DNA of 64,000 bases, taken from the NCBI GenBank assembly GCA_937891735.1, contig CALAGR010000207.1:8972-72971 (forward strand), in the 5' to 3' direction. A model generated the notes under the pieces. It worked only from the letters and a program-made list of their open reading frames with translations, searched no databases and was not told the origin of the DNA. Origin of the DNA: an uncultured Pseudomonadota bacterium (lineage in GTDB: Bacteria > Myxococcota_A > UBA796 > UBA9615). The translations under genes were made by a program, and so were the position numbers. Below, piece after piece: positions 1-64,000 of the stretch (position 1 is the first letter of the stretch; the number at the start of each line of letters is the position of its first letter).

Positions 1-450
1 GCGGCGGCGGCGGTGGCCATGAGCCAGTCGCTGGACGCGGCCGGAGACGCCCTTGCGCGCGTGGCGCCGGCCTTCAAGGGCATGAAGGTGCGCTGGGCGG
101 TGCACTACGGCGAGGTGATCGCGGGCAACCTCGGCAGCCACAGCCGCATGGAGTACACGGTGATCGGCGACGCGGTGAACACCTGCGCGCGGCTCGAGGA
201 GATCACCCCCGCGGACTGCGCGTGGTTCACGGGCGAGGCGGTGCGCGCGGTCCCGGGGGGCCTCACGAGCGCGGTCTTCGAGCAGTCCACGGTCCTTCGC
301 GGTCGCACCACGCCCACCGAGGCCTGGTCCATCCCGCTCGACTCGGCGGCGACGGCGACGGGTACGTGGCAGGCCTCGGATCTGGCGGGATCGGCGACGG
401 CCGCGGTGCTCACGTCCATGGAGCTGCCGCCCATCGATGAAGAGGGGTAG
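1..450 (+). CDS. class III adenylate/guanylate cyclase, C-terminal fragment (5' end upstream of window)
   Basis: The frame is open from base 1. The motif [20 protein letters not shown] matches the class III nucleotidyl-cyclase catalytic core. Stop TAG at 448-450. Confidence 0.7.
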
Positions 451-1533
451 TCAGCCCGCGCGGACGGCCGCGGTGCTCGCCCCGGGGCGGTGCAGCCCGC
501 CGGCCCTGGAGCGCCGCCACTCGGTGCCGACCGTGTCCCGCAACAGCACGGCCTCGTCCCCCTCGACATCGATGGCGCCGATGTCCAGGGCATCGCAGTC
601 CAGCCACTGAAGCAGCATCGCGTCCCGCCCGTCGAGGTCGGGCAGGTATCCGCCGAAGAAGAGCCCGGCCTCCTCCAGCAGGGGCAGGTACGCGGCGACC
701 TCGGGCTGGTCCAGGGGCAGCAGCACCGTGATGTGCTCCATGTGCCCGCCGGCCATCCAGTTCACCTTGTCCATCACGGCGGACACGAAGTCGGTCCGGG
801 CCCTGCGCACGTGCAGGATCCCCCGGCGTCGCGACGGCTCGAACCAGGACCGCACGACGCTCTCGCCGTCCGGGAGCGGCACCTCGCCGAGCTGGATGGA
901 CACGAGATCGCGCTGCTGGCTGCTGCTCGCGAGCAGCTTCTCCACGCAGCCCGCCCACTTCTGCGGCACGAACGCCCGCTGCCGGTGCTCGGTCGTCGCC
1001 CCGTGCATCATCAGCGTCGTCATCGGCTGCGGCTTGCGCTCGCTGTCGTGCACCACCCAGCCGGGCACGCCGCCGAGGAACATCGCCCCCGCGCTCGCTC
1101 CCACGCGACGGGAGCTCTTCTGCGACATCAGGTGGCGGGTCAGGCACTTGGTGAAGATCGTGCGGAGGGAGGGGTTGACCGACTTCTCGTGGGCGATGCA
1201 GGCCATCGCGAGGATCCCCTGCACCCCCTGGCCCCGCCGCTCCGGATCGACGATGGCGAGCCCCATCTCGACGCTGGTGGTGGGCTGGAGCTGCTCTTCG
1301 GTGGTCGCCATCTCGAACCACGGTCGGATCGAGCCCAGGTGGCCTATCACGTTGCCCGTGTCCGAGTCGACGGCGAGCATCGAGCGGATCAGGCCCCGGG
1401 CGTTCAGGTCGAGGAGCAGCTTCGGCTCGTACATGAAGCTGCGGTGGTAGGTCAGTCCGTAGCCGGTGTAGACGAGGTCCTGCAGTCGCAGGGCGTCTTC
1501 GCGGTTTCGCAGAGGTCGTGTTTCGATTCCCAC
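451..1533 (-). CDS. GNAT-family N-acetyltransferase-like protein
   Basis: Minus-strand ORF 451-1701 has a motif-A-like segment LAIVDPERRGQGVQG. The longest ORF would overlap the stop of the upstream LysM gene (1593), so I chose the GTG at 1533 as start; this is uncertain. Confidence 0.55.
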   Translation of the reverse strand: MGIETRPLRNREDALRLQDLVYTGYGLTYHRSFMYEPKLLLDLNARGLIRSMLAVDSDTGNVIGHLGSIRPWFEMATTEEQLQPTTSVEMGLAIVDPERRGQGVQGILAMACIAHEKSVNPSLRTIFTKCLTRHLMSQKSSRRVGASAGAMFLGGVPGWVVHDSERKPQPMTTLMMHGATTEHRQRAFVPQKWAGCVEKLLASSSQQRDLVSIQLGEVPLPDGESVVRSWFEPSRRRGILHVRRARTDFVSAVMDKVNWMAGGHMEHITVLLPLDQPEVAAYLPLLEEAGLFFGGYLPDLDGRDAMLLQWLDCDALDIGAIDVEGDEAVLLRDTVGTEWRRSRAGGLHRPGASTAAVRAG

Positions 1534-1592
1534 CTGCGCTACGTCATCGGATGGGGTGGACGGGACTTGAGTCCGCGGACGACCTTGCCGCC

Positions 1593-3992
1593 CTAACGCT
1601 TGATCGTCAGGCTCTGCCCGGGTCGCAGGGTGTTGCCGTTGAGGCGATTCCACCGCTGCAGGTCCGCCACGGACACCCCGTGCTGCTGCGCGATGCTCCA
1701 CAGGGACTCGCCGCTCGCGACCCTGTGGGTCGTCGGTGCAGCCGCCACGGCGGTCGCCCTGGCGTGAATGCTGAGCTTCTGGCCCACGCGGATGGAGGTG
1801 TCCTTCAGGTCGTTCCAGCCCTGCACGTCCGCCACCCGCACGCCGTACTTCTCGGCGATCGTGCCCAGCACCTCGCCGCTGCTGACGACGTGGGTGACCG
1901 CGCGGGTGGCCGGCGCCGCGGCGCTCGCCGCCTCGTACACGGCGAGCTTCTGGCCGACGCGAATGCTGGTGCCCTTGAGGCCGTTGAGGCCCTGCAGCTC
2001 GCTCACCGTCATCCCGTGCCGCTGGGCGATGGTCCCCAGGACGTCGCCGCTCTGCACCGCATAGGTGCTCTTCGCCCGGGTCGTGCTGGCGCTGCTGGCC
2101 GCGGTGACGCCGCCGGGCAGCTCCAGCCGCTGGCCCACCTTGATGGTGTCGCCCGACAGGCCGTTGGCCTTACGCAGGGCAGCCCAGCTCGTGCCGAACT
2201 TCGCCGCGATGCCGGACACCGTGTCCCCGCGCTGCACCGTGTAGGAGGTGGGCCGGGGGGCGGTGCTGGTCGGTCGGGCCGCGGTCGCGGGCTTGGAGTC
2301 GGCCACCGCGGCAGGCTTGCCGACCGTCTGGACCTTGATGCGCTGGCCGATGGACAGCACGTCGCTGCGCAGGCCGTTCTGCTCCTTCAGCGTCGCCACG
2401 CTGGTGCCGTAGCCCTGCGCGATCTTGCCCAGGGTGTCGCCCCGGGCCACCACGTGGATCATCTCGCGGGAGGTGAGGTTGTCCGTGCGCACCGGGATCG
2501 TGAGCACCTGGCCGACGCGCAGGCTCCGCGGATCCGAGATGGAGTTCAGCTTGCTCAGGGCCACCAGGGGCACCCCGTAGCGCTCGCTGATCGCGCCCAG
2601 GGTCTGCCCCCGGGTCACGGTGTGGCGCACGAAGGTGATCCGCTCCTCCTTGGGCAGGGCCTCGAACTTCTCTGCGAACGTGGCTCCCTCACCGCGGGGG
2701 ATGTTGAGCTCGTAGTTCTCGACCCCGGGCGGCGTGAAGCCGCGCTTCAGGTGGGGGTTCATCGCCTGGAGCTCTTCGATGTCACGCCCCGTGATCGTGG
2801 CGACGGCGCCGAGATCGGTGGCCTCGGGGACCTGCACCACGTCGTAGTCCCACAGCGCGAGGCGGTCTTCGTCCTTCTTCTCGGCGTTGAGCCCGTAGCG
2901 GTCGGCGTACTTGCTGAGGATGGCCGCGGCCATGATCTTCGGGACGTAGTGCTTGGTCTCGGGCTTGAGGTAGGTGCGGTGGGCGGCGGACAGCTCCCAG
3001 AAGTCGTCCGTGCCGTACATCTTGATCGCCTTGCCGATCTTGCCCTCGCCGGCGTTGTAGGCGGACGTGGCGAGCTCCCACTTGCCAAACAGTCGGTACA
3101 GGTAGCTCAGGTACCGGATGGCGGCGACGGTGGCCTTGACCGGATCGCGGCGCTCGTCCACCCACCAGTCCACGGTCAGGTCGTAGTACTTGCCCGTTCG
3201 CGGCATGAACTGCCACACCCCCACCGCCGCCGCCCGGGACGTGGCGTAGGGGTTGAAGCCCGACTCGATCATCGACTGGTACACCAGATCCTGCGGGAGC
3301 CCGGCCTCGGCGAGCGCAGTCCGCAGCAGGGGGTCGTAGCGCTCCGAGCGGGCCAGCCAGCGCACGAAGTGCCCCCGGCCTCGCGTCAGGAAGTAGACCA
3401 TCCAGTTCTGGGTGCGCTCGTTGAGCACGATCGGGATGTCGAAGTCCGCCGGATCCACCCGATCCAGGTAGAGCGCGGGCCGGTCGCTGAGGACCTTGAG
3501 CGGATCCTTGTAGTACGCCGTGGAGGGATGGAGGTGGTGGTCGGAGCTGCCGAACCAGTGCTCCGCGAGCCGCCGTTCGTCGCTCAGTTCGGCGGACGCG
3601 CGACGGATCGCCTCGTCCTGGTGCGCCTCCAGACCGGCGAGGATCTCGCGCAGCAGCAGGTCCAGCTCCCCCTCCGTCAGGGGCACGGGCATGTCCACCA
3701 GGGGCGCGTCCTGATCGTGGAAGAAGCAGGTCGCGGCGTCGTCGCAGTCCAGCAGCAGGCGGTCGAGGATGTCCCCCCGGGGGTCCGACACGCCGATGTC
3801 GGCCCGCTTGCGCCGCTTCTTGGGGCGCTTCTTCCCACGGCTCGCGATCAACGCGCCTTCCGGCACCGGATCGGCGGTGCCGACCTGGGCTTCTTCGGGC
3901 TGCTCCGCGGCCGCCGCCGTGCCCGCCGGCAGGGCCACGGCGGTTGCGAGAACGAGCGTCCGGAGGGTCTTGATCCAGGATGGCGAGGACAT
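1593..3992 (-). CDS. membrane-bound lytic murein transglycosylase (MltD-like) with six LysM domains
   Basis: ATG at 3992 gives the signal peptide MSSPSWIKTLRTLVLATAVALPAGTAAAA. SLT motif ESGFNPYATSRAAAVGVWQFMP is present. I count six C-terminal LysM repeats by hand. The 1193-aa ORF in the track is upstream read-through. Confidence 0.9.
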   Translation of the reverse strand: MSSPSWIKTLRTLVLATAVALPAGTAAAAEQPEEAQVGTADPVPEGALIASRGKKRPKKRRKRADIGVSDPRGDILDRLLLDCDDAATCFFHDQDAPLVDMPVPLTEGELDLLLREILAGLEAHQDEAIRRASAELSDERRLAEHWFGSSDHHLHPSTAYYKDPLKVLSDRPALYLDRVDPADFDIPIVLNERTQNWMVYFLTRGRGHFVRWLARSERYDPLLRTALAEAGLPQDLVYQSMIESGFNPYATSRAAAVGVWQFMPRTGKYYDLTVDWWVDERRDPVKATVAAIRYLSYLYRLFGKWELATSAYNAGEGKIGKAIKMYGTDDFWELSAAHRTYLKPETKHYVPKIMAAAILSKYADRYGLNAEKKDEDRLALWDYDVVQVPEATDLGAVATITGRDIEELQAMNPHLKRGFTPPGVENYELNIPRGEGATFAEKFEALPKEERITFVRHTVTRGQTLGAISERYGVPLVALSKLNSISDPRSLRVGQVLTIPVRTDNLTSREMIHVVARGDTLGKIAQGYGTSVATLKEQNGLRSDVLSIGQRIKVQTVGKPAAVADSKPATAARPTSTAPRPTSYTVQRGDTVSGIAAKFGTSWAALRKANGLSGDTIKVGQRLELPGGVTAASSASTTRAKSTYAVQSGDVLGTIAQRHGMTVSELQGLNGLKGTSIRVGQKLAVYEAASAAAPATRAVTHVVSSGEVLGTIAEKYGVRVADVQGWNDLKDTSIRVGQKLSIHARATAVAAAPTTHRVASGESLWSIAQQHGVSVADLQRWNRLNGNTLRPGQSLTIKR

Positions 3993-4103
3993 ACGCGCCA
4001 ATATTGTCACACTTTCCCCAGAGCGGCGTCCACGAAAACGCCACGTTCCCGCTGTGTTAAGGATCCTGGGTCCCCGTAAGGCTCCCCACAAGGCTTCGGA
4101 TCC

Positions 4104-5210
4104 ATGCATTCGGAATCGCTCGAACAGTCGGTGCTGGACCACCTTCCCGACGGGCTCGTGCTCGTTCGGGAGGATCGGGTCGCGTACTCGAACCACCGCG
4201 CTTCGGAGATCCTGGGGATCTCCCAGCGCCGACTCGCGGGCTCGCAGATCGCGGACCTGCTCCCCGATGCGGTCGAGGTCGTGGCGCGGGTGGTCGGAGG
4301 GGCGATGACTTGCACGGCGCGTGATCTCTCCTGGTCTCGTCCCGGCGGAGCCCGCCGTCTCACACTGGTCGGCAGCCCCGGGCCCGCGCCCGGTGAGGTG
4401 CTGCTCGTCGTCCGCGTCGCCGGGCTGCCGAGCGACCCGGGCGCGCGCGACGCCTTCCGCCAGCGACTCGAGTGGCTCGACGGGCTCGCCGCGGGCATGG
4501 CCCACGAGATCCGCAACCCGCTGGGGGGGATCCGTGGCGCAGCACAGCTCCTGCGCCGGAACCCCGACCCTGACGAGGTAGACGAGCTGACCGGCCTGAT
4601 CATTCGAGAGACGGATCGAATCGACTCGATCGTCGAACAGTTGATGCTCTTCACGCGTCCCCGTCCTCTTCGGCGGCAAGGCGTGCAGCTGAACCGACTC
4701 GTGCACGACGAGGTCGCCTTGCTCGTGGCCCAGCAGCGCGCTCCGGACTCGGACAGCGGCCCAGCCGTCGATTTCTCGCTCGATCTCGATCCGTCGCTGC
4801 CCGAGGTGGAGGGGGACGCCCAGCGTCTGCGCGAGGCCGTGGGCAACCTGCTGCGGAACGCGTGGCAGGCCGCGCGCACCCGGGTCACGGCGCGCACGCG
4901 GGTGGAGCCCGAGGCCCGCCTGCGGGAGCAGGGCCGGGATCGTGGTCTGGCCCTCCGACTGAGCGTGGGCGACGACGGCGACGGGATCGATCCCGCCCGG
5001 CTGCCGGGGCTGTTCGCGCCCTTCGCGACGACCCGCAACGAGGGCAGCGGCCTGGGGCTGTTCGTGACCCGCCTGGCCATCGACGAGCACGCCGGCGTGC
5101 TGACGGCGGACCCGGGACCCGGCACCGGCGCGACCTTCGACGTGCTGCTCTGGGAGAAGCTCCCGGCGGAGCACCCGACCTACCCCGCTTCGCTCGACGC
5201 GGTGCTCTAG
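4104..5210 (+). CDS. PAS sensor histidine kinase (NtrB/AtoS-like)
   Basis: H-box GMAHEIRNPLGGI and a C-terminal HATPase region (GSGLGLFV) are present. It sits directly upstream of a sigma-54 response regulator. Confidence 0.85.
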   Translation: MHSESLEQSVLDHLPDGLVLVREDRVAYSNHRASEILGISQRRLAGSQIADLLPDAVEVVARVVGGAMTCTARDLSWSRPGGARRLTLVGSPGPAPGEVLLVVRVAGLPSDPGARDAFRQRLEWLDGLAAGMAHEIRNPLGGIRGAAQLLRRNPDPDEVDELTGLIIRETDRIDSIVEQLMLFTRPRPLRRQGVQLNRLVHDEVALLVAQQRAPDSDSGPAVDFSLDLDPSLPEVEGDAQRLREAVGNLLRNAWQAARTRVTARTRVEPEARLREQGRDRGLALRLSVGDDGDGIDPARLPGLFAPFATTRNEGSGLGLFVTRLAIDEHAGVLTADPGPGTGATFDVLLWEKLPAEHPTYPASLDAVL

Positions 5211-5224
5211 ATGGAGGTGGACCG

Positions 5225-6691
5225 TTGACCGTTCGTGTCCTGATCGCTGAAGACGACCGCAGCCTGCGCACCGTGATGGGCAAGGCGCTGGCGAGTCAGG
5301 GGCTGCACGTCTCGGAGACGGGCGACGGCCGCGATGCGCTCGAGCGCCTGCGGGGCGGCGGGTTCGACGTGGCCGTGGTGGACATCAAGATGCCCTCCCT
5401 GTCCGGCCTCGACCTGCTCGAGCAGCTGCAGCGGTTCGTCGATCCGCCCCACGTCATCGTGATCACCGCCCAGAACACCATGGGCAACGCGATCGAGGCG
5501 ATGAAGCGCGGCGCCTACGAGTACCTGACCAAGCCCTTCGACATCGACCTGTTCGAGCAGCTGGTGCTCCGCGCGGCCTCGGATCGGGTCGGACCCGAGG
5601 AGCCCCGCAGCACGCTGGACGACGGCCCGGTGGCGCAGCCGGACACGCGCACGCTGTTCGGGGAGAGCCCCGCGATGCAGGTCGTCTTCAAGGCGATCGG
5701 GCGCGCGTCCCGGAGCCCCCACGCGGTGCTGCTCCAGGGGGAGAGCGGCACCGGAAAGGAGCTGGTCGCCCGGATCCTGCACCAGGAGAGCCTGCGGGCG
5801 GCGGGTCCGTTCGTCGCCGTCAACGCCGCCGCCATCCCCGGCGAGCTGCTCGAAGCGACCCTCTTCGGACACTCCAAGGGCGCCTTCACGGGGGCCACGG
5901 AGTCCAAGCCCGGCAAGTTCCAGGCGGCCTCCGGGGGCACGTTGTTCCTCGACGAGGTCGGCGAGATGTCCCTGGGCCTGCAGGCGAAGCTGCTGCGGGT
6001 CCTGCAGGAGAAGGAGTTCTATCCGCTCGGGGCGAGCAAGGAGGTCAAGGTCGACGTCCGGATCATCGCCGCCACCAACCGCGAGCTCCTCGAGGAGGTG
6101 CGCGCGGGCCGGTTCCGCAGCGACCTGTACTACCGGCTGGACGTGCTGCGCATCGATCTGCCGCCCCTGCGCGAGCGGCTCGAAGACATCCCCCGCCTCA
6201 GCGAGTGGCTGCTCGGCCGGCACGCCAACCAGGGCACGATCGCGGCCTGCACGCTGTCCAGGGACGCGGTCGAGTGGCTCACCGAGTACACCTGGCCCGG
6301 CAACGTGCGGGAGCTCGAGAACATGCTGGTGCGCGCTGCGACGTTCGTGACCGGACCGGTGATCCGCAGGCGCGACCTGCTGGGACCGACGGGCACGGAC
6401 CGCCGCGCCAACGGCGCCCAGGAGGAGAGCATCGAGGAGATGCTGCGGCGCCGGCTGCAGCCCGTGGTGCGCAACTTCAGCCCGCCGACCCGGGGCGGGA
6501 AGTCCGATCTGTACAGCCTGGTGATCGGCATGAGCGAGCGCGCGCTGATCGACCTCGTGCTCGAACGCACCTGCGGCAACCAGGTGCAGGCAGCGTTGCT
6601 GCTCGGCATCAACCGCAACACCCTCAAGCGCAAGCTGGACGACCAGGATCTCGACCCCGCGTCCCTGCGCCGACGGAGTCGCGAGCGGTGA
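5225..6691 (+). CDS. sigma-54-dependent response regulator (NtrC family)
   Basis: It has a receiver domain (VLIAEDD...DIKMP), an AAA+ domain (GESGTGKE, FGHSKGAFTGA) and a C-terminal Fis-type HTH (LLGINRNTLKRKL). The TTG start at 5225 lies 7 nt after GGAGG. The ORF-track start at 4862 overlaps the kinase gene and was rejected. Confidence 0.9.
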   Translation: MTVRVLIAEDDRSLRTVMGKALASQGLHVSETGDGRDALERLRGGGFDVAVVDIKMPSLSGLDLLEQLQRFVDPPHVIVITAQNTMGNAIEAMKRGAYEYLTKPFDIDLFEQLVLRAASDRVGPEEPRSTLDDGPVAQPDTRTLFGESPAMQVVFKAIGRASRSPHAVLLQGESGTGKELVARILHQESLRAAGPFVAVNAAAIPGELLEATLFGHSKGAFTGATESKPGKFQAASGGTLFLDEVGEMSLGLQAKLLRVLQEKEFYPLGASKEVKVDVRIIAATNRELLEEVRAGRFRSDLYYRLDVLRIDLPPLRERLEDIPRLSEWLLGRHANQGTIAACTLSRDAVEWLTEYTWPGNVRELENMLVRAATFVTGPVIRRRDLLGPTGTDRRANGAQEESIEEMLRRRLQPVVRNFSPPTRGGKSDLYSLVIGMSERALIDLVLERTCGNQVQAALLLGINRNTLKRKLDDQDLDPASLRRRSRER

Positions 6692-7365
6692 GGTCGGCCA
6701 TCACGGGGCTGTACGGGATCGTCGATGTCTCGGGGAGCCCGCAGCTGGACGAGCTGACCCTGGCCCGCGCGTGGCTCGGGGCGGGCGTCACGGTGCTCCA
6801 GCTGCGCATGAAGGGCGCCGCACCGACGGCGGTGGGGGCCCTGCTCGATGAGCTCGTGCCGCTGTGCGCGGCCGCGGGCTGCCTGCTGATCGTCAACGAC
6901 CACGTCGGGCTCGCCGCGTCCCGCCCGGGGGTCGGTGTGCACCTGGGTCAGGACGACGCGGATCCGGTCGCGGCGCGCGCCCTGCTCGGGGCGGACCGGG
7001 TGATCGGGTGGTCCACCCACACGTTGGACCAGGTGGCGCAGGCCACGGCCCGGGCCGTGGACTACATCGGCTTCGGGCCGGTGTTCTCGGCCGGCGGCAA
7101 GCACCTCGCGGGGAGCGACCGCAGGGCGCCGATGGCTGCCCGTGGACTGGGAGCCTTGTCCGCGGCCGTGGCCGCCGCTACGGTGCCAATCGTCGCGATC
7201 GGCGGCATCGACGCCTCGCGGCTGCCCTTCGTGCTCGCGACGGGGGTGTCCGCGGTGGCGATGATCTCCGCGGTCGCGCAGGCACCGGACCCACGCCGGG
7301 CCGCAGCGGAGTTGTCTGCGGCGTGCCGAGAGTCGCACTCTGAGAGGAAGCCATGCGCCCCCTGA
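6688..7365 (+). CDS. thiE: thiamine-phosphate synthase
   Basis: Motifs GLYGIVD, VLQLRMK, IGFGPVF and AIGGI are present. The GTG start overlaps the regulator stop (GTGA at 6688-6691). Confidence 0.85.
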   Translation: MRSAITGLYGIVDVSGSPQLDELTLARAWLGAGVTVLQLRMKGAAPTAVGALLDELVPLCAAAGCLLIVNDHVGLAASRPGVGVHLGQDDADPVAARALLGADRVIGWSTHTLDQVAQATARAVDYIGFGPVFSAGGKHLAGSDRRAPMAARGLGALSAAVAAATVPIVAIGGIDASRLPFVLATGVSAVAMISAVAQAPDPRRAAAELSAACRESHSERKPCAP

Positions 7366-8255
7366 TCCGCTCCTACCTGACCGTGCCCCTGCTGCTCGCC
7401 GCCTCCGGGTTGGCCGTGATGGCGTGTCAGCCGACTCCCGATGACGGCTTCAGCCGCGGCGGGGGCGACGACGGCCACGGCGATCCGGGCCACGACGACG
7501 ACGACGACGGCCACGGCGGCGACGAGGACCGCTGGGCCTACTGGGATCTCGTGCGCACCACGGGCTTCGGCTCCGGCGTTGTTGGGATCACGGCTACGGC
7601 TTCGTTCTTCGAGCAGGGCGAGGTGCGGGCCTGGCCCCAGCCCGGCGGCCTGGACGACTGCCTCGTCGGATCGGCGGACGCCGATCCCCACCGCGCCCCC
7701 GAGTCCATCACCTCCCGGGGCAACCCGGTGATGCTGCTCGACGGCGAGGAGTGGGAGCTGGACATCCCGCCCGGCAGCGACGTCTACACGCGCGCGCTGC
7801 CCGAGCGGACCTGGGTGCCCTTCGACGAGGTGACCCTGGCGGTGCCCGGCGCCAAGGAGCCCGCCATGAGCTGGGACGGCGCCCTGTCCATCCCCGAGAC
7901 GCTGGAGGGCGTGTCCGCCTCCCTGAGCGCGGACGGGCTGGAGCTCGAATGGGAGGCCGGCGCGGCCGAGAACCAGCTGCGCCTGATCATCAGCTCGACC
8001 ACGTCGGGTCGATTCGAGTACATCGTCTGCCTGCCGAACGACGACGGCGCCTTCACGGTGCCAGTGGACGACGTGCTCGACGGCTTCGAGGGCTGGGACG
8101 TCGCCGTGCAGCTCCGGCGCGAGACCCTGCGGGACGACTTCTGGCTCGACAACATCCGGCGGGGCACCGTCATCGGGATCTCCGCCCTGCGCGCCGAGTT
8201 CTCGATCGTGTCCGGGTTCTGGACCGACGGCGACGACGACGACTCGTCTCGCTGA
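7353..8255 (+). CDS. hypothetical lipoprotein with a His/Asp-rich N-terminal tract
   Basis: Lipobox-type signal MRPLIRSYLTVPLLLAASGLAVMAC, followed by GGGDDGHGDPGHDDDDDGHGGDED. GC3 is high. It overlaps the thiE end by 13 nt. Confidence 0.65.
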   Translation: MRPLIRSYLTVPLLLAASGLAVMACQPTPDDGFSRGGGDDGHGDPGHDDDDDGHGGDEDRWAYWDLVRTTGFGSGVVGITATASFFEQGEVRAWPQPGGLDDCLVGSADADPHRAPESITSRGNPVMLLDGEEWELDIPPGSDVYTRALPERTWVPFDEVTLAVPGAKEPAMSWDGALSIPETLEGVSASLSADGLELEWEAGAAENQLRLIISSTTSGRFEYIVCLPNDDGAFTVPVDDVLDGFEGWDVAVQLRRETLRDDFWLDNIRRGTVIGISALRAEFSIVSGFWTDGDDDDSSR

Positions 8256-8273
8256 CCGGCTGCGCCGCATCCC

Positions 8274-9698
8274 GTGACCGCGCTCCTCGCCCGCCCGGGT
8301 GCCCTGTGGCTCGACACCGGCAGCCCCGTGGGCAGCGACGGCACGTGGAGCTACGTCGCGGCCGAGCCCGCCGTGTGGGTCCGTGGTCGGGGGACCTGCC
8401 TGGAGCTCCTGCCGGGGCCCCTGGGGGACCGTGGGTGGCTCGCCCGGATCCACTCGACCGATCCCGGGGGCGAGGGCGGCGAGGCCTTTGACCGGCTGGC
8501 CGCGATCAGCCGCGCGCTGTGGCCGGGCCCGGCAGGGCCGACCGTCGTCACCGAGCGCCCCGTGGCCCGCTTCCACGGGGGCTTCGCGGGCTTCTTCTCC
8601 TACGACCTGGGGCGGCGGTTCGAAGACGTGCCGGCGAGCATCGCGCCGCGGCCCACGGACGTGCCCTGGGACTTCGTGGTGGGTCTGTACGACGAGGTGC
8701 TCGCTGTGCACCCGCGGACCGGCGAGCGCCGCGTGCATCGGCTGCCGGGCTCGCTGGGGCGCCTGACCCGGACCGAGACCCTGTTGCCGGACCTGCCCCG
8801 GGTGGACGGGACCTCGCGGCCCGAGCCGGAGCTCACCCAGGCCGAGCACGCCCAGGCCGTCGGGATCATCCGGGAGCAGATCTCCGCCGGCAGCATCTAC
8901 CAGGCGAACCTGACCCTGAGGTTCCGCGCCGCGTGCACGCATCCGGCTGCCCCCCTGACGACCTTCGCGCGGCTCCAACGCGAGCACCCCGCGCCCTACG
9001 CGGCCTACTGCGCCCTGCCTGGGCTGTCCCTGGTGTCCACCTCGCCCGAGTGCTTCCTGGCGCTGGGTCCCGACGGGCGGGTGCTGTCGCGCCCCATCAA
9101 GGGCACCCGGCCGCGGGGCTACCCCCACGGCGGGACCGCCGACGTGGCCCACCGGCTGGAGCTGACGGAGTCGGAGAAGGACCAGGCCGAGCTGACCATG
9201 ATCGTGGACCTGGTGCGCAACGACATCGGACGCGTGGCGGCGCTGGGCTCGGTCAGCCGCGCGCCGGAGATCACGTGCGAGGGCCATCCGACGGTGTGGC
9301 ACCTCGTGTCCGAGGTGGCGGCGCGTCTGGCCCCTGGCAAGGACGCGTTCGATCTGCTGCGGGCGTGCTTTCCGCCTGGAAGCTGCATCGGCGCTCCGAA
9401 GATCCGCGCGATGGCGGTGATCGAGGGGCTCGAGCGAAGCCGCCGCGGCCCCTACACCGGCGCCATCGGATGGCTCGGTGCGGACGGCAGCCTCGGGATG
9501 TCCGTGGCGATCCGCACGCTCGTGTTTCGCGAGGGCGAAGTCACCTACGGAGTGGGGGGCGGGATCGTCTACGACAGCGACCCGGCGGCGGAGTGGGAGG
9601 AGGCCCTGTTGAAGGGTCGCGCGCTCGCCAGGGCCCTGTCTCCAGCCGACTCGTTGATCGACATGCCCTTGACATTGGACATCCGGACGGGAAACTGA
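8274..9698 (+). CDS. pabB: aminodeoxychorismate synthase component I (chorismate-binding enzyme)
   Basis: Chorismate-binding motifs PKIRAMAVIEGLERSRRGPYTGAIGW and SVAIRT are present. At ~474 aa it fits PabB better than TrpE. Confidence 0.8.
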   Translation: MTALLARPGALWLDTGSPVGSDGTWSYVAAEPAVWVRGRGTCLELLPGPLGDRGWLARIHSTDPGGEGGEAFDRLAAISRALWPGPAGPTVVTERPVARFHGGFAGFFSYDLGRRFEDVPASIAPRPTDVPWDFVVGLYDEVLAVHPRTGERRVHRLPGSLGRLTRTETLLPDLPRVDGTSRPEPELTQAEHAQAVGIIREQISAGSIYQANLTLRFRAACTHPAAPLTTFARLQREHPAPYAAYCALPGLSLVSTSPECFLALGPDGRVLSRPIKGTRPRGYPHGGTADVAHRLELTESEKDQAELTMIVDLVRNDIGRVAALGSVSRAPEITCEGHPTVWHLVSEVAARLAPGKDAFDLLRACFPPGSCIGAPKIRAMAVIEGLERSRRGPYTGAIGWLGADGSLGMSVAIRTLVFREGEVTYGVGGGIVYDSDPAAEWEEALLKGRALARALSPADSLIDMPLTLDIRTGN

Positions 9699-9739
9699 GC
9701 ACTCGGCAGCAGGCCCTCACAGCGCCTGGTGGACGAACC

Positions 9740-9763
9740 GACCGGATCCCGGTCTTTCTGTTT
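9740..9763 (+). terminator. intrinsic terminator-like hairpin with T-tract after pabB
   Basis: The sequence GACCGGATCCCGGTC (5-6 bp stem) is followed directly by TTTCTGTTT, about 40 nt past the pabB stop. Confidence 0.45.
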
Positions 9764-9842
9764 CCCGTTCCTGGGGACAGCGGTTCAACAGTCAGCGAGC
9801 CCTCCGTGCAGGCTCGTCCGAACTCATCTGGGAGGTTCCAAC

Positions 9843-11519
9843 GTGCGCTCAACCAACGTGATTCGCGGACTCGGCTTCGCCCTGGCTCTCGCCTCTGTAG
9901 GGGCGATGGCCGGCTGCTCCGAGACCGTCCTCATCTCCAACCCCGACTCCGCGCCCCCCACCCGGGTCGACGCGGTCATCGAGGTCACCTCGGAGAACCC
10001 CGACAACCCGCTCCTGGTCGACTTCGGTGAAGTCCCGGCGGGCGAGTTCCGGGAGCAGGAAGTCAACATCAAGAACATCGGCACCGACGTGCTGCAGCTC
10101 CAGGACTTCGTCCTGAGCAACACCGCGTCGTTCAGCCTCGTCAACCTCGGCGAGCTGGTGCCCCTGCTGACCCCGGACAGCTCGTGGGTCCTGCGCGTCA
10201 AGTACGAGCCCAGCCAGGATGAGACCATCCAGGCCACGCTCATCGTCGCCAGCAACGACCGCGAGAACCCCGAGGTTCCGGTGTCGCTGCGGGCCGAGGG
10301 CCTCGCCCCGGCCATCGACATCGATCCCGACAGCTTCGACTTCGGCAACCGCGAGCTCGGCTGCGTTGGCTCCCTGGACATCCAGATCGCCAACATCGGC
10401 CGCGCGGACCTGGTCATCAGCGACCTGACGTTCGACGATCTGTCGGGCAACGGCGAGATGGCGCTCGGGGCGGGCGTGACGCTGCCGCTGATCCTGTCCC
10501 CCAACGACGCCACCCTGGTTGAGGTGATCTACACGCCGACCGACGTGCAGCCGGACACGAGCACCCTCACGGTGCTCAGCAACGACCCGCTGCGCCCCTC
10601 GGCGACGGCCACGCAGTTCGGCATCGCCCACCTCGGCGAGTCCAACACCGACCAGTTCGCGCAGGACGGCAACAACGCCACCGACATCCTGTTCGTGGTG
10701 GACAACTCGTGCTCCATGGGCTGGGCGCAGAGCTCGCTGGCCGTCAACTTCGCCTCGTTCGTGCAGATCGTCGAAGCGCTGGACATGGACTACCAGATCG
10801 GCGTGACCACGACGGACGTCGGTGATCAGGGCCACCTCGAGGGCACGACCCGCATCGTGACGCCGAACACGCCGGACCCCGCGGGCGCCTTCGCGTCCAA
10901 CGTCAACCTCGGCGTCTCGGGCTCCGGCATCGAGAAGGGCCTGGACGGCGCCTACCTCGCCCTGTCCAGCCCGGCCATCGATCCCGGCGGCTACAACGAC
11001 GGCTTCATGCGGGACGAGGCGGGCCTGCGCATCATCTCCGTGTCCGACGAGCAGGAGCAGAGCACGCTGCTGTCCAACGGCGACCCGGGCGCGTACGTGA
11101 ACTACTTCCAGGGCCTCAAGACCAACCCCGACCACGTGATCCTGTCGGACATCACCGGCGGGCTGACGGGCTGCTCGGGCGGCAGCGGCAGCGCGTCGTC
11201 GGGCTCCGACTACGTGCAGGCCTCGGTCATGACCGGCGGCATCTCGGCCAGCATCTGCGACCCCAACTGGGTGAGCACCCTGTCCTCGCTGGCGTGGCTG
11301 TCGCAGTCCTTCGCCGACACGTTCGAGCTCAGCAAGACCCCGGTGCCCGAGACCATCGAGGTGCGGCTGTCCACGGACGGCATCAACTTCGTGCCGATCT
11401 ACGTCGGCTGGAGCTACGACTCGGCGCTCAACGCCCTCGTCTTCGACCTGGATCACATCCCGGACAACGGCGACATCATCGAGGCCGAGTACACCGTGCT
11501 CGGCGACTGCGAGGACTAG
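9843..11519 (+). CDS. lipoprotein with choice-of-anchor-D/ASH-like beta-sandwich repeats and a VWA domain
   Basis: The GTG at 9843 follows GGGAGG. Lipobox LASVGAMAGC. Repeated segments resemble FGEVPAGEFREQEVNIKNIGTDVLQL. MIDAS-like motif DILFVVDNSCS is present. Confidence 0.75.
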   Translation: MRSTNVIRGLGFALALASVGAMAGCSETVLISNPDSAPPTRVDAVIEVTSENPDNPLLVDFGEVPAGEFREQEVNIKNIGTDVLQLQDFVLSNTASFSLVNLGELVPLLTPDSSWVLRVKYEPSQDETIQATLIVASNDRENPEVPVSLRAEGLAPAIDIDPDSFDFGNRELGCVGSLDIQIANIGRADLVISDLTFDDLSGNGEMALGAGVTLPLILSPNDATLVEVIYTPTDVQPDTSTLTVLSNDPLRPSATATQFGIAHLGESNTDQFAQDGNNATDILFVVDNSCSMGWAQSSLAVNFASFVQIVEALDMDYQIGVTTTDVGDQGHLEGTTRIVTPNTPDPAGAFASNVNLGVSGSGIEKGLDGAYLALSSPAIDPGGYNDGFMRDEAGLRIISVSDEQEQSTLLSNGDPGAYVNYFQGLKTNPDHVILSDITGGLTGCSGGSGSASSGSDYVQASVMTGGISASICDPNWVSTLSSLAWLSQSFADTFELSKTPVPETIEVRLSTDGINFVPIYVGWSYDSALNALVFDLDHIPDNGDIIEAEYTVLGDCED

Positions 11520-11661
11520 TTCCCGTCCGGGAACGCCCGATCCACCCGATCTCTGCGTCGAACTTCGGGCCAGCTTCGTGCGGCGTACATGAGTACGCCT
11601 CCTCGCAGTCCCTCGTTCTCCTTGACCTCGGGCGCCTCTGACGCCCCCGACCTGGGAACTA
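11517..11661. repeat. copy A of a ~141-nt intergenic element with terminal inverted repeats (MITE-like or structured RNA)
   Basis: The core GTTCCCG...GGGAAC is flanked by TA on both sides. A 126-nt stretch (11535-11660) aligns to 63578-63703 with 9 substitutions and 2 one-nt indels (manual alignment). It begins at the stop TAG of the upstream gene. Confidence 0.75.
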
Positions 11662-11767
11662 CCCCTCCCGCTCATCCGGGGTGCCGGCTGAGAGGGAGGA
11701 CTAGAGCCTCGCGGGGAGACGACCTCTCAGCGATGCGGCCTCGGTCTTCGGACCGGGGCCGTTTCGC

Positions 11768-12025
11768 TTGGTGAACCCAATGCCGATTACCGAGATCGTT
11801 CGTGTGCTCGCTCGCTCCACGACGTCCGATGGCCGGACGCTGGAGCTGCTGTACGACGTGGACGGCAGCTGCAAGGCCGACGAGCAGACGGTCGGGTGGC
11901 CGCGCTTCTGGATCCGCGAGTGGCGCGGCGGCGCCTTGCTGGACATCCACGGGCCGTGCGACGACGAGGACGAGGCGCTGGAACGCGCAGCGGGCATGGG
12001 CGCGGGGTCCTGGCAGACCGATTGA
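11768..12025 (+). CDS. small hypothetical protein (85 aa; alternative ATG at 11780)
   Basis: The ORF has GC3 typical of coding sequence in this window. I recognise no family and see no clear RBS. Confidence 0.45.
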   Translation: MVNPMPITEIVRVLARSTTSDGRTLELLYDVDGSCKADEQTVGWPRFWIREWRGGALLDIHGPCDDEDEALERAAGMGAGSWQTD

Positions 12026-12028
12026 GCG

Positions 12029-13795
12029 CTACCCGCCGGCGGCGGCCATCCGCGCGATCCGGTCCAGCGTGGGCGACCGCTCCGGCCAGCGGGAGCGCAT
12101 GTGGTCCAGGACCTCCCGCGCCCGCCCCAGCTGCTGCCGATGAAGGAACACATCGAACGCCAGGGCCACGTGGGGCAGCGAGTCCGGCTCCAGCAGCAGC
12201 AGGCGGTCCGCCATCTGCTCCCGGTCCGAGGCCAGGGCCCGTCCCTCTCCGAGGTGCAGCTCCGTCCACAGGCGCCAGTACAGCAGCTCCGCCGCGTCCG
12301 GCTCCAGCACCTCGAGCTCCGCGAGCAGCTGCTCCGCCTCCTCCCGTCGCCCCAGGCGAGCGAACTCCGCGGCGAGCACCAGGGCCGCCCCCCGGTCGCT
12401 GGAGACCTCGGCCGGAGCGTGGGCCTGGGCCCGCAGCAGCGAGGTCGGCGCGCTGAGCTCCAGGGACTCGATGATCGCCTGACGGACCCGGTGGTACGTC
12501 CGCCAGTGCTCCATCGGGTGCACGAACTGGATCGTCGTGACGTGCACGCCCCGCACGCAGCCCAGGTTCAGGGCCCGGAGCGGCCGGCCGTCCACCACCA
12601 GATCCATCTCCAGGGTGAAGCATCGGCGCAGCGCAGGTGGCAGGCGCGGAGTCAGCGCCATCCGCCTCGGGAGCACGATGGCCCCGGATCGCTCGAGCTC
12701 TGCGACCCACACCGCTTCGACCTCGGGCCGGGAGGCGGGCTCCTGCTCCTCCATCCACGCCGTCGTGGTCATGCGCGCGGCGCCGGTGTGCGAACGCCAG
12801 CTGGGCGCGCCGTCTGCTTCCTGCAGATCCCAGGTGCGCGGCGGGTGGATCGCGTAGCCCGCCTGGGGGAACACCGAGGCCTCCGGCGCCAGGCGGACCG
12901 TGCCGATCAGGCCCAGCTCCGAGGCCGCCGGCATCGCCACCGTCACCCCCAGAACGATGGCCATCGCCGCCAGAGCACGCCCCCACCGGGCCTGGAACAT
13001 GTCGGCCGACTCGACGTGCACCGACGGCAGCATCAGGCCCAGCGCCGCGCCCACCGCCAGCCCCCCCAGGTGGCAGAAGTTGTCCACGAACTCGGACCAG
13101 ATCGCGCCGAACACCAGGAAGTAGACGATGAAGGGGAACACGGACCAGCCGAACCGCTTGCGGGCGAGGTCGGGCATCCAGGGGCCGTACCGCCACCCCA
13201 GGGCCAGCGCCGCTCCGAACAGGCCGAAGGTGATCCCCGACGCGCCGACGGTGGGCAGGGGCGTGGCGACGCTCGACACGATCATCGATCCCACCGCCGA
13301 GGCCACGATCACCAGCAGCGTGCCCGTGCGTCCCAGCACGGACTCCACGTTCCAACCGACGTACAGCACGTACAGCACGTTGGGGATGATGTGCGACCAG
13401 CCCGCGTGCAGCAGGGACGCGGTCAGCAGCCGCCACCATTGGCCCAGCTCCACCTGGTGGGGGAGGGACTTGGCGCCGTGTCGCACGAGCACCGCGCCCG
13501 ACAGCTGCTCGCCCGGCGCGAGCTGCCACGCGTACACCGCCAGCAGCAGCGCGACCGTGGCGATGGTGACCCAGGCCGGACGGCGGAAGTGGAAGCTCGC
13601 CTCGAACCGGCCCTGCTCGTCGTCGATCAGATCCGCGAAGACCTCCAGGGAGCTCGCCGCCGCGAAGCCGTTGCCCGTGGCCGGACCGAACCGCACCAGC
13701 GTGTCCCGACCCACCGCGCCGGCACGAACGGCGTCCTCGAAGTCCTCGAAGGAGAGCGTCTCGATGGACCCGTCGGGGCGGCGGATCTCGACCAA
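12029..13795 (-). CDS. rhomboid-family intramembrane serine protease with a long C-terminal soluble/TPR-like extension
   Basis: Rhomboid motifs LLHAGWSHI, GASGITFG (catalytic Ser) and CHLGGLAVG (catalytic His) are present. The TTG start at 13795 follows GAGGA. Confidence 0.85.
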   Translation of the reverse strand: MVEIRRPDGSIETLSFEDFEDAVRAGAVGRDTLVRFGPATGNGFAAASSLEVFADLIDDEQGRFEASFHFRRPAWVTIATVALLLAVYAWQLAPGEQLSGAVLVRHGAKSLPHQVELGQWWRLLTASLLHAGWSHIIPNVLYVLYVGWNVESVLGRTGTLLVIVASAVGSMIVSSVATPLPTVGASGITFGLFGAALALGWRYGPWMPDLARKRFGWSVFPFIVYFLVFGAIWSEFVDNFCHLGGLAVGAALGLMLPSVHVESADMFQARWGRALAAMAIVLGVTVAMPAASELGLIGTVRLAPEASVFPQAGYAIHPPRTWDLQEADGAPSWRSHTGAARMTTTAWMEEQEPASRPEVEAVWVAELERSGAIVLPRRMALTPRLPPALRRCFTLEMDLVVDGRPLRALNLGCVRGVHVTTIQFVHPMEHWRTYHRVRQAIIESLELSAPTSLLRAQAHAPAEVSSDRGAALVLAAEFARLGRREEAEQLLAELEVLEPDAAELLYWRLWTELHLGEGRALASDREQMADRLLLLEPDSLPHVALAFDVFLHRQQLGRAREVLDHMRSRWPERSPTLDRIARMAAAGG

Positions 13796-13802
13796 GAGGT
13801 CC

Positions 13803-15554
13803 TCAGGCGTCCAACCGTCGGAGGAACTCGCCGGGTCCCGCTCCGGGCAGGCCGGGCAGGCCTGGCGTGCGGTTGTCGCCTCCGAGCGGGCCGATCAGGG
13901 CCGTGGCGAGGCGCTCGTGGGCCCCTGCTCGGGCCGGGGCGTGCTGGTCCAACGCCGACCGCAGCTTGTGGTGCACCACGGCGCGGGTCTGTGCGGCGGG
14001 TCGGCCCGGGGCGCCCTGGGCCAGCGCCACCTCCGCCTCGCGCACGCGTCCGCCGTGCAGCAGGACCCGGATCCGCGCGGGGATCGGGAAGGTCAGGGCG
14101 GATAGATCATGGTCGGACAGGTCGGGGCCCCGTCGCTTCGCGGTGGACTCCACCGTGGGTCCGAGGAGGCGGTGCAGCCCCCGCGCGGCGAGGTCGGACA
14201 GCCGGCCGATGCCGCGACTGAGCAGCTCCGAGGGGTCTTCGCCGTCGAGCTCCTGGAACCGCTCGCCGGCCAGCGCCATGGGAAGCTCGGCGAGGGACAG
14301 GCCCGTCTGCAGGCCCCCCGCGGCGCGGCCCGCGGCAGCCAGGAGCGGCACGGGACCGACGCCAGCCACCAGGCGGTCGATGCCCACGCCGGTCTTGAGC
14401 GCGTGCCACGTCTTCAGGGTCAGGCGCCAGTCGTGGTGCAGCCGGATCCGCGTGGCGAGCTCTGCGAGATCCTCGCCGTGCTCCTGCACCGAGGCCCGAC
14501 TCAGCTCCCGGGAGCCCACCCGGCCCGCGAGCAGGCGCATCGCCAGCGACCGCGCCACCGAGAAGTTGATCGACACCGGGGTCAGGGGCGCGTCGGCCCC
14601 CAGCAGGCGCTCCATGGCCATGGTGAGCAGACCCGCGTCCACGTCGATGCGCAGGACGTCCTCGGCCCGCAGCTCCCGGCCCTCCTCGTGCAGGAAGTCC
14701 TCGGCGACCTGGTCCAGCGCCTCCAGGGCGGTGCCGAGGTAGGCGCAGCCAGGGTGCGCCTTGATCGCCAGGGACCAGGTGAGCCAGGCCGTCTTTGCAG
14801 GATCCTGGGCGGGCAAGCCGGTGAGCCAGCCCCGCAGGGGCCGCCCCTGGGCGAAGACCGCGAGGAAGTCCGAGTCGCCGTCGAGCAGGCCCAGCGGACC
14901 CTCCATGCCCGCCTCGGCGAGCTGGGCCATGCGCCATCCGTCCAGGAGCGGGCGGGCCGCCGTCAGGACCTTGCCCCCGCTTCCGAACAGCCCCCAGTCC
15001 ACATGCGGGGCCTGCCCCAGGGCCAGGGCGATGGCGTGCGCGAGGCGCCCGGCGTCCAGCCCGCGCAGCAGCCCGTGCACGAGGGCGCCGCCGACGGAGT
15101 GCAGGAAGGACCACGCCTGTCCGTTCTGCCGACCCGCGAGGCACAGGCCCCCGAGCCGCGCCATCACCTCGTTGGCGGCCAGCTGGGCGCGCAGGGCGTC
15201 GTCCCAGCCGAGCCCCGCCTCCGCCGCGCCGAGCCACGCGGCCCACACCGCGCTGTGGCCGGTGTGCCCGCAGAGCATCCAGTCGTCGTAGTCGTGGGCC
15301 ATCGACAGCGTGGATCCGGCGAGCAGGGCGCCTTCCAGGCACAGCCCCGACAGGCCCGGCGCCACGACGTGATCGCCGGAGCCGAGCCCCCGCGCCAGCT
15401 CCAGGACCGGGCCCACGTCGTCGCTGTCCAGCCCCGCCGCGGCGGCGCCGAGCACCGAGGCGGCCTGCCAGCGCAGTCGCTCCTGCACGCCTGCGGGCGC
15501 ATGGTCCAGCGACAGGGCGCACGCCCACTCGGCCAGGTCGGAGATCGTGCTCAC
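13803..15554 (-). CDS. MmgE/PrpD-family protein
   Basis: The N-terminal region (DLAEWACALSLDHAPAGVQERLRWQAASVLGAAAAG...MAHDYDD...GHTGHSAV) resembles 2-methylcitrate dehydratase-family proteins. The GTG start overlaps the upstream stop (GTGA at 15551-15554). Confidence 0.75.
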   Translation of the reverse strand: MSTISDLAEWACALSLDHAPAGVQERLRWQAASVLGAAAAGLDSDDVGPVLELARGLGSGDHVVAPGLSGLCLEGALLAGSTLSMAHDYDDWMLCGHTGHSAVWAAWLGAAEAGLGWDDALRAQLAANEVMARLGGLCLAGRQNGQAWSFLHSVGGALVHGLLRGLDAGRLAHAIALALGQAPHVDWGLFGSGGKVLTAARPLLDGWRMAQLAEAGMEGPLGLLDGDSDFLAVFAQGRPLRGWLTGLPAQDPAKTAWLTWSLAIKAHPGCAYLGTALEALDQVAEDFLHEEGRELRAEDVLRIDVDAGLLTMAMERLLGADAPLTPVSINFSVARSLAMRLLAGRVGSRELSRASVQEHGEDLAELATRIRLHHDWRLTLKTWHALKTGVGIDRLVAGVGPVPLLAAAGRAAGGLQTGLSLAELPMALAGERFQELDGEDPSELLSRGIGRLSDLAARGLHRLLGPTVESTAKRRGPDLSDHDLSALTFPIPARIRVLLHGGRVREAEVALAQGAPGRPAAQTRAVVHHKLRSALDQHAPARAGAHERLATALIGPLGGDNRTPGLPGLPGAGPGEFLRRLDA

Positions 15555-16813
15555 GAGGTCCAGGTCTCCCAACGCGGCTGGCCCTGTACCCAGCTCCGCT
15601 CCGCCTGCACGGTCACGAAGGTGCGCTCGGGCCACCGCACCGCGCACAAGGCGCCGCCGAACACGGCGCCCATGTCGATGTCCACGGTGTTCATGCGCCA
15701 CTCGGCGCGGCGCACAGGCACGTGCCCGTGCACCACGGCCGGACGCCCAGAATAGTCCGCGGCCCAGTCGAGTCGCTCCGGGAACCCCTCGATCTCCCGC
15801 CCCGTGGTCTTCCCGTAGAGGCAGAAGGCCCGCACGGCGGCCCCGATCCGGCCGTGGTCCGGCTCCTCCAGCCCGGCGTGGCTCACAAGCAGGTCGCCGC
15901 CGTCCAGCCACAGGTAGGGGGCCGCGCCCTGCATGAGGCGGTCGAATCGGGCCCGCAGCTCGCGATCCTCGCCCTCGGTCAGCGCGTTCCACTCCGCGAC
16001 CGTGGTGGCCAGCCCGCCGGACAGGGACACGCCGCGTCCCTGGAGCCAGCGCCACAGCTTGTCGTCGTGGTTGCCCGGCACGAACAGGGCCCGCCCGTCC
16101 TCGAGCCACGGCAGGACCCGCCGCAGCACCCCCACCGAGCTCGGGCCCCGGTCCACGAGGTCCCCCAGGAAGATCAGCCGGCGCCCCTGCGGGTGGCGGC
16201 CGTCTTCGTAGCCCAGCTCGGTCACCAGGGCGTCGAGCTCGGTCAGGCAGCCATGCACGTCGCCGACGATGTCGAACGGGCCGCGCTCCTCGAGGCGCAG
16301 GGGCGCCAGGGGCTTGCGGTGCACCTGCACGTCGTCGAGCGAGGCGGTCTCCAGGCGATGCACCCCGTCCCAGCGTTCGCCCGACAGGTCCGCCTCCAGG
16401 GCTGCGGCCAGCTCGCGGTGCCGCAGCAGCACGCCGTGAGGCACGCGGCGCGCTCGGGCTTCGTTCCGGCTGCGCAGCGTCTGCTCGTTCGCGTTGAAGA
16501 TGAGCAGGTGCGCCGGAAGCCGGGCGGCGCGCGCGATGCGGCGCAGGGGGGCGCGGGCCTTCGGCTCCAGGTTCGTCGCGTCCACCACCGTGAGCCGTCC
16601 GTGCCCCAGTCGCGCCTCCACGATCTGGTGCAGCAGCGCGAAGGTCTGCTCATTGATGCCCTGGTTGTCCGGGTCGTCGCACAGCCACCCGCGCAGCGTG
16701 TCGGACGACACGATCTCGGTGGGCGCGAAGCGGGACGCCGCGAACGTCGACTTGCCGCTGGCGGCAGGGCCGCACAGGACGATCAGGCAGGGATCTGGGA
16801 GCTCGAGCTGCAC
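15551..16813 (-). CDS. P-loop kinase fused to a PrpE/lambda-type metallophosphoesterase (Pnkp-like kinase-phosphatase without a ligase domain)
   Basis: N-terminal Walker A CGPAASGKST. Phosphoesterase motifs GDVHGC, GDLVDRGP, GNHDDKL, SHAG and GHVP are present. Length 420 aa, GTG start. Confidence 0.8.
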   Translation of the reverse strand: MQLELPDPCLIVLCGPAASGKSTFAASRFAPTEIVSSDTLRGWLCDDPDNQGINEQTFALLHQIVEARLGHGRLTVVDATNLEPKARAPLRRIARAARLPAHLLIFNANEQTLRSRNEARARRVPHGVLLRHRELAAALEADLSGERWDGVHRLETASLDDVQVHRKPLAPLRLEERGPFDIVGDVHGCLTELDALVTELGYEDGRHPQGRRLIFLGDLVDRGPSSVGVLRRVLPWLEDGRALFVPGNHDDKLWRWLQGRGVSLSGGLATTVAEWNALTEGEDRELRARFDRLMQGAAPYLWLDGGDLLVSHAGLEEPDHGRIGAAVRAFCLYGKTTGREIEGFPERLDWAADYSGRPAVVHGHVPVRRAEWRMNTVDIDMGAVFGGALCAVRWPERTFVTVQAERSWVQGQPRWETWTS

Positions 16814-16865
16814 GGGACCGAGTGTCTAGCAGCGATCCCGGGCCAACACGACAGGGATGGACGCC

Positions 16866-18131
16866 TCAGCCTGGCGCAGAGGCGCCGAGGGCGGCTTGCA
16901 CGCCGGGCTCGCCGAGCGCCGCCACCCCGGCGAAGCGCGGCAGCTCCCGGGCCAGGGCGTCCCGGATCTCCTGGCTGTCGTGCGCGGCCAGCCCGCTCGC
17001 GACGTCCGTGTCCACGTGGGCGAGGACCCTGACGGCGACCTCCCAGCCCGCGGCGGCGCCGGGGATCCCGTGGCCGAGCACCTGGGGAGAGAACCTCACC
17101 GTGCCGTCGTCCGCCACGAAGCTGGAGCCGCCCACGTGCTCGGTGGGCAGCTCGGTGGGCAGGAGCAGCACCGCCTCGCCCGCCGCGCGCAGCATCGCGG
17201 GCTCCAGGAACGCGGCCTGGTGGGCCCGGAAGCCCGCCGCGGGCACCGGGGAGGCGCCGAGCTCGCCGACGATCCAGACCGCCGAGAGGCGATCCAGCGC
17301 GGCGGCGGTGGGGGCCTCCTCGGCCAGCTCCAGCCCCACCTCCAACGCCGCCAGCACTCCGGGCTGCCCGTACACCAGGGTGTGCCGCACGTCGGTGGGC
17401 CAGTCCTGCTCCGGATCGGCTCGGAGCGCGAGCACGCCCCGGTGTCGCAGCGCGCGGATCGTGTCGTCGAGCAGCGGATGCCTGCCGATCTGCAGGACCG
17501 CCACCGGATCTCCCGTGCCCAGCTGGGTGAGCGGCGCGGTGCTGCCCCATCCGCCCAGCCGCTGGCGGGCCCGATGCCGGAGGCGCCGCTCCTCCGCGGA
17601 CACGATCAGGTCCACCACCGGCGGGAGTCCGAGCCCCGCCCGGTCCACCGCCCGCCGCTCCAGCGCGCCGACGGTCCGCCGGAGCTGGTACAGCGTCTCC
17701 AGATCGACGTCGCTGGGATCCACCAGCAGCGACCAAGCCGATCCTTCCCGGCTGTCCCGCAGGCGCGACTCGAGCAGGTGCGTCGCGTCGGTCCACTCCA
17801 GCGGCTGGAAGCCTCTCGTCCCGGCCCGCCAGATCGCCGGTGTGCCGAGTCGGCCCAGATCGCGCAGCGCAGCACGGTCCAGGCGCTGCAGGGCCGCGGC
17901 GTCGGCGAGGCGCGCCGGATCCAGGGCGTCGGCGGTGACCCGGGGCAGGCGCCGCAGACGCCGGTCGCACAGGTGGTTGCCGGGGATCGTGCCGTCCCGC
18001 AGGCCGGACGCTCCGAGGCTGCAGTCGTTGCAGACCCCGTGTCGCAGCACGTCCCATGCGAAGCGCAGCCGCGCCCGGTTGGTCCAGAGCGCGCCCAGGG
18101 CAGGCGCTACGAGTCGGTCCGGGCGTGACAC
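16866..18131 (-). CDS. short, divergent molybdopterin-oxidoreductase (FdhF/YdeP-like, MopB superfamily) protein
   Basis: Balanced composition and high GC3, unlike the mirror plus-strand ORF. The segment order resembles YdeP-type enzymes (GVCNDC..., LEWTDATHLL, LLLPTELPTEHVGG, EIRDALARELPRF), but the protein is only 421 aa. This call is from memory only. Confidence 0.45.
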   Translation of the reverse strand: MSRPDRLVAPALGALWTNRARLRFAWDVLRHGVCNDCSLGASGLRDGTIPGNHLCDRRLRRLPRVTADALDPARLADAAALQRLDRAALRDLGRLGTPAIWRAGTRGFQPLEWTDATHLLESRLRDSREGSAWSLLVDPSDVDLETLYQLRRTVGALERRAVDRAGLGLPPVVDLIVSAEERRLRHRARQRLGGWGSTAPLTQLGTGDPVAVLQIGRHPLLDDTIRALRHRGVLALRADPEQDWPTDVRHTLVYGQPGVLAALEVGLELAEEAPTAAALDRLSAVWIVGELGASPVPAAGFRAHQAAFLEPAMLRAAGEAVLLLPTELPTEHVGGSSFVADDGTVRFSPQVLGHGIPGAAAGWEVAVRVLAHVDTDVASGLAAHDSQEIRDALARELPRFAGVAALGEPGVQAALGASAPG

Positions 18132-18154
18132 GCGCCGATGCTATATCGCCGGGG

Positions 18155-18973
18155 ATGAACCGAACCCCCCGCGAGCCGATCACCCAGCGAGACGTCACCC
18201 GGCTGGAGTCTGGGCAGGGGCGGGCCCTGCTGGACGACGTCGTGGTGGAGGAGCCCTTGGAGATCCGCCTCGGGGACGAGCCCATCGCGGTGGTGATGCG
18301 CACCCCGGGGCACGACATGGAGCTGGCGGTGGGCTTCCTGTTCAGCGAGGGGATCCTGCGGGACCCGGACGATCTGCTGGCCGTGGAGTACTGCTCGGAC
18401 GTGACCGCGGACGCGGCCGGCAACGTGGTGCGGGTGATCGCTCCGAACGCGGACCGGGCGGCCGCCGAGAGCGCGCGCCGCGACATCTACGCGTCGTCGT
18501 CGTGCGGGCTGTGCGGCAAGACCACGCTGGACGCGATCCGGCTGCTCGCCCCGCCCCTGGCCCCGGCCCAGCCGGTGTCTGCGGCGCTGCTCGCCGGGCT
18601 CCCGGATCGTCTGATGGCGGAGCAGTCGGTGTTCACGCGCACGGGGGGCCTGCACGCCGCGGGCCTGTTCCGCGCCACTGGCGAGCTGGTCCTGGTGCGA
18701 GAGGACATCGGCCGCCACAACGCCTGCGACAAGATCCTGGGGGCCATGGCGATGCGGGAGCAGTGGCCGCTGCAGGGGTCGATCCTGATGCTCTCCGGGC
18801 GCGCGTCCTTCGAGATGGTCCAGAAGGCGGCGATGGCCGGCATCGGCACGGTGGTGGCGGTCTCGGCGCCCAGCTCGCTGGCGATCGACTACGCCCGCGA
18901 GGCGGGCATGACCCTCGTCGGCTTCCTGCGAGGCTCCACGATGAACGTGTATGCCGGAGAGGTGACGCGCTGA
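18155..18973 (+). CDS. fdhD: formate dehydrogenase accessory sulfurtransferase FdhD
   Basis: Motifs PLEIRLGDEPIAVVMRTPGHDMELAVGFLFSEGI and SSCGLCGK are present. ATG at 18155. Confidence 0.9.
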   Translation: MNRTPREPITQRDVTRLESGQGRALLDDVVVEEPLEIRLGDEPIAVVMRTPGHDMELAVGFLFSEGILRDPDDLLAVEYCSDVTADAAGNVVRVIAPNADRAAAESARRDIYASSSCGLCGKTTLDAIRLLAPPLAPAQPVSAALLAGLPDRLMAEQSVFTRTGGLHAAGLFRATGELVLVREDIGRHNACDKILGAMAMREQWPLQGSILMLSGRASFEMVQKAAMAGIGTVVAVSAPSSLAIDYAREAGMTLVGFLRGSTMNVYAGEVTR

Positions 18974-18998
18974 TGGATCCGGCGTCCCCGGACGGGAA

Positions 18999-20012
18999 CT
19001 ACCCGCCGATCTGGATCATGGTGCCTTCAAACGGGTTGCTGCCGTCCTCGCCGGTGATGTGGGCGATGGGCTTGCGCATGATCCCCGCGCGGATCGCCAG
19101 CTCCAGGTCGTCGTCCGAGCCCCCCGCGCGCATCACGTCGCGCACCGACACCATCTCGGGCTCGTAGGCGAGGCAGTTCTTGAGCCGCCCGTCCGACGTG
19201 ATCCGCACCCGGTTGCAGGCTTCGCAGAACTGCCGGGACAGCGCGCCGATGGCTCCCACCACCACCTTCGTGCCCGCCACGGCCCAGTAGTTCGCGGGGC
19301 CCGAGCCCTGGGGCCCCTGCACCGGCTGCAGCTCGTACCGCGCCTCCAGGCGGGCGCGGGTGTGCGACCAGGGCACGAGGTTGAAGCGGCTCTCGCCGAA
19401 GGGCATGTACTCGATGAACCGGATGGTCACGGGCAGGTGCGCGAAGCGCTCGACGAACGAGGTGACCTCCAGCTCGTTCATGCCCTCGCAGACCACCACG
19501 TTGAGCTTGAGAGGCAGCCAGTCCAGCGCCACCACCGCCTCGATGCCAGCGAGCACGTCGTCGAGTCGATCCACCCGGGCCAGCGCGATGAAGTGCTCCC
19601 GGTCGAGCGTGTCGATGCTGATGTTGAGGCGCGTGAGCCCCGCCTTCTTCAGGGCGGGCCCGATCTTCGCGAGGTTCCAGCCGTTGGTGGTCATGGAGAG
19701 GTCCCGCAGCAGGGGCAGCGCCCCCAGCCGGCCCACCAGCTCGAGGATGTCCTTGCGCACGGTGGGCTCGCCGCCCGTCAGACGGATCCGGTCGACCCCC
19801 ATCTCCGACAGCACCCGCCCCAGCCGCTCGATCTCCTCGAACGTCATCAGCTCGCTGCGCTCGGTGAACTCGATGCCCTCCTCGGGCATGCAGTACACGC
19901 AGCGGAAGTTGCAGCGATCCGTCACCGACAGGCGCACGTAGTGGATGCGCCGACCGAACGGATCGATGATCGCGCCCCGAGGCGGCCGCGGTGGTGGTGC
20001 TTGCTGGCCCAT
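18999..20012 (-). CDS. moaA: GTP 3',8-cyclase (radical SAM, molybdenum cofactor biosynthesis)
   Basis: Motif LSVTDRCNFRCVYCMPEEG (CX3CX2C) is present. The ATG at 20012 overlaps the upstream stop by 1 nt (TGATG). The longest ORF would start at 20051. Confidence 0.9.
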   Translation of the reverse strand: MGQQAPPPRPPRGAIIDPFGRRIHYVRLSVTDRCNFRCVYCMPEEGIEFTERSELMTFEEIERLGRVLSEMGVDRIRLTGGEPTVRKDILELVGRLGALPLLRDLSMTTNGWNLAKIGPALKKAGLTRLNISIDTLDREHFIALARVDRLDDVLAGIEAVVALDWLPLKLNVVVCEGMNELEVTSFVERFAHLPVTIRFIEYMPFGESRFNLVPWSHTRARLEARYELQPVQGPQGSGPANYWAVAGTKVVVGAIGALSRQFCEACNRVRITSDGRLKNCLAYEPEMVSVRDVMRAGGSDDDLELAIRAGIMRKPIAHITGEDGSNPFEGTMIQIGG

Positions 20013-21151
20013 CAACCGGGATCGATAGCCTGATCGAGGCTCTTCAGCCACTCTTGCATGCGGCCGGCCAGATCTCCGAAGGCCAGGCTCGCGTCCGACT
20101 CGGGGGCGTCGAGCAGCACCGGGCGTCCACTGTCACCGCCTTCGCGCACGCGACCATCCAAGGGGATCCGCCCCAGGAAGGGCACCCGCAGCCGGGCCGC
20201 TTCACGCTCCCCGCCGCCGTCCCCGAATGGATGGGACAGGGCGTCGCAGTCCGGGCAGCGCCAGCTCGCCATGTTCTCCACGAGGCCCAGGACCGGCACG
20301 TCCAGACGGCGAAACATCTCGAGTCCGCGGGCCGCGTCGATCAGCGCGATGTCCTGGGGGGTGGACACGATGATCGCCCCGTCGAGCACCGCCCGCTGCA
20401 CCAGGCTCAGCTGCACGTCGCCCGTGCCCGGGGGCAGGTCGATGATCAGCACGTCGAGCCCCGGCCAGGCCGTCTTCTGGAGCATGTCCCGGACCATGCG
20501 CTGCACGAGGGGCCCGCGCCACATCACCGACTTGTCCGGGTTCACCATCAGCCCGAGGGACAGGAAGGGCAGGCCGTGAGCGCTCGGCGGCTGGAACACC
20601 CCGTCGTCCCGGGTGGGCGCCGCGAAGGACCCCAGCATGGTGGGCATCGACGGTCCATACACGTCCGCGTCGAGCAGCCCGGTGCGCACTCCGCGCGCGG
20701 CCAGCGCCAGCGCCAGGTTCACCGCCACCGTGGACTTGCCGACCCCGCCCTTTCCCGACGCCACGGCGAGCACCCGCCGCGCACCCTGGACGGGCTCCGG
20801 GGTGGGGGTCCGTCCTCCCTCCTTGGGGCCGCTGATCCCTGGGCGCGAGCCGATCTCCTGAGGTCCCGCGCCCCGGGGCGCCATGCCCAGCCGACCCCGC
20901 GCGCGGTCCTTGGAGCCAGGCGCCGACACGGGCCGGGGGGCCAGCCACTGCAGATCCGCGTCGGCGGCTTCCGCTCCGAGCGCCGCCGCCAGCGCCGCCT
21001 CGAAGCGCAGCCGCTCGCTCCAGGACGCCGATGAGCGGCCGCGCAGCACGAACCCTCCGGCATCCCGGGGTGCGGCGGCGACCAGGTGGGCTTGCACCCC
21101 GGTGGCCTCGGCGGCGTCGAGCCAGGTGCGGCGGAGCTGATCGATGTTCAT
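20012..21151 (-). CDS. apbC: Mrp/ApbC-type iron-sulfur cluster carrier ATPase
   Basis: Motifs SGKGGVGKSTVAVNLA and WRCPDCDALSHPFG are present. Confidence 0.9.
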   Translation of the reverse strand: MNIDQLRRTWLDAAEATGVQAHLVAAAPRDAGGFVLRGRSSASWSERLRFEAALAAALGAEAADADLQWLAPRPVSAPGSKDRARGRLGMAPRGAGPQEIGSRPGISGPKEGGRTPTPEPVQGARRVLAVASGKGGVGKSTVAVNLALALAARGVRTGLLDADVYGPSMPTMLGSFAAPTRDDGVFQPPSAHGLPFLSLGLMVNPDKSVMWRGPLVQRMVRDMLQKTAWPGLDVLIIDLPPGTGDVQLSLVQRAVLDGAIIVSTPQDIALIDAARGLEMFRRLDVPVLGLVENMASWRCPDCDALSHPFGDGGGEREAARLRVPFLGRIPLDGRVREGGDSGRPVLLDAPESDASLAFGDLAGRMQEWLKSLDQAIDPG

Positions 21152-21164
21152 CGCGGAGGAACCC

Positions 21165-22406
21165 TCACGAGCCGCCGATCCCTGGGACCGCCTGGGCGTA
21201 TCCGGGCGTCGCGACGGGCAGCAGCTGCACGGTCACCTCGCTGCCCACGGGCAGGTGGGTCGCCTCGTCGGGCAGGGCGATCAGGCAGTTGGCGCGCATC
21301 AGGGAGCTCATCATCCCCGAGCCCTGGGGCCCGGTGGGCTCGACCACGTACCGGCCCGCCGCCACGTCCCACTCCACCACGCCGCGGTTGAGCAGCAGGA
21401 ACCCCGCGCGCTTGCGCAGATCCGCCTTCAGGAGCGCCGTCCGGGTGGGCAGGAACAGGTCGGGCCGGCCCTGCAGCTTGAGCAGCGCAGGCCGCACGTA
21501 CTCATAGAAGGACACCAGGCACGACACGGGGTTTCCCGGCAGCCCGAACCACCAGGCGGAGCCCAGGCGCCCGAACGCGTTCGGCTTGCCCGGGCGCACG
21601 CGCACCTTCCAGAACTCCTGGCTCCCGCCGCGCTCGTCGATGGCGGCCTTCACGAAGTCGAACTCCCCGACCGACACGCCGCCGATGGTGAGCAGCACGT
21701 CGGCCTGCCCGATGCCATCCAGCGCGCGGCGCAGGGAGTCGGGATCGTCCCGGGCGATCCCGAGCATGCGCGGCTCGGCGCCCGCGGACCGCACCGCGGC
21801 CTCCAGCGCGTGGGAGTTGCTGCTCCAGATGTGGCCCTCGGGGAGCGGATCACCTGGCTCGTGCACCTCGTCGCCGGTCGCCAGGATCGCGACCACGGGC
21901 CGCCGCGCCACGTCGAGCCAGGTCATGCCCTGTCCGGCGAGCACCCCGATGGCGGCGGGGCTCACCACCGCACCGGAGGCCAGCAGGGCCGCCCCTTCGG
22001 CGATGTCCTCGCCCCGCAGGCGGACGTTGGCGCCCAGGGAGCCGGCCTTCACGATCCGGACGAGGTCGCCGTCGCGCTCGGTGTTCTCCTGGGGCACGAC
22101 GAGGTCGGCGCCGGGGGGAACGGGCGATCCGGTGAAGATCCGCGCCGCCTCACCGGGCACGACCGTCCTCTCGGGGCGGCCGCCGGCGGGAATCAGCTGG
22201 GTGACGCGGAGAGGCTCGCCCTGATCGGCGTGCCGCAGCGCGTAGCCGTCCATGGCGGAGTTGTCCTCGGGAGGCACCGCATACCGGGCGACCACCGGCA
22301 CGGCGACCACCCGTCCCAGGGCTTCTTTGAGCGGAACCCGCTCGACGCCGAGGGCCTCGAGGCCGCCCAGGATCCGGTCCAGGGCTTCGGTATAGGTGAG
22401 CAGCAC
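21165..22406 (-). CDS. moeA: molybdopterin molybdenumtransferase
   Basis: The N-terminus LLTYTEALDRI...PPEDNSAMDGYALR is MoeA-like. GTG start at 22406. The 750-aa ORF in the track is upstream read-through. Confidence 0.9.
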   Translation of the reverse strand: MLLTYTEALDRILGGLEALGVERVPLKEALGRVVAVPVVARYAVPPEDNSAMDGYALRHADQGEPLRVTQLIPAGGRPERTVVPGEAARIFTGSPVPPGADLVVPQENTERDGDLVRIVKAGSLGANVRLRGEDIAEGAALLASGAVVSPAAIGVLAGQGMTWLDVARRPVVAILATGDEVHEPGDPLPEGHIWSSNSHALEAAVRSAGAEPRMLGIARDDPDSLRRALDGIGQADVLLTIGGVSVGEFDFVKAAIDERGGSQEFWKVRVRPGKPNAFGRLGSAWWFGLPGNPVSCLVSFYEYVRPALLKLQGRPDLFLPTRTALLKADLRKRAGFLLLNRGVVEWDVAAGRYVVEPTGPQGSGMMSSLMRANCLIALPDEATHLPVGSEVTVQLLPVATPGYAQAVPGIGGS

Positions 22407-22481
22407 GTTCTCTCCGGTTCGGGGTGGCGAAGGATAGACCCGTTTGCCTGTGTGGGACCGACGCTGCGACAATGATCCCGC

Positions 22482-23348
22482 GTGTCCCTCCGACCCTCCC
22501 TGCTGGCCTTCTTCCTCGCCGCCCTGGCGCTGCCCGTCGTGGCCCAGGGGGCTGGCTCCACGGACATCGTGATGGCCGGCCTGGAGAAGGTGGAGCCCGC
22601 GCGGCGGCAGGCCCGCTTCGACTTCGTCGTGCGGGAGCTCGCCATGGCGATGCTGGCTCCGCCCAACCACGCGGTCGCCGCGATGGGGCTGTACGAGGCC
22701 GAGCTGGCCTTCGACAACCGGGTGGCGTTCATCCACACCTCGGCCGCCAGCGGCGAGCAGAGCTCCCCCTGGGAGGAGCTCACGGAGAGCGGTGAGCCCA
22801 GCCAGGTGGTGTTCATGCCGTCCATCACCGTGCGCAAGGGCCTGCCCTGGTCGTTCGAGGTGGGCGGCGACGTCGGCTGGTACAGCGGTGGGCGGCAGTT
22901 CCTGGTGGGCGGCTTCGGCCGCTGGGTGCCGTTCGGCAACTGGGACAAGGTCCCCGACATCGGCGTGGGGGTGGGCTACCGCGGCCTCGTCGGCAACGAT
23001 CAGCTCGAGCTGGGCGTGTTCCACGTCGATCTGAGCATCGGCTACAGCTTCGCCATCGACAGCCGCTCGACCCGCCCGGGGACGCACTTCTCGCCCTACG
23101 CCGGCTACCAGTTCCTGCAGTCCCACGCGCGCCCCGGCGTGACCGTGGACCAGGTGCATGCGGTCAGCGGCTGGGCGAACAGCGCAGGCCGCGGAGTGGA
23201 TCCCCGGTCCTTCCAGTTCCAGCGCGGCTTCATCGGGATGGAGGTGCGCAGCGGCTCGTTCTCGTTCCGCATCGCGGGCAGCGCGACCTTCCCGCGGAAG
23301 GCGCCGGTGGTGGCCGGGCTCGACGTGTCGATCGGACTGCGTTTCTGA
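22482..23348 (+). CDS. outer-membrane beta-barrel protein (hypothetical)
   Basis: Signal peptide MSLRPSLLAFFLAALALPVVAQG is present. Aromatic and Gly-rich strands alternate, and the protein ends in the C-terminal signature SIGLRF. Confidence 0.6.
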   Translation: MSLRPSLLAFFLAALALPVVAQGAGSTDIVMAGLEKVEPARRQARFDFVVRELAMAMLAPPNHAVAAMGLYEAELAFDNRVAFIHTSAASGEQSSPWEELTESGEPSQVVFMPSITVRKGLPWSFEVGGDVGWYSGGRQFLVGGFGRWVPFGNWDKVPDIGVGVGYRGLVGNDQLELGVFHVDLSIGYSFAIDSRSTRPGTHFSPYAGYQFLQSHARPGVTVDQVHAVSGWANSAGRGVDPRSFQFQRGFIGMEVRSGSFSFRIAGSATFPRKAPVVAGLDVSIGLRF

Positions 23349-23367
23349 GCCGTCGGGCTCCTCGCCG

Positions 23368-24126
23368 TCAGAGCCGTCCAGCGAACGGATCGATCTCGTC
23401 CACCACCCGCAGGGCAACGTCGGGGAAGTCGGTGATGAGGGCGTTCACCCGCATGCCGATCAGCTCGCGCATCCGACTCTCCTCATTGACCGTCCACGTG
23501 TTGACGGCCAGCCCGCGCAGATGTGCCTTGCGAACGACGTCCGCGGTGACGACTCTGTGGCTCGGGTGGAGCGCGTACACCGACAGGAACGGGGCGAGCC
23601 ACGGTCGGCGAAGCAGGCGGTCCCGTAGCCCGGGGCCATCGCTCGGGTACACGAGCGACAAGGGCACGGTGCTGGCCAGCTTCATCCGCAACAACGAGCC
23701 GGGGTTGAACGAGCTGACGATGCACTCCGAGGACAGGGCCATCCGGTCGATCAGCGCCGCCAGGGCGTTCGCGGTGCCGTCGCCCCGCGCCGAGTCCTCC
23801 TTGACCTCGATGTTGAGGCGCACGCGGTCCCGGAACACCTCCACCACCTCCTCGAGCAGCGGGATGGGCTCTCCCGCGAACGCATCGCTGAAGTGGGAGC
23901 CCACGTCCACCTGCCGGAGCGCGCTCCACGGCATGGTCGTGACGTCTTCGTCGATGCCCGCCAGCCGCTTCAGGGTCCGGTCGTGGAAGACCACGAGCTC
24001 GCCGCTCGCGCACAACCGCACGTCCAGCTCGAACCACGGCACCCCGAGGGCGGCAGCGTTGTGAAAGGCCGCCATGGTGTTCTCGGGAGCGAGGCCGCCC
24101 CCTCCGCGGTGGGCCTGCACCTGCAC
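23368..24126 (-). CDS. glycerophosphodiester phosphodiesterase
   Basis: The GDPD motif VQAHRGGGGLAPENT...FELDVRL is present. GTG at 24126 (or 24120) gives a typical ~250-aa protein. Longer starts at 24216, 24225 or 24294 are possible. Confidence 0.8.
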   Translation of the reverse strand: MQVQAHRGGGGLAPENTMAAFHNAAALGVPWFELDVRLCASGELVVFHDRTLKRLAGIDEDVTTMPWSALRQVDVGSHFSDAFAGEPIPLLEEVVEVFRDRVRLNIEVKEDSARGDGTANALAALIDRMALSSECIVSSFNPGSLLRMKLASTVPLSLVYPSDGPGLRDRLLRRPWLAPFLSVYALHPSHRVVTADVVRKAHLRGLAVNTWTVNEESRMRELIGMRVNALITDFPDVALRVVDEIDPFAGRL

Positions 24127-27069
24127 GTAGGGCGCGCGCTTCGGCGCCTCCTTGGCGCTCGGCGTGGAGGCCCGTCCCGGCTTGCGGGCGATCTCGGTGG
24201 GGGTGTCGGTGCTCACGCCGCGCACGGTAGCGCCATCGCCCTGGGTCTGGCGCTGGTCTGCGCCCTGCTGACGGTGTCGGGGCGGGCGGCGCAAGCCCAG
24301 TCAACGCCTGCGTGGTCGGTCGAGATCGACGCCCGCGTGTCTCCGGCAGACCGCCGCATCGTGGGCACGACGACCCTGACCCTGAGCAACCCCACCAGCG
24401 CAGCGTTGTCTGAGATCCGGATCTTCCGCTATCCGGATCACTACGACGACCGCCCCGCCCTCGATGACCTGCTGTGGGAGCGGGTGTATCCGGCCCTGTG
24501 GGAGCCGGGCCGCCTGGAGATCGGGCTCGTTCAGGTCGAGGAGGCCTCGGGCGTTCGCACCTCCACCGAGGCGCTGCCCGTCGATGGCGCGGTCGTGCCC
24601 ATCAGCCGGATCTCGCTGCCCTCACCCCTTCAGCCCGGGGCCGCGGTGCGGGTGGTGATCCCGTTCGTGACCTCGATCCCCCGCAAGTACGGCACCTTCG
24701 GCGAGTTCCGAGGGGTGCTGACCGCGAGCGGGGGATGGCACCCCCTGCCGGTGGCGCTGACCGACAGCGGCGAGTGGCTGCACGACGCGCTGCCGCCGCC
24801 GGCCACCTGGGACGTGCGGCTGGACGTGCCCCGGACCTCCGGCGTGATCCTGGGGGACGGTGTGCTGCCCCCGGACTCGGGATCCACCGCGGGCACCGGC
24901 GGCGGCGCGGGCTGGGTCGGCACCTCCAGCCACCAGAGCGTGCCCCCGGACGCCTTCGTGCCCGACGCGGGGCGGGCCCTGGAGGTGATCGAGCAGGGTC
25001 CCGACCGCAGCGTGCGGTACCGCGCCGTCGGGGACCGCTTCGTGGGGCTCACGACCCGAACGTCCTTTCACCAGCGCAACATCCCCCTGGAGGACGGCAG
25101 CACGCTGACCTTCGTGGGACGGCCCCTGGGGCAGGCCCAGGTCCGGTGGCTCAAGGGCGCGGCGGAGTCTTCGCGGCGCACCCTGGTGGAGCTGGGGGTG
25201 CCCATCGAGCCTGCAGGGCTCCTGCTGATCGAGGCGCCGCTGCGCCGCAAGCTGGTCGAGCTCGGGGACCACTCCCTGTACGTGTCGGACCGCTTCCTGG
25301 AGGCGGACTTCCTCTTCTGGCGCTACCACGACGTGCACCTCGCCCGGGCCATCCTCGCGCTGGAGCTGGAGCCCGGCGTGCTCGCCCGCGAGGCGCCGAG
25401 GCAGGCGGACCTGACCCTGCACGGGGTGTCCTGGGCCCTCGTCGAGGACTACCTGCGCACCCGCTGGCGCAACCACACCAACCTGCGTCGCCTCCTGCAG
25501 CGCTTCTCGTTCTTTCCCCAGGTCTCCTCCCTGCTGGAGACGCCGGCGTTTCCCTTCGCGGACCAGGTCTTCGACAACCCGTGGATCGTCGATCCCCTCC
25601 AGGCGGATCTGCGGCGGTTCAACCGGCCGCTGCGCTCGGGGCGCGCGCTGTTCTTGCGCCTCGCGGACCGGATGGGCCCGGAGACCCTGCGGCAGGTCGT
25701 GCTGCGGTACCTGCGTCACAGGCCCGACGATGGGGGGGAGACGGACTTCCTGAGCCTTGCCCTCGTGGCATCCGGCCAGGAGGTGGCCGCGTTTGCCGCC
25801 GCCTGGCGGGGCGACGTGCCCCGGGTGGACCTCTCCCTGGGCAAGGTCCTGCGGGCGCGCACCGAGGATGGTCTGCATCGCACGACGATCACGGTGCGCC
25901 GGCGCGAGCTGGAGGGGGTCGCTCCCGACGAGGTGGTCGAGATCCGCCTGCGCCCCGCCGGTCCGCGCCACCGGGGGGAGGTCTGGCTGCACTGGAACGG
26001 GCGGGAGGAGGTCGCCACCTGGGACGTGATCACGAAGCGCCGCATGGCGGTGGTGGAGGTCGATCCACGAGGCCGCCTGCTCGAGATGGACGCCCACGGA
26101 CTGAGCCTGAAGCAGGACAACCGGGCCCCGGTCCCGCTCCTCGTCAGCGGCTTCGGGTACGCGGGTCTGGCCCTCACCGGACAGGGCTTCGAGGCATACG
26201 GGCTCCTCAACGTGCGGCCCCGGCACAACGCGCGGGAGCAGGTGAACCTGCGGGCGTTCACCAACGTGCAGGCCGTCGCTGGCGCCTCCCTCTCCTACGC
26301 CCACTTCTTCGGCCCGCCCCGGTGGGGGCTCTCCCTGCGGCACCGGCTCGTCTTCACCACGGACGTGGTGTGGTTGAGCCAGCGCTTTCGGTCGACCGAC
26401 GCCCCGGTGCTGGCGGAGTTCTCGGCCGGGTACGTGTTCGAGAGCCGCTCGGACAGCTTCATGCCCAGCCGCGGCGGGCGCTTCTCGGTCACCGGCACCT
26501 GGGGCAAGGACTTCACGCCCTCCAACGACGGCGCGCGACCGATCCGGGACGCCGGCTTCATCGGCGTCGATGTGAAGGCGATCCGCCTGCTCCGTCTGCA
26601 CCCCTTCCACGTGCTCGCGCTCAAGGCCCAGGCGGGCTTCGTGGTCGGCAACGTGCAGCACAGCCAGTTCACGGTGGGCGGGAGCCGGGACCTGCGCGGC
26701 ATCCCCGAGTCCCACCTGCTCTCTCCGGGTCGCATCATGGGCGCGGTGGAGTGGCGGCACTTCTTCTTCAAGGACGCAGACCTGCCCAACGTCCTGCACC
26801 GGGTGCGCGCGTTGCAGGGCGCCCTGTTCGTGGAAGGCGCCCTCGCGGCGAGGTCCTTGTCTGTCGCGCCCACGACGGACGAGCTGCACATCTCCATCGG
26901 GTACGGCTTTCGCTGGTTCCTGGACTGGTTCGGAGTCCTGCCAGGCGCCTGGGGCATGGACTTCGCGTGGTCGCCTGGAGCGCCGAAGGGGCTGCTGCCG
27001 ATCGGCCTGCCGGGTGAGTGGCCCGAGGTGCCATTTCAGGTCTACTTCGTCGGATCCCAGAGCTTCTGA
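24109..27069 (+). CDS. Omp85/BamA-family outer-membrane protein with a large uncharacterised N-terminal region
   Basis: The C-terminal ~330 aa look like a surface-antigen (D15) barrel (GGSRDLRGI..., ISIGYGFRW, terminal SQSF). A signal-like segment IALGLALVCALLTVSGRAAQA is present. The only canonical in-frame start upstream of it is the GTG at 24109. Confidence 0.7.
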   Translation: MGLHLHVGRALRRLLGARRGGPSRLAGDLGGGVGAHAAHGSAIALGLALVCALLTVSGRAAQAQSTPAWSVEIDARVSPADRRIVGTTTLTLSNPTSAALSEIRIFRYPDHYDDRPALDDLLWERVYPALWEPGRLEIGLVQVEEASGVRTSTEALPVDGAVVPISRISLPSPLQPGAAVRVVIPFVTSIPRKYGTFGEFRGVLTASGGWHPLPVALTDSGEWLHDALPPPATWDVRLDVPRTSGVILGDGVLPPDSGSTAGTGGGAGWVGTSSHQSVPPDAFVPDAGRALEVIEQGPDRSVRYRAVGDRFVGLTTRTSFHQRNIPLEDGSTLTFVGRPLGQAQVRWLKGAAESSRRTLVELGVPIEPAGLLLIEAPLRRKLVELGDHSLYVSDRFLEADFLFWRYHDVHLARAILALELEPGVLAREAPRQADLTLHGVSWALVEDYLRTRWRNHTNLRRLLQRFSFFPQVSSLLETPAFPFADQVFDNPWIVDPLQADLRRFNRPLRSGRALFLRLADRMGPETLRQVVLRYLRHRPDDGGETDFLSLALVASGQEVAAFAAAWRGDVPRVDLSLGKVLRARTEDGLHRTTITVRRRELEGVAPDEVVEIRLRPAGPRHRGEVWLHWNGREEVATWDVITKRRMAVVEVDPRGRLLEMDAHGLSLKQDNRAPVPLLVSGFGYAGLALTGQGFEAYGLLNVRPRHNAREQVNLRAFTNVQAVAGASLSYAHFFGPPRWGLSLRHRLVFTTDVVWLSQRFRSTDAPVLAEFSAGYVFESRSDSFMPSRGGRFSVTGTWGKDFTPSNDGARPIRDAGFIGVDVKAIRLLRLHPFHVLALKAQAGFVVGNVQHSQFTVGGSRDLRGIPESHLLSPGRIMGAVEWRHFFFKDADLPNVLHRVRALQGALFVEGALAARSLSVAPTTDELHISIGYGFRWFLDWFGVLPGAWGMDFAWSPGAPKGLLPIGLPGEWPEVPFQVYFVGSQSF

Positions 27070-27674
27070 TGACCCGCTCCGCCCTGCCGCTGCTCCTCGC
27101 CTGCCTTGTGGCCACGGCGGGCTGCGCCACGGTCCGCCGGGCGGGGAAGCCGAAGCCGCCTGACCCGATCGAGCGGGTGCTCGCCGCGGCCTCGGCGCTT
27201 CTGGGCGAGCGCACCATCACCGTGGACGGGCGGACGTTCCGGTCGGACTGCAGCGGCTTCGTGACCGGCGCGTTCCACGCCATCGGCGTTGACCTGGTGG
27301 ACCCGGGGACCACCGGCGCTTCCGGGACCGAGCTGATCTACCGGAGCATGAAGTCCAGTAGCCGCCTCCGGCGCGACGCGCAGCTGAAGCCCGGGGACCT
27401 CCTCATCTTCCACAACACCTGGGACCGGAACGGAAACGGCCTGCGGGACGACCGGTTCACCCACGTCGGGCTGGTGGAGGTGGTGGAGCGCGATGGCCGT
27501 GCCCGTTTTCTGCACTTCGGGTCCGGAAGGGTCAAACGGGACTACATCCACCTGGGCCACCCCGACGTCCTTCGGGACCCGGAGTCGGGACGGGAATGGA
27601 ACTCGCACCTTCGCCGCGGCGCAGGGAAAACTCTCGCCGGCCAGCTCTTCTTCCGGTCCGCCCGCCCCCTCTGA
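27069..27674 (+). CDS. NlpC/P60 (C40) cell-wall peptidase lipoprotein
   Basis: Lipobox LLLACLVATAGC, catalytic Cys motif DCSGFVTGAF and His in FTHVGLV are present. The ATG overlaps the upstream stop (TGATG). Confidence 0.8.
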   Translation: MTRSALPLLLACLVATAGCATVRRAGKPKPPDPIERVLAAASALLGERTITVDGRTFRSDCSGFVTGAFHAIGVDLVDPGTTGASGTELIYRSMKSSSRLRRDAQLKPGDLLIFHNTWDRNGNGLRDDRFTHVGLVEVVERDGRARFLHFGSGRVKRDYIHLGHPDVLRDPESGREWNSHLRRGAGKTLAGQLFFRSARPL

Positions 27675-27862
27675 GATGCCGCTGCCGCGGGCTTGTTTGC
27701 GACGGACAACGAACCCAAGGGCAGCGTTACGCCTGGGGTGAATCGGCGCCCCCGCTAGATCACCAGCCCTGGTGTGGGGTATGAGTGCTTCGATTCCCGC
27801 CTTGACCAGTGCCATTCGGCTGGGGGAGTCGAGCCTGAAACCGAGGCGGGTGGAGGATTTCG

Positions 27863-34051
<6,189 letters not shown>

Positions 34052-34071
34052 ACGCTCCAGACGCTGTGTGA

Positions 34072-34105
34072 TCGAAGGGGAGGGTGCCGAGGCACTCTCC
34101 CCTTC
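34072..34105 (+). terminator. very stable intercistronic hairpin between the two giant paralogs (no T-tract)
   Basis: CGAAGGGGAGGGTGC-CGAG-GCACTCTCCCCTTCG forms a 15-bp stem (one G-U pair) with a tetraloop. It starts 21 nt after the gene 1 stop and lies 68 nt before the gene 2 ATG. Confidence 0.4.
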
Positions 34106-34172
34106 GCACTTGGGGGACCGGCGCGCTGGGCACATGTCCTCCAAGAAGGTACAAAGCTTGGCGGAGAGACCC

Positions 34173-37100
34173 ATGAAGATCAGGTGCGCGCTCGCTGTCG
34201 CCCTCACGGTCCTGGCGCCCGGGCTCGCGGCCGCCCAGGCCGGGGGCTCCGACTCCTTCGGCAACCTCTTCGCCTCGAGCGCCTACGACTTCGTGCCGCT
34301 GGACGGCTCGACGGGGGTCACGGGCACCGCGTTGAGCCTGACGGTGAACGGGCAGGCGGACGTGGCCCTCCCTTGGGCGTTCCCGTTCTACGGAGGCGCC
34401 TACAACGCCGTGTCCGTCTCGGCGAACGGCGGCCTGCGCTTCCAGACGGGGGCAACGGTGGCCGGCACCAACCAGCCGATCCCGTCCGCCACCGGGTCCA
34501 TCCCGGACGTGGCGGTGTTCTGGGACTTCCTGGACCCCACCGCGGGCGGAGCAGTGCGGTGGTTCGATGACGCCGGCGCGGGGCGGTTCATCGTGTCGTG
34601 GGAGGGCGTGCCCCACTTCGGTGGCTTCGGCGCAGTGTCGGTCCAGGTGCACCTGTTCCCGGACGGCGGAATGCGCCTGCACTGGCAGGACACGCTGTTC
34701 GGCAACTCGATCTACGACGCCGGCGCGAGCGCGACGGCGGGGATCCAGGACGTGGTCGGGGGCACCTGGACGTCCGGGAACGCCCTGCAGGTCAGCTTCG
34801 ACGCGCCCAACCTCGCGAGCGGGACGTCCGTGTACATCGGCGCCTGCGGGGGGGACGTGGACGGCGATGGGTTCGTGGCGACGGCGTGCGGGGGCGGCGG
34901 GCTGGACTGCGACGACTTCGATCCCGCCGTGTCGCCCGTTGCGACGGAGACGTGCGACGACGGCCTCGATCAGGACTGCGACGGCGCGGATCTCCTGAGC
35001 GACGCCGACGCGGATGGGGCGCTGTCCACCGCGTGCGGGGGCGCTGACTGCGACGACTCGGACGCCCTGGTGTGGCCCGCGGCGGTCGAGGTGTGCGGCG
35101 ACGGCGTCGACAACGACTGCGCGCCGGGGACCATCGACCTGTTCGACGCAGACGGGGACGGCTCGGACTGCGTGGCCGACTGCAACGACTCCGACGCCGC
35201 CGTGGCCCCCGGCCTGCCGGAGATCTGCGACGACGGCCTCGATCAGGACTGCGACGGCGCGGACGTCGTGGGCGACTCGGACGCCGACAGCTACACCAGC
35301 CTGCCCTGCGGAGGCACCGACTGCGACGACGCCAACGCCTCGGTGAACCCCGCGGTGGACGCGGACGGGGACGGCTCGGATGCCTGCGCGGACTGCGACG
35401 AGACGGATCCCCTGGTGCTGCCCGGGGGCGTCGAGATCTGCGACTCCCTGGACACGGACTGCGACGGGCTGGACGACTCGCTGGATCTCGACATCAACTC
35501 CGCCGCGAGCATCACCAACTCGTACCCGGACAGCTCGGGTCTGGACCTGGACGGCTCCAGCACCGGCACCACGGTCTTCAGCATCGCCCGGACGGTGGTC
35601 GGCCCCGGAGGCCCGATCGTCGATCTGGACCTGTACCTGAGCATCATCCACTCCGCGCCGGGCACGCTGGACATCAGCCTGACCTCGCCGGCCGGCACGA
35701 CCGTGCTGCTGACGAGCGGCAACGGCGGGCTTGGGGTCGGCTTCGGCAACCCCACCTTCGACGACGAGGCCGCGGTGGCGGTGTCCGCGGTCGGCGCGCC
35801 GTTCTCAGGCAACCTGCAGCCCGACGGCCTGCTCAGCAACTTCGATGGCGAGGACTCCAGCGGGACGTGGACGCTGACGGTGGTGGACACCGTGGCGGCG
35901 ACCGACGACGGCACGCTGACCTTCTGGCAGCTCAACGTCACCACCCAGTCCGGGGACGACTCGGACGGGGACGGGTACGTCGACTCCTGCGGCGACTGCA
36001 ACTCGAGCGACGCTGCCATCAACCCGGGAGCCGCGGAGGTCTGCGGCGACGGCGTCGATCAGGACTGTGACGGCGCCGATCTTCCGAGCGACGCGGACGG
36101 AGACGGGTTCGACGACCTCGTGTGTGGCGGCACCGACTGCGACGACACCTCCGCGGCGGTGAACCCGACGGTGGGTGAGGTGTGCGACGACGGCGTGGAC
36201 AACGACTGCACGGCGGGCACGCTGGACCTTTTCGACGCCGACGGAGACGGAGCGGACTGCGCCGCCGACTGCGACGACGGGAACGCCTTCGTCGGACCCG
36301 CTGCGGTGGAGGTGTGCGACGACGGCATCGACAACGACTGCGACGTGTCCACGTTGGACCTGTTCGACGCGGACGGCGACGGGGCGGACTGCTCGACCGA
36401 CTGCGACGACACCGACGCGAGCGTGTTCCCCGGCGGGATCGAGGTGCTCTGCTCGGGGGTCGACGAGGACTGCGACGGAGCGACGTCCGACATCGGGGAC
36501 GCCGACGGGGACGGCGCGGACTGCACGCTGGACTGCGACGACTCCGATCCGCTGACCTACCCCGGCGCCCTCGAGTTCGTGTGCGACGGCATCGATCAGG
36601 CCTGCGACGGGCTCGGGTCCGAGGTGGACGCGGACGGCGACGGCGTGCCGCAGTGCCAGGCGGACTGCGACGACGGCGACCCGACGATCTTCCCGGGCGC
36701 CCCGGAGCTGTGCGGGGACGGCATCGATCAGGACTGCGACGGGGTCATCGACGAGTCGGCCAACGGCGTGTACTCGCTCGGTGATGACGACGTGGTGACC
36801 TTCGAGATCTGCTCCTTCGTGTTCCCCTTCTGCGGCCAGGGCTTTGACTCCGTGTCCCTGCAGAGCAACGGCCGCCTGACCTTCGGCGACTCGGGCGGGC
36901 TCGGGTTCGACGACGGGAGCGGGGCCGACTCCACCTCCGCGGGCTCCGTCAGCGACCTGCTCGGCGAGGCGCCGCAGATCGCCTTCCTGTGGGGCGACCT
37001 CGATCCCGGCTTCGGCGGGACCATCTCGGTCCTCGAGAACGAGAGCGCGGGCACCTTCTCGGTCACGTTCACGGGCATCACCCAGTCCCCGGACTGGGGC

Positions 37101-38345
37101 AGCGCGAGCGCCGGGCCCAACACCGTGACGGTGACCCTGTCCAGCGTGGGCGTGGCGAGCCTGGACTACGGGTTCCTGTCGGCGGACGTGGCCCTCGTCG
37201 GCTGGGCCTGCGGCTCCGGGGGCACCGTGTCCGAGGTGGACCTGAACGATCCCGACCAGCCTGCCGCTGCGTCGCGCGTGGGCACGGGCACGGAGGATGC
37301 GCTCTACGAGCACTTCGTCGGGGCCGCGAACGGCGGCGACAACCTCGATCTGCAGGGCCTGACGGTGGAGCTCTGCCTGACGGGCGGGGTCGATGGGGAC
37401 GCGGACGGGTGGACCGACCTGTGCGGCGACTGCGATGACGGGGCGCCCACGGTCTTCCCGGGCGCCCAGGAGCTGTGCGACGGGCTGGATCACGACTGCG
37501 ACACGGACGCCGACGACGCCGACGACGACGGCGACGGCTACGTCTCCGCCGCCTGCGGCGGGTCCGACTGCGACGACGCGGATCCGGCCGTCAACCCGGC
37601 CCAGTTCGAGATCTGCGACGGCCTGGACAACGACTGCGACGGCTCGCCGGAGACCGGCGGCGAGGATGACGACGCCGACGGCTGGCTGGTGTGCGGCGGC
37701 GACTGCGACGACGGCGACGCGGCCGTCAACCCCGACGCCGAGGAGACCTGCAACGAGGTAGACGACAACTGCGACGGCGACGTGGACGAGGGCTGGAACC
37801 GCGACAACGACGCCGACGGCACGATCAACCCCCTCTGCGGAGGCGACGACTGCGACGACTTCGACAGCGACGTGTCGCCCATCACCGTGGAGTTCTGCGA
37901 CGGCAAGGACAACGACTGCTCGGGGGTCGTTGACGACGTGGACGCGGACGGCGACGGCTACCTGAGCGCGGAGTGCGGGGGCGACGACTGCAACGATCTG
38001 CGTCCCACCACGTGGCCCGGCGCGCCCGAGGAGTGCGACGGCACCGACACCGACTGCAACGGCGTGGACAACGACGTCGACCTGGACGGTGACGGCGGCA
38101 TCGACGCGAACTGCGGCGGCGACGACTGCCACGACGGCGACCCGACCATCAACCACGCCGCCACCGAGGTGTGTGACGACGGGGTCGACAACGACTGCAA
38201 CGGCGGCACCGACCAGGGCGGCGGCGATCTCGTGGCTGATCCGCTGTGCACCGGGTGCCAGTGCGAGAGCACGGTCGCCGGGACCGGCGGCCTGCCCGCC
38301 TTCTGGCTCTTCCCCCTGCTGCTGCTGGTCCGACGGCGCCGGTGA
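34173..38345 (+). CDS. giant secreted Cys/Asp-repeat protein, paralog of the upstream gene (one P-domain, two NIDO-like modules, MYXO-CTERM-like tail)
   Basis: The ATG at 34173 follows GGAGAG and gives the signal MKIRCALAVALTVLAPGLAAAQA (alternative ATG at 34134). The N-terminus parallels gene 1 (LPWAFPFYG, FIVSWEGV). About 17 repeats by hand count. Tail CTGCQCES...FWLFPLLLLVRRRR. Confidence 0.85.
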   Translation: MKIRCALAVALTVLAPGLAAAQAGGSDSFGNLFASSAYDFVPLDGSTGVTGTALSLTVNGQADVALPWAFPFYGGAYNAVSVSANGGLRFQTGATVAGTNQPIPSATGSIPDVAVFWDFLDPTAGGAVRWFDDAGAGRFIVSWEGVPHFGGFGAVSVQVHLFPDGGMRLHWQDTLFGNSIYDAGASATAGIQDVVGGTWTSGNALQVSFDAPNLASGTSVYIGACGGDVDGDGFVATACGGGGLDCDDFDPAVSPVATETCDDGLDQDCDGADLLSDADADGALSTACGGADCDDSDALVWPAAVEVCGDGVDNDCAPGTIDLFDADGDGSDCVADCNDSDAAVAPGLPEICDDGLDQDCDGADVVGDSDADSYTSLPCGGTDCDDANASVNPAVDADGDGSDACADCDETDPLVLPGGVEICDSLDTDCDGLDDSLDLDINSAASITNSYPDSSGLDLDGSSTGTTVFSIARTVVGPGGPIVDLDLYLSIIHSAPGTLDISLTSPAGTTVLLTSGNGGLGVGFGNPTFDDEAAVAVSAVGAPFSGNLQPDGLLSNFDGEDSSGTWTLTVVDTVAATDDGTLTFWQLNVTTQSGDDSDGDGYVDSCGDCNSSDAAINPGAAEVCGDGVDQDCDGADLPSDADGDGFDDLVCGGTDCDDTSAAVNPTVGEVCDDGVDNDCTAGTLDLFDADGDGADCAADCDDGNAFVGPAAVEVCDDGIDNDCDVSTLDLFDADGDGADCSTDCDDTDASVFPGGIEVLCSGVDEDCDGATSDIGDADGDGADCTLDCDDSDPLTYPGALEFVCDGIDQACDGLGSEVDADGDGVPQCQADCDDGDPTIFPGAPELCGDGIDQDCDGVIDESANGVYSLGDDDVVTFEICSFVFPFCGQGFDSVSLQSNGRLTFGDSGGLGFDDGSGADSTSAGSVSDLLGEAPQIAFLWGDLDPGFGGTISVLENESAGTFSVTFTGITQSPDWGSASAGPNTVTVTLSSVGVASLDYGFLSADVALVGWACGSGGTVSEVDLNDPDQPAAASRVGTGTEDALYEHFVGAANGGDNLDLQGLTVELCLTGGVDGDADGWTDLCGDCDDGAPTVFPGAQELCDGLDHDCDTDADDADDDGDGYVSAACGGSDCDDADPAVNPAQFEICDGLDNDCDGSPETGGEDDDADGWLVCGGDCDDGDAAVNPDAEETCNEVDDNCDGDVDEGWNRDNDADGTINPLCGGDDCDDFDSDVSPITVEFCDGKDNDCSGVVDDVDADGDGYLSAECGGDDCNDLRPTTWPGAPEECDGTDTDCNGVDNDVDLDGDGGIDANCGGDDCHDGDPTINHAATEVCDDGVDNDCNGGTDQGGGDLVADPLCTGCQCESTVAGTGGLPAFWLFPLLLLVRRRR

Positions 38346-39097
38346 CGGCTGCGGGGACCGACTACGACGCCCTGTGGCGCGGGGCCTGGAAGGAGGCGGC
38401 GGCGTTCGGGCCGGGCTTCCGCTCCAGGTACGCGACGCTGCTCCGGCTGATGGGCGCGTTCGGCGCCGCCGGCCGCTTCATCGAGTTCGGCGCGGGCCGG
38501 GGCTCGTTCCTGCCCCTGGTCGCCGAGCGGTTCCCCTGGCTGGAGCTGTCCGCCCACGAAGACAGCGCCGCCGCGCTGGAGGTGCTGCGGGGCCTGGAGC
38601 GGCTCCACAGCGTGCACAGCGGCTTGCTCGACGAGAGCCTGGACCTGGGTCGGGCGTTCGACGTGGCGGTCTGCAGCGAGGTGCTGGAGCACATCGAGGA
38701 CGACGGCGCGGCCCTGGATGCGCTCATCCGGCACCTGCGGCCGGGTGGCCGGCTCTACCTGAGCGTGCCCCTGCGCCCGGATCTGTGGACCCGCGTGGAC
38801 CAGGAGGTCGGTCACCAGCGGCGCTACGAGCGGGGGCGGCTCGCGGCGATGTGTCGTGACCGGGGCCTGGAGGTCCTGGCCGACCGCGCGACCGGCTTCC
38901 CCCTGTACAACACCTACTACCGGGTGCTCGGGACAAAGAGCCCCGCGCAGACCGCGAGCACCGCCAACCACGGCCTGCGTGGTCGCTTGCTGGCCGGTGC
39001 GCTGGGGCGCGCGTTCTCCATGGAGACGCTCGTGTCCACGCCCTGGGGCGGACGGGGCTTCGTCGCGGCGCGCAAGAAGGTGGGCAGGTTGCAGTGA
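38342..39097 (+). CDS. class I SAM-dependent methyltransferase
   Basis: Motif I FIEFGAGRGSF and the post-I/II segment VAVCSEVLEHIEDD...LRPGGRLYLSVP are present. The GTG overlaps the giant gene 2 stop (GTGA). Confidence 0.8.
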   Translation: MTAAGTDYDALWRGAWKEAAAFGPGFRSRYATLLRLMGAFGAAGRFIEFGAGRGSFLPLVAERFPWLELSAHEDSAAALEVLRGLERLHSVHSGLLDESLDLGRAFDVAVCSEVLEHIEDDGAALDALIRHLRPGGRLYLSVPLRPDLWTRVDQEVGHQRRYERGRLAAMCRDRGLEVLADRATGFPLYNTYYRVLGTKSPAQTASTANHGLRGRLLAGALGRAFSMETLVSTPWGGRGFVAARKKVGRLQ

Positions 39098-40011
39098 GCC
39101 AGCCGGAGCCGATCCTGCAGGTCCGCGCGGTGAGCAAGTCCTTCCGGGACACGCTGGCGGTGGACGGGGTGACCTTCGACGTGGCGGCGGGCGAGGTGTT
39201 CGGGCTGCTTGGGCCCAACGGCGCGGGCAAGACCACGCTCATCCGGATCATGCTCGACATCTATCGGCCCGACTCGGGCTCCGTGAGCATCTTCGGTCAC
39301 CCCATGCAGCGGGCCGACCTGGACCGCCTCGGCTATCTGCCGGAGGAGCGCGGGCTGTACCGCAAGCGCCGCGTGATCCAGGTGCTCGGCTACCTGGGGC
39401 GCCTCAAGGGGCTCGGCGCCCACGGCGCGGTCGAGTCCGCGGATCGGTGGCTCGCGCGGCTACAGATGCAGGGCTACCGGGACAAGAAGATCGAGTCCCT
39501 CAGCAAGGGCAACCAGCAGAAGGTCCAGCTGATTGGGACCCTGCTGGGGGACCCTGCGGTGCTGGTCTGGGACGAGCCGTTCAGCGGGCTCGATCCCGTC
39601 AACGCCAACCAGGTGCGGGACCTGCTGCTCGAACTCAAGCAGGGCGGCACCACCATCATCCTGTCCACGCACCTCATGGCCCAGGCCGAGGCCCTGTGCG
39701 ACCGGGTGGGGCTCATCAGTCGCGGGCGCATGGTGCTGTGTGGGCCTACGCCGCAGGTGCGGGAGCGCTACGGAGGAAGCCAGACGGTGATCGTGACGGA
39801 CGCCGTGCTGGATGCGTCCTGGGCGGAGGTCGCCGAGGTCCTGCAGGTCACCGAGGTGCCGGACGGGCGCCGCTACCTGCTCTGTCTGGCGGAGGACTCG
39901 TCGCCCGAAGCGCTCGCCCGGACCCTGCTGGAGCGCGGCAACCGCCTGCACGAGCTCCGCCTGCACAAGCCCTCCCTGGAGGAGGTCTTCCTCCGGGCGG
40001 TGAGGCAATGA
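39094..40011 (+). CDS. ABC transporter ATP-binding protein (ABC-2/NatA-like)
   Basis: Walker A GPNGAGKTT, signature LSKGNQQKV and Walker B LVWDEPFSGLD are present. The GTG overlaps the methyltransferase stop. Confidence 0.9.
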   Translation: MSQPEPILQVRAVSKSFRDTLAVDGVTFDVAAGEVFGLLGPNGAGKTTLIRIMLDIYRPDSGSVSIFGHPMQRADLDRLGYLPEERGLYRKRRVIQVLGYLGRLKGLGAHGAVESADRWLARLQMQGYRDKKIESLSKGNQQKVQLIGTLLGDPAVLVWDEPFSGLDPVNANQVRDLLLELKQGGTTIILSTHLMAQAEALCDRVGLISRGRMVLCGPTPQVRERYGGSQTVIVTDAVLDASWAEVAEVLQVTEVPDGRRYLLCLAEDSSPEALARTLLERGNRLHELRLHKPSLEEVFLRAVRQ

Positions 40012-41393
40012 GCGGCCGCATCGGCAGGCGCCGGGTGCTGACGGTCGCGCGGCGGGAGTTCCTGGCCACCGTCAGCAGGCCCGGCTACCTCGCCACCCTC
40101 GTGCTCATGCCCCTGCTGATGGCCCTCATCGGGGTCCTGCCCGCGGTGGGCATCGCGCTGTCGGGCGGGGCCGAGGCCCTCATCGGGCTCAAGGGCGGAG
40201 GACGGATCAACGTGATCGGTCTGGTGGATGAGGGCAACGTGGTCAACGCGGACGCGCTGGCCTGGCACAACACCGACCAGGAGGCCGCCGCGCAGCAGGG
40301 CCGCCGTCCGCAGGTGCAGAGCGAGCTGCCGGAGTTCATTCGCTCCCGGACCGACGCGGATCGGGACCACGGCGGGTTCGACAGCAACTGGCGGCTGCAG
40401 CTCGAGCTCCTGCCGGATCGCGCCGCGGGCCGGGACGCCGTGTCCAACGGGCGCGTGGCGGCGGTGTGGGTCATCGAGGCGGACTGGATGGACTCCTCCG
40501 CGGTGACCGTCCTCGTGCCGAAGCAGAGCCCACTGGGCAAGGGGCTGCAGCCGGGGCGCACGGCGGTCGCGCGCCTCCTGCGGAGCTCGCTGGCCCGCCC
40601 GTACATCAGCGATCCGCGGATCCAGGCCCGGCTCCTCCAGGTGATGGAGGCCGCGAACGAGGAGGTGGCGGCCCCCGGCGCGGCGCCCGAGCCCGAGGAA
40701 GGGTCACCGTGGCAGGAGGGGCTGGCGCTCATCGTGCCGCTGCTGTTCGCGAGCTTCTTCTCCATGTCGATCTTCATCGCGTCGGGCTATCTGCTCGACG
40801 GCATCGGCGAGGAGAAGGAGAACCGCGTCCTGGAGGTGCTGCTGGCGAGCCTGACGCCGGAGGAGCTCCTCGCCGGCAAGATCCTCGGCCTGGGAGGAGC
40901 GGGACTGCTCCAGTCTTCGGTCATCGCGGTGATCGGCCTGCTGCCGATGGTCGCCCTGGGTCTCATGGCCATGGGGTTCGGCAAGATCCTGGCGATGCTG
41001 GCGTGCGCGGCCCTGGGCTACGCGGAGTACGCCTCGATCATGGCGGCGAGCGGGGCGGTGGCGGGGAATCGCCACGAGGGCCGGCAGATCAGCGCGGGCT
41101 TCTCGTTGCTCGCGGCCTCGCCCATGTTCCTGTTCCCGGTGTTCATGAGCAACCCCGACGGCACCGCGGCGGTGGTGATGAGCCTGCTCCCGCCGACCGC
41201 CCCCATCGCGATGATCTTGCGGCTGGGCCTGGGCACGCCGCCGGCCTGGCAGCTCGCCCTGGCCTTCATCGGGATGGCGATCAGCGGGTGGATGTCGTGG
41301 CGCGTGGGGTCGCGGGTGTTCCGCGTCGCGATCCTCTTGACCGGCGCGCGGCCCCGCATCGGGCAGATCTGGCAGTGGGTGCGCGGGCAGTGA
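40008..41393 (+). CDS. ABC-2 family permease (NatB-like, large extracytoplasmic loop)
   Basis: The ATG overlaps the ATPase stop (ATGA). An N-terminal TM helix is followed by a ~200-aa soluble loop and then about 5 C-terminal TM helices. Confidence 0.8.
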   Translation: MSGRIGRRRVLTVARREFLATVSRPGYLATLVLMPLLMALIGVLPAVGIALSGGAEALIGLKGGGRINVIGLVDEGNVVNADALAWHNTDQEAAAQQGRRPQVQSELPEFIRSRTDADRDHGGFDSNWRLQLELLPDRAAGRDAVSNGRVAAVWVIEADWMDSSAVTVLVPKQSPLGKGLQPGRTAVARLLRSSLARPYISDPRIQARLLQVMEAANEEVAAPGAAPEPEEGSPWQEGLALIVPLLFASFFSMSIFIASGYLLDGIGEEKENRVLEVLLASLTPEELLAGKILGLGGAGLLQSSVIAVIGLLPMVALGLMAMGFGKILAMLACAALGYAEYASIMAASGAVAGNRHEGRQISAGFSLLAASPMFLFPVFMSNPDGTAAVVMSLLPPTAPIAMILRLGLGTPPAWQLALAFIGMAISGWMSWRVGSRVFRVAILLTGARPRIGQIWQWVRGQ

Positions 41394-41443
41394 GTGCTCC
41401 CCGCCCGCCGGTGCTCCACGCCCGGCCCCGCTAGAATCAAGCG

Positions 41444-42997
41444 ATGGCGCTCAATTCCCGCGGCACCGGGTTCCTCGCGGACCAGATGCTCGACCGTTTC
41501 CGGCTGCAGAAGCTGCTGGGACGTGGTGCGTTCGGCCAGGTCTGGCTGGCCGTCGATGAGGGCGGGTACGGCTTCCAGAAGCAGGTGGCGCTCAAGATCC
41601 TGACCGAGGTGCACAAGCCCCGTCGGGTCGAGGCGCTGATGCGGGAAGCCCGGATCTGCGGCGGTCTGCATCACCCCCACGTGATCGACGTGTACGGCGT
41701 GGGGCAGGTCGATGGCGCCGTGTTCATCGTGATGGAGTACGTGGAGGGCGAGACCCTCGCGGCGCTCTGGAAGGACCTCGACTTCCTCGGCGTGAAGTTC
41801 CCCAAGTCCGTGGTCTGTGACCTGGGGATCGCCGTGGCCGAGGCGCTGCACCACGCCTGGACCGCCAAGGACGCCGAGGGGCGGACCCTGGGCATCGTGC
41901 ACCGGGACCTGAAGCCCGCCAACATCATGGTCAGCAACCGCGGGGTGGCCAAGGTCGGCGACTTCGGGGTCGCCAAGGCCCTGCCAGAGCCGTCGCACAC
42001 CTTCTCGGGCCGGCTGAAGGGCACGCCGTCCTACCTCGCCCCGGAGGTGTGGCAGGGCAGCCGCGAGTTCAAGGCCGCGGTGGACCTGTTCTCCCTGGGA
42101 GTGATCCTGTGGGAGCTGGTGTGCGCGAAGCGCTACTACGGCGCGGTCAAGATCACCGACATCTTCGAGATCGTGAACCGCCGCACCGCGGCCGAGGAAG
42201 CGGCCCTGGTGGCGCTCCGCTTCGAGCCCATGGGCCCGGTGGTGGAGCGCCTGCTGCAGCGCGACCCCCACGACCGCTACCAGTCGGCCCTCGATGTCGC
42301 CGAGGACCTTCGGCGGATCCGGCAGGATCTGGGCCCCGCAGGGGACCTCCAGCAGTTCATGCGGCTCGTGCGCTCGGGCCGGATCGATCCGTCGGATCGC
42401 ATGAACTCCCTGCTGCAGCTCCCGGCCCTTCCGGCGCAGGCGATGGACTGGCTGCCCCTGCTGGAGATCGCCTCGGAGGCGGGGGTGCAGACCAGCGAGG
42501 ACATCGAGGTGGTGACCGAGGGGCCGAGGCAGCTGGGTCCGTCGGTGGCGGACGTGCCGGCGCCCCGGGAGGCCGCGCCCGAGCCTGTGGCCGCGCCCGA
42601 GCCCGTGGCCGCGCCTGAGCCCGAGCAGGTCCCACCTCCCCCGGCTGCCCCCGTGCAGGACGACTCGGCCGAGAGCGTCGAGACCGAGAAGGCCCCCGTG
42701 ATGAAGGAGGGGCCCCGCAGCCAGCCCATCACGGCCGCCGATCTCGCGAAGCCCTGGTCGCCGCTCCCCCTGGATGCCCACCCGGCCCAGATCGCCCCCG
42801 CCGCTGGCCCCGTCGTTCCCGCCGTCGCTCCCGAGCTCGCCGCTCCCGAGCTCGCCGCTCCCGCGCCGCTCTTCTCCGGGTACGGGGTCGCTCCGGAGCC
42901 GCAGCGGCAGGTCCCACCCGCTCTCTGGTTCCTCGGGGGCGGCGTCCTTCTCTTGCTCGGAGTGGTGCTTTGGCTCGTCTCGATGCTGCGTTCCTGA
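41444..42997 (+). CDS. Hanks-type Ser/Thr protein kinase with a Pro-rich linker and C-terminal TM anchor
   Basis: Kinase motifs GRGAFGQV, VALKIL, HRDLKPANIMV, DFG and PSYLAPE are present. PEPVAA tandem repeats precede a terminal hydrophobic helix. Confidence 0.9.
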   Translation: MALNSRGTGFLADQMLDRFRLQKLLGRGAFGQVWLAVDEGGYGFQKQVALKILTEVHKPRRVEALMREARICGGLHHPHVIDVYGVGQVDGAVFIVMEYVEGETLAALWKDLDFLGVKFPKSVVCDLGIAVAEALHHAWTAKDAEGRTLGIVHRDLKPANIMVSNRGVAKVGDFGVAKALPEPSHTFSGRLKGTPSYLAPEVWQGSREFKAAVDLFSLGVILWELVCAKRYYGAVKITDIFEIVNRRTAAEEAALVALRFEPMGPVVERLLQRDPHDRYQSALDVAEDLRRIRQDLGPAGDLQQFMRLVRSGRIDPSDRMNSLLQLPALPAQAMDWLPLLEIASEAGVQTSEDIEVVTEGPRQLGPSVADVPAPREAAPEPVAAPEPVAAPEPEQVPPPPAAPVQDDSAESVETEKAPVMKEGPRSQPITAADLAKPWSPLPLDAHPAQIAPAAGPVVPAVAPELAAPELAAPAPLFSGYGVAPEPQRQVPPALWFLGGGVLLLLGVVLWLVSMLRS

Positions 42998-45471
42998 CCG
43001 CGCCCCTGGCGGCCCTGCTGCTGTCGGGATGCGCCACGGCCCCGGATCCCTGCGCCCTCACTGCGGTCTTCGAGATCGTGACGGACCAGGCGCTCCTGAC
43101 CCTGGACGAGTGCACGGGCCAGCTCGCGCTGGGCGACGCCGACGATCCGACCCGCTGGCTCGCCCCGGCGCCCCCCGGCGTGCCGGCCCTGTCGTGGGCC
43201 AACGACGATCTGGTGCACACCATGATCCAGGGTCGGTACCAGTTCGAGGGCACCTTCGGCGATTGGGCCCCGATGGACGGCGGGCAGCTCGTCACGTTCT
43301 CCGACTGGCAGGGCACCATCGGCGGGCGACCGGCGCTGCTGTCCTTCGGCCCCGGCCCGGGTCCCTCGGTGCACCTGGGGCTCCAGGTCGCGGGGGCGCC
43401 GGATCGCGTGTCGATCGCGTTCGGCTGCAAGGACGGCGAGCGCTTCTACGGCCTGGGGGCGCGCCCCGACGGCACCGACCACACCGGAAAGACCCGCATG
43501 GCCTACACCGCCGAGCAGGGTGTGGGCCAGCGCGACTACGGGCTCGACGAGATCGATCCGCTCAACGGCCGCACCGGCGACAGCTACTTCCCCGTGCCCT
43601 GGACCGTGACGGACCGCGGCCTGGGGGTGGGGATGGGCGGCGACGCGGTCGCGCGCATGTACCTGTGCGGGGAGGACGAGCCGGGGGTCCTGCGCATCGA
43701 GGCCTGGGACGACCGCATCGACCTGTTCCTGTTCCCCGGCGAGGACGCGCGGGACGCGGTCGGGCGCTGGACCCTGGCCTCGGGCACCCCCGCCGATGCC
43801 CCGGACTGGGCGTACGGGCCGTGGCTCGCGAGCCAGCGGGGCACGGAGCCCCTGCTCGCCATGGCGGAGTCGGCCCGCGCGCTCGACGTGCCGGTGACGG
43901 CGATCTGGGCCCAGGACTGGATCGGCGGCCGCGACAGCTTCTTCGGCTACGACCTCGTCTACCACTGGGAGTGGGACGAGGAGACCTACCCGGATCTGCC
44001 CGACGCCATCAGCACCCTGCACGATCAGGGCATCGCGTTCCTGGGCTACTTCAACCCCTTCGTGACCGAGCCGAACACCGAGTGGGACGAGGCGCTGGCC
44101 AACGGCTACCTGATCGACACCCCGGAGGGCGAGCCCTACACCTTCTCCATCGTGACCCGGTTCGGAAGCGTCGTGGATCTGCTCGACGAGGAGGCGGTCG
44201 CGTGGACCCGCAGCTACCTCGAGGCGGCGCCGGCGATGGGCCAGGACGGCTGGATGTGCGACTTCGCCGAGTGGATGCCGTTCGACGCGCAGCTCGCCGG
44301 CGGCGTCACGGGCCAGCAGAACCACAACCGCTACACCCTGCTGTGGCAGGAGCTGAACCAGGGGGTGCTCGACGAGGCCCTGGGCGCCGGAAACGGCGTC
44401 TGCTTCAACCGCTCCGGCTGGACCGGTTCGTGGACCCTGACGCCGGTGACCTGGGGTGGCGACCAGGAGACCGACTTCGCCCGGGACGACGGCATGCCCA
44501 CGGCCCGCGAGATCGGGGTGGGGCTGGGGCTGAGCGGCGTCGGCCGGTACGGCAGCGACATCGCCGGGTTCAGCTCGCTGTTCGGCGGCGTGTCCACCAG
44601 GGAGCTGTACCTGCGGTGGACCTCCATGAGCGCCTTCGAGCCGGTGATGCGCACCCACGACGGCCTGCGGGCCGAGGACAACTGGCGCTGGGACCGGGAC
44701 GCGGAGACCACCGACCACTTCCGGCGCTACGGGCGCCTGCACCTGCGCATGCTGCCGCTCTTCCGGTCGCTGAACCGCGACTACATGGACCGGGGGATCC
44801 CCTTCATGCGCCACGGGGTCCTGGTGGAGCCGCGGGACAGCGCCGCGTTCACCCTCGTCCGCGACGCCCCCGACCAGCACTTCCTCGGGGACGACCTCCT
44901 GATCGCCCCGGTGATGGAGGCGGGCGCGACGAGCCGATCCGTGGTGCTGTCGCCGGGGCGCTGGTACGGGCTGCTCGACGACCTGGTGCTCGACTCTCCC
45001 GCCGAGGGGAGCACCGTGTCCGTCGACTCACCCCCGGGCCACATCCCCGTCTTCGCCCGCAGCGGCACGATCCTTCCGCTCCTGGACGAGGACGTGCAGA
45101 CCAGCTACCGAACGGCCGACGCGGGCGTGCTGGACGACGGTGACCTCGCCCAGATCGTCGATCTCGTGGTGTTCCACGACGTCGCCGCCGAGGTCACGCT
45201 CACCGACGGCACGGGCTGGGTGTGGGCCGCGGACGACGCCGGGCCGATCAGCGCCGCCGGCGTGAGCCTGGATGGGGTCCCGCTCCCGGACTGCGACGCG
45301 GGCCGGGACAGCCAGTGCGTGCGCAGCGTGGACGCCCAGGCGGGGCGCATGGTGCTGGAGGTGTCGTGGGCCCAGGGCGCCTCGACGCTGCAGGGCGCGG
45401 GCTGGAGCCTGACCACCGAGCAGGGGCGCGGTCTGGGCAGCCGCGTACAGATCCGCTACCCGCCGCAGTAG
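42970..45471 (+). CDS. glycoside hydrolase family 31 lipoprotein (alpha-glucosidase/xylosidase-like)
   Basis: The TTG start gives lipobox LAALLLSGC. GH31-like segments DGWMCDFAEWMP and VTWGGDQETDF are present. Confidence 0.8.
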   Translation: MARLDAAFLTAPLAALLLSGCATAPDPCALTAVFEIVTDQALLTLDECTGQLALGDADDPTRWLAPAPPGVPALSWANDDLVHTMIQGRYQFEGTFGDWAPMDGGQLVTFSDWQGTIGGRPALLSFGPGPGPSVHLGLQVAGAPDRVSIAFGCKDGERFYGLGARPDGTDHTGKTRMAYTAEQGVGQRDYGLDEIDPLNGRTGDSYFPVPWTVTDRGLGVGMGGDAVARMYLCGEDEPGVLRIEAWDDRIDLFLFPGEDARDAVGRWTLASGTPADAPDWAYGPWLASQRGTEPLLAMAESARALDVPVTAIWAQDWIGGRDSFFGYDLVYHWEWDEETYPDLPDAISTLHDQGIAFLGYFNPFVTEPNTEWDEALANGYLIDTPEGEPYTFSIVTRFGSVVDLLDEEAVAWTRSYLEAAPAMGQDGWMCDFAEWMPFDAQLAGGVTGQQNHNRYTLLWQELNQGVLDEALGAGNGVCFNRSGWTGSWTLTPVTWGGDQETDFARDDGMPTAREIGVGLGLSGVGRYGSDIAGFSSLFGGVSTRELYLRWTSMSAFEPVMRTHDGLRAEDNWRWDRDAETTDHFRRYGRLHLRMLPLFRSLNRDYMDRGIPFMRHGVLVEPRDSAAFTLVRDAPDQHFLGDDLLIAPVMEAGATSRSVVLSPGRWYGLLDDLVLDSPAEGSTVSVDSPPGHIPVFARSGTILPLLDEDVQTSYRTADAGVLDDGDLAQIVDLVVFHDVAAEVTLTDGTGWVWAADDAGPISAAGVSLDGVPLPDCDAGRDSQCVRSVDAQAGRMVLEVSWAQGASTLQGAGWSLTTEQGRGLGSRVQIRYPPQ

Positions 45472-45492
45472 GTCTGCTGCCCGTCGCGGTGT

Positions 45493-47130
45493 TCAGGGCT
45501 CGAAGTCGTCGCTGATCTCGGGATCCGGCGGGGGGGGGAGCGCCGGCTCGGACGTCTCCGCAGGCATCTGCCCAGGAGCCCTGATGATCGACGCGGGCGG
45601 CTGCCTGCCCGGGTTCTGGATCCAATCGACGCTCTCGAGCAGCGACTTGTCGATGGCGCTGACCCGAATGGGCGGCGCCGGCAGCCAGAAGCTGGCCTCG
45701 AACCCGCCTGCGGGCACGTTGCGCGCGGTCAGGCCTCCCCCGTGCAGCGCGAGCACCAGTCGCCCGATGCGCAGCCCGAGCCCGAGCCCTTCGTCCCCGG
45801 TGGAGGCCCCCTCGCCCTGCTCCCGGCTGCCTCGCCGGAAGGGCTCGAAGATCGAGGCGAGCTCCTCGAACGGGACCCCGGGGCCCTGGTCCCGGACCGC
45901 CACCTCCACCTTCGTGTGGCTCCGGGAGACGTGTACCTGTACGGGGCCCTCGCCGTGGGCGCGCACGTTCTCGAGCAACGAGGCGAGGACGCCGGCCACC
46001 AGCCGCCCGTCCATGGCCAGCGCCTCGTCCACGTCGTCGTCGACGTCGAGCTGCACCTGCAGCTCCGGCGCGCGCCGCGCGATGTACAGATCGATGACCT
46101 CGCTCAAGGTCGGCCGGAGGTCCACGTCGGTGATGGTGGCCTTCGCCTCCCCCTGCTCCAGTTCGTGCCAGCGCCACAGGGCGGTGACGGTCCGGTGCAG
46201 GCTCGTGATGTCGCCGTCCACCGCCTCCAGGGCGCGGCGGGGGCCGGGAGGAATCGCGGCCCGGTCGAGATCAGTCAGGCCCTTCCGCGCGCGGTTCACG
46301 GGCTCCACGAGCAGCGCGCCGACCCGGACCAGCATCTCCTTGTGGCGCTCGTCCGCTTCCTGCACCCGCCCCGCGATCCGCCCCGCGGTGCGGGCGATCC
46401 AGGACAGCTCGCGGATCCGCGTCGAGGGCATGGGGCTGCGCAGGTTGCCCGAAGCCATCCGGTCAAAGGCGAGCGCGGTCGTCTCCAGGGGCCGGGTGAG
46501 TCGCAGCGCCACGATGACGCTCGCCAGCGCGGTGACGATGAGGAGCACGAACAGGCTCGACACGAAGCCGCCGTCGCCGGTGGGCAGCACGCCCAGAGGC
46601 ACCTGACGCAGGGTGATGTTGCGGCCCACGGGAGCCTCGACGGCCCACGGGAAGCTGGCCTGCACCCGGACGGGCCGACCGTTGATCCGCCCGAAGCGGG
46701 GATCGTCGGGCTGGTCGCCGAACGACGGCACCCAGGGCTGCTGCCCGGAGTCTGTGAACTCGCCGGGCGAGTCCTCGGCGCGGATCCGCGCCAGGGCCGT
46801 GCGCAGGGACGGGCCGTGGGCCACCGCCAGGGGCGTGTCCGCCTCGAAGAACAGCTCCAGACTCGCGTCCAGATCCATGGCGGCGCGGGACAGGTACGCC
46901 TGGGTGTCTGGTCCGAGCGCGCCGGCCTCGCTCATGGTCTTTTCGACCTCGCTCGCGAGCAGCGCCGTGCGGTGGTAGCTCATCAAGGCCAGCTCGATCC
47001 CGGCCGCGCCGCGCCCGGTTCGCTTGTACAGCCCCGCGACGAGCAGGAGGGTCACAGCGAGCACGGCGATCATCGCGATCGCGATGCGGCTGCTGAAGGA
47101 GGCCTCTGGCTTGGCGCCTGGGCGATGCAT
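45493..47130 (-). CDS. membrane sensor histidine kinase (HAMP-HisKA-HATPase)
   Basis: It has two TM segments, a HAMP-like linker and a C-terminal ATPase region (GLGLGLRIGRLVLALHGG). No adjacent response regulator is present. Confidence 0.8.
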   Translation of the reverse strand: MHRPGAKPEASFSSRIAIAMIAVLAVTLLLVAGLYKRTGRGAAGIELALMSYHRTALLASEVEKTMSEAGALGPDTQAYLSRAAMDLDASLELFFEADTPLAVAHGPSLRTALARIRAEDSPGEFTDSGQQPWVPSFGDQPDDPRFGRINGRPVRVQASFPWAVEAPVGRNITLRQVPLGVLPTGDGGFVSSLFVLLIVTALASVIVALRLTRPLETTALAFDRMASGNLRSPMPSTRIRELSWIARTAGRIAGRVQEADERHKEMLVRVGALLVEPVNRARKGLTDLDRAAIPPGPRRALEAVDGDITSLHRTVTALWRWHELEQGEAKATITDVDLRPTLSEVIDLYIARRAPELQVQLDVDDDVDEALAMDGRLVAGVLASLLENVRAHGEGPVQVHVSRSHTKVEVAVRDQGPGVPFEELASIFEPFRRGSREQGEGASTGDEGLGLGLRIGRLVLALHGGGLTARNVPAGGFEASFWLPAPPIRVSAIDKSLLESVDWIQNPGRQPPASIIRAPGQMPAETSEPALPPPPDPEISDDFEP

Positions 47131-47173
47131 TGATCCTCCTGGGGTTCCGCTCCGCTGGTCTAGGATACCGACG

Positions 47174-47566
47174 ATGCAACGCGCACCCTGTCAGCTCGCA
47201 ATCTTCCTGAGCTTCGCGGCCCTTGGATGCGCGGGCTCGAACCACGGCAGCGGGGTCGCCCACAGCGTCGCTGTGGCCGGCGCGCTGTCCGCCAGCGCGA
47301 ACCTCAGTCAGTCCCAGGTGGCCACGTTCCAGGCGGACGTTCGGTCCAGCTGGGCGGTGGCCTACGATCCGGCCGTCCCAGCGGGGTGTGTGCCCGGCGG
47401 TGTCGCCGCGCCCGTGGGCGAGCGGCCGTGTCGGGCCTACCTGCTGCAGCGGTTGAAGACGACGTGGACCCTGCGTTCCGTGGGGACCCCCGGCTCGATG
47501 GACGTGCCGGCGCACGTGCCCGCGGATCTGGGCGCCCCCGACCGCCTCGTCTACCTGGGTAGCTAG
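47174..47566 (+). CDS. small hypothetical lipoprotein
   Basis: ATG at 47174 gives the lipobox signal MQRAPCQLAIFLSFAALGC. GC3 is high. Confidence 0.55.
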   Translation: MQRAPCQLAIFLSFAALGCAGSNHGSGVAHSVAVAGALSASANLSQSQVATFQADVRSSWAVAYDPAVPAGCVPGGVAAPVGERPCRAYLLQRLKTTWTLRSVGTPGSMDVPAHVPADLGAPDRLVYLGS

Positions 47567-49677
47567 CCGGGGCCCTTGGGGCTCGCGCCGGGGGACGTGC
47601 TGCGCCGCGACTCGAACCGCCGGCTCAGCTGCGCCAGGCGCCGGGCTTCGGAGCTGCTGCCGACGCCGCTGTGGGCCTTGGCGGCCCTCGCGTAGGCCTC
47701 TGCGGCGCGGCCGCCCTCCCCCGCCGCCGACCAGTAGGCCGCGGTTCTCTCGCTGGCGAGGCCCGAGTATTCGTCGTTGTGCTCCAGCCACCGCGCCGCC
47801 CGCGCGAGCGTCGCCTGCAGCGCGTGAAGCTCCGCGACCCCACCGACCGCTCCGCGCTCGGTCGGTCGGAGCATCCAACGCCCCGCGGCGTCCCGGAACT
47901 CGACGGCCCCCTGCACGTCCGCCCACCGCAGGGCATCGAGCAGGAGCTGCCGAGCCAGGGGGAGCGCCGCCAGCATCAGCTCGACCTCGACCCAATGGCC
48001 CAGCTCACCGAGGTAGCCGCGGATCTGCGGCCAGACCACGGGCATGGGCGGCGGGGGCGTGTCGAACTCCGCCGATCCGACGACGGGGATCCAGAGACGG
48101 CCATCCCGTTGCATGCGCTGGTTGGTCTCTTCGAGGAGCAGGTTCGAGATGACGGTGCCCGCCACGCCCCTGGCGTCTGCGGCGTGGGTCTCGGCGACGA
48201 CATCGAGGAGCTGGTGGTCTTCCTCGTCCGCCGATTCCGCCCGCATCAGCTTGGCGACGTCGGCCCCCTGAAGCCTCGGCGCGGTCACGTTGAAGAGCCG
48301 GGGATCGGCCTCCGCGACCCAGGGATCGAGCGGCGGGAGCGCCCGGCCGGCCAGGACCAGGAGCAGCGGGTGCGGCGAGGTGCCGTGGGCTGCCGCTGCT
48401 GCGGCGCGCTGGACCCGGGCCCACACCAGCGTGTCCACCTCTTCCAGCGTATCCAGCAGGACCACGGCCGGGCCGCCCAGCGAAGCGAGGGCCTGGTCCA
48501 CGAGGTCGTCCGGGGGCGGGGTCCGGGGGTCTACGGGGGGCGGCCGGAACCAGCCCTCCAGGACCGTCCGGGGCCAGCTCGGCAGGCAGGACGCCTCGAT
48601 GGTGACGGCCAGCTTGCCGTCCCGGGCCGCGTCCGCCCAACGCTTCAGGGTCGTCGTCTTGCCGGTGGACGGAGCGTCCACCACGCGAATGACCGCGCCC
48701 TGTCCGGCTCGCAGGTCACGCAGACGCCGATGGAAGAACGTGTCGAGGGTCTCCATGCCCACCACGGGGGCGGGAGCGACGGACCAGATCTGACGCGGCG
48801 CGTCGATCGCCCGGGTGAGGTGGGATCCGAGCGCCTCCCGGGCCGCGGCGACGGTGGGGAATCGGGCATCCGGAGACCAGCTGAGCATGCGCAGCAGCAC
48901 GGCCTCGAGCGCCGGATCGGTGCTCGGCTGCCACTCCCGGATGGGCTGGACCCGTCCCGCGCGATAGGACCGCGCGACTTCGGCGGGGGTCTCGCCCGGC
49001 ACGGCCTTCTGCCCGCTGAGCAGCTCGTAGATCACCGCCGCGACCGACCACTGGTCCGCGAGCCGGCTCGTGGAGAGGCCATCGAGGAGCTCCGGGGCGA
49101 GGTAGCCGTCGCGCTCCCGGATCTCGGCCTGGGGCCGCGCGTCCAGCTCGTCCGGGGGCGCTCCGAGCCCGATGTCCACGAGGACCGCGCGCCCCGGCGC
49201 ATCCACGATGATGTTGCACGGCTTGATGTCCAGGTGAGCGAGCTGGCGGCGGTGCATCGCCTCGATGCCGTCCAGCAGCGCGGCCGCGATCGACGATGCG
49301 TGCCGCCATCGCTCCGCAAAGCCCGCGCTCGACCCGAGAGGAAGGGTGGACCACCACTCGTTCAGGGGCCTGCCGTCCACCCGCTCGAACACCAGCCAGG
49401 CGTTGGCGCGGTCCTCGACGAGGTCCAGGGAGCGCCCCACGTTGGGGTGGTTGAGGCCTTCGAGCGTGCGGTGCGCGGTGCGCAGCCGGGTGGTCTCGGA
49501 GCGGGACGGAGCCGGCAGCCGCTTGAGCACGACCTCGCGCGCATCGTGGTTGTCGTACGCCGCGAGCACGTCCCCCCGGCGTCCGCGGTGCAGCACCGAG
49601 GTGATTCGATAGCGCCCCCTCACGAGGGCTGGACGGTAGATCTCACCCGTGTCGTGGGAGCCCGTTCTCAATGCCAC
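47563..49677 (-). CDS. Ser/Thr protein kinase fused to a P-loop NTPase and a helical-repeat C-terminus
   Basis: Kinase motifs HLDIKPCNIIV and GYLAPELL are followed by the Walker A-like DAPSTGKTT and a long Leu/Ala-rich region. GTG start. Confidence 0.85.
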   Translation of the reverse strand: MALRTGSHDTGEIYRPALVRGRYRITSVLHRGRRGDVLAAYDNHDAREVVLKRLPAPSRSETTRLRTAHRTLEGLNHPNVGRSLDLVEDRANAWLVFERVDGRPLNEWWSTLPLGSSAGFAERWRHASSIAAALLDGIEAMHRRQLAHLDIKPCNIIVDAPGRAVLVDIGLGAPPDELDARPQAEIRERDGYLAPELLDGLSTSRLADQWSVAAVIYELLSGQKAVPGETPAEVARSYRAGRVQPIREWQPSTDPALEAVLLRMLSWSPDARFPTVAAAREALGSHLTRAIDAPRQIWSVAPAPVVGMETLDTFFHRRLRDLRAGQGAVIRVVDAPSTGKTTTLKRWADAARDGKLAVTIEASCLPSWPRTVLEGWFRPPPVDPRTPPPDDLVDQALASLGGPAVVLLDTLEEVDTLVWARVQRAAAAAAHGTSPHPLLLVLAGRALPPLDPWVAEADPRLFNVTAPRLQGADVAKLMRAESADEEDHQLLDVVAETHAADARGVAGTVISNLLLEETNQRMQRDGRLWIPVVGSAEFDTPPPPMPVVWPQIRGYLGELGHWVEVELMLAALPLARQLLLDALRWADVQGAVEFRDAAGRWMLRPTERGAVGGVAELHALQATLARAARWLEHNDEYSGLASERTAAYWSAAGEGGRAAEAYARAAKAHSGVGSSSEARRLAQLSRRFESRRSTSPGASPKGPG

Positions 49678-49701
49678 CGACGCCTCCTGTGGCCCTGGAG
49701 T

Positions 49702-50538
49702 CTACCTGACGCGCGGGCCGGGTTCGGCCGACTGCCCGGCGGACAGGGCGAGCCCGAAGGCGAGCGCGCCGCACGCCGCGGCACCTGTCGCGAGGGCCAC
49801 CGAGGTCTCCCCGTCCAGGCCCAGGGTCAGCGCCAGGAGGGTCGCCACGGCGTTGTTCAGCGCGTGGGCGAGCACACAGGGCGCGATGGCCCCGGCTCTT
49901 CGGAGCACGCCGAGCAGGAGGGCCAGCGGGAGCAGCCCGATCGCCTGGGCCGGATCACCGTGGTAGAGCGCGAACGCCAGGCTCGTCACCAGGATCGAGG
50001 TCACCGCCCCCCGGGCGCGCAGGCTGCGCCACAGCACGCCCCGGAAGATCAGCTCCTCGAACAGGGGCCCGACGAAGACCACCACGAGGATGAACAGCGC
50101 CCGCCAACCCAACGGTCCTTCCGTCAGGGCGGAGGCGAGGCTGGTCATGGTGTCGACGTCCTGGGGCCAGTGCATCGCCTGCTTCAGGGGCTGGCCGACG
50201 TTCTCCGCGAGCCAGCCGCCGACGACGCCCAGGGTCAGGCCGCCCAGGGTCGCGGCGGCCCAGATCCGCGACTGCGGCGGGCCCGCCGCGAGCCCCCAGG
50301 TCTCCGCGGGGGTCCAGTCCTGCCAGCGTCCGAAGCGGTCGCCGAGCCACAGGCCGCCCGCGCCGGTGCCGGTCACGAGCAGGCACAGCCCGGGGGTCGA
50401 GGCGATGAACTCGCCGCCTCCGACGACCCCCACGAGCACCGCCAGGCCGACGTACCAGGCAAGGAACATCCCCCCGAACGCGGCCGCGCGGCCGAACCCG
50501 CTGCGGTCCGGTTCGGTTTGCATCGGCGCGTCCTGCAT
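49702..50538 (-). CDS. CPBP-family (CAAX/Abi) intramembrane glutamic endopeptidase
   Basis: Motifs FEELIFRGVLW, FALYHG and AHALNN lie in a polytopic membrane protein. ATG at 50538. Confidence 0.8.
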   Translation of the reverse strand: MQDAPMQTEPDRSGFGRAAAFGGMFLAWYVGLAVLVGVVGGGEFIASTPGLCLLVTGTGAGGLWLGDRFGRWQDWTPAETWGLAAGPPQSRIWAAATLGGLTLGVVGGWLAENVGQPLKQAMHWPQDVDTMTSLASALTEGPLGWRALFILVVVFVGPLFEELIFRGVLWRSLRARGAVTSILVTSLAFALYHGDPAQAIGLLPLALLLGVLRRAGAIAPCVLAHALNNAVATLLALTLGLDGETSVALATGAAACGALAFGLALSAGQSAEPGPRVR

Positions 50539-50575
50539 GGTGGGCTCCCGGCGTCTGTGGCAACGATGAGGGCCA

Positions 50576-51568
50576 GTGGCTATACCTGTCCACCCGCTCG
50601 GCGAAAGGCCGCCGAGCGACGGAGTCTTCGTGTCAGGCCAGCACCTACATCCGTTCGCCGGCGCCACCGGCCTGCTGTCCCGCATCGGCAACACGCCGCT
50701 GGTTCGGCTTTGCGCCGTGACCGCCCACCTGCCGTCGACGGTGCAGGTGTGGGCGAAGCTCGAGGGCCTCAACCCCGGGGGCTCCGTCAAGGACCGTCCG
50801 GCCCTGTCGATGATCCTGGACGCGCAGCGCCGCGGCGTGCTGGCCCCCGGCATGCGGATCCTGGACGCCTCAAGCGGCAACACCGGCATCGCCTACGCCT
50901 ACATCGGCGCGACCCTGGGCTACTCCCTGACGCTGTGCCTGCCGCGGAACGCCAACGCCGAGCGCAAGCAGATCCTGCGCGCCTACGGGGCCGAGATCGT
51001 GGACACGGATCCGCTGGAAGGCAGCGATGGCGCCATCCGCATGGCGCGCAAGCTGTTCGCCGAAGACCCGGATCGCTACGTGTACCTCGATCAGTACGGC
51101 AACGACGCCAACTGGCGGGCCCACTACGGATCCACCGGACCGGAGATCGTGGAGCAGAGCGGCGGTGCGGTGACCGCCTTCGTCTCCACGCTGGGCACCA
51201 GCGGCACGTTCGTGGGCACGGCGCGCTACCTCAAGGAGTACAACCCGCGGGTGCGCTGCGTGTCGGTGGAGCCCGACTCGCCCTTCCACGGTCTGGAGGG
51301 GCTCAAGCACATGGACACGTCCATCGTGCCGCCCATCTACGACACCTCCATCGCCGACGAGGCCCTCGGCGCGCCCACCGAGGAGAGCCTGGATCTCGTG
51401 CGTCGCCTGGCTCGCGAAGAGGGGCTGCTGGTCGGCCCGTCCTCGGGCGCGGCGTGCTGGGCGGCCCTCGAGGTCGCGTCCCGACTCGCCGAGGGTGTCG
51501 TCGTGGCCATCTTCCCCGACCATGGCGAGCGCTACCTGTCCGAGCACCACATCTGGGGGGACCAGTGA
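50576..51568 (+). CDS. cysM: PLP-dependent cysteine synthase (CysM type)
   Basis: Motifs IGNTPLVRL, NPGGSVKDRPA (PLP Lys) and SSGNTGIAYA are present. The start is uncertain (GTG at 50576 or 50630). Confidence 0.85.
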   Translation: MAIPVHPLGERPPSDGVFVSGQHLHPFAGATGLLSRIGNTPLVRLCAVTAHLPSTVQVWAKLEGLNPGGSVKDRPALSMILDAQRRGVLAPGMRILDASSGNTGIAYAYIGATLGYSLTLCLPRNANAERKQILRAYGAEIVDTDPLEGSDGAIRMARKLFAEDPDRYVYLDQYGNDANWRAHYGSTGPEIVEQSGGAVTAFVSTLGTSGTFVGTARYLKEYNPRVRCVSVEPDSPFHGLEGLKHMDTSIVPPIYDTSIADEALGAPTEESLDLVRRLAREEGLLVGPSSGAACWAALEVASRLAEGVVVAIFPDHGERYLSEHHIWGDQ

Positions 51569-52011
51569 GCCTTCGATTCGTCGCCGCCGAGCAGGACCGG
51601 ATGCACGCCCACGCCGCGGAGGGCTACCCCCACGAGGTGGTCGGGATCCTCGCGGGCTCCCGCGCCGAGTGCACGGTCACCGAGGTCGTGCCCCTGGTGA
51701 ACGAGCGGGCCGATTCTGCCCACAACCGCTACAAGGTCGGCGGGCTGCTGCTCATGCGCGCAGAGCAGGCGCTGGAGGCGCGGGGTCTGGAGGTGGTCGG
51801 CTACTACCACTCCCATCCGGACCACCCATCCCAGTACAGCGACTACGACCGGGACCACGCCCTGCCGAACATGAGCTACGTGATCGTGTCCGTGCTGGCG
51901 GGGCAGGTGGCGAACACCCTGAGCTGGCGGCTGGTCGACGACCGGTCGCACATGACCCCAGAATCCATCGCGCTCATCGACCGAGCGCCGAGCGACCGGA
52001 GCACCCCATGA
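51565..52011 (+). CDS. mec: JAMM/MPN+ metalloprotease (Mec-like)
   Basis: Motif EVVGILAG...HSHPDHPSQYSDYD (E...HxHx7Sx2D) is present. The GTG overlaps the cysM stop (GTGA). This is the only real part of the 1446-aa ORF in the track. Confidence 0.85.
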   Translation: MSLRFVAAEQDRMHAHAAEGYPHEVVGILAGSRAECTVTEVVPLVNERADSAHNRYKVGGLLLMRAEQALEARGLEVVGYYHSHPDHPSQYSDYDRDHALPNMSYVIVSVLAGQVANTLSWRLVDDRSHMTPESIALIDRAPSDRSTP

Positions 52012-52292
52012 GCGTCAACGTGATGATCCCCACCGCCCTGCGCAGCTACGCGGGCGACCAGGCCTGCATCCCCTGCACGGGCGACACCGTCGCGGCGGCC
52101 CTGGCCTCTCTCATCGAGCAGCACCCGGGGCTCGCCAACCACCTGCGGGCCAAGGACGGCAAGCTCCGCTCCTTCGTCAACGTGTACCTGGACGACGAGG
52201 ACGTGCGTTACCTGGACGGCGAGGACACGGCGGTGCCGGCGGGCGCCACGCTCACCATCGTCCCGTCGATCGCGGGCGGGTGGCTCGCATGA
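52008..52292 (+). CDS. cysO: MoaD/ThiS-family sulfur-carrier protein (CysO-like) ending ...AGG-WLA
   Basis: The 94-aa protein has a beta-grasp-like sequence ending TIVPSIAGGWLA. The ATG overlaps the mec stop (ATGA). Confidence 0.8.
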   Translation: MSVNVMIPTALRSYAGDQACIPCTGDTVAAALASLIEQHPGLANHLRAKDGKLRSFVNVYLDDEDVRYLDGEDTAVPAGATLTIVPSIAGGWLA

Positions 52293-53479
52293 TCGACGCC
52301 AGCCAGCTGCCGGAGCTCGACAACGACGAGATCGCGCGGTACTCGCGGCACCTGATCCTGCCCAACGTGGGCATGGAGGGGCAGCGCCGGCTCAAGGCGG
52401 CCTCGGTGCTGTGCGTGGGCACGGGCGGGCTGGGCTCGCCCCTGGCGCTGTACCTCGCCGCCGCCGGCGTGGGGCGCATCGGTCTGGTGGACTTCGACGT
52501 CGTCGACGAGAGCAACCTGCAGCGCCAGATCATTCACGGCACCGCCTGGGTCGGGAAGAGCAAGGTGCAGAGCGCCAAGGCCCGCATCCACGACCTGAAC
52601 CCCAACGTGCAGGTGGACACCCACGAGGTGCCGCTCACCAGCGAGAACGCCCTGGGGATCGTGGCGCCCTACGACATCGTGGTGGACGGCACGGACAACT
52701 TCCCCACCCGCTACCTCGTCAACGACGCGTGCGTGCTGCTCGGCAAGCCGAACGTGTACGGGTCCATCTTCCGGTTCGAGGGGCAGGCCAGCGTGTTCAA
52801 CCACGACGGCGGCCCCTGCTACCGGTGCCTGTACGAGGAGCCGCCGCCTCCGGGCCTTGTGCCCTCGTGCGCCGAGGGCGGGGTGCTGGGGATCCTGCCG
52901 GGGATCATCGGCATGGTGCAGGCCACCGAGATCGTGAAGATCATCCTGGGGATCGGCGACTCCCTCAGCGGGCGGCTCATGCTGTACGACGCCCTGGGCA
53001 TGACCTTTCGCCAGCTCAAGCTGCGCAAGAACCCCAACTGCGTGATCTGCGGGCCCAACCCCACCGTCACCGAGCTCATCGACTACAACCAGTTCTGCGG
53101 GGTGCCCACCGCCTCCGAGGGCGCGCGCCCCACCGACGTCGCCGCGGGCAACGAGGGATTCGCCCGCCAGGGGGTCGCCGAGATCAAGGCCCGGCTCGAC
53201 GGCGGCTGGGCCCCGTTCGTGCTGGACGTGCGCAAGCCGCACGAGGCGGACATCGTGAAGCTGGCCTTCGCCGACGCGCTGATCCCCCACGAGAGCGTCG
53301 GACACGAGCTGGCCCGGATCCCGCACGACCGGGACATCCTGGTCCACTGCAAGATGGGTGGTCGCTCGGCGACGGCGGCGAAGGTGCTCGTGGACGCCGG
53401 CTACCGCAACGTGACGAACATGGAGGGCGGCATCACCGCCTGGGCCAAGGAGATCGACACGAGCCTGCCCACGTACTGA
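52289..53479 (+). CDS. moeZ: MoeB/ThiF-type adenylyltransferase with a C-terminal rhodanese domain (MoeZ-like)
   Basis: Motifs YSRHLILPNVG, GTGGLGSP and CYRCLY are present, with the rhodanese active site HCKMGGRS. The ATG overlaps the cysO stop (ATGA). Confidence 0.9.
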   Translation: MIDASQLPELDNDEIARYSRHLILPNVGMEGQRRLKAASVLCVGTGGLGSPLALYLAAAGVGRIGLVDFDVVDESNLQRQIIHGTAWVGKSKVQSAKARIHDLNPNVQVDTHEVPLTSENALGIVAPYDIVVDGTDNFPTRYLVNDACVLLGKPNVYGSIFRFEGQASVFNHDGGPCYRCLYEEPPPPGLVPSCAEGGVLGILPGIIGMVQATEIVKIILGIGDSLSGRLMLYDALGMTFRQLKLRKNPNCVICGPNPTVTELIDYNQFCGVPTASEGARPTDVAAGNEGFARQGVAEIKARLDGGWAPFVLDVRKPHEADIVKLAFADALIPHESVGHELARIPHDRDILVHCKMGGRSATAAKVLVDAGYRNVTNMEGGITAWAKEIDTSLPTY

Positions 53480-53481
53480 AG

Positions 53482-53495
53482 GACAGGCGCCTGTC
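53482..53495 (+). terminator. short GC hairpin after moeZ
   Basis: The perfect palindrome GACAGGCGCCTGTC starts 3 nt after the stop. No adjacent T-tract is present. Confidence 0.25.
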
Positions 53496-53555
53496 GGAAC
53501 CGTTTGGACGGGACCGCGCCCGGGGCTACCCTCCGACCCTCACCGGAGGCAGCAA

Positions 53556-54473
53556 GTGACCGTTCGTTCCGAGATGATCTGGTTTGACGGCAAGTTCGTC
53601 CCGTTCGACGACGCGAAGGTTCACGTGCTGAGCCACACCCTGCACTACGGTCTGGGGGTGTTCGAGGGGATCCGGGCGTACACCCAGCCGGATGGCAAGG
53701 CGGGGATCTGGCGGGCTGAGGCCCACCTGCGTCGCTTCCTCGACTCCCTCAAGATGATGCGCTGGGCGACTCCCTGGTCCCTGGAGGAGCTCACCGAGGC
53801 CTGCCTCGAGACCCTGCGCATCAACAACTTCGACTCGGCGTACCTGCGTCCGCTGGCCTTCCTCGGAGCCGGTCAGATGGGCCTGGGGGCGCGGGGCAAC
53901 ACCCTGCACGTGGTGATCGCGGCCTGGCACTGGGGGGCGTACCTGGGCGAGGACGCGCTGCGCGATGGCGTGCGGCTGCAGACGTCGTCGTTCACCCGGC
54001 ACCACCCCAACGCGGCGCTGCAGCGAGCGAAGGTCGTGGGGCACTACGTGAACTCGATCCTGGCGCGCTACGAGGCCAACGAGAACGGCTTCGACGAGGC
54101 GCTGCTGCTCGACGGCCACGGCATGGTCGCCGAGGGCACGGGCGAGAACGTCTTCGTGGTCCGGGACGGCCTGATCAAGACGCCGCCCACCGCCAACATC
54201 CTGCCGGGCATCACCCGCGAGGCGGTCATCGACATCGCGCAGCACGAGGGCATCCCCCTGCAGGAGACCCCGTTTGGTCGCGACGCCTTCTACGCCGCCG
54301 ACGAGGCGTTCATGTGCGGCACCGCGGCGGAGCTGACGCCCATCCGCGAGCTCGACCGGCGCCAGGTCGGCACCGGCGTGCGGGGGCCGATCACCGAGCG
54401 GATCCAGAAGCTGTACATGGACGGCGTGCGCGGCCGGGTGCCGTGGCTCGAGGAGGGCATCACGAAGGCCTGA
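53556..54473 (+). CDS. ilvE: branched-chain amino acid aminotransferase
   Basis: Motifs HTLHYGLGVFEGIRAY, EGTGENVF and PGITR are present. Length 305 aa, GTG start. Confidence 0.9.
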   Translation: MTVRSEMIWFDGKFVPFDDAKVHVLSHTLHYGLGVFEGIRAYTQPDGKAGIWRAEAHLRRFLDSLKMMRWATPWSLEELTEACLETLRINNFDSAYLRPLAFLGAGQMGLGARGNTLHVVIAAWHWGAYLGEDALRDGVRLQTSSFTRHHPNAALQRAKVVGHYVNSILARYEANENGFDEALLLDGHGMVAEGTGENVFVVRDGLIKTPPTANILPGITREAVIDIAQHEGIPLQETPFGRDAFYAADEAFMCGTAAELTPIRELDRRQVGTGVRGPITERIQKLYMDGVRGRVPWLEEGITKA

Positions 54474-54523
54474 TCGCGAGCCGCGGAAGACCTGCGTGAC
54501 GCCCGATCTCTTCGTCAGCGGCG

Positions 54524-57016
54524 TCAGAACCGGTAGGTGGCGCTGCCCATCACCCGCGGGCCCACCGGGCTGCCCATGCAGTGCTCCCGATGGCCGCCGT
54601 CGCGCCACCCGAGCAGGTTCGTCGCCGTCACGCCGAACTCCAGCTTGTCCTGGGGAAGCCGGAACCCGAGCCGCGCGTTGAGCATGGCGTAGGCCGGAGC
54701 CTCGCAGTCGCCGATGACGACGTTGCCGACGCTGTCGAAGGCCCGCTCGGGGATGTTGACCGCGGTCACCACGTGCAGGTCGACGTTCGCGTCCAGGCCG
54801 AAGCTGGAGCGGTAGCTCGCGCCCAGGCTGCCCATGTGCTGCGGGTGCCGATGATCGACGACGTCCGCGCCCGTCAGGCCGGCCTCGCGCTTGCCCTGGT
54901 CGATGGTGTAGTTGAACGAGTAGCTGCCGCGGATGTCGAGGCCGTCCAGGGGGAAGGCGTGGATCTCGGCTTCGCCGCCCAGCCCGTGGAACACGTCGTC
55001 CCCGTTCTCCCACACCGACTTGCCCGCGATGAAGTGGTCGTCCACCAGCTCGATGGTCTCGGCCGGCTGCACGCTGCCCAGGGCGATCAGGTTGGACACG
55101 CGCTCGTAGTAGGCGTTGATGGCGAAGCTGAGGAAGTCGGAGTCCTCGAAGGTGTAGCCCACCTCCACGGAGAAGATGTTCTCGGGGCGCAGCTCGGTGT
55201 TGCCCAGCGAGTTCAGCGCCACCCCCTTCACGCCCGAGGGGATCGTCAGATCCAGGTAGCTCTCCACGAAGGTGGGGGTCCGGAACGCCGTGCCCGCCGA
55301 GACCCGCAGCGACTGGCGCTCCGTCGGCTTGACCAGGATCGTGCCCCGGGGCGAGGGGGTGAAGCCCACCAGGGGGTGCTGGTCGAACCGGAAGCCCAGC
55401 ACCGCGACGAGCTGGGGCAGGAACGTGATGCGGTCCTCCACGAAGCCGTTGAGGTGCTGCTCGACGTGCGGCCCGTCGAGCCACTCCCAGTCGATCGTCT
55501 TGAGGCGGTAGCCCGCGCCCACGCTCAGGTCGTGCTTGACCCCCAGCATCGCGCTGCCCGAGTACACCGCCTCGACGTCCACGGTGTGGGACGTGGGGGT
55601 GTTGGGCAGCTCGATGCCGCCGTAGGTGATCCAGCTGAGGTCCGCCTTGGCGTCGAACACGTTCCAGAAGGCCCGCACGGACAGACCGCCGAACTGCAGG
55701 TCCGCCCGCAGATCGGTGACCAGGCCCTCCATCCAGAAGTCCCGGACCACGCCGACGGCCACGAAGTTGTTGAACAGGTACGACAGGCCGCCGGAGAAGC
55801 CGATGCGCACGTTGGACGCAGGCACGATGTTGACGCCGCCGTTGACGCGCATGGCGCGCAGGGCGAGGGTCGGATCCGGGGTGGTGAGCACGACGTCCTG
55901 GCGGTCCCCGCTGTACTCCAGGGAGAACCGGTCGGTCTGCTCGTAGCCCAGGGAGCCCCGCCAGCCGACGATGCCCTTGCGGCCGCTGAACCGGACGTTG
56001 CCCTGCAGGGTCTCGCCGGTGCCCCCGACGATGCGGACCTGGCCGCCCTGGTCGGCGCCTGGGGCCTTCGTGATGATGTTGATGACGCCGCCGAAGGCGT
56101 TGGCGCCGTACAGGGTCGATCCGGGGCCGCGGATCACCTCGATGCGCTCGATGTCGGCCAGATCGATGCTCAGCGTGCGAAAGAACGTGCCGCCCAGGAA
56201 GTCGAAGTACGCCGAGCGCCCGTCCACCAGCACCAGCACCTTGTTGGAGATGCGCTGGTTGAAGCCGCGCACCGCGAGGTTGGCGTTCGCCGAGCCCATG
56301 GTCAGGATGGACATGCCCGGCACCCGGCGCAGCACGTCGGGCAGGTTGGTCGCCCCGGACAGGCGGATCTCCTCGGCGCTGATGATCGTGGTGGCGGCGG
56401 GGGCGTCCGAAGGCGCGGTCGCCGTGCGCGACGCGGAGACGACGACCTCCTCGTAGAAGTCGCCGCGCTTCGCTTCGAGCAGCTCGGCCTCGGGCGCCTC
56501 TCCGAGCAGATCCGGGGCGGGCTGGGCGCCCCCCTCCAGGCGCTCGGCGAGCTTCTCCAGCCGCTCCAGCAGGGCGAGGACCTCCGGTCCGGCCACCACC
56601 GCGCCGCCCGTCGACGGCGTGGTCGTGGGCTCGGTGCCGGGCAGGACGGGGCCGGTGGCGGTCGCCGTCCCGGCGGGGCTGCCCTCTCCCTGCTGGCGCA
56701 GGAGCACCACCAGGCGCTCCACCGCCTCGGCGTCCGCCGGACCTGACGCGAGGTAGGCGTTGAAGGCCGCGACGGACTCGCCGAACTCGCCCGCGTCCGC
56801 GTAGGCGAGCCCGATGTTGTAGAGCACCGAGGGGTGCGGAAGGATGTCGTAGGCCTTCTTCAACAGCTCCGCCCCGGCCACGTGCTGGCCCTGGGCGATC
56901 AGCTCCATGCCCGTCTTGAACGCGCGCCGGGCGTCGTCGCGCGCATCGGCCAGGGCCGCCGCGGGCCACAGCAGGGCGAGCAGCAGGGGCAGGAGGAACC
57001 AGCGTGTAGAGCGCAT
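54524..57016 (-). CDS. TonB-dependent receptor with an N-terminal TPR-like/coiled extension
   Basis: Signal MRSTRWFLLPLLLALLWPAAALA is followed by TPR-like helices (YNIGLAYADAGEF). A plug domain (IERIEVIRGPGSTLYGANAFGGVINIITK) and a barrel ending ATYRF follow. Confidence 0.85.
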   Translation of the reverse strand: MRSTRWFLLPLLLALLWPAAALADARDDARRAFKTGMELIAQGQHVAGAELLKKAYDILPHPSVLYNIGLAYADAGEFGESVAAFNAYLASGPADAEAVERLVVLLRQQGEGSPAGTATATGPVLPGTEPTTTPSTGGAVVAGPEVLALLERLEKLAERLEGGAQPAPDLLGEAPEAELLEAKRGDFYEEVVVSASRTATAPSDAPAATTIISAEEIRLSGATNLPDVLRRVPGMSILTMGSANANLAVRGFNQRISNKVLVLVDGRSAYFDFLGGTFFRTLSIDLADIERIEVIRGPGSTLYGANAFGGVINIITKAPGADQGGQVRIVGGTGETLQGNVRFSGRKGIVGWRGSLGYEQTDRFSLEYSGDRQDVVLTTPDPTLALRAMRVNGGVNIVPASNVRIGFSGGLSYLFNNFVAVGVVRDFWMEGLVTDLRADLQFGGLSVRAFWNVFDAKADLSWITYGGIELPNTPTSHTVDVEAVYSGSAMLGVKHDLSVGAGYRLKTIDWEWLDGPHVEQHLNGFVEDRITFLPQLVAVLGFRFDQHPLVGFTPSPRGTILVKPTERQSLRVSAGTAFRTPTFVESYLDLTIPSGVKGVALNSLGNTELRPENIFSVEVGYTFEDSDFLSFAINAYYERVSNLIALGSVQPAETIELVDDHFIAGKSVWENGDDVFHGLGGEAEIHAFPLDGLDIRGSYSFNYTIDQGKREAGLTGADVVDHRHPQHMGSLGASYRSSFGLDANVDLHVVTAVNIPERAFDSVGNVVIGDCEAPAYAMLNARLGFRLPQDKLEFGVTATNLLGWRDGGHREHCMGSPVGPRVMGSATYRF

Positions 57017-58701
57017 CAGTAGGGGTTGTCCTTGTATCCGGTCGGGACGTCGGGGTCCTTCTTGGGTTCCGCGGGGGTCGGATCGGGCGCGCCGACCGGA
57101 TCGGGGGTACGCTTGGCCGCCGGCCTCGACCCGGCCGCCGCGGGCGGCTCCTCGGACGCGCTCTGGGGCGTGGCGACCAGCGTGCCGGACCAGGAGATCC
57201 CCCCGTCCGAGGCGGCCACCACCGTGTCCACGGGCTCGTACCCCGGCAGCTCGACGCGCAGGCCGACCACGCTGTACTCCTCGGGGCTCTTGTAGTCGGA
57301 CAGGGTCACCGGGGTGTGTCCGATCAGCGTCCACACGCCGTCGAAGCCGAGCCGCACCTCCGCACCGGCCGGCATCGACCGCACGTCCAGGTTGAGGTAG
57401 CTCTGGCCTCCGACTTCGATGTCCTGGGGGTCGAGCACGCCGTAGGGATCGGGCTCCTCGGGCGCGTCCGGCAGCAACACGAGGGTGACGATGCCGATGG
57501 ACAGCAACAGGGCCGCGCCGCCGAGCACCCACGGCAGGCGGCTGGCGCCCCGTCGCTTCTTTCGACGCGGCGGCGGAGCCGCCGGCTTCGCGGCCGGCGG
57601 GGCGATCTCGGGCTTGGGCAGCCGTGCTGGGGCGCTCTTCCTCGGCGCGGGGTCGGCGGGAGGTCGGGGCCGGGCGCCGGGGGCGGGGCTGCTGTGCTCC
57701 CCGGAGTCGAGATCGAACTCGAGGGAGTCGTTGACCTCCAGATCCAGGGTCTCGGTGTCCTCCTGCCCGAAGACGGCGCCCACGTCCCGCAGGGCGGTGA
57801 GCAGGTCGGTCATCGTCTGGTAGCGGCGGTCCGGCTCCTTCTCCAGGCAGCGCGCGACGAGCGCTTCGAGCTCGGGGGTGGTCGGCGCCGCGGGGTTCGC
57901 GCGGTACATGGCGCGCGGCTTCTCGTGCAGATGGGCGTGCAGGACCTGCATGGGGTCGCCGTCGAACGGCGGAGCCCCGGTGATCATCGTGTACAGCAGG
58001 ATGCCGATCGCATAGATGTCGGCGCGGTGATCGACCTCCTTGCTCCGGTCCAGGGCCTCGGGAGAGGTGTACCGGGGCGAGCCCAGGAACTTGCCCGCGA
58101 GGGTGATCTCGGAGGCCTCACCCCGGAACTTCACGAGCCCGAAGTCGAGCACCTTGACGTAGTCGTCGTCCTCGTCCCGGGTGAGCAGAAGGACGTTGGC
58201 GGGCTTGAGATCGCGGTGGATGATCCCCTTGCGGTGGGCCTCGCGCAGGCTCTTTGCCACCTGCTTGGCCACGTGGATCGCGCGGGCCGGCGTGAAGGTG
58301 CCCTCGTGGGCGAGCAACGTGCGGACGTCGTTCCCCTCCAGGTACTCCATGACGATGTACAGCGCGCCGTCGTCGTCGTGCCCGAAGTCGTGGATCGTGA
58401 TCGTGTTGGGGTGGGACAGGCGCGCCGCAGCGGCCGCCTCACGCAGGAAGCGCTCGTCGAACTTCGGGTCGTCCTCGAGGCTCTCGGGGGGCTTGAGGAC
58501 CTTGATGGCGACCTGCCGCCCCAGCGGGGCCTGCGTCGCCAGGTACACGATGCCCATGCCGCCCCGACCCAGGATCCGGTCGATCACGTAGCGCCCGGCG
58601 AAGGTCTCGCCGGGGCGTGGCATGCGTGCGGGCACAGCCGCCGCCGCCCTTCTCAGCGTGTCGGTGAGCTCCCCGAGTCCCTTCGTCCCGTTCTCGGGCA
58701 T
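57016..58701 (-). CDS. Ser/Thr protein kinase with a TM segment and a C-terminal PEGA domain
   Basis: Kinase motifs GRGGMGIVY, HRDLKPANVLL, DFG and SPRYTSPE are present. The TM helix is LPWVLGGAALLLSIGIVTLVLL. The PEGA-like segment is VRSMPAGAEVRL...GHTPVTL. The stop overlaps the receptor ATG by 1 nt (TGATG). Confidence 0.9.
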   Translation of the reverse strand: MPENGTKGLGELTDTLRRAAAAVPARMPRPGETFAGRYVIDRILGRGGMGIVYLATQAPLGRQVAIKVLKPPESLEDDPKFDERFLREAAAAARLSHPNTITIHDFGHDDDGALYIVMEYLEGNDVRTLLAHEGTFTPARAIHVAKQVAKSLREAHRKGIIHRDLKPANVLLLTRDEDDDYVKVLDFGLVKFRGEASEITLAGKFLGSPRYTSPEALDRSKEVDHRADIYAIGILLYTMITGAPPFDGDPMQVLHAHLHEKPRAMYRANPAAPTTPELEALVARCLEKEPDRRYQTMTDLLTALRDVGAVFGQEDTETLDLEVNDSLEFDLDSGEHSSPAPGARPRPPADPAPRKSAPARLPKPEIAPPAAKPAAPPPRRKKRRGASRLPWVLGGAALLLSIGIVTLVLLPDAPEEPDPYGVLDPQDIEVGGQSYLNLDVRSMPAGAEVRLGFDGVWTLIGHTPVTLSDYKSPEEYSVVGLRVELPGYEPVDTVVAASDGGISWSGTLVATPQSASEEPPAAAGSRPAAKRTPDPVGAPDPTPAEPKKDPDVPTGYKDNPY

Positions 58702-58743
58702 CCAACCCCGTTCGGCGCCGGCGGTTCACGGACCATCCACGAA

Positions 58744-58755
58744 TGCCTGCAGGCA
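58744..58755. promoter_or_regulatory. perfect 12-bp palindrome TGCCTGCAGGCA upstream of the PEGA kinase
   Basis: It lies 43-54 nt upstream of the kinase ATG (58701), in the 152-nt gap after the radical SAM gene. Confidence 0.3.
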
Positions 58756-58853
58756 CGAAAAACCTGGGATGCGCACGGACTTCCGCGCGCCCCCTCCGAA
58801 ACGAGTCTACCCCACCGCACCTCCCCCGGCGAAGGCCGTGACGAGGGCGCCCG

Positions 58854-60248
58854 TCAGCGCCGTCGAAACCCCGGCAGGGCGCGTACTGCGGCGCGGAGCA
58901 CGGGCTGCTGGGCCACCTGCACGAGCCGCGTGGGGAGTCCAAGGCGGCCATCGCTTCCGCGGCCCTCCAGCCAGGCCACCGCGGCGTCGAGCACGACGCT
59001 CGGCAGCACGCCGTCCACGCGGGCGCGGTCGATCAGCGGGCCCTCCACCACGCGCTCCCAGTCCTTGCGGAACAGCGCCGGGGATCCGGGATCGACCCGG
59101 GTGATCTCCACCCCCGCGGGCGTGGCGATGCTGACCATCTCGAAGGTCTTGTCGAGGTCCGCGCGGGTCTCGCCGGCCAGGCCCACGAGCACCCGCAGGC
59201 CGAGCTCCAGGCCCGCGTCGCGGATCACGCCGACGGCCCGGTAGATATCGGCCGCGCTGTAGCTCCAGCCCAGGGTGTGGAGCAGACGCTGGGAGCCGGA
59301 GGCGGCGTCGAGCTCCAGGCGCAGGCAGCCGGCCGCGGCCAGGGCCTTGACCGCGCTCTCGTCGATGGTCGCGGGGTGGGCGCTGGCCTCGAAGCCCACA
59401 CCGAGGTTGGCGGCCGCGAGCAGCTCGGCGAACTCCAGGAGCCACAGCCGGTCGAAGACGAAGACCTCATCGGTGAAGACGAAGCGGTCGACGGGGAAGG
59501 TCGCGACGAGGCTCGTCATCTCCTCGACGACGTCGGCGGGGCTGCGTCGCCGATAGGGCCTCGCGAACACGCTGTTGGAGCAGAAGCCACAGGGCACCGG
59601 GCATCCGCGGGCGGACCGGAGGGGCAGGCCCCGGTAGCGGCGCAGCTTGAGCCACCGCTCCAGGTGGATCCGGGTCGCGTGCGGTTCGCGGTGCGGCCAG
59701 GGCAGCTCGTCGATCAGCACGGATCGCTCGGCGCCGGCGGAGTAGCGGAGCGTGCTGGCTGCGTCCATCCAGGCGATGCCGGGGATCCGGGCGAGCAGCT
59801 CGGGATCCGGGCGCCAGCCGTTCGTGCGCAGGCCCGACAGCAGGTCCAGCGTGCTGCGCTCCCCGTCCCCGAGCAGGATCGCGTGGGCGCCGGCCCGCAG
59901 GTAGTGCGCGGGGCGCAGGCGGGCGTCGGGACCCGCCGCCACGACAACGGCGCCGCTGCGGCGGGCGATGGAGCAGAACTCGGTGGCGACGAACCGGGTG
60001 GTCGGGTGCGTGTACAGCCAGGCGATGCGTGGCCGTTCTCGGGAGATCGCCACCTCGAAGGCCGCGATGTCCTTTCGAAACGTCGAATCCCAGACGGCGA
60101 CGGCGGTCTTCGCCTGCTGCACGACGAAGGCGGCCACCTCTGCGGGGAGCAGGGGCGACAGCGGGTGCATCGCGCCGAGTCGCCGCGGATCGAGCGAGAC
60201 CATGTACGCGTGGGCGAACAGGATCTCCGGCTGGACCTGCAGCTGCAC
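58854..60248 (-). CDS. B12-binding-domain radical SAM protein
   Basis: An N-terminal B12-binding-like region is followed by RSARGCPVPCGFC (CX3CX2C). GTG at 60248 was chosen because the upstream gene ends at 60268. Confidence 0.8.
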   Translation of the reverse strand: MQLQVQPEILFAHAYMVSLDPRRLGAMHPLSPLLPAEVAAFVVQQAKTAVAVWDSTFRKDIAAFEVAISRERPRIAWLYTHPTTRFVATEFCSIARRSGAVVVAAGPDARLRPAHYLRAGAHAILLGDGERSTLDLLSGLRTNGWRPDPELLARIPGIAWMDAASTLRYSAGAERSVLIDELPWPHREPHATRIHLERWLKLRRYRGLPLRSARGCPVPCGFCSNSVFARPYRRRSPADVVEEMTSLVATFPVDRFVFTDEVFVFDRLWLLEFAELLAAANLGVGFEASAHPATIDESAVKALAAAGCLRLELDAASGSQRLLHTLGWSYSAADIYRAVGVIRDAGLELGLRVLVGLAGETRADLDKTFEMVSIATPAGVEITRVDPGSPALFRKDWERVVEGPLIDRARVDGVLPSVVLDAAVAWLEGRGSDGRLGLPTRLVQVAQQPVLRAAVRALPGFRRR

Positions 60249-60267
60249 CGTGGATGGGGCCACCGCG

Positions 60268-62028
60268 CTACTCCCAGGGGAAGGTCGTGGCGATGCGCAA
60301 GGAGAAGACGCCACAACGGTTTGCGCCGTACAACGTACCCGAACCCGGATCCACCACAACCTGGTTTGGCGGGGCCCCCACGGACACCGCCGTCTGGTGC
60401 CAGGTGACCTCCGGATCGACCAGCGTCACGAACGGATCCAGGGTGGACCACACGTAGATGGCCTCTTGCGGGACGACGTAGGCCGCGCCCGTCGGCCAGA
60501 CCCCTACCCGGACGCTGTCGCGCACGGTGCCCAGCATCTGCCGCGTGCGCGCGGCGGGATCCGTCGGAGGCGCATACAGCGTCGGGATCGTCGTCGGCAG
60601 CCCGCGCAGCTCGACGTGGCCGGCTGGACCCCTCGGCACCACGAACCGCCCCGGCGCCGTGTGCACCGAGGCCGCCCACGGACCGAGCCTCACGCGGGCG
60701 ATGGCCTGCCCCGCCGGTCCGACGATCCGCGCCTGGGCGAGGGGTCCGCGACGCAGGGCGAGGCCCCCGACGGTGAGGCGCTCGGTGGTGGTCACCCCGG
60801 CTCCGGCCATTTGGGAGGGGGGATGATCCCGAGCGAGCACCCACGATCCGCTGCCCTGGCACTGCACGATCACCGCGCCGTCGTCGCTCCACTGGAGCCC
60901 CCCGTCGGGGACGCAGGGGGCGCCCAGGCGGGCCTGTGCGGTCTGCTGCAAGCGCGACACGTCCCACCACTCGGCCAGCAGGTCGTCGCCCGTGGACACG
61001 ACCCGCACCACCGGCTGCCCCCCCCGCAGGGGGGAGATGAGGGTGCCGCCCGGGGGATCCAGGGCCTGCTCGGCGCCGATCGCGCCGGTCACCGTCATGC
61101 GCAGCAGGGACCGTCCCTCGTCCGCGAGCACGACGACGTAGGGCAGGTTGCCGGGAGACAGGGCGATGCCTCGCGCGTCCGACCCCGCCCGCAGGAGCTG
61201 GACCTGCGGGTCGTCATCCAGATCCCCGCACCGCCACCGCTCGGTGACGGCCAGACGCAGCGACGCCAGCAGGCACACCAGGAGCAGCGGAAGCAGGCGG
61301 TCGAGCAGGCCCGCCCGCCGCGACACCGGTGGCCAGCCGCCGACGAGCCCGCCCAGGGCGGCGGCCGAGACGAAGCCCTGGTCGTTGCCGAAGGTCAGCA
61401 CGAGTCCCACGGCGAGCGCCGCCCCGGTGAGCGCGCCCCGCAGGTCGGGGGGGCGGCCGGACCAGAGCGCCCCCGCCAGCAGTCCGATCGCGCCCAGCGC
61501 GGCGAGCTCCGCGAACAGGGGGGCGGAGCCCACCGCGAGGGCCAGGGCGTCCTCCACCCGGGGCGGCAGCAGTCCGGGGCCGAAGGGTGCGATCCGCGCC
61601 GCCAGCAGCCACAGCGCCGGGGGGATCCAGCGCCGCAGCGTCGCCGGTGCGATCCAGCTGGGCGCGGGACGTCGCGAGCGGGGGCGGAGGAAGAAGAGGC
61701 CGAAGAAGAGCGCCGCGAGCCACGGAAGGGGGCGGGCCCCGGCGCTCGCAGCGGCGAGAAGGCTGAGCCCGGCGAGGGCCCCGCTGGCGATGCTGACCCG
61801 CTCCGCTCGCGCATTTCGCAGGCCGGCCACCGCGATCAGGACGACAAGAACGCCGCCGAATCCACCTCCCGCGGCGGGCAACGACGCGAGCGCCGCGGCC
61901 GGAGCGCAGAGAAGGTCGAGAAACGAACCCCGGGTTCCGAGCCCCCAGCTGGCGAGCAGGGGCACGAACAGAGCCGCCAGGGCGAGGCTCGCGGACCTGG
62001 GGAGCACCACCTGGCGGTCCGGCTCCAT
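60268..62028 (-). CDS. polytopic membrane protein with a C-terminal beta-rich (propeller-like) domain, hypothetical
   Basis: The N-terminal ~290 aa contain many Ala/Gly/Leu TM helices and the C-terminal ~300 aa are soluble and beta-rich. ATG at 62028 (MEPDR); the longest ORF starts at 62079. Confidence 0.55.
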   Translation of the reverse strand: MEPDRQVVLPRSASLALAALFVPLLASWGLGTRGSFLDLLCAPAAALASLPAAGGGFGGVLVVLIAVAGLRNARAERVSIASGALAGLSLLAAASAGARPLPWLAALFFGLFFLRPRSRRPAPSWIAPATLRRWIPPALWLLAARIAPFGPGLLPPRVEDALALAVGSAPLFAELAALGAIGLLAGALWSGRPPDLRGALTGAALAVGLVLTFGNDQGFVSAAALGGLVGGWPPVSRRAGLLDRLLPLLLVCLLASLRLAVTERWRCGDLDDDPQVQLLRAGSDARGIALSPGNLPYVVVLADEGRSLLRMTVTGAIGAEQALDPPGGTLISPLRGGQPVVRVVSTGDDLLAEWWDVSRLQQTAQARLGAPCVPDGGLQWSDDGAVIVQCQGSGSWVLARDHPPSQMAGAGVTTTERLTVGGLALRRGPLAQARIVGPAGQAIARVRLGPWAASVHTAPGRFVVPRGPAGHVELRGLPTTIPTLYAPPTDPAARTRQMLGTVRDSVRVGVWPTGAAYVVPQEAIYVWSTLDPFVTLVDPEVTWHQTAVSVGAPPNQVVVDPGSGTLYGANRCGVFSLRIATTFPWE

Positions 62029-62062
62029 CGGGCGCAGCGTACCCAAGCGGCGTGAGGGCGCG

Positions 62063-62092
62063 TTGTGGTTCGGGGCCACCCGCCCATATAAT
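62063..62092 (+). promoter_or_regulatory. sigma-70-like promoter candidate for the PP2C gene
   Basis: A perfect TATAAT at 62087-62092 follows TTGTGG at 62063-62068 with an 18-bp spacer, 47 nt upstream of the ATG at 62139. Confidence 0.3.
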
Positions 62093-62138
62093 CCGCATTC
62101 GATTCGTTCCGTCCAAGCAAGACGACCCCCGGATTCTG

Positions 62139-62930
62139 ATGATCGACACCAGTGAGCATGGCAAGCAAGCGACGCCTTCCGGAGCGCCCGGCGGCGTCTC
62201 TGTGTGCGGGCTGTCCGACGTCGGCCGGGTCCGGGAGCTGAACGAGGACAACTGGCACTGGGAGGGCGTCGACGACGACACCGTCGTGTACGCCGTCGCC
62301 GACGGCATGGGCGGCCATGACCGCGGCGAGGTGGCGTCCCACATCGCCGTGGAGACCCTCTTCATCGCCGCCCGGGCCGCGCTGGGCGAGACCGCCGACC
62401 GCGACGTGACCGCGCTGCGCGAGCTGATGCGCAACGCCGTGCAGACGGCGAACCGGGCGGTGGTGACGGCGGGCGAGGAAAACGACTCGAACATGGGCAC
62501 CACCCTGACGTGCGGCCTGGTCTACAAGGGCCAGGAGGCCGTCGTGGCCAACGTCGGCGACTCCCGCGCGTATCTGCTGCGGGACGGCAAGCTCAAGGCA
62601 ATCAGCCAGGATCACAGCCTCGTCGCGTACCTGGTCCAGCTCGGAGAGCTGACCGCCGAAGAGGCGCGCACGCACCCCTCTGGCAACATCCTGGTGCGCT
62701 CCATCGGTTCGATGCCGGAGGTCGAGGTCGACGTCTATCACCTGGAAGTGAAGGCGGGCGACTGGATCATGGTGTGCAGCGATGGCCTCTGGGGCGAGCT
62801 GCCCGACTCCGACATCCTCGACATCATGACGAGCAACGCCGCGCCGGAAGACGCGTGCAAGGCGCTCGTCGATCGCGCGAACGAAGCCGGCGGCCGGGAC
62901 AACACCACGCTCGTCATCGTCGCCGTCTAA
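62139..62930 (+). CDS. PP2C-family Ser/Thr protein phosphatase
   Basis: Motifs GRVRELNEDN, AVADGMGGH, GTTL, ANVGDSRAYL, CSDGLW and GGRDNTT are present. Confidence 0.9.
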   Translation: MIDTSEHGKQATPSGAPGGVSVCGLSDVGRVRELNEDNWHWEGVDDDTVVYAVADGMGGHDRGEVASHIAVETLFIAARAALGETADRDVTALRELMRNAVQTANRAVVTAGEENDSNMGTTLTCGLVYKGQEAVVANVGDSRAYLLRDGKLKAISQDHSLVAYLVQLGELTAEEARTHPSGNILVRSIGSMPEVEVDVYHLEVKAGDWIMVCSDGLWGELPDSDILDIMTSNAAPEDACKALVDRANEAGGRDNTTLVIVAV

Positions 62931-62994
62931 GGTCGGCCGGGTGAATGCGGGCGTCCTCCCGTCCGTCGAACCTCGGCGACCCCGGAGTCCCCTC

Positions 62995-63561
62995 ATGAAG
63001 AAGCTCGCGTTGATGTTCGTTGCCGCGCTGCTGGCCGCCCCCTCGGCGTTCGCCGGCAACGCCGATCCCGACGCGCTGCCCCAGATCGGCGCGGTCGCCC
63101 CGGCCTTCGGCCTGTACCCGTTCGACACGAAGTCCTCGGTCGAGCAGTTCAAGGACAAGGTCGAGCTCGACGATCACTGCGGCATCCGCGCCTCGGACAC
63201 CAAGCTGGTGCTCATCGTGTTCGCCAACGCCATCTCCCTGGCCGGTGACCTCGAGTACGCCGAGGGCTGGCACAAGAAGCACGGCAAGGCGGGCCTGGTG
63301 CCCATCGTGATCTCCACCGATCCGGCCTCGCAGGCGGTGCGCGAGGTGCTGGCGAAGAGCAAGTACACGTTCCCGATCCTGGACGACAAGTTCAAGATCG
63401 TAGCGGCCCGCTACGGCGTCTCGTCCGCTCCGTTCACGTTCCTGCTGGATGGCGAGTGCCGCACGCTGGGGCTGAGCGACAAGGCGTTGAGCGTGGACGC
63501 GGAGCGCCTCGGCACGACCATCGCGACGCTGCTGTCAGGCAAGGCCGGCGAAATCGAGTAG
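62995..63561 (+). CDS. secreted thioredoxin-fold (TlpA/redoxin-like) protein lacking the CXXC motif
   Basis: Signal MKKLALMFVAALLAAPSAFA is present. Redoxin-like layout (APAFGL...LVLIVFANAISLAGD...FPILDD...YGVSSAPFTFLLD) has AISL where WCxxC is expected. Confidence 0.6.
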   Translation: MKKLALMFVAALLAAPSAFAGNADPDALPQIGAVAPAFGLYPFDTKSSVEQFKDKVELDDHCGIRASDTKLVLIVFANAISLAGDLEYAEGWHKKHGKAGLVPIVISTDPASQAVREVLAKSKYTFPILDDKFKIVAARYGVSSAPFTFLLDGECRTLGLSDKALSVDAERLGTTIATLLSGKAGEIE

Positions 63562-63704
63562 TTCCCGGGCGGGGGCAGCCCGATCCACCCGATCTCGGCG
63601 TCGACCTTCAGGCCCGCTTCGTGCGGCGTACAAAAGTACGCCTCCTTGCGGTCCCTCGTCCTCCTTGACCTCGGGCGCCTCTGACGCCCCCACCTCGGGA
63701 ACTG
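63559..63704. repeat. copy B of the ~141-nt intergenic element
   Basis: It starts at the stop TAG of the upstream gene, has the same terminal inverted repeats (AGTTCCCG...CGGGAACT) and the same internal hairpin GGCGTAC-NNNN-GTACGCC. See copy A. Confidence 0.75.
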
Positions 63705-63734
63705 CCCGTGCGGGGGTTGGGTCTCCGATGAGAG

Positions 63735-64000
63735 CTAGACCGTCACGTCCAGGCGCTTGATCTTGTCGTAGAGCGCCCGCGCGCTGATCCCCAGGCGCGC
63801 GGCGGCCTTGCCCCGATGCCCCGCCGTGGCGTTCAACGCCCTGCGGATCATCGCCCGCTCGACCTCTTGTAGGGTCCAGCCGTCGAACTCCTCGCCGCAC
63901 TGCGGGTTGGCCACCGGGACGTCGCTGACCGTGGTGGCCCCCTGCGTGGCCTCATCGACCATGTCGCGGAGCGGCTGGGGCAGGAACCGCGTCTCGAGCT
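63735..64000 (-). CDS. sigma-54 enhancer-binding protein, C-terminal fragment (5' part beyond window end)
   Basis: A Fis-type HTH (IRRALNATAGHRGKAAARLGISARALYDKIKRL) is present. The frame stays open upstream of the listed Met to the window edge (...LETRFLPQPLRDM). Confidence 0.7.
   Translation of the reverse strand, partial: LETRFLPQPLRDMVDEATQGATTVSDVPVANPQCGEEFDGWTLQEVERAMIRRALNATAGHRGKAAARLGISARALYDKIKRLDVTV

Follow-up and report, generated by a model that had tools for sequence, protein, structure and literature searches.

ERIC/IRU elements in Enterobacteriaceae and Correia elements in Neisseria are TA-inserting MITEs of about 105-160 nt that form long hairpins and duplicate TA only. To our knowledge, no transposase has been identified for either of them, and each is confined to one family or genus. 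REPs are units of 35-40 nt that are linked to RAYTs and leave no target duplication; those of Escherichia coli reportedly lie close to stop codons, an observation said to be that of Liang, Rudd and Deutscher in 2015.

Two further descriptions concern Geobacter. In Geobacter metallireducens, the elements Gmet_R1001-R1024 were annotated as "predicted short RNA elements" (Aklujkar et al. 2009; PMC2700814, Additional file 4). The entries given there list the core only, i.e., ~113 nt, as putative RNA of unknown function, and do not describe terminal inverted repeats, target duplications, mobility, a folding strand or a spread beyond Geobacteraceae and Desulfotalea. In Geobacter uraniireducens Rf4, the Chunjie MITE (Chen et al. 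2008) measures 178-235 bp, with a copy at 2632106-2632324 (PMC6042816). The ERIC/IRU and Correia elements have been reviewed elsewhere (PMC3184786, PMC10969869).

Here we analyzed an element that occurs twice in a 64,000-nt stretch of DNA (the window) from a MAG that is probably myxobacterium-like. Taken as a whole, the evidence is very probably best explained by a non-coding MITE that duplicates a TA-containing target and lies mostly on TAG stops in a GC-rich genome. The element resembles ERIC/IRU and Correia elements in its size, terminal inverted repeats, TA junctions and transcribed intergenic sites, and in forming a rod over its whole length. It differs from them in duplicating 6-8 bp and in being spread, with compensatory changes, over three or more phyla, and shares no sequence similarity with them. 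As in the E. coli REPs, a stable hairpin begins within a few bases of the stop codon and, by analogy, might influence termination or how stable the mRNA is at its 3' end.

Judged by sequence, the Gmet_R1001-R1024 elements belong to the same family as copy A, the first of the two copies in the window. Gmet_R1024 and R1022 show 80% mean column identity to the copy A core and have all invariant blocks in common with it. The Gmet elements possess the central palindrome GRCGTAGC-GCTG-CTACGCC, and share with the present family the flanks of this palindrome (...CTTGTGCG and CCTCCGCG...), the CCTTGAC motif and the peripheral stems, with both sets being multi-copy and intergenic. The Chunjie MITE was also considered, as it is a MITE of the same host group with inverted-repeat ends and direct repeats. 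In its copy, within a genome of 5,136,364 nt, the terminal repeat is CAGCGTTGTCCGGTTTGGTTT and the duplication, of 9 bp, is ACGACCGGT; this reference copy shows no similarity to the present family, of which the G. uraniireducens Rf4 genome also contains at least 19 copies. The present family is largely undescribed, with no name, model or known transposase in the literature searched and in Rfam.

Anatomy of the two copies in the window

An earlier note on this DNA had proposed that 11519-11659 and 63561-63702 are the same element. The two stretches (141 and 142 nt) differ by 17 substitutions and one indel, i.e., they are 87% identical, and their homology is far beyond chance. The near-match of the cores was confirmed, although the count of 9 substitutions and two indels was not: MAFFT alignment of the 125-nt core of copy A with that of copy B gave 13 substitutions, a small alignment difference. 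As had also been noted, the flanking genes are unrelated, with an Ig-like lipoprotein gene adjoining copy A, and an AhpC/thioredoxin-like gene and a convergent Fis-type HTH regulator gene adjoining copy B.

Direct repeats, copy-to-copy alignment and empty sites placed copy A at 11519-11695, giving a full length of 177 nt. We assign it to the minus strand, which is its folding strand; the plus strand corresponds to the orientation used in the earlier note and is co-directional with the lipoprotein gene. Copy A is bounded on the plus strand by an exact 8-mer, GAGGACTA, found at 11511-11518 and again at 11696-11703, with a G next at 11704. The final two bases of the left GAGGACTA are the TA of the stop codon of the lipoprotein gene (9729-11519, 596 aa). 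This TAG stop (11517-11519, plus strand) therefore takes its TA from the target and its G from the first base of the element, an arrangement that had correctly been recognized in both copies.

From left to right in the plus orientation, the element consists of the H1 palindrome GTTCCCGTCCGGGAAC, a core of ~110 nt, H1' and H2. H1 (11519-11534) is the left terminal inverted repeat and forms a palindrome of its own, GTTCCCG TC CGGGAAC; the homologous Geotalea end, AGTTTCCATCCGGAAAC, and the right end, read as its reverse complement, agree at 16/17 positions. The conserved core (11535-11643, minus strand) has a rod-like predicted fold and includes an invariant apical hairpin, GGCGTAC-N4-GTACGCC (11582-11599, minus strand), whose loop at 11589-11592 is variable. 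H1' (11644-11659; CCCCCGACCTGGGAAC) repeats the terminal palindrome internally, in degenerate form, and pairs with H1, thereby closing the rod as helix 1. It was H1' that had previously been named as the right end of the element. The inverted repeats GTTCCCG...GGGAAC are indeed present, and copy A does read TA/GTTCCC...GGGAAC/TA; the element does not, however, end at 11659/11661, since a second hairpin, H2 (11662-11695; CCCCTCCCGCTCATCCGG GGTG CCGGCTGAGAGG), runs on to 11695 and is followed by the direct repeat of the target. H2 contains the true right terminus, its outer arm being the right terminal inverted repeat, and is found in most copies in the genome; its Geobacteraceae counterpart is TAGTTTCTCATCCGGAGTTTCCGGATGGAAAC. 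The inner arm of H2 is complementary by eye to the duplicated target of copy A at 6/9 positions, which we attribute to chance, as this was not seen in the other two clean copies.

A terminator-like hairpin with a T-rich tail, located at 11742-11761 on the plus strand, is that of the lipoprotein gene; in the related species G001, which lacks the element here, it lies directly 3' of the stop codon. Copy A is situated between this stop codon and the terminator-like hairpin and so probably belongs to the 3' UTR.

Copy B (63561-63734, minus strand) has an empty orthologous site in G001 (L162). It measures 174 nt, has a degenerate H2, and occupies the entire gap between two convergent genes, exactly between their TAG stops. 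The stop codon of the AhpC/thioredoxin-like gene (63559-63561, plus strand) is made of the flanking TA and the first G of the element, while the CTA that represents the TAG stop of the Fis-type HTH regulator gene (63735-63737, minus strand) comes directly after the last base of copy B.

The element is 174-190 nt in size and has no coding capacity. Read-through of the TAG codon, or a small ORF within the element, was considered and rejected: the frame from stop codon to element differs amongst copies, and the hairpin loop that contains the sole ATG close to a Shine-Dalgarno-like site varies between copies.

Copies across the genome and their insertion sites

A BLAST search of the window's genome with the element yielded 46 matches, of which 24 spanned at least 120 nt, at 81-100% identity. 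The genome contains ~23 full-length copies that are 91-97% identical, as well as ~20 partial or diverged copies, and these are dispersed between housekeeping genes. The loci orthologous to those of copies A, B, C240, C130 and C408 are empty in the related species G001 and G002. At the empty copy A sites, the target sequence, GAGGACTAG, is present once in both species, and a TAG was already in place at the empty sites of copy A, copy B and C240. Relatives differ in whether they carry the element (4 of 41). The number of matches and the five empty loci bear out the earlier view that this is a non-autonomous, multi-copy mobile element.

We also detected a solo terminal hairpin of the family (GTCCCCGGACGGGAAC followed by TA) at 18984-19001 on the minus strand, where two convergent genes are 25 nt apart. 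The minus-strand ORF 18999-20051 has its TAG stop in the C plus TA of this hairpin. In other genomes, there are solo hairpins that are still bounded by duplications; these are deletion derivatives and show that the element decays to solo hairpins through deletion between its own repeats.

Exact repeats of at least 5 nt were present at a fixed position in 40/107 copies, with a mode of 6 nt. Repeats of at least 6 nt were found in 34/107 copies, compared with 1.4 expected from shuffled flanks. Duplications in the window's genome are about 8 bp long and end in TA, as in the repeats GAGGACTA, GAGGCGTA and ATGTTCTA; clean duplications were seen in only 3-4 copies of this genome, many copies being without a clear one, and the right end of the element is more degenerate there. 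In two complete genomes, 87 and 38 terminal-repeat matches form inverted pairs, 162 nt apart. With its hairpin-shaped terminal inverted repeats, its TA-ended target duplications and its solo-hairpin remnants, the element behaves like a MITE.

The genome of the window has a GC content of 71%, and TA is rare in it (7.4 per kb). An ORF end adjoins 17/24 copies, with TAG as the stop in 16 of these 17 cases, as compared with 31% genome-wide, in agreement with the preference for stop codons that had been proposed. In the other phyla, 19/76 copies likewise adjoin an ORF end. As the element has a G at its left end, a TAG stop whose TA serves as the target is restored upon insertion, with no change to the protein. 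Given that TA is rare and that most TA or TAG sites lie inside genes, surviving insertions pile up on TAG stops, often between convergent genes. The H1 end is directed towards the abutting gene in 10 cases vs. 1. In hosts in which both ends of the element start with G, the MITE model does not explain this preference, which counts against it.

The conserved fold and rival explanations

The core comprises 43 predicted pairs, 30 of which show compensatory changes, with 95.1% of cells being paired. None of 500 shuffles paired as well, and slid controls were paired at 30-47%. The cells included 96 G-U as against 11 C-A, which favors the minus strand as the folding strand. Consistent with this, the predicted fold of copy A has an energy of -89 kcal/mol (z -3.77) on the minus strand vs. 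-69.6 (z -1.82) on the plus strand. The rod folds on one strand only, namely the one antisense to the abutting gene.

These features lend themselves to a reading in which the element functions primarily as a structured RNA, be it a small RNA, a module at 3' ends or an insulator that blocks antisense transcription, with mobility being secondary. The rod would then be transcribed antisense to the abutting gene, and would either act via purine-rich motifs exposed on that strand (AAGGAG, GGAGG) or serve as a signal for processing or termination. We consider this somewhat unlikely. It is favored by the strong cross-phylum covariation and strand-specific fold, by an apical stem and flanking single-stranded motifs that are invariant over at least three phyla, and by the 10 to 1 bias in orientation relative to the abutting gene, as well as by the listing of the Geobacter elements as predicted short RNA elements in Additional file 4 of Aklujkar et al. 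2009 (PMC2700814). Copy A showed no promoter-like site, however, and neither the window nor four loci from other phyla had a gathering-threshold match in Rfam; with E-values up to 10, the region 11400-11800 returned only noise. Moreover, near-identical copies within a genome, with target duplications, are expected of recent transposition rather than of an old gene family, and the common orientation places the poorly folding strand in the mRNA of the abutting gene. The 3'-UTR RNA module once offered as an alternative was right as to a conserved, covarying structure, but the folding strand is antisense to the abutting gene.

An origin from IS630/Tc1-mariner had also been suggested. A MITE derived in this way would duplicate TA only, typically within CTAG. 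There is a TA at both junctions, with the left junction most often being CTA/G, and terminal inverted repeats without coding capacity would be in keeping with such a MITE. Nevertheless, the duplication is 6-7 bp long in 27/40 scored copies and at least 8 bp in the window's genome, and the target reconstructed for the other phyla is TANNTA/R, with a 6-bp duplication. TA makes up just the final two bases of the duplication and not all of it. Furthermore, PF13358 (DDE_3) had no match in the assembly, whereas control genomes did match, and no cognate transposase was found in the genomes searched. We regard derivation from IS630/Tc1-mariner as very unlikely.

The strand-specific fold would also suit elements that move as single-stranded DNA, such as those of the REP/REPIN-RAYT or IS200/IS605 (PATE) type, in which a Y1 (HUH) transposase cuts and pastes hairpins that follow a conserved TAG, working on just one strand in its folded form. 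The TAG next to the hairpin at each end of the present element is reminiscent of the GTAG plus hairpin of REPs, and a rod between two inverted hairpins is REPIN-like. In one complete genome, orientation tracks the replichore (9+/3- vs. 9+/19- for the two halves, counted by hand), but the majority orientation would expose the poorly folding strand on the lagging-strand template, assuming that the record starts at the origin. The element has target duplications, which the REP/REPIN-RAYT and IS200/IS605 families do not make, and PF01797 (Y1) had no match in the 95%-complete assembly, in contrast to control genomes; a mechanism of this type is very unlikely. Integron attC sites were rejected by eye, as the ends GTTCCCG/CGGGAAC have purines and pyrimidines swapped relative to RYYYAAC ... 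GTTRRRY and the copies are dispersed rather than arranged as a tandem cassette array.

The mobilizing machinery and the wider family

According to the MITE model, a transposase, most likely of the DDE type, would be supplied in trans and would make a staggered cut at a TA-containing target. In low-GC hosts, this target would be TANNTA, with a 6-bp duplication, and in the window's genome NNNNNNTA, with one of about 8 bp. This difference in duplication length between lineages (6-7 bp vs. about 8 bp) is counted against the model, as are the many copies that show no clear duplication. Two complete genomes with 20-45 copies and recent bursts had no IS-length terminal-repeat pairs, and their unpaired matches revealed no autonomous partner. 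The genes between neighboring copies were ordinary. The MAG contained no multi-copy repeat of at least 400 bp and no IS-length terminal-repeat pairs; together with the lack of DDE_3 and Y1 matches, this is weak evidence, given that insertion sequences are often lost from MAG assemblies.

As a DDE transposase needs no strand-specific single-stranded fold, the most conserved feature of the element is left unexplained by the MITE model. We infer that the rod in single-stranded form, either as RNA or as DNA during mobilization, is needed for propagation or for tolerance by the host. More speculatively, the strand-specific rod may not be a passenger but the part that does the work, in one of two ways: as a single-stranded RNA or DNA structure that is recognized by mobilizing machinery other than a classical DDE transposase, or as a host-domesticated RNA, spread by transposition, that shields gene ends from convergent transcription. 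Though quite unlikely in our estimation, either would explain the cross-phylum covariation, the 10:1 orientation bias and the missing autonomous partner.

In addition to the window's MAG, the family is found in Geobacteraceae, Desulfobacterales, Syntrophobacteraceae and Thermoanaerobaculia, i.e., in at least three phyla, with 10 to >44 copies in each of ten other genomes. A complete genome of 4,304,501 nt from the genus Geotalea, with a recent burst, contains at least 44 copies whose 16-nt ends are perfect. The family fills intergenic space in many environmentally important anaerobes, at 10-45 copies per genome, and explains the unusually long spacers of some gene pairs. Recognizing the element keeps it from being mis-annotated, whether as a small RNA or as false ORFs such as those that it creates in the window (e.g., the spurious ORF 11589-11774). 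The family provides a natural example of how target preference and base composition together steer a transposon onto stop codons, with proteins remaining unchanged. If the rod is functional, it would represent an RNA or DNA structure that has been spread across phyla by transposition.

Two copies in the window and their insertion sites

Alignment of 11519-11659 (141 nt) with 63561-63702 (142 nt) showed that the two are homologous, as the earlier note on this DNA had proposed, and that they differ by 17 substitutions and one indel. Their flanking genes are indeed unrelated: the gene upstream of copy A (the first of the two) encodes an Ig-like (HYDIN/ASH-type) lipoprotein, whereas the neighbours of copy B encode an AhpC/thioredoxin-like protein and a convergent Fis-type HTH regulator. 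In both copies, the TAG stop codon of the upstream ORF was confirmed to take its TA from the flank and its G from the first base of the repeat. The repeat had thus been recognized correctly but its end point had not, since past GGGAAC-TA the copies stay alike into a second hairpin, H2 (consensus CCGCAACCGCTCATCCGG-GGTTT-CCGGATGAG...), with which the element is ~36 nt longer. Copy A spans 11519-11695 and is bounded by the direct repeat GAGGACTA (11511-11518 and 11696-11703). Copy B (63561-63734) occupies the entire gap between two convergent genes, the left ending in TAG at 63559-63561 and the right in CTA, i.e., its TAG, at 63735-63737. Mechanically called ORFs crossing the element at copy A (11589-11774 and 11294-11641, plus strand; 9849-11675, minus strand) are high-GC artefacts, which gene callers could label hypothetical proteins.

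The joined flanks of 23 copies were used as queries against two related species and the matches aligned. The element was absent at the orthologous loci of copies A and B and of three copies elsewhere in the genome (C240, C130 and C408), giving five empty sites of the kind that the earlier note had proposed to look for. The copy A site in both relatives reads ...GACTGCGAGGACTAG and runs into the downstream sequence without a gap; the ancestral stop codon at this locus was already TAG, and so predates the insertion. Downstream of copy A, at 11742-11761, lies a hairpin that resembles a terminator and has a T-rich tail; in related species it stands directly behind the lipoprotein stop codon. Lying between stop codon and terminator, copy A probably belongs to the 3' UTR.

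Target sites, duplications and decay

BLAST of the element against its own genome (7.87 Mb, 542 contigs, 70.9% GC) yielded 46 matches, establishing a repeat family rather than just two copies. Of these, 24 span 120 nt or more, most of them with 91-97% identity; some 20 others are incomplete or have diverged. TA occurs in this genome at 7.4 per kb, with 35,535 TAG trinucleotides on both strands, and the stops of 3,914 long ORFs with high third-position GC are TAG in 31.2%, TGA in 66.9% and TAA in 1.9%. An ORF end adjoins 17 of the 24 copies (13 exactly, four within 4 nt), and the stop is TAG in 16 of those 17. The proposal that insertion at the TA of TAG restores the stop holds, because the left end starts with G. 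The stop-codon pattern would follow from a preference for TA targets combined with selection against insertions in genes and promoters. In lower-GC hosts the association is weaker, yet present, 19 of 76 copies having an ORF of at least 100 codons that ends exactly at the boundary TAG. There, the end bearing the left terminal palindrome (H1) faces the hit gene ten times and the H2 end once, though both start with G, a bias for which TA preference and selection do not account. Along one complete genome (G046:C1, 4,304,501 nt), orientation tracks the genome half by hand count (9+/3- below 2.1 Mb, 9+/19- above), which fits either a gene-strand bias or a link to replication.

In Geotalea, the left end (AGTTTCCATCCGGAAAC) and the reverse-complemented right end agree at 16 of 17 positions. 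With up to one mismatch, the terminal 16-mer occurs 87 and 38 times in two complete genomes, nearly always as inverted pairs 162 nt apart; unpaired matches are remnants. In 40 of 107 copies, identical direct repeats of 5 nt or more were found at a fixed place, 92-93 nt past the central hairpin, most often 6 nt long (18 copies) and next 7 nt (9 copies); swapping flanks between copies gave an expectation of 1.4 repeats of at least 6 nt. The target rebuilt from 31 copies is T-A-N-N-T-A with a purine behind it. The window's own GC-rich genome keeps only the final TA of this target, and its repeats are ~8 bp; two further copies have clean ones (GAGGCGTA and ATGTTCTA) and several have diverged ones. 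The 2-bp duplication of TA alone that had been suggested is therefore not supported.

Decay products, i.e., solo H2 hairpins, a 53-nt form and a lone 16-nt palindrome, have kept their flanking repeats of 6-7 nt; deletion between direct repeats within the element explains them. The window holds one such remnant, a solo terminal hairpin at 18984-19001 (minus strand) within the 25 nt that separate two convergent ORFs (18056-18973, plus; 18999-20051, minus); the hairpin's own C plus TA forms the TAG stop of the minus-strand ORF.

Some diverged members in the same genome form tandem arrays. These belong to a diverged core subfamily arranged head to tail with a period of ~130-160 nt (C109:37635-37884, C305:5308-5562, C85:2789-2998, C463:89-189 and the C534/C162 contig ends), and contigs are broken at several of them; their peripheral stems differ, and the apical stem carries compensatory changes (GTGG/CCAC, GTGT/ACAC). 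At C459 (~2331-2380) and C22 (~15040-15087), a unit of 15-20 nt, copied from the end of the element itself, stands two to three times in tandem behind the right end (CCGACCTGGGAACTC in C459; in C22 the unit is longer and contains CGACCTGGGAACTACG). Short tandem repeats also lie behind truncated copies in C477 (7282 onward; CTTGGCCTGCTGCG unit) and at locus L075 of another genome (GCTTGCC heptamers), and may mark repeat-prone repair at broken copies.

A conserved strand-specific fold

We aligned 32 diverse copies on the strand opposite to the orientation in which copy A is co-directional with the lipoprotein gene. The predicted rod comprises 43 pairs, 30 with compensatory double changes. Pairing was found in 95.1% of its cells compared with 81.5% in shuffles, none of 500 reaching the observed value, and in 30-47% when partners were slid. 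The apical stem, GGCGUAC/GUACGCC, is near-invariant around a free 4-nt loop, and reads GUGG/CCAC or GUGU/ACAC in diverged members of the same genome. The predicted structure is specific to one strand, with 96 G-U cells on the folding strand against 11 C-A cells (G-U on the other), and copy A is predicted to fold at -89 kcal/mol (z -3.77) on the minus strand and -69.6 kcal/mol (z -1.82) on the plus. These results indicate that one strand, as RNA or DNA, has been under selection to fold, and it is the strand antisense to the gene at whose stop codon the element has landed. Neither DDE cut-and-paste nor copy-paste transposition needs a strand-specific fold. No promoter-like site was found at copy A.

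Distribution, earlier record and transposase search

Two species of the same genus gave 21 and 14 matches; most other relatives had none, with matches present in 6 of 41 genomes. A scan for the most highly conserved stretch, TGCGGCGTAC-N4-GTACGCCTCC, with each species represented by a single genome, returned at least 118 loci. Among the matches listed are Geobacter and other Geobacteraceae, Desulfobacterales, Desulfatiglandales, Syntrophobacteraceae, Thermoanaerobaculales (Acidobacteriota) and unclassified "Deltaproteobacteria" MAGs, at 10 to >44 copies per genome. All listed loci share one architecture: TAG-TTTCC(A/G)TCCGGAAA, core, TTTCCGAATCGGAAAC and a second hairpin ending CCGGATGGAAAC. 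Some copies carry a nested insert of ~55-80 nt at one constant position in the core, between CTTG and TGCGGCG (L065, L072, L088 and L113, in Geobacteraceae, Desulfatiglandales and Desulfuromonadales; G045:C1 near 424100, 276900 and 750700; example, GACTCGGGCCATCCATGGCCCTCGCCCTTCGGGCGCCCTGACGGGCGTCCCATTCCGCTATCCTGCGGAATG), which resembles a further small element, mobile or structured, that prefers a site of its own.

In the genome paper of G. metallireducens (PMC2700814), 24 loci equivalent to GSU0160.1, Gmet_R1001-R1024, appear as "predicted short RNA elements". Aligned with the core of copy A, two of these show a mean column identity of 80%; the same family had thus been listed earlier. It has no match in Rfam 15. 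The Chunjie MITE of G. uraniireducens (coordinates and direct repeat ACGACCGGT in PMC6042816) was ruled out, its published copy having unrelated ends, CAGCGTTGTCCGGTTTGGTTT; the genome carrying it also has at least 19 copies of the window's family.

Profile searches of the assembly gave no match to PF01797 (Y1, RAYT/IS200) or to PF13358 (IS630 DDE_3), the transposase type that the earlier note had expected. Repeats of 400 bp or more are almost absent from the MAG, and its terminal repeats form no pairs at IS-length spacing; as MAGs often lose insertion sequences, this counts as weak evidence. The two complete genomes (20-45 copies, perfect ends) weigh more heavily, the terminal 16-mer forming no inverted pair at IS length in either. 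Genes between neighbouring copies are ordinary, with no transposase candidate among them. The assignment to IS630 fails, given a duplication that is not 2 bp and the absence of PF13358 from the assembly; the core idea of a non-autonomous element landing on TA in stop codons stands. Taken together, the element is a real mobile element and a new, unnamed MITE. What sets it apart from an average MITE, besides having no detectable partner transposase, is its occurrence in several phyla and an unusually well-supported, strand-specific internal structure.
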